Notes under the pieces: generated by a model
The model's database searches: none
What the model saw: only the letters and a program-made list of their open reading frames with translations
What the model was told of the DNA's origin: nothing
Position numbers and translations under genes: made by a program
Source of the DNA: an uncultured virus (IMG/VR IMGVR_UViG_3300047510_001006)
Taxonomy: Duplodnaviria; Heunggongvirae; Uroviricota; Caudoviricetes
Length of the DNA stretch: 20,000 nucleotides
Reading direction: 5' to 3' (one strand)
Virus record (IMG/VR): IMGVR_UViG_3300047510_001006
Shown here: positions 1 to 20,000 of the stretch, one piece after another
Layout of the letters: each line of letters begins with the position of its first letter
Numbering within the stretch: position 1 is the stretch's first letter

Positions 1-305
1 TTGGTATAGGCACTCCAGGACTAAATCCTGCTGTATCTCCTTTTACGGTCAACGGAGTACCACCAAACACAACACAGGGTGGTGGCGGTGTTCCACACTG
101 GGACCAGATAACCCTACAAGTTAACTTTATCGCAACGCCCGGTCCTCCTCCGTTCCCTACAGTAACCGTAGAGTACTCATACAACGGGAGTACGTGGACA
201 GACTTCGGTGGCTCTCCGTATCAAGTAGCGCCCGGTGCAAGTGCATCATCTGGAATAATTGACCACACAGGAAACGGTCAGAACATCTATGTTAGGGTGT
301 ATTGA
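1..305 (+). CDS. 3' end of probable tail fibre / virion structural protein (partial)
   Basis: Frame is open from position 3 to TGA at 303-305 (GIGTPGLNPAVSPF...TVTVEYSYNGSTWTDF...GQNIYVRVY). The sequence is Gly/Pro/Thr/Val-rich and beta-like, and the GIGT motif is typical of Bacteroidota phage fibre proteins. Not in the ORF track because there is no start in the window. Confidence 0.55.
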   Translation, partial: GIGTPGLNPAVSPFTVNGVPPNTTQGGGGVPHWDQITLQVNFIATPGPPPFPTVTVEYSYNGSTWTDFGGSPYQVAPGASASSGIIDHTGNGQNIYVRVY

Positions 306-331
306 TTTTTGTTAAATATTGAGTATATTTG
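302..331 (+). promoter_or_regulatory. Bacteroidota-type sigma70 promoter (-33 TTG, -7 TAnnTTTG)
   Basis: TTG 302-304, 19-nt spacer, TATATTTG 324-331, then 4 nt to ATG 336. Confidence 0.7.
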
Positions 332-335
332 TATT

Positions 336-932
336 ATGGCTTATGTCTACAGACATATTAGATTAGATGAGAATTTACCTTTCTATATTGGTATAGGAAG
401 TGACGAATCGTTTAGTAGATCTAGAGAAAGATGTAGAAGAAGTGAGCTGTGGAATAAAATTGCAGCAAAGACAGAATACAGAGTAGAGATTCTATTTGAT
501 GATTTGACCTGGGAAGAAGCAAAGCAAAAAGAAATAGAATTTATTGCATTATACGGTAGGATAGATAAAGGACTTGGGTCATTAACCAATCTTACTGACG
601 GTGGAGAGGGGACGCTTGGTGTAATTGTAAGTAAAGAAAAAAGAGAATTATTCAGTAGAGTACATAGCGGGAAGGTAACTTCTCCTGAAGTAAGAAAAAA
701 AATTAGCGATACTTTAAAGTCAAAACCTAAAGACGAAGAAAGAATAGCTAAATTTATAAAGGATGCTTTGGTATATTCTAAAAGCATTAGAAAAAAAGTA
801 CTTTGTTTAGATAACGGAATGGTTTTTGATTCTGCTACAGAGGCAGGAGTTTACTTCGGAATAACTAGAACTGCCATTAGTAGACAAATAACCGGAGTGA
901 GAAAAAATAAACACAATTTGAAACACGTATAA
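336..932 (+). CDS. Free-standing GIY-YIG-like homing endonuclease with NUMOD3/NUMOD1-type C-terminal DNA-binding modules
   Basis: YVYRH...FYIGIG...R...E...LTNLTDGGEG catalytic-domain pattern, basic EVRKKIS segment, C-terminal KKVLCLDNGMVFDSATEAGVYFGI. ATG 336 preferred over TTG 309 because it follows the promoter. Confidence 0.8.
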   Translation: MAYVYRHIRLDENLPFYIGIGSDESFSRSRERCRRSELWNKIAAKTEYRVEILFDDLTWEEAKQKEIEFIALYGRIDKGLGSLTNLTDGGEGTLGVIVSKEKRELFSRVHSGKVTSPEVRKKISDTLKSKPKDEERIAKFIKDALVYSKSIRKKVLCLDNGMVFDSATEAGVYFGITRTAISRQITGVRKNKHNLKHV

Positions 933-941
933 AAAATAATC

Positions 942-1424
942 ATGGCTATAAGAATAACAAAATCAATCGGTACCAACAGGGGTATTACCCAAAATGCTTA
1001 CATTCGCATCGCTGATTATCAGATCAGTAAGTCTGGTAGCGCAAACTTCCGCATCCAATTATACATGGACGAAGCGGCAGCAAAAGAGAACAGCATGATG
1101 ATGGGGGCTCAGGCTCAAAACATTGAAATCGGAGAATCTTTGAACGTTTCTTTGATGAAAGAAGTAGAAGAGACCTACACTTACACTCAAACTGTACAAG
1201 AAGAAAAAGAGGTTGTAAAGACCTACACCAACGATGCAGGAGAAGAAGTATCTGAGACCGTTAAGGAAATGGTTCCAGTAGAAAAAGAAATGACAGGAAC
1301 TCGCAAGAGTAACGTTATTGACTTGTCTCCATTGCAGGGTGTTGACATTTTCGCTTATGCTTATGGTAAACTCAAAGAAAAATTAATTTCTTTGTATGGT
1401 GCTACCAAAGTAGAAGATTGTTAA
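942..1424 (+). CDS. Hypothetical protein (possibly tail-associated)
   Basis: 160-aa ATG ORF with A-rich upstream context and an acidic Thr/Val/Glu-rich insert; no recognisable motif. Confidence 0.6.
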   Translation: MAIRITKSIGTNRGITQNAYIRIADYQISKSGSANFRIQLYMDEAAAKENSMMMGAQAQNIEIGESLNVSLMKEVEETYTYTQTVQEEKEVVKTYTNDAGEEVSETVKEMVPVEKEMTGTRKSNVIDLSPLQGVDIFAYAYGKLKEKLISLYGATKVEDC

Positions 1425-1432
1425 TTAGTTTT

Positions 1433-1462
1433 TTGGATATATAAAAAATTGTACTATATTCG
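1433..1462 (+). promoter_or_regulatory. Bacteroidota-type promoter (variant -7 TATATTCG)
   Basis: TTG 1433-1435, 19-nt spacer, TATATTCG 1455-1462, in the intergenic gap upstream of ATG 1482. Confidence 0.55.
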
Positions 1463-1481
1463 CAGTACTAATTAGGAAAAT

Positions 1482-1760
1482 ATGTCTATCACTTTAACTG
1501 AACAAGAAATCGAAGCCGTAAAAGGTTTCCAACAACAAACAAACGCAATCATTGGTGATTTGGGTCGCATCACTTTTCAAATCGTTGATTTGGAAGAGTT
1601 GAAAGGAAGAGTATTGGAAGCAAAAGTTAAATTAGCTGCTGACCAAAACGAATTCTTCAAGACCATCGAATCATCTTATGGTAAGGGTCAAATCAACTTG
1701 GATACTTTCGAGTTTATCCCAGCTGAGGAGCCAACACCAACGATGGAAGTTGTACAGTAA
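1482..1760 (+). CDS. Small acidic coiled-coil protein (possible assembly chaperone)
   Basis: 92 aa, heptad-like helix (LGRITFQIVDLEELKGRVLEAKVKL), C-terminal YGKGQINLDTFEF. Flanked by its own promoter and terminator. Confidence 0.6.
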   Translation: MSITLTEQEIEAVKGFQQQTNAIIGDLGRITFQIVDLEELKGRVLEAKVKLAADQNEFFKTIESSYGKGQINLDTFEFIPAEEPTPTMEVVQ

Positions 1761-1779
1761 AACATTAATTTACTTATCC

Positions 1780-1816
1780 AAGAGAGGCAGCCTAAATGGT
1801 TGCCTTTTTTGTTTTT
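1780..1816 (+). terminator. Intrinsic terminator
   Basis: Stem AGGCAGCC (1785-1792), loop TAAAT, GGTTGCCT (1798-1805, one G-U pair), followed by TTTTTGTTTTT; about 20 nt after the stop at 1760. Confidence 0.85.
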
Positions 1817-1830
1817 ATTTATTATCTTTG
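1800..1830 (+). promoter_or_regulatory. Bacteroidota-type promoter overlapping the terminator
   Basis: TTG 1800-1802, 20-nt spacer, TATCTTTG 1823-1830, ATG at 1838. Confidence 0.55.
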
Positions 1831-1837
1831 ATATAGG

Positions 1838-2068
1838 ATGAAATTCTTTCAAATTTTTAAAGACGAGCACGATAAGTTTTCCGCAAATCGTTTTGTAGGT
1901 ATTCTTTGTGCTATTGCCCTGTGTGCTACTATGTATCACAATTCTTTTTCGGAAGAACACGTAGCCCCTGCTTCTATCTTGGTAGAGTGTGTGACTGCCC
2001 TTGCATTTGGTGCATTGGGTCTCGGAGCTGCTAATAAAATCTTTAAAAAGAAGAATGCCGAAGGATAA
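1838..2068 (+). CDS. Small two-TM membrane protein, holin-like
   Basis: Hydrophobic segments FVGILCAIALCATMY and ILVECVTALAFGALGLGAA; basic C-terminus KIFKKK. Confidence 0.55.
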   Translation: MKFFQIFKDEHDKFSANRFVGILCAIALCATMYHNSFSEEHVAPASILVECVTALAFGALGLGAANKIFKKKNAEG

Positions 2069-2345
2069 GCCCATAGCGAAAACAACCAAAGGCAAGAACG
2101 CCAATTACCTCCCTACCAAAAGTGGAGCAGGTATGACGGCTAAAGGCGTGGCTGCATATCGCAAAGCAAATCCCGGATCTAAATTAAAGACAGCCGTTAC
2201 TGGTAAGGTAAAGGCAGGTAGTGCAGACGCTAAGAGACGCAAATCATTTTGTGCTCGTAGTGCTGGTCAAATGAAAATGTTCCCAAAGGCGGCCTCAGAT
2301 CCAAATTCACGTCTGAGACAAGCCCGTAAAAGATGGAAGTGCTAA
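2055..2345 (+). CDS. Basic small phage protein, RKSFCAR family (DUF6321-like)
   Basis: GAGMTAKGVAAYRKANPGSKLKTAVT...RRKSFCARS...DPNSRLRQARKRWKC, recognised from memory as a widespread uncharacterised phage family. ATG 2055 preferred over TTG 2001. Confidence 0.7.
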   Translation: MPKDKPIAKTTKGKNANYLPTKSGAGMTAKGVAAYRKANPGSKLKTAVTGKVKAGSADAKRRKSFCARSAGQMKMFPKAASDPNSRLRQARKRWKC

Positions 2346-2346
2346 T

Positions 2347-2442
2347 ATGTATAACTGTAATTTTGTAGCTAAAAAGCTAGAACACAACAACTCAAAGCCC
2401 ACTAAGACAAGTGGCAAAGTAAAGGTAAAAAAGAATAAATAA
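2347..2442 (+). CDS. Putative 31-aa basic peptide
   Basis: MYNCNFVAKKLEHNNSKPTKTSGKVKVKKNK exactly fills the gap between the stop at 2345 and the start at 2448. Confidence 0.4.
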   Translation: MYNCNFVAKKLEHNNSKPTKTSGKVKVKKNK

Positions 2443-2447
2443 ATATT

Positions 2448-2831
2448 ATGAAAAAATCAATAAAAAAATCACAACCAAAACCGCCTGTAAAGAAGTACAC
2501 GGCTCAAGACTCTGCTCAATATGAAGCAATTGGAAAACGATTTGACGCAAATGTGAAAAAATTCACCAGTGCTCCCACAAGAACATTGAGATCAGGTGAT
2601 CAAACTATTCAAACTAAAGCGGGTCTTCCAGTGGACTTACACGGAACAATAAGAAGACAAGCGGATAGTATGATGAGAAATCCATATCATGATACAGCCA
2701 AGGAAAGATTCAATAAAACAAAAAGTGGTGGATTAAAAGGTACGAAGTCTACACCAAAAAAAGCAGTTGCTGCTTCATCTAAGAAGGCTTCTGTTAGCAA
2801 AAAACCAATGATGAAATCAACCAAAAAATGA
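2448..2831 (+). CDS. Lys-rich hypothetical protein
   Basis: 127 aa with K/S/A-rich low-complexity termini (KSTPKKAVAASSKKASVSKKPMMKSTKK). Confidence 0.7.
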   Translation: MKKSIKKSQPKPPVKKYTAQDSAQYEAIGKRFDANVKKFTSAPTRTLRSGDQTIQTKAGLPVDLHGTIRRQADSMMRNPYHDTAKERFNKTKSGGLKGTKSTPKKAVAASSKKASVSKKPMMKSTKK

Positions 2832-3007
2832 AAAAACCAATAAAAAAAGCCGCTACTAAGAAGATTTCTGAGTACGGAGGAAAAGAGAAATATGCATCTA
2901 AGGCTGCTAAAATGAAGCACGAGAAGAAGGAAGGCAAGAAGATGGAAATGAAAGAAAAAGCGATGGCTAAGAAGCCAGGTAAAAAACCTTTTATTTACGG
3001 TAACTAA
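2828..3007 (+). CDS. 59-aa Lys/Glu/Met-rich protein
   Basis: MKKPIKKAATKKISEYGGKEKYASKAAKMKHEKKEGKKMEMKEKAMAKKPGKKPFIYGN; ATGA overlap with the upstream stop. Below the ORF-track cutoff. Confidence 0.7.
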   Translation: MKKPIKKAATKKISEYGGKEKYASKAAKMKHEKKEGKKMEMKEKAMAKKPGKKPFIYGN

Positions 3008-3180
3008 TGATCCAGCAAACTGATTCCACAGCCGATGGGCTTACAATAGTAACTGGTGCTTCAGCTCTAATTTCTATTGCAACCGCATGGCAACCTGTTG
3101 TGGCCGTAGCCGTAGGGTTAATTGGCTGTATATCGGGTATTATGGCAATTATTTATTACTATAAAAAGATCAAAGAATGA
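3007..3180 (+). CDS. 57-aa two-TM membrane protein, holin-like
   Basis: MIQQTDSTADGLTIVTGASALISIATAWQPVVAVAVGLIGCISGIMAIIYYYKKIKE; TAATG coupling upstream, ATGA coupling downstream. Confidence 0.65.
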   Translation: MIQQTDSTADGLTIVTGASALISIATAWQPVVAVAVGLIGCISGIMAIIYYYKKIKE

Positions 3181-3458
3181 CTGCTCCTAAAGTTAAAACC
3201 AATCCCTTCCCTGTCAGTTTTGAGGAATTCAAAAAGAATCCAGTTGCAGGCGTGGCTTTTTGTATGTTGGTGGCTGTTAGCTATCTGTACTATGACGGCA
3301 AGACGAGCTATCTTGATCAAATTGAAAAGTCTAACCAAAAAATAGACGCACTTGAAATCAAAGTTGATCGCATGGGCGCTGCTTTGAAAAAGAGCGATAG
3401 TGCGCTTTCTGCTGCTATAACAGAATTACGAATTATCAACACAGTTAAAAAACTATGA
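3177..3458 (+). CDS. Single-TM plus coiled-coil protein (i-spanin- or holin-like)
   Basis: TM PVAGVAFCMLVAVSYLYY followed by a heptad coiled coil (QIEKSNQKIDALEIKVDRMGAALKKSDSAL). Confidence 0.55.
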   Translation: MTAPKVKTNPFPVSFEEFKKNPVAGVAFCMLVAVSYLYYDGKTSYLDQIEKSNQKIDALEIKVDRMGAALKKSDSALSAAITELRIINTVKKL

Positions 3459-3901
3459 GAACTCTTATCGTTGCCTTTTGTTTTTTCTTATTGGCTGTAG
3501 AACTTGCATTTCCCGTAGGTGCGGTTACTACTCCTCCAATAGATGAGATTGAGATGATGATGGCGAAGATTCAAAGAAATTTGAGTTTAGCCTCACAGGT
3601 AACCAAAGTTGCTCAAACCAAAAGTGCAGCACTTGTTGCACAAAAGCAAGAAGAGAAAGCCGAATTGAAAGAAGCCGTTGTAGTTGCTGAGGCAAAGGTA
3701 GAAGAAGTCAAACACGTAGTGGAAGAAATGGAGCACAAGGTTGAATTTTACGCTGTTAAAATGATTGGCAGTGGCGTTGACACCTCTTATCAAGAAGTTA
3801 GCTTCGGAGGCCCGATATACGAGGCTTACTTGAACTACGTTGAAGAGGGCGGAAAAGAAGATTTTGATTATTTCAGAATGTATATATGGCAGCAAAAGTA
3901 A
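3455..3901 (+). CDS. Signal-peptide/TM-containing coiled-coil protein
   Basis: N-terminal MRTLIVAFCFFLLAVELAF, long Ala/Glu/Lys helix; ATGA overlap. Confidence 0.6.
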   Translation: MRTLIVAFCFFLLAVELAFPVGAVTTPPIDEIEMMMAKIQRNLSLASQVTKVAQTKSAALVAQKQEEKAELKEAVVVAEAKVEEVKHVVEEMEHKVEFYAVKMIGSGVDTSYQEVSFGGPIYEAYLNYVEEGGKEDFDYFRMYIWQQK

Positions 3902-4032
3902 AATCAAGCAAAGAGGCTGCCAAGTGGAAGCCAAAGGCACCAATCAAAAGACCGGGTGTTGTTTCTAAAAAGAAAAGTTCTTCATTAAAGACTAGTAAGA
4001 ACTACGTTAAAAAATACAGAGGACAAGGATGA
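3886..4032 (+). CDS. 48-aa basic protein ending KKYRGQG
   Basis: MAAKVKSSKEAAKWKPKAPIKRPGVVSKKKSSSLKTSKNYVKKYRGQG; C-terminal motif recalled from many aquatic phage peptides; ATGA coupling to 4029. Confidence 0.7.
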   Translation: MAAKVKSSKEAAKWKPKAPIKRPGVVSKKKSSSLKTSKNYVKKYRGQG

Positions 4033-4373
4033 AAGATGCTTGTTACACTAAGGTCAAGGCTAAATACGCTGTATTCCCTTCTGCGAGGGCATCACAAGCA
4101 ATTGCCAAGTGTAGAAAGTCATCTGGAAACGTAAAAAAGACAAAGGCGGGCTCAGATCTAAAAAGATGGGGAGCAGAGAAGTGGGTAGACACCAAGAGCG
4201 GTAAAGCCTGTGGTGCTGGTGGTAAGAACGAGTATTGCCGTCCGTCAAAAAGAGTATCATCAAAAACCCCAGTAACCAAATCAGAATTAAGTCCATCTAA
4301 ATTGGCTGCAAAGAAAGCAGAGAAATCAAGAGTTGGTATGGGTAAAAGAGTTACTAACATCAAAAAGAAATGA
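4029..4373 (+). CDS. Basic phage protein (DUF5872-like)
   Basis: KDACYTKVKAKYAVFPSARAS...LKRWGAEKWVD...CG...YCRPSKRVSSKTP, recognised from memory as a conserved viral family. Confidence 0.65.
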   Translation: MKDACYTKVKAKYAVFPSARASQAIAKCRKSSGNVKKTKAGSDLKRWGAEKWVDTKSGKACGAGGKNEYCRPSKRVSSKTPVTKSELSPSKLAAKKAEKSRVGMGKRVTNIKKK

Positions 4374-4471
4374 TTGGTGGATTCCTATTTGGGTTATTAT
4401 TTGTTACCTTTACAATAGGAATGTCCTACATCATCGGAGAATACATAGATAAAAAAGATGGCAAAAAATAA
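4370..4471 (+). CDS. 33-aa single-TM peptide
   Basis: MIGGFLFGLLFVTFTIGMSYIIGEYIDKKDGKK; ATGA overlap upstream and overlap with the next start. Confidence 0.5.
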   Translation: MIGGFLFGLLFVTFTIGMSYIIGEYIDKKDGKK

Positions 4472-4730
4472 AATCATAGCAAAGAATAAAAGACCAGCTT
4501 CAAACAAAGCCACAGGACGCGATTACAGCTACGATAAAGAGTATCAGAAGGGCAAGGTATCATATCGTCAAGAACTTAACGCAGAGGCCCGCAAAAAGGG
4601 TATTTATGGCAAAAGAGCAGCCAAGGGTGTTGACCTCTCTCACAAGAAAGACGGAAAGATGGTATTAGAAAAGAAAAGTACCAATCGTGCTCGTCAGGGA
4701 AGTAATGGCAAGTCTACCAAGAAGTCCTAA
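4458..4730 (+). CDS. Small basic protein, degenerate HNH-like
   Basis: RDYSYDKEY...RQELN...GVDLSHKKDG...LEKKSTNRARQ resembles minimal HNH proteins (D-x-x-H...N-R-x-R/N). Confidence 0.5.
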   Translation: MAKNKIIAKNKRPASNKATGRDYSYDKEYQKGKVSYRQELNAEARKKGIYGKRAAKGVDLSHKKDGKMVLEKKSTNRARQGSNGKSTKKS

Positions 4731-6541
4731 AAAGAAACCTCTCTCCAAACCTTCATCGCTTTTCCATTCTGATACACTATCATTGGAATTGTTTTCTTCT
4801 GAGGCGCAGCATCAACTTTCTTCTTGAGTTTCTCCATCATATCCTTGTGATAGATTTCACAACCAACAATCGCATCCAACAAATCCGTATTCTCTGTGAT
4901 GTAAACCTTCGCTTCTTCGATTATCTGCATTATATAAACAGACTCAAAGTTTTTCCTCAAGTAATCAATCAAGTAAGCATTTGCCCTCTCTGCGGTGTGG
5001 TCATTCTTATACCAACCGTAAGGTCTGTCTTTACTAAAGAATGTTTTGCCTAAGTTTCTTGGAGAAGGAGCCAGTAGATCTTGGCGATTGTTTGTTCGGT
5101 ATGTATCCAAGATAACGCCACCTCGGTTAATCTCAATCATAACCTTAGCACCACCAAAGTAATCCTGTAGGTTGATGTTGTTGCTCATGATTAAATCAGG
5201 GTCAGCAGCACGTTCTTTGTAGAATCCAACGTATGTGTTAGTGTCTAAGTTCTTGATTGCTATACAGTTATCAGAACCGTCTCCCAGCTTAGATGAAATG
5301 AAAGGAATCGGGTCCATCCCTGCGATGTATTTGTGATTGGGGTTGTATCTTTCCAAAAGTGTAAACTTTCCTTCTTTGTCAGGCTTAACTTGCAGTTCAC
5401 CACTCATGTCCTTATAGATGATACATTTTTCAATCGGTGGGGGCTCAGATAAAATAATCCTCTCTTGTTGATTTAATTTATGAATAACATCCACAGGTAA
5501 AGCACCATGAGCAGTAGAAGAAAACACTTCATTAATATCCAACGGATACTGCTTGATAAAAGAATTCAAGAACGACTTATCTTCAATCCTATCTAACTTT
5601 TCACGAGTCTTATTAATCCACTCGGTCGCACCTTCAATATCAGAATAGCCATTAGGACAGAAGTTAAGAATCTTCCCTGTCTCCCTACCTTCACCATCAA
5701 TCTCAGGGGCTTCCATAATACCCATATTTCCAGGAAGGAATACAGTCAACAGATTCAAGTTCTCTGCGTTCTTCCAAAGGTTGTTTGCGAGTTTCTGTCC
5801 GATAGATGTTGATTCACCAGCACTACCTCCAATTACAATGGGAGCAACCTTAACGAATCCTGACTTTACGCTCGCCTGTGCAGATTTGTAAACTTGGTCT
5901 GCTTTGGGGTGAAGGAAAGCTTCGTCCAGAAAACAATGCATCGCACGATAGGCTTCCAATGCTGTTGGTGTATCAACCGTTTCACGAGTTACAATCTGAG
6001 AATCCAATCCGCTAATCTCACCAGTCTTTTGGTCTTTTACGCCCATGTGCAAATATCCTACCTGACGAGTGGAGATTACGCTTGGCTTAATGTAAGGGTC
6101 AAGGTTGTCGTAAATTACACGAGTCTTTTCCTTGTACAAGTTCTCAAGACGAGTTTTATCCGCACTTGTAATCAAAGATGTAGAGCCTGGGTTTGTCATT
6201 GCAATCCACATAGGAGCTACTCCACCGAAGATTAATGAAAGACCAATCTCACGACGCTTGCTGACAAACAAATCGTGGTTAGTTCTGCGGGCTTCTTCGT
6301 ATGCCTCATAGATTAATTCATCTACATCTCGCCAAATGGGACGCTTTCTGAATCCACGAGCATCTTTGATAAAGCACTGTGTGAGGGCAAAGTAATGAAT
6401 ACCAGTTAACCCATCTCTACCATCAATCCAATACTCCCTTTCATTCCCCCACCAAATATCCTTTTCTTTCTTGGTTGCGTTTGGGTCAATGTTATATTTA
6501 GCAGCCCATATGTCGTATTCAAACCTTGATGCTTTTGTCAT
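4727..6541 (-). CDS. terL: Terminase large subunit
   Basis: Walker A variant SKRREIGLS, Walker B CFLDEA, motif III region GGSAGE, nuclease domain IAGMDP...SD...IEINRG...DLLDA; 604 aa. Confidence 0.88.
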   Translation of the reverse strand: MTKASRFEYDIWAAKYNIDPNATKKEKDIWWGNEREYWIDGRDGLTGIHYFALTQCFIKDARGFRKRPIWRDVDELIYEAYEEARRTNHDLFVSKRREIGLSLIFGGVAPMWIAMTNPGSTSLITSADKTRLENLYKEKTRVIYDNLDPYIKPSVISTRQVGYLHMGVKDQKTGEISGLDSQIVTRETVDTPTALEAYRAMHCFLDEAFLHPKADQVYKSAQASVKSGFVKVAPIVIGGSAGESTSIGQKLANNLWKNAENLNLLTVFLPGNMGIMEAPEIDGEGRETGKILNFCPNGYSDIEGATEWINKTREKLDRIEDKSFLNSFIKQYPLDINEVFSSTAHGALPVDVIHKLNQQERIILSEPPPIEKCIIYKDMSGELQVKPDKEGKFTLLERYNPNHKYIAGMDPIPFISSKLGDGSDNCIAIKNLDTNTYVGFYKERAADPDLIMSNNINLQDYFGGAKVMIEINRGGVILDTYRTNNRQDLLAPSPRNLGKTFFSKDRPYGWYKNDHTAERANAYLIDYLRKNFESVYIMQIIEEAKVYITENTDLLDAIVGCEIYHKDMMEKLKKKVDAAPQKKTIPMIVYQNGKAMKVWREVSF

Positions 6542-6858
6542 CTTTTCTTTCCTATTGTTCTATCCAAGAATGAAACACCATCATCAATGATATCTTCTTC
6601 TGGGTAGGCTTCTAACTTAGCCAATTTCAATGACTTATTAATCTTATCTCCTGCTTGCAATAGTTGAAAAATACCCTTTTGGTATTCGTCGTCAAGATTT
6701 AGGCTCTTGTCCTTTACCGCATCCATTAACTGTTTTGAAGCAGATACCAGCGTAGAATAGAAGTCTTTAGCAGGGTCTGAGTCCTGTAACCTTATTCTTT
6801 CGATAGCATCTGCTTCAGATATTCTATTTTCCTTTAGGAACTTTTGGAGTTTTTCCAT
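6538..6858 (-). CDS. Candidate terminase small subunit
   Basis: 106-aa helical protein translationally coupled (ATGA) directly upstream of terL. Assignment by position only. Confidence 0.4.
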   Translation of the reverse strand: MEKLQKFLKENRISEADAIERIRLQDSDPAKDFYSTLVSASKQLMDAVKDKSLNLDDEYQKGIFQLLQAGDKINKSLKLAKLEAYPEEDIIDDGVSFLDRTIGKKR

Positions 6859-7003
6859 CTTTAATAGATTTGATCTTTTTCTTTTGGTTTTCTATTTGCT
6901 TCTGTGCTTTGTTTTTAGCCTCATCATTTTGAGTCTGCTCATAGAATTCCCACCAACCGAAAAGTTTTTCAAGTTCTTTTACTTCGTTATTTATATTCGC
7001 CAT
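6824..7003 (-). CDS. Small coiled-coil hypothetical protein
   Basis: MANINNEVKELEKLFGWWEFYE...; ATG 7003 preferred over TTG 7024. Confidence 0.6.
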   Translation of the reverse strand: MANINNEVKELEKLFGWWEFYEQTQNDEAKNKAQKQIENQKKKIKSIKDGKTPKVPKGK

Positions 7004-7380
7004 AAGTTTATTGCTGTTTTCCAAAATTCTAAATCAAATTCAAGCATGTCTCCCTCAAGTATTTCCCACTTCAAAGACTTAACTAGTTTGAAAAGGTTTG
7101 CCAATGCGTGTAGCTGTGCTACTGAAGGGTTGCTTACATATTTATACTCTCCGTTTACTCCTCCGTGAATTGCTAGGTGAATTTCGGTCTGAGGCCTCAG
7201 AACATGAATCTTTCCCTCTCTATCAAGAAAGTGAGTAAACAAATCTTCTTTGTGTCCTAATCCACCCATGTGATAAGTAGGAGTGTCAAGTTTAGGCTTC
7301 TTGCGAGCATACTCCAAGACCTCAGTAGCAACTAATCTATCTTCGGGTCTTGTGTATGTCCAATAGACGTAGAGTTTCAT
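6991..7380 (-). CDS. Degenerate N-acetylmuramoyl-L-alanine amidase (T7 lysozyme / Amidase_2-like fold), probably inactive
   Basis: Motif order LYVYWTYT (cf. IxxHCTAT), THFLDREGKIHVLRP (cf. YHYxIxxDGxIxxGRP), IHLAIHGG (cf. IGICYxGG), NPSVAQLHAL (cf. TxAQxxSL), LEGD (cf. IxGH). Confidence 0.5.
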   Translation of the reverse strand: MKLYVYWTYTRPEDRLVATEVLEYARKKPKLDTPTYHMGGLGHKEDLFTHFLDREGKIHVLRPQTEIHLAIHGGVNGEYKYVSNPSVAQLHALANLFKLVKSLKWEILEGDMLEFDLEFWKTAINLWRI

Positions 7381-7652
7381 AACTTAGACCATACGGGTGG
7401 TTGTGCATATGCCGAGTCAGGATGAACAAACTCTTCGTTTGATGAGTTGTGCTGAATCATTTTACTCAAATACCATTGGGCTTTTTTCAAATCTTCAAGT
7501 CCACCTTTTTCCTCAAACCGCCAAATGTATTTAAGAATGTTAGCGGTGCACACCGCATCCAATCCTTTTTTATTAACTGTGGCGGCTTCAATTGCATCGA
7601 TTGCCTCGATTTTGCCTTGTCTATAGTGTGATGGGTTGATGTTGTCTTTCAT
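7377..7652 (-). CDS. DUF3310 / T7 gp1.7-like (SaV-like) protein, putative nucleotide kinase
   Basis: DNINPSHYRQGKIEAIDAIE...NILKYIWRFEEKGGLEDLKKAQWYL signature. Confidence 0.85.
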   Translation of the reverse strand: MKDNINPSHYRQGKIEAIDAIEAATVNKKGLDAVCTANILKYIWRFEEKGGLEDLKKAQWYLSKMIQHNSSNEEFVHPDSAYAQPPVWSKL

Positions 7653-7653
7653 A

Positions 7654-8661
7654 TTACAAAATTTGTCCGTTGATAATCTTAAAGTTTTCTACGTGAAAAG
7701 AAAGGTCTTCGTTTACGGTTACATACGCGAATCCGTTTGCCCATTTGGTGAAAGCATAGGGGCGATAGTCGGGACTCAAATTACAAAGACAACCCATTGA
7801 CCAAACTCCAACCTGCTCACCTCTTAAATTACTTTCAGAGTGGTGAGAAACTTGGTGGTAATGACCCACTATTGTTGACGCTTTTGCTTTCAGGAACATA
7901 CCACGAGCAGGGTTTACGGGTGAGAATACACTCTCTCCCAATTCGTGTCCGTGCAATACAACAAGGTTTCCTAAATTAATCATCTCTCTATTCACAGGAA
8001 TGATTCTGTATTCCTCTAATCGCAACAATGACTCCAAACTGATGTCATTTAAATCAGCCAGCTCTCGTGCATTTCTCAACACATAGGCACGCATGCGCTC
8101 CTCGTGGTTTCCTATCTTGTAGAAAATGGCTTGTGTTGGGAACAGCTCTCTCAGGTATTGAAAGAAGTTTCTTCCCATTTCTAATTCTTCTGAAATCTTG
8201 GGTCTCCGAATCTCCTTAGAGAAACGAGATACATCGTAACAATCCAAGATATCACCATTAAGAATAATTGTATCTACTTCGTGAGACAATCCATATTCCA
8301 AAGCGGCAGCAAGTGCGTCTTCGTCGTGAAAGGGCAAGTGGATATCAGAAAGAATCAGATACTTTCCCTTACCTAAATTCACAGGCTCCATGTTTTCAGC
8401 CTTAGATACGATGTTCAGTTTTGCTAATCCCTCTTTTACGGTTGAGTGTTGTATTTCCGTGACATGCCCGGCAGAAATTACATTTTTTAGGTGGTCTTTT
8501 CCGCTGGCTCCTTTGTAATATCGAATTGTTGAGCGTGCCATTTCAACGTCAGCAAATAATCCTTCCTCTCGTGTAAAAATCATACTTGCCAATGTTCTGT
8601 TTGGCAAGTCAGGGAATTGTGCGATATAGCTCAATACTATATCTTGCTTTGTGCTTTTCAT
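7654..8661 (-). CDS. Calcineurin-like metallophosphoesterase with N-terminal helical (HTH-like) extension
   Basis: All five motifs present: SDIH, GDILD, GNHE, HGHE, GHYH. Start reassigned to ATG 8661 (MKSTKQD), which is ATGA-coupled to the upstream gene. Confidence 0.85.
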   Translation of the reverse strand: MKSTKQDIVLSYIAQFPDLPNRTLASMIFTREEGLFADVEMARSTIRYYKGASGKDHLKNVISAGHVTEIQHSTVKEGLAKLNIVSKAENMEPVNLGKGKYLILSDIHLPFHDEDALAAALEYGLSHEVDTIILNGDILDCYDVSRFSKEIRRPKISEELEMGRNFFQYLRELFPTQAIFYKIGNHEERMRAYVLRNARELADLNDISLESLLRLEEYRIIPVNREMINLGNLVVLHGHELGESVFSPVNPARGMFLKAKASTIVGHYHQVSHHSESNLRGEQVGVWSMGCLCNLSPDYRPYAFTKWANGFAYVTVNEDLSFHVENFKIINGQIL

Positions 8662-9062
8662 TTCTTTATGAATATGGTTGCAATGATACCAATTAAAAAC
8701 GAAATAACCAAGTACCACCAATTGATGATTTCTTCGGTGTGAATTCTTCCTGGAACCTTTACCTCGTAAGGTATTGTATCTCTGTAAGTTATGGTGTCGG
8801 GCTTAACTGTTACCCCGAAAAAATCACCTTTTCTTTCGATGATCAATTTTTCGGTGTGAATGATTGTATCGTGTTCAATTATAAATGAATCCTTGTACTC
8901 AGGCACCGGTACTTTAACTTCTCTGATGATTGTATCCTTTACGATTACCGTATCGGTCTCGACTAAATACGGATATTTGCGTATCAGTCGGTCATATCTT
9001 TTTTTCGGAGTGCCACACGAAATTACCGTAATGCACATTGCGATAAATATTGTTCTTTTCAT
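8658..9062 (-). CDS. Lipoprotein with C-terminal TM; unimolecular-spanin-like architecture
   Basis: Signal MKRTIFIAMCITVIS-C, beta-rich middle with repeated DT(V/I), C-terminal TM WWYLVISFLIGIIATIFI-KK. Confidence 0.6.
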   Translation of the reverse strand: MKRTIFIAMCITVISCGTPKKRYDRLIRKYPYLVETDTVIVKDTIIREVKVPVPEYKDSFIIEHDTIIHTEKLIIERKGDFFGVTVKPDTITYRDTIPYEVKVPGRIHTEEIINWWYLVISFLIGIIATIFIKK

Positions 9063-9066
9063 AGTA

Positions 9067-9074
9067 CAAATATA
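9067..9074 (-). promoter_or_regulatory. Bacteroidota -7 promoter element
   Basis: TATATTTG on the minus strand, then TACT-ATG (9062), the same spacing as at 324-336. No clear -33 TTG. Confidence 0.55.
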
Positions 9075-9295
9075 AGGTTTAACCTTACAGGTTTACTATA
9101 AAGCACCCAAAAGGGTACGAAAATGAGCCATATAAGACACTTTATGTGCGTGTTGTGTAGAATTTGTATGATTTATTCATCATTAATGCATTTTGATGCA
9201 CTAATGAACGACAAAACCCACACTACGGTCAAATAATGTGGGTCTTCTCGGATAATTACCGAACTATGTCCAGTAAATTTACATAAAAACTGGAC
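9073..9295. repeat. Cluster of short inverted repeats/hairpins
   Basis: TAAGGTT-T-AACCTTA 9073-9087; GCACCC-AAAA-GGGTAC 9103-9118; TCATTAATGCAT-TTTG-ATGCACTAATGA 9180-9207; ACCCACACTA-N8-TAATGTGGGT 9216-9243; TCGG-ATAATTA-CCGA 9248-9262; GTCCAGT-N14-ACTGGAC 9268-9295. Confidence 0.8.
9211..9245 (-). terminator. Probable intrinsic terminator downstream of nrdJ
   Basis: Minus strand ACCCACATTA-tttgaccg-TAGTGTGGGT (10-bp stem with one G-U pair) followed by TTTGT. The U-tract is short. Confidence 0.5.
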
Positions 9296-11155
9296 TTACG
9301 ACACCTCACATCCCGCACCACCACAAGCGGCTTGGTCATTGAGCTTTGTGTTGTCGCTAATTTCTACAATATTTGCGACATTAAGTTCAGATAGTCCCTT
9401 GCTTAATGTTGTGTATTGTTCCTCAGTAATCGTCTCAAATGGAGTCTGTTGGTATGAACCCAAATCCTCAGGAAGAAAAGAGAGACCGTTGTAGAAGTTT
9501 TGATTCTCCCACAACCACTCGCCTACTTCTGCCCACTCGTCTTGCTTGATGGTTACAGTTGCGCTTACGTTGTGTGTATTGTTTCCTTTCTTGTGTCCTG
9601 GATTAATCCAATTCTCATGTAAGTACTTTACCCTTTCCAAAAATGACAGGGCGGTCTCAGACTCTCTTGTAATTGCTCCCTTTGGTGCAGCAACAGGAAT
9701 AGAGATAACCGATTGAGATTGAGGCTTCATAACATCGTCCTCAAGAAGTTCAGGATGGTAAAGAGAAAGGTATGTGTATATCGCCTCGTTTTTACCTACA
9801 CGTATTCTACGAATGTAATACTCATCATGCCAAGCATGTACGCCCGATGATGTACCGAGTACCAAAGAAGAAGTTCCCGATGGTTTCACGCAAGTAATAC
9901 GAGCGGCAGAGTTGATTCCAATCTTATTGGCAAACCACTCGTTTGCTACAGCAGCAAATCCTGCGGCCTCACCCAAATCTAATTTCATAACTGCTCCACT
10001 AGCAATACCTGTCATACCAATTCCAAGTAACGCTTCTTTCTCAGTAGTCTTTTGCCAAACTGAACGCAAGTAATGAAAATCAGTGTATGATGCCTGAAGA
10101 GTACCAATAACAGCAGCGTGATGAACACGAGTATTCAAATCGTCTTGATCAACAATGTCAGAAGCGTTTACTTCTACCAAGTTACAAAACTGAAACGGTT
10201 GAAGTGCAATCTCACAACAAGGGTTAGTTCCCATATTTACATCGTTAGAGAAGTAAAACCCAGGCTCACCACTATTACTCAACTCAACCTTTTTCCAAAG
10301 ATTTAAGAAAGACTCCTTATCAACTACTCCATTTCTCTCAATGACTGCGCTGTTGTTAGCACGACCACGCTGAGGATTCAACTCCCACCAATTACCAAAC
10401 TTGCAGGTCAACATATCCTCATCATTATAATCAAACAAGGCAATCATTGCAGATCTACGAATACCACCGCTCAATACAGCATCAGCAATGTGACAAAGGA
10501 TATCGTGACAATCAACCGATGTCAATCTTTCTCCGTCTTGCTTGCGGTCAAATATAGCCTCAATGTGAACTAAGCACATCTTCAACGGCTCAGGACCAGG
10601 AGCGATGCCTCCACCTGTTTTAATTGGTTCTCCCTTTGCGCGGATAGAACGGTAATCAAAGTTAGGCTTCCAACCACTCTGTCCAAAGTAAGCCTTAACC
10701 AATACTTTTACTGCATCTGCCCAACCCTCAAGAGAATCACCCACCAAATATCTACGGGTCTTTTCTGCTCTTTTGACTGCGGGAAGTTTGTCAATGTCGT
10801 GCTTTTGTACTGAGTACCCAACTCCTGTTCCACTCAATAGTAGGAACATCGTTTCGTTGAACGCTCTGTAATCGTCTATTGGCAAATAAGAACAGTTGAA
10901 TAGTCTTGTGTTATTTAATTCGATTGGCTTTCCACCAAATTGAAGTGACCGCATAGAAGGAAGTATCTTTTTATCGTAAACATACTGATATGCCCTTTCA
11001 ATTGTTTCCGTGTGTTCGGGAAACTTGCGCAAGTGCATTTCTTTGTTTCTATCCACGAGCTCTTTCCAAGTCTCTCTTCTTTGTTTTTCTGGATTGTACT
11101 TGGCATATTTCATCCAAACTGTAATGTCCGATAATATTTTATGTTCCGTATTCAT
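9296..11155 (-). CDS. nrdJ: Class II (adenosylcobalamin-dependent) ribonucleotide reductase, monomeric RTPR-like
   Basis: PSMRSLQFGG, FNCSY, GTGVGYSV, GGIRRSAMI, TNPCCEI (thiyl Cys), FCNL, TCVKPSGT and the C-terminal redox pair ACGGAGCEV. No terminal YY pair and no neighbouring beta subunit. Confidence 0.92.
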   Translation of the reverse strand: MNTEHKILSDITVWMKYAKYNPEKQRRETWKELVDRNKEMHLRKFPEHTETIERAYQYVYDKKILPSMRSLQFGGKPIELNNTRLFNCSYLPIDDYRAFNETMFLLLSGTGVGYSVQKHDIDKLPAVKRAEKTRRYLVGDSLEGWADAVKVLVKAYFGQSGWKPNFDYRSIRAKGEPIKTGGGIAPGPEPLKMCLVHIEAIFDRKQDGERLTSVDCHDILCHIADAVLSGGIRRSAMIALFDYNDEDMLTCKFGNWWELNPQRGRANNSAVIERNGVVDKESFLNLWKKVELSNSGEPGFYFSNDVNMGTNPCCEIALQPFQFCNLVEVNASDIVDQDDLNTRVHHAAVIGTLQASYTDFHYLRSVWQKTTEKEALLGIGMTGIASGAVMKLDLGEAAGFAAVANEWFANKIGINSAARITCVKPSGTSSLVLGTSSGVHAWHDEYYIRRIRVGKNEAIYTYLSLYHPELLEDDVMKPQSQSVISIPVAAPKGAITRESETALSFLERVKYLHENWINPGHKKGNNTHNVSATVTIKQDEWAEVGEWLWENQNFYNGLSFLPEDLGSYQQTPFETITEEQYTTLSKGLSELNVANIVEISDNTKLNDQAACGGAGCEVS

Positions 11156-11165
11156 AAGTTAATAA

Positions 11166-13019
11166 TTAAAAAAGTGTTAGTTGTTGTGGTTCAATTTCAT
11201 CAATAATCTTTTTGCATTCGATACCGAAGAAATGATAATCTATTTGGTAATCTTCCCAGTTTTCTTTCTCCTCGAAGTAGTTACACTCTCGTGCAAATCC
11301 TCCTGCCAAAAGGCTATTGAGTCGTCCGTCAACATTTTGTTTGAACACGGAATCACCCGTTGTAGTTGGAAGAAAGCGCATAACTTTGCCAAGATTCTTG
11401 ATAACCTTTTTACCTTCCTCAACCGTGTGGACTTCTGCATGCCAACCCCTAGTCGCCTTATATCTTCCGAAAAAATCATAAATGTTACGTGCATCAAAGA
11501 TAGTATTTTTTATTGGAATTTTAGATACGAAATACTTCTCTAACGCCTTTGGTACAATCAGGTAAGAGTTGTCTTTATGCCAGTCTTTTTCTGTTTCAAA
11601 GATGCCTTTTTTCTTGACCTTGCCTTCAACTGACTCGGCTAAATAGTTATTAACATCTCGTATGACCATTTGTTTATACTTGCTGTCTTCAAGAATCAAC
11701 CCCGTGAGTTTCATGAATCGCTGATTTATCTCCTCGATTCTTGCGATGCTGTTCTTGTGTACTCTTACTGTGAGACCATCTGTATTGATCTGTAACAGTT
11801 GAACATTCTTTACGTTTGTCATGTATGCCTCAGCCAGCATTGTAAGTAAGAGTTGTCCGTTAACTGTAATCCGATAGAAATAATACCTATCAAAGAAAGC
11901 ACTTGTTGATTCTCCTGTCTTTCCAAAGATTCCATTCAGTGCAAGTTTTAATCCTGCTTGAACAACATCATCTCCTGCCTTCTGTGCCTCCACTCGGTCA
12001 TCGAATATTCTTTTGTAAGTATTGATGAATACTTCTTGAGGTATGTGCTTGGGGTGAAAGTTATTTGTGATGGCGATGTTTGGGTAATAAGACTTTACGT
12101 CAAAGTCAATAATCTCATGCTCGTCATCGGCTTCGTATTTGCCCGCAGGAATACATCCGTGAATGCCGCCTACTCCGTAGTGAAAGTGAAAGCCCTTGAA
12201 TATTACGGTGTGTTTGAACTTTGTATCCTCGGTTACTACGGTTCTCTTAATTGAATCCAATAGGTATTTGAATTCTTTATTCTGAAACTTGATGTAAGGA
12301 ATAACACAATCTTCTAAGTAAACAGCCTTGTCATAGCGAACTTTTTCTTTCAAGTCTTTCTTATCTAATCCACTGGCTGCCTTGATGTATCGTAGGAAGA
12401 TTTCTTCTCCTATTGAAACATCGGGTCTGTTCAAGAAGTTAGCTTTGTACATCTTTGAGAATGCACGACGAAACTCTATCTTCTCACTACAAAGGAAGTA
12501 GAACTTACGAGTAGAAAGAACATCGTTTAAGTTGTAAGACAAAACAGATTCAACTTGGTCTTCGGTAATCTCCTGCTCGTGGCTGATGGGCATCTCTTGC
12601 ACATTGTACCAACCCATAGCAACCTGTAAGGACTTGAGCGAGGTACGTCTAGCCTTGTTGTTGTAGTGATTAATTAAGTAGAGGTCGAGTTGATTCTTCA
12701 TCTTAGTCCGTGGCTTTTCGTTATCTTCCTTTGTGATAAACTGTTGCACGAATATGTAAATCGAATATGCTACATTGTGACCCGGCATGTCCTTGTATCT
12801 GTCGAGGTTGTCAACGATGTGGTCCAACACAACAGCATCAAATCCTACGTTATTAAAGCCAACCATTGTCATTGGCTGATCGAGATACTCAACCAACTTT
12901 TCTGCATCGTTATTCCAAGGCGAGATTGTGAATACGACTGGGGTCTCAGAATCCTCTTCTATATCCGTATAGGAGAAGAAGTTCCTCATTGTTTCAATAT
13001 CATAGATTACTGTTCTCAT
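11166..13019 (-). CDS. polB: Family B DNA polymerase with 3'-5' exonuclease
   Basis: Exo I YDIET, Exo II GFNNVGFD, Exo III YNLNDV; Pol motifs DFDVKSYYP, KLALNGIFGK, QINTDG. Confidence 0.92.
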   Translation of the reverse strand: MRTVIYDIETMRNFFSYTDIEEDSETPVVFTISPWNNDAEKLVEYLDQPMTMVGFNNVGFDAVVLDHIVDNLDRYKDMPGHNVAYSIYIFVQQFITKEDNEKPRTKMKNQLDLYLINHYNNKARRTSLKSLQVAMGWYNVQEMPISHEQEITEDQVESVLSYNLNDVLSTRKFYFLCSEKIEFRRAFSKMYKANFLNRPDVSIGEEIFLRYIKAASGLDKKDLKEKVRYDKAVYLEDCVIPYIKFQNKEFKYLLDSIKRTVVTEDTKFKHTVIFKGFHFHYGVGGIHGCIPAGKYEADDEHEIIDFDVKSYYPNIAITNNFHPKHIPQEVFINTYKRIFDDRVEAQKAGDDVVQAGLKLALNGIFGKTGESTSAFFDRYYFYRITVNGQLLLTMLAEAYMTNVKNVQLLQINTDGLTVRVHKNSIARIEEINQRFMKLTGLILEDSKYKQMVIRDVNNYLAESVEGKVKKKGIFETEKDWHKDNSYLIVPKALEKYFVSKIPIKNTIFDARNIYDFFGRYKATRGWHAEVHTVEEGKKVIKNLGKVMRFLPTTTGDSVFKQNVDGRLNSLLAGGFARECNYFEEKENWEDYQIDYHFFGIECKKIIDEIEPQQLTLF

Positions 13020-14709
13020 CGAATGTTAAATAGCTTTGTGAATAAAGGATATCAAGTAGTCGTTCAAATCTACCATCTTCCGAATAGCGTCCTGTTAATT
13101 TATCAAAATTGTATTCTACTGAACCAAGTTGTCCTCTGAAGTGATACTTCATCTTCTGTACGTGTAACGATACAGTGTGGTCTTGTGCTTGGTCTGTGTA
13201 ATCTCTATGTATTGCAATACCCACATCAGGAGCATTGAAGAAGTGAGAACTCTGTGCAATATCATACAGCCTCGGTACAGCATACTGACCATTGCTCTTC
13301 TCCATCTTGCGAGGGTGAGCAGCCAATGTGATATTGATGTTGTATTTCAACGCTGTCTTTTTCATCTTACGAAGCATCTCACCGATTCTTTCGTGGGCAC
13401 TCTCTTCTTTGCTTTGAGTGTCGATGTAGTTGAACGGGTCAATACACAAACAATCAATTCCGTATCGTTTAATCATCGTAACGGTCAAGTCTAATATGTG
13501 ATTGAGGCTAAACTCTTCCATCTCTTCTACGTTAAAGAAGAAGAAGTGCTTGTCCAACTTAGCCATGATAACCTTAATCTCTTCGGGTGTTATAGTTGAC
13601 AACGCTTTACCTGAGATTTGTTCAGCCATACGAGAAAGTTTGAGAGGTGCTACGTTCTCAGGTGAGAAGATTGCAAACTTCCAATCAGATATAATCGCAA
13701 GACGTGCGTACATGTAGTCCAACCAAGTACTCTTACCTGAACCTGGCACGCCCGTAAGTACTACGAGTTCACCCTTGTTCCAAGTCAAGTGCTTGTCTGT
13801 CTGAGTCATAGCGACAGTTTCACCTCTTGGGTAGCCACTTTTTGAGAAGTCAACAACTTGCTGAATATAATCAGACGAGCGTGCTATCTCCTTAATTGGG
13901 ATGGGTTGGGCCTCAGAATATAACTTCTTAATGGCTTCTACTCCGTGTGCCTTGAGTACATCATTAGCATCCTTAGCATCTTCAGGGAACTGAATTATAA
14001 AAACATTTGATTGATCAAATCGTCTCGCAAGGTCTTCCTTGAGTTTTTGTCCCGGAGTATCATTGTCAGCCGCAATAATAATCTTTTTGTTTTCAAAATG
14101 AGAATACGTATCATCTAACCATTGTAAATTGTTAACTCCTTTGCTTGCTCCGTTGGGACAAGAGACAGCGAAGGGATATCCTGCTTGATACCAAACCATT
14201 GCTTCTTCTTCTCCTTCACAGATAATAATCTCACTGCTGTCTTTGATTCCATTTAGATTGTAGGGGATTTTCTTTGCTCCACTAACCATCTTGAACTTCT
14301 TGTCTGACGTTTTGAATTTTATATTTACCAATTCGTCTCCGTCATAGTAATTAAAGCAAATGACCTTGTGTTTCTGCTCATCTTGTGGCATCCACTCAAC
14401 TGACATCGAGACACCAAAGGCATCTACAGTTTCCTGCGAAATGCCTCTGGACTCGAAGTATTTAGTCACTCTGCTATCGGGTGCATCTTTCTTGGGTTCG
14501 GGCTTGGTGTATTGCTTTACATTAGCTACAGAACCTTTCTTTTGGCAATGGTGACACTTGAATAGTCCCTCATCTATGTTTACAGAGAGTGATGGGTCTG
14601 AGGCCTTCTTTCTTGTGTGGGCACACCAAGGACACTGTGTCTTGATGATTCCACTGAAGTGTCCTTTAGTATCAATGCCGGCTTTTGTTAATTCAGATTG
14701 GTAACTCAT
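13000..14709 (-). CDS. Bifunctional primase-helicase (T7 gp4/Twinkle-like)
   Basis: Zn finger CPWC...CHHC; TOPRIM ICEGEEEA, ADNDTPG, KDAND; SF4 helicase GVPGSGKST, IDPFN, AHPRK. Confidence 0.92.
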   Translation of the reverse strand: MSYQSELTKAGIDTKGHFSGIIKTQCPWCAHTRKKASDPSLSVNIDEGLFKCHHCQKKGSVANVKQYTKPEPKKDAPDSRVTKYFESRGISQETVDAFGVSMSVEWMPQDEQKHKVICFNYYDGDELVNIKFKTSDKKFKMVSGAKKIPYNLNGIKDSSEIIICEGEEEAMVWYQAGYPFAVSCPNGASKGVNNLQWLDDTYSHFENKKIIIAADNDTPGQKLKEDLARRFDQSNVFIIQFPEDAKDANDVLKAHGVEAIKKLYSEAQPIPIKEIARSSDYIQQVVDFSKSGYPRGETVAMTQTDKHLTWNKGELVVLTGVPGSGKSTWLDYMYARLAIISDWKFAIFSPENVAPLKLSRMAEQISGKALSTITPEEIKVIMAKLDKHFFFFNVEEMEEFSLNHILDLTVTMIKRYGIDCLCIDPFNYIDTQSKEESAHERIGEMLRKMKKTALKYNINITLAAHPRKMEKSNGQYAVPRLYDIAQSSHFFNAPDVGIAIHRDYTDQAQDHTVSLHVQKMKYHFRGQLGSVEYNFDKLTGRYSEDGRFERLLDILYSQSYLTFDENSNL

Positions 14710-14712
14710 AAT

Positions 14713-15057
14713 TTATATTATGAATTCGCGTTGTCCTCTTACGGGAAACTTCCAAGTTTTGATTGCTGCTTTCCAGCTTTTCATTTTGTTCTTCCCAATC
14801 ATCCATCCTTTTGATTCATAGAAGTTCCAAAACTTCTCTGCTTCTTGTTGGTAGTTTAGTACGTTTAATGAGTTGAGATACAGCGCAATCTCTTCCATTG
14901 TTGGTGGCTGAAATCTTTTGGTTAAGGTCTCAGATTCCTCTATCTTTTCAGACAAAGAATAAAACAGGTCATCCAAGTGAGACCACTCTCCTTTTGTTTC
15001 TTTCTCAATCAATCCCTTCAGGATTAATTTAATAATTTGATAGTCTTCGTTTTTCAT
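14713..15057 (-). CDS. Replication-associated protein (C-terminal domain of phage replication initiators)
   Basis: FQPPTMEEI...AEKFWNFYESKGWMIGKNKMKSWKAAIKTW motif; immediately upstream of the primase-helicase. Confidence 0.6.
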   Translation of the reverse strand: MKNEDYQIIKLILKGLIEKETKGEWSHLDDLFYSLSEKIEESETLTKRFQPPTMEEIALYLNSLNVLNYQQEAEKFWNFYESKGWMIGKNKMKSWKAAIKTWKFPVRGQREFII

Positions 15058-15074
15058 TTTAATTAGTTTTTGGT

Positions 15075-15302
15075 TTAATCGAAACTCACTCCGTTGTTGG
15101 TCATAATCTGTCCAAAGTCATCTCTTAGTTTATACAGAGCTTCTACTACCTTCTCGTCATCTTCATCGGATGCATACTTAGTACGTCTTCTAAGTTCTTG
15201 GTCCATGTCCCAACATACTGAATACCATTTAAATGCGTTAACAGCCAGTTCAAAGTCTGATCTTTCTTCGTTTAAGTCAAATATTAGTTGTCCTTGTGCC
15301 AT
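15075..15302 (-). CDS. Conserved phage hypothetical protein
   Basis: 75-aa ORF (LIFDLNEERSDFELAVNA...WDMDQELR), co-oriented and tightly packed. Confidence 0.7.
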   Translation of the reverse strand: MAQGQLIFDLNEERSDFELAVNAFKWYSVCWDMDQELRRRTKYASDEDDEKVVEALYKLRDDFGQIMTNNGVSFD

Positions 15303-15637
15303 AATTTGTATGTGCTATTACGGGTTTTAAACTTAATGTAATTATCTTCTTGTTCGAGTATCTCTGTGATATCTGTAGTCATCCAAGTAAAAAAATCATT
15401 GAAGGGCGACATTAGCAAAGAACGCCCAACCTCAGGCTCGCTGTGTCTGTCCTTGCTCCGACCGTCTTCATTCCATTCCAGCCACATGATGTCTTTTGAC
15501 TTTTTGGTGAGTCCGTCATGTTCACGGACTAACTTCCATTTAAATTCGTTTTCAATCACTCCTTGCTCGATAGCAATCTTCAAGACATTGTCTTCCGTCA
15601 ATGTCATTGGTATTTTAGTTTGTTTTATCTTGCTCAT
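15284..15637 (-). CDS. Hypothetical protein
   Basis: 117-aa ATG ORF in the minus-strand run. Confidence 0.7.
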   Translation of the reverse strand: MSKIKQTKIPMTLTEDNVLKIAIEQGVIENEFKWKLVREHDGLTKKSKDIMWLEWNEDGRSKDRHSEPEVGRSLLMSPFNDFFTWMTTDITEILEQEDNYIKFKTRNSTYKLWHKDN

Positions 15638-15640
15638 TGT

Positions 15641-15778
15641 TTAAAAGTTATCATTAAGGTAATCAGCAAATCTCTTCGCCCATATTTCTTTTTCAAAACT
15701 GCACACCAATTCTTGTTCAAAATAAACCCGCCAAACAAATGCTCCGTTTACGGTGGCTTTCACGATTCTTGCTTTCAT
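15641..15778 (-). CDS. 45-aa hypothetical protein
   Basis: MKARIVKATVNGAFVWRVYFEQELVCSFEKEIWAKRFADYLNDNF fills the gap with 3-nt spacers on both sides. Confidence 0.65.
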   Translation of the reverse strand: MKARIVKATVNGAFVWRVYFEQELVCSFEKEIWAKRFADYLNDNF

Positions 15779-15781
15779 GCT

Positions 15782-16132
15782 TTAGGTTAATAGGTCTTTA
15801 AACTTTTTTCTTTTGTCAACAACGGATGTTCTGTGTTTCTCCTTGTCAAGTTCAGGTACTCGTTTAATCATGCTTTCTTGCAGGATATCTGATGAACTCG
15901 TTTCGAGGAAGTCTACAAAGGTAATGTATTTTGATAGCTCTGTCCAAGTAGATTTTCTAATTACTTCTGATGCTTTTTCATAACTAGCCGAATCGTCATA
16001 AACCATTTTGTCGCTGACTATATCTGATAGCATATCAGTACGATATCGTAGATAATCATCATCGGTTATCTCAAAAATAAATCCACTGGGAGTGTAGATT
16101 AATATCTTTTCCCATTCAAATGAGTCCTTCAT
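15782..16132 (-). CDS. Acidic hypothetical protein
   Basis: 116-aa ATG ORF overlapping the recombinase stop. Confidence 0.65.
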   Translation of the reverse strand: MKDSFEWEKILIYTPSGFIFEITDDDYLRYRTDMLSDIVSDKMVYDDSASYEKASEVIRKSTWTELSKYITFVDFLETSSSDILQESMIKRVPELDKEKHRTSVVDKRKKFKDLLT

Positions 16133-16811
16133 ATATTGTGTTGTTTAGTATTTTGGTTATTGTTGTTGATTCTATTCTGCCACCCTTCTTGCCTTTGACT
16201 CCTTGTTTGTTTAACTCACGGGCTATGTCTTTGAAAGTGAGGCCTCCCTCCCTTAAATCGTAAACCGTCTTTACTATCTTCATCTCACTATCATCAGGTA
16301 TTAGTTTCCCTTCGACTTTATGAAAGCCCAATGGAGTAACGCCACAATAAACCTTGCGTTCTTTCTTGAGGTGTGACATAACACTTGTGATAAGTTCTCC
16401 TCTTTGATTGGATTCAAACTCAGCAAACGCTGCAATCATCTGAAGCATAAGTTTACCGTGAGAGGTACGAGTATCTACTTGAAAGTCCTGTGTATAGAAC
16501 GCTACGTCTTTCTTTTCGAGGAAGTCAATCCACTTGAGAGTATCCTTTAGGTTCCTACCGAATCGCGATAGGCTATACACAGCAACCACATCAATCTTCT
16601 TTTGTTCAGCCAACTTAATCATCTTCATGAACTCAGGGCGATTCTCAAATCTTTTACCTGATACGCCTGGGTCTGAGAACTGATAACGAATCTCGTAGTC
16701 GTTCATCTTACAGAACGCATTAAGTTTTTCTAACTGATTGTCTAACGATGAACCGTCTTCAACTTGGTCAACGTGCGACACTCTCGTGTATATCGCTGCT
16801 ACTTTCTTCAT
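16116..16811 (-). CDS. Serine recombinase (resolvase catalytic domain plus short recombinase-type DNA-binding domain)
   Basis: AIYTRVS (catalytic Ser), SLDNQ, DPGVSGK, RPEF, SLSRFGR, FAEFE; C-terminal PLGF...IARELN...TITKILNN; 231 aa. Confidence 0.9.
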   Translation of the reverse strand: MKKVAAIYTRVSHVDQVEDGSSLDNQLEKLNAFCKMNDYEIRYQFSDPGVSGKRFENRPEFMKMIKLAEQKKIDVVAVYSLSRFGRNLKDTLKWIDFLEKKDVAFYTQDFQVDTRTSHGKLMLQMIAAFAEFESNQRGELITSVMSHLKKERKVYCGVTPLGFHKVEGKLIPDDSEMKIVKTVYDLREGGLTFKDIARELNKQGVKGKKGGRIESTTITKILNNTIYEGLI

Positions 16812-17154
16812 TTTTAGTTTGCTTTTCTTTTAATTTTCCAATTGATGATTTGATGATTTGATTCATAATTGTATTGTAGTCAACCCCAATGGTGTTGGCG
16901 TATGCAGCCAGTGTTGTTGAGTTTCTTCGGGTCATTGTAACATTGAGTAACTTGTTAGGCTTTCTTTTTGCGAATGCCTTTCTAGATAATCTAACTCTGT
17001 GCTTGATGCAGTAGTAGTAAATCAAATCAGAAACCAAAACATCCACATCCCTGAAATCAAATTTATGTGCAATTTGATGCAGTTGATCGTACAATCCATT
17101 AGGGATACTGATGGTTGTTTGGTGTTTTGATTTTTGTTTTCTTACTTTCTCCAT
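16768..17154 (-). CDS. Putative DNA-binding protein with two ribbon-helix-helix-like units
   Basis: TTISIPNGLYDQLHQIAHK...VDVLVSDLI and LLNVTMTRRNSTTLAAYANTIGVDYNTIMNQII each fit a strand-helix-helix pattern. Confidence 0.5.
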   Translation of the reverse strand: MEKVRKQKSKHQTTISIPNGLYDQLHQIAHKFDFRDVDVLVSDLIYYYCIKHRVRLSRKAFAKRKPNKLLNVTMTRRNSTTLAAYANTIGVDYNTIMNQIIKSSIGKLKEKQTKNEESSSDIHESVAR

Positions 17155-17267
17155 CTTGTCCAGTATATCCAGAATCCCAATAGCCCAATGATTGTAAAGT
17201 CTACAATACAGGGTGCGAAGTCAGACCAAAAGTTCTTTAGTCTAATCAATAGTAAACGTAACCTCAT
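17142..17267 (-). CDS. 41-aa membrane peptide
   Basis: MRLRLLLIRLKNFWSDFAPCIVDFTIIGLLGFWIYWTRWRK bridges the two flanking minus-strand genes. Confidence 0.45.
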   Translation of the reverse strand: MRLRLLLIRLKNFWSDFAPCIVDFTIIGLLGFWIYWTRWRK

Positions 17268-17652
17268 TGTCTTTTATATTTATTTTGTTTACGATCATGT
17301 TATCCTCACACTGAAAGTAGTAGGCAAGATTAGAACCCAATGAAATGTATGGTCCTCCACTTGGGTCTACGAATTCAATCACATCATCCTTAGACTTGAC
17401 ATGCTTGGAGTATCGATTAAAGAAATCATAGTCTACTTCCATCTTTCTGTCAAACTCATCACGAGTAAGTTCCTTGTCTTTCTCTGTCTCGTTGGTCATG
17501 TAAACGATGTAGGCTGTGTCGTAATCGTTAGCAAAACCATAACGCATACCCATGTCAAGCATGCCTGTCATCTTAACCGTGGTTCCTTCTTTCTCGAAAC
17601 GAATGATATCGTTGTAACGATTACGTCTCTCAATTATTATATGATTATCCAT
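17242..17652 (-). CDS. Hypothetical protein
   Basis: 136-aa ATG ORF containing FVDPSGGPYISLG; A-rich upstream region. Confidence 0.7.
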   Translation of the reverse strand: MDNHIIIERRNRYNDIIRFEKEGTTVKMTGMLDMGMRYGFANDYDTAYIVYMTNETEKDKELTRDEFDRKMEVDYDFFNRYSKHVKSKDDVIEFVDPSGGPYISLGSNLAYYFQCEDNMIVNKINIKDNEVTFTID

Positions 17653-17695
17653 AAACTTTTTTTAATAAATAAATTGTTTTTAATTTTAATTTTGA

Positions 17696-17890
17696 TTAGA
17701 TTCTTGTGATTTCTGCTACTAATAAATTAACTAGTTCTTCACGAGTCAAATGCTCTTGGTCATACTTAGATACAATGGCAATCAAGTTTTCTTTTCTGTA
17801 TGTTGCGATTGACTTAACCAATTCTGCAAATGCATTCTCTGTGTTCTCGCTGAGCTTTTCTTTTTCTACTAGTTTGTTGTTGTTGTTCAT
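17696..17890 (-). CDS. Hypothetical protein
   Basis: 64-aa ORF, ATGA-coupled. Confidence 0.6.
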   Translation of the reverse strand: MNNNNKLVEKEKLSENTENAFAELVKSIATYRKENLIAIVSKYDQEHLTREELVNLLVAEITRI

Positions 17891-18111
17891 GAGTTTTCTT
17901 TTAGGTATTCGATTATTTTATCTTCTAGTCCGTTTGTTTTATCAAGGATGTGTTTGAGTGTATCCAATGATGAACTCTTGATGTGAGGGTGTTTAAACTC
18001 CTCTCCGTTCCAATAAGCAACGGTGTCTTCACGGTGAAACATGTTCCACAGTTGGCTGTATGGGTTGTAGTGAAACAACCAATCATACGTACTTTTGATC
18101 ATGATATTCAT
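17887..18111 (-). CDS. Hypothetical protein
   Basis: 74-aa ORF (YDWLFHYNPY), ATGA-coupled on both sides. Confidence 0.7.
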   Translation of the reverse strand: MNIMIKSTYDWLFHYNPYSQLWNMFHREDTVAYWNGEEFKHPHIKSSSLDTLKHILDKTNGLEDKIIEYLKENS

Positions 18112-18608
18112 TTGATTGATTTTAGGGTTTGTACATAACTAGGGTCAGCAGCATACGAACCATCAATCTTTTTGAGATAACGATTTTGTATGTGAATGTA
18201 ACACTTGATACAATCCCTATAAGAATTGTATTTGGCGTACACTCCATGCTTGCCGGCTACAAATTTACAATTGTGGTAGGTAATTCCAAATAAATTTTTT
18301 GCCTGCTGTCCTACATTTGATTTGCCGTGATTACTTTCTATCTTAGATTGTGCACATGCCATTGCTGCAAGTACTGCTCCGCTGTTTGTTAACTCAGCTG
18401 TAATGCCAGAGTCAGTTAACTTTACGTCTTGCTCTGAGACCTCAGTAACAACTTTGGTCTTGGTGATGTACAAAATCTTTTCAGGCAGTTGAGTGTAGTA
18501 GATTAAAGCCGCACCCAATAGAAAGTTAATTAATACCGATGTCCAAAATGCTTTGGTCATGTCTCTGTGGCGAACCAACTGTAGGTCCTCGTTAATTTTT
18601 AATATCAT
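18108..18608 (-). CDS. Membrane-anchored GH73/glucosaminidase-like peptidoglycan hydrolase
   Basis: N-terminal TM AFWTSVLINFLLGAALIYY; AQSKIESNHG (catalytic Glu), NLFGI, YAADPSY motifs. Confidence 0.8.
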   Translation of the reverse strand: MILKINEDLQLVRHRDMTKAFWTSVLINFLLGAALIYYTQLPEKILYITKTKVVTEVSEQDVKLTDSGITAELTNSGAVLAAMACAQSKIESNHGKSNVGQQAKNLFGITYHNCKFVAGKHGVYAKYNSYRDCIKCYIHIQNRYLKKIDGSYAADPSYVQTLKSIK

Positions 18609-18626
18609 AATTTTTATTTTAAGTAA

Positions 18627-18758
18627 TTAAGAAAGCCTATACAATAGAATAAAGATAAGCAGTAACCATCCTGTAATTGTTATTACAATAGATGCCGCGA
18701 AAGGATACGTTTCTGCAACCTTTTCGACACGAGTCCATACTTCTTTAATCTTCTTCAT
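18627..18758 (-). CDS. 43-aa single-TM peptide
   Basis: MKKIKEVWTRVEKVAETYPFAASIVITITGWLLLIFILLYRLS. Confidence 0.55.
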   Translation of the reverse strand: MKKIKEVWTRVEKVAETYPFAASIVITITGWLLLIFILLYRLS

Positions 18759-18861
18759 ATAAATCTTTGTAAACATAGTAATATCTATATATTGTGTCAG
18801 TTACTGCTGTTGATGTCCACGTTATTGTGTTCTCAACAAAGACTATTGTCATTAATGGCAT
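18745..18861 (-). CDS. Putative 38-aa peptide
   Basis: MPLMTIVFVENTITWTSTAVTDTIYRYYYVYKDLYEED directly follows a promoter-like element. Confidence 0.35.
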   Translation of the reverse strand: MPLMTIVFVENTITWTSTAVTDTIYRYYYVYKDLYEED

Positions 18862-18864
18862 GCA

Positions 18865-18895
18865 CAAATATATTACTTCTTTCTGTTTCTTACAA
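18865..18895 (-). promoter_or_regulatory. Bacteroidota-type promoter
   Basis: Minus strand TTG (18895-18893), 20-nt spacer, TATATTTG (18872-18865). Confidence 0.55.
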
Positions 18896-19070
18896 CTGTT
18901 TTTTGTTCTTTGAGTTCATCAAGTGTGAAATCAAATCCCTGGCTTGGGGTCTCACTCTCCCATCTATCTAAGATAGTAAGGATGTGAGCATACTTATCGT
19001 CGGAGTACATCATATGATGCACAAGCAGTGCGACAAGTTGTTTGCGTTGGTTGATGTCTAATCTTTTCAT
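18873..19070 (-). CDS. Hypothetical protein
   Basis: 65-aa ORF, ATGA-coupled. Confidence 0.65.
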   Translation of the reverse strand: MKRLDINQRKQLVALLVHHMMYSDDKYAHILTILDRWESETPSQGFDFTLDELKEQKTVVRNRKK

Positions 19071-19273
19071 TTGTCTTTTAATTCATTTTGTATTTTCCAT
19101 TCAATCAATTCCAATGCCCGTTTGTAACCTTCCCTATAACCATCGGCATAACTCATTTCCTTTCCTGCGATTTCCATTTCTTTGGCTTGTTTCCAATCTT
19201 CAACGGTTAAATCTCTATTATATGCAATTTCCCATAACCACTCCACTGCCGTCTGTTGTTTATTGTTTGTCAT
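19067..19273 (-). CDS. KQQTAVEWL-leader small protein
   Basis: MTNNKQQTAVEWL...KQAKEME; 68 aa. Confidence 0.75.
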   Translation of the reverse strand: MTNNKQQTAVEWLWEIAYNRDLTVEDWKQAKEMEIAGKEMSYADGYREGYKRALELIEWKIQNELKDK

Positions 19274-19478
19274 TGTTTGTGTCTTTAACCCAGTAAAAAT
19301 CTAATAAGGTTCTCATAAAGAATCTTTTAATAAAGTTAGGCTTACTATGTGTAGCAAATGCAATAGTATTTACTTTAATCTTACTGGATAAGCAATACCA
19401 TCCTACTATCTTTTTTGGTTTTGGTTGAGCGATAATTGTTCCTATATCTTCTAACCACTCTTTGCTAGTTTGTTTCAT
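19260..19478 (-). CDS. Small hypothetical protein with degenerate leader (MKQTSKEWL)
   Basis: 72-aa ORF; its stop lies inside the next repeat copy. Confidence 0.7.
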   Translation of the reverse strand: MKQTSKEWLEDIGTIIAQPKPKKIVGWYCLSSKIKVNTIAFATHSKPNFIKRFFMRTLLDFYWVKDTNNDKQ

Positions 19479-19502
19479 TTTCTTTTAGTTGTTTATTGTT
19501 TG

Positions 19503-19730
19503 TCATTTTGTTTGCTCCCTTGCGAAAATTTTAAATGTGTTTCCTTTACCATCACTAAATAAAATATTTGAATGAGATGTATTATCAAGTTTGATAATCA
19601 ATTCTTTTTCTCCTCCAATTGGTTTAGATATTAGTATTGGATTATCATCGTTGAATTGAAATACCCATTCTACATTGTCATAAGTTGCGATTCCGATTGT
19701 CACTGCCGTTTGTTGTTTATTATTTTCCAT
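19503..19730 (-). CDS. KQQTAV-leader small protein
   Basis: MENNKQQTAVTIGIATY...; ATG 19730 preferred over TTG 19739. Confidence 0.7.
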   Translation of the reverse strand: MENNKQQTAVTIGIATYDNVEWVFQFNDDNPILISKPIGGEKELIIKLDNTSHSNILFSDGKGNTFKIFAREQTK

Positions 19731-20000
19731 AGTTTTCAATTTCTTGTTTTACTTCTTCCCAATAGTTTGATAAATCCTCATCCTTGTCAACGGAGTTGAT
19801 ACTCAATATCTCATCAACTGCAATTAAGGCGTATTGCTTAGTCATTTTATCTATTAATTCTTTGGCTTTGTCCACTGCCGTTTGTTGTGTTTTATTTGTC
19901 ATCATAAGTAGTGTTGTTTTCAAATGTATTTCAGTGTCCATTTGTTTTTGGCACAGTTCAATGATAGAATCAACTGCCGTTGGTTGTTTATTATTTCTCA
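19720..20000 (-). CDS. Double-leader small protein (partial at window edge; internal start at 19902)
   Basis: Open frame (M)RNNKQPTAVDSIIELCQKQMDTEIHLKTTLLM-MTNKTQQTAVDKAKELIDK...ALIAVDEIL...YWEEVKQEIE. Confidence 0.7.
   Translation of the reverse strand, partial: RNNKQPTAVDSIIELCQKQMDTEIHLKTTLLMMTNKTQQTAVDKAKELIDKMTKQYALIAVDEILSINSVDKDEDLSNYWEEVKQEIENYGK

Follow-up and report, generated by a model that had tools for sequence, protein, structure and literature searches.

On comparative sequence evidence, the 30-nt leader that encodes MTNNKQQTAV appears to be a real exchange site in the small genes of an uncultured phage group, and in most cases it stops the gene upstream, whichever of the two shifted frames this gene is in. 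The swapping of genes at this site is well supported. The leader is probably a coding boundary sequence that is shuffled by short-homology recombination, and its two off-frame stop codons, which would be mainly a by-product, let out-of-frame joins survive.

The 140 distinct junctions among the matches listed combine 82 upstream clusters with 76 downstream clusters in 136 pairings. When two junctions have a downstream body in common, only 4 of 162 such pairs also share the upstream gene, compared with 2.7 ± 1.7 after shuffling and with 120 of 311 downstream-sharing pairs at control junctions (all among the matches listed). This near-random pairing bears out the earlier proposal that the leader joins interchangeable genes. 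Sequence identity tracks the upstream partner as far as nt -1; from nt 30 on, it tracks the downstream one. Conservation of the leader begins at its ATG and extends 29 nt into the coding sequence. The leader is conserved as DNA, with rare codons fixed in it: ACG for threonine stands at 92%, against 12% in general usage, at a base that was left free in the search. The bodies that follow are unrelated to each other and are not paralogs.

The leader copies and their setting

The window, the whole 20,000-nt stretch of viral DNA analysed here, carries tailed-phage genes for terminase, ribonucleotide reductase, DNA polymerase, primase-helicase, a serine recombinase and glucosaminidase. An ORF resembling homing endonucleases (phrog_314; 309-932, plus strand) lies directly 3' of a tail-like gene. 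Cultured phages yielded no match to the gene at 19067-19273 or to the terminase, and the window's DNA polymerase is at most 35% identical to those of cultured phages among the 15 matches listed. The nearest record, G001 (15.9 kb), is 98% identical to window positions 9213-19191 and lacks the full leader; the N-terminal half of the gene and the gene upstream of it both differ between the two.

TAnnTTTG is a Bacteroidota-type promoter element. It is not enriched in the window (26 occurrences versus 22.3 ± 4.7), and individual matches lie in intergenic gaps ahead of gene starts at 324, 1823 and 2358 on the plus strand and at 9074 and 18872 on the minus strand. The single GTDB match is near the end of a MAG contig and was set aside for host assignment. 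Start regions learned from related loci contain few G residues and have A at -3, -12 and -13, a profile that matches the start determinants reported for Flavobacterium johnsoniae (PMC6847099). Because of this match the host is probably a member of the Bacteroidota. The array of small genes that carries the leader is hypervariable, and the phages are probably a lytic-type freshwater group.

Five copies of the repeat family lie within 19242-20000 on the minus strand. In the direction of transcription, the first (19970..20000) is cut by the window end. The second (19873..19902) is the variant MTNKTQQTAV, which the upstream ORF enters in frame to give a fusion without a stop; the same in-frame fusion is present in L125. 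A cargo gene at 19720..19905 has a (TP)xEKAKEL...YWEEVKQEIE body behind the leader and matches phrog_21441, of unknown function. The third copy (19701..19730) is the variant MENNKQQTAV. It starts with ATG GAA and has no TGA in the +1 frame, where the first stop is at leader nt 29-31, and its TAA at nt 9-11 ends the upstream gene. This copy opens a 75-aa cargo gene with a TIGIATYDNVEW... body (19503..19730), which ends at the ATGA of a half-leader.

The half-leader has 19 nt of leader sequence, followed by the region where the MKQTSKEWL gene has its native start. It opens a 13-codon mini-ORF, MTNNKQLKENETN (19465..19506), that is entered via the ATGA overlap and stops 14 nt into the gene starting at 19478. 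The latter, a 72-aa cargo gene running from MKQTSKEWL to NNDKQ (19260..19478), is the next real gene after 19506, with its start 28 nt downstream. It ends with a 14-nt overlap at the TAA (19260..19262) of the full 30-nt leader (19244..19273), the reassortment site, which provides a start codon, TGA in the +1 frame at nt 2-4 and TAA in the +2 frame at nt 12-14.

A six-frame reading confirmed both stops in the MTNNK start on the minus strand, as well as three upstream ORF ends given in the preliminary description: ENYGK at 19720, EQTK at 19503 (through ATGA) and NNDKQ at 19260. The leader sequence quoted there for all three sites is found in the copies at 19273 and 19506, but not in the MENNK copy at 19730. 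Likewise, the copy at 19506 has the quoted start and makes use of its ATGA, but it matches the leader over its 19 nt only and opens a mini-ORF rather than a full gene. Because the stops are present, out-of-frame ORFs that enter the leader end inside it, and the testable part of the claim is how often genes run in.

The full leader begins a 68-aa gene of the TAVEW...AKEME family (19067..19273), with a predicted short helix followed by a long helix. The model of this parent family, based on 83 aligned sequences, has the same two helices, with residues 1-8 unstructured and a mean pLDDT of 82, and no function was obtained from Pfam, PHROGs, PDB or Atlas. The KQTAVEW...AKEME...YYNETY family (L001-L124) is very large, viral in Atlas and often tandem. 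The leader would have its origin in the N-terminal end of a single family of small helical proteins, and its copies would have been homogenised at the DNA level.

A second, weaker crossover site lies inside this gene at the QAKEME module (19172..19189). Pairs of genes sharing an N-half also have the same C-half in 16 of 65 cases, versus 4.5 after shuffling. QAKEME re-pairs N- and C-halves of small helical proteins at this position in the window and in L252, and G001 diverges just upstream of it.

Upstream gene ends and the two off-frame stops

Three IMG/VR samples were collected by the wider KQTAVEW motif (at least 124 stretches), by NNKQQTAV (at least 127) and by leader nt 15-31 alone (at least 124). 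Genes, including those used as controls, were called with a self-trained caller made for this analysis and run without an overlap bonus. Upstream tails were collapsed at 80% identity, which reduced leader junctions from 135 to 63 and controls from 903 to 549, and gaps of more than 60 nt were dropped (9 leader junctions and 124 controls).

The preliminary description had proposed counting, in related arrays, how often the upstream stop falls within the first 14 nt of the leader. Among the matches listed this is the case at 46 of 54 distinct junctions versus 192 of 425 controls (p = 1.2e-8), with tails that are phylogenetically dependent on one another and a leader that represents one lineage. 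Control junctions in the window have the stop in nt 1-14 in 13 of 27 cases, and the nearest controls, within 500 nt, in 47 of 90 (matches listed).

The rate of ATGA/TAATG overlaps, already high in the window, had been named as the background against which this count should be read. The total rate is above background, but these -4/-1 overlaps show no excess (18 of 54 versus 136 of 425, p = 0.88, matches listed). The whole excess is in the +2 frame, and overlaps of -8, -11 and -14 account for 27 of 54 leader junctions versus 50 of 425 controls (p = 4e-10, matches listed). Frame use at the leader is about even, with 19 +1 and 27 +2 ends versus 150 and 84 in controls (p = 0.005, matches listed).

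Both shifted frames are therefore in use, as had been claimed, and a single cargo family can end at -14 or at -4. Of 18 distinct loci with homologs of the gene at 19260-19478, 16 have a leader-type start next, 11 with the end at -14 and 5 at -4. For the gene at 19503-19730, 9 of 16 homologs have a leader or a half-leader behind them. The broader wording, that genes are terminated whatever their frame, holds for the two shifted frames but not for in-frame fusions (4 of 72 tails, and the copy at 19902) or for the 16 of 179 junctions, among the matches listed, that lack ATGA.

When nt 1-14 were left free in the scan, 99 of the 111 listed copies with an ATG contained both stops. The same scan, with nt 15-31 alone, gave 72 distinct tails among the matches listed: 47 end in nt 1-14 (22 in the +1 and 25 in the +2 frame), 6 end before the leader and 4 run on in frame, while the others comprise 8 unclear cases and 7 chance matches. 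It is not an independent replicate, because just 21 of these tails are new. Half-leaders also contain the upstream stop, in 50 of 67 listed cases.

Are the stops kept for what they do? In the reading that we favour, they would be an enabling property that is mostly given by the MTNNK peptide in an A-rich code and inherited with the copies. Synonymous recoding of MTNNK, which takes account of the peptide and of codon usage, yields both stops with a probability of 0.78-0.87. In a plain swap one stop is enough, because each cassette comes with its own set frame relative to the leader that follows; both stops are needed only at new joins or after tail indels. At such events, out-of-frame joins and tail indels survive with at most four added residues, because the first 14 nt stop both shifted frames. 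The even frame split, the rarity of in-frame fusions and the switching of frame within one cargo family fit this role.

A less likely alternative holds that the leader is a universal junction under selection, with its 5' 14 nt kept for stopping out-of-frame genes and for coupling and with the peptide incidental. The 5' half is indeed kept in all truncated forms. Among the matches listed, the two stops are far rarer at other starts, with 23% of 644 controls and, in the broader KQTAVEW family, 9 of 71 starts. Overlaps in that broader family are not in excess (39 of 78 versus 207 of 466, matches listed). Variants at nt 10-15 point both ways: eight listed variants that change the amino acid retain the +2 stop, four synonymous ones lose the TAA at nt 12-14, and two further ones lose residue and stop alike. 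These cases are too few to be more than suggestive with regard to selection for stops.

None of the 16 junctions with G at nt 4 follows a gene that needs the +1 stop, versus 74 of 163 other junctions (matches listed), a pattern that fits linkage as well as selection on the stops. Speaking against a selected junction, synonymous sites unrelated to the stops are about equally conserved (92% at nt 9 and 92% at nt 24, versus 97% at nt 12, values that are partly set by the search pattern), the MTNNK peptide itself predicts both stops, and the -14 position is outside the window described as indicative of coupling (PMC10666635). In its fullest form this alternative describes a recombinase-independent junction, selected as such, in which about 15 nt supply start, both stops and coupling, a further 15 nt supply homology and the last codon is swapped for an ATG; combined with QAKEME, this junction would let the phages assemble small proteins combinatorially, with expression of almost every new join. 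We regard this as possible but unlikely.

Could the stops simply reflect ordinary tight packing in an array of paralogs, with no relation to shuffling? The -4/-1 rate is at background, as such packing would have it. Overlaps of 1-14 nt are also common where non-leader starts come right after a leader gene (15 of 19) and where control starts follow a GG-rich array tail (29 of 36), and overlaps of any kind are just modestly commoner at the leader than at the nearest controls (47 of 54 versus 65 of 90, p = 0.04; all among the matches listed). However, tails without the GG motif still overlap in 32 of 39 leader junctions versus 160 of 385 controls (matches listed), the +2 frame is in fourfold excess, and the bodies are unrelated rather than paralogous. 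Tight packing is weakened by the frame split, and we consider it improbable.

A stop located from -8 to +6 of a start has been called indicative of termination-reinitiation (PMC10666635). Among the matches listed, 18 of 54 leader stops (-4/-1) are inside this range and 27, at -11/-14, are outside. As judged from these positions, the -4 class is a plausible candidate for translational coupling and the -14 class an uncertain one. Bacteroidetes are described as making little use of Shine-Dalgarno motifs, even at overlaps (PMC6728339). The suggestion that the leader would suit such a host agrees with the start profile and with the window junctions (Shine-Dalgarno use at 0 of 36), but a GGAGG/GAGGT-type motif is present at 13 of 63 listed leader starts. 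Among control starts, 30 of 198 that lie 1 kb or less from a leader have this motif too, versus 6 of 193 at 2-4 kb (matches listed). A GG-rich tail with an SD-like motif, ending in YGGGEQ or GGNK, comes before many array genes, although starts elsewhere are of the non-SD type, and is common to unrelated genes (L139:2780-2800, L151, L199 and others). In L129, L175, L195 and L199 the leader stands ahead of a lipoprotein-type signal peptide (KKLLLATLLIGMISGC), and either start could serve.

Break points and routes of exchange

Some bodies carry a native ATG exactly at the leader's last (Val) codon. These are the KLYTEEQ, TPQEKAK, KKLLLATLL and KKVLVFT bodies, which are also found leaderless. Among 245 distinct starts with the 5' half, 136 are full length and 109 depart from the leader at nt 14-28. 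Because of these departures the crossover is not fixed, and the half with the start and the stops is the constant part. Alleles at nt 4-6, 9, 21, 24 and 27 are tied to neither side, in a comparison of low power. The half-leader join of the window recurs in L381, L385 and L387 behind different upstream DNA; its apparent donor tail is present in L386, L388 and L390 and has about 9 nt in common with the leader. Another half-leader mini-ORF, MSNNKQ, is found in L432 and L433, where the upstream gene ends at -14 and the mini-ORF stops just before the next ATG. The leader peptide as a targeting tag is disfavoured, because the peptide is cut at 4-10 residues and can precede a lipoprotein-type signal peptide.

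Shuffling by short-homology recombination would explain these joins as follows. Recombination between leader copies, within or between phages, would produce the observed re-pairing of upstream with downstream genes. New cargo would be captured through microhomology joins: at the 3' end the last codon of the leader coincides with the captured gene's own ATG, as in the four bodies above, and at the 5' end an upstream gene could be joined to the leader start in any frame. In-frame fusions would be rarer than out-of-frame joins.

The enzyme would be a Sak4-like annealase, with its activity here predicted. Of five near-complete relatives, four contain an AAA_24 gene and one gave no hit, and both of the genes checked encode Sak4-like annealing proteins; annealing activity has been reported for Sak4 (PMC5928155). 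Neither ERF nor RecA was found in the five near-complete leader-bearing records. In G002 (L436:1273-1965 and 414-1253) and G003 (L437), the gene for the Sak4-like protein comes before one whose 279-aa product is acidic at its C-terminus. This pair, of which the second member is a possible cognate SSB, is located about 10 kb from the array.

All of the junction data come from metagenomic assemblies, where a 30-nt repeat could produce false joins, and it is conceivable that most of the apparent reassortment is misassembly. Several matches are near contig ends, and 73 of the 82 listed junction types are seen once. The other nine recur in a second contig, one of them in four contigs (matches listed), and this recurrence argues against pure misassembly. 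Furthermore, the variable break points create new in-frame joins that no assembler could invent, and the half-leader join recurs behind different upstream DNA. Misassembly is thus a very improbable source of most of the pattern.

Site-specific recombination at a fixed point of the leader, by an integron-type system or by the window's serine recombinase (231 aa, with Resolvase and Recombinase domains; 16116-16811, minus strand), would account for the sharp identity edges and for a recombinase gene about 2.4 kb from the array, but it can scarcely be sustained: this recombinase is found in none of five leader-bearing records, three of them near complete, so that it is refuted as a general mechanism; tyrosine integrase (PF00589) is found in none of five near-complete relatives, although a host integrase might act in trans; the leader folds into no stable hairpin (60-nt stretches give -0.5 to -7.2 kcal/mol) and has none of the 25 longest inverted repeats of the window; and break points are spread across nt 14-28 with internal polymorphisms linked to neither side. 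The serine recombinase sits in an otherwise lytic-looking gene set and has homologs in L131, L132, L184, L185 and L203.

With the leader, the way in which phage ORFan arrays are put together can be counted: linkage has all but vanished across a single coding site of 30 nt. The leader displays graft points on native start codons together with a built-in guard against read-through, and through it the old boundary-sequence proposal for phage mosaicism becomes open to testing in uncultured phages that are abundant. Should the stops turn out to be selected, the leader is a natural part for frame-independent gene stacking in hosts that do not rely on Shine-Dalgarno sequences. If they are not, the leader is a clear case of an accidental sequence property that enables shuffling.

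Relation to known systems

A search of the open-access literature found nothing on the leader or on the motifs QTAVEW, KQQTAV, MTNNKQ and QAKEMEK. Several described systems share parts of its behavior. The -4 class of leader junctions has the standard geometry of termination-reinitiation at ATGA/TAATG. In contrast, half of the junctions are at -11 or -14, positions that are several-fold rarer elsewhere and for which the accounts drawn on here establish no coupling (PMC6728339, PMC10666635).

Mycobacterial MIRUs, as summarised, are likewise repeats at gene starts in which a small ORF overlaps its neighbour, and the mini-ORF at 19465-19506 comes closest to this arrangement. However, MIRUs insert whole and are coupled at -4, whereas the leader normally stays fused as the N-terminus of its cargo (PMC12548453). 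The attC arrays of phage integrons are also arrays of interchangeable single-gene units; unlike these, as described, the leader array has no integrase, attC-like hairpin or fixed crossover point (PMC9892861).

The PeSLs of T4-like phages are reported as intergenic cassettes of promoter, stem-loop and SD sequence that end at a start codon (PMC2839356, PMC4122927). Leader and PeSLs are alike in being short repeats of a hypervariable region whose recombination swaps unrelated small ORFs, and in including the downstream start codon; comparative evidence indicates such ORF exchange between leader copies. They differ in that the leader begins at the start codon, is wholly coding and overlaps the end of the upstream gene. 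A search for sigma70-like promoters, which the host may not use, gave 12 matches versus 6.5 ± 2.4 in shuffled sequence, with a 9/12 match overlapping the copies at 19506 and 19703. No stem-loop terminator was found in 18600-20000, and folding of the leader is weak.

The leader also resembles the boundary sequences of phage mosaicism, which have similarly been proposed as short conserved sites at gene boundaries for homologous recombination (PMC3029335). The leader is such a short conserved sequence at a mosaic junction of unrelated genes, and its variable break points would fit exchange by general recombination, as would the Sak4-like gene, of predicted activity, that four of the five relatives carry. 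Compared with boundary sequences as summarised in that source, the leader stands out for its many copies per lineage, the near-complete unlinking of its neighbours, its grafts onto native ATG codons and its two off-frame stops.
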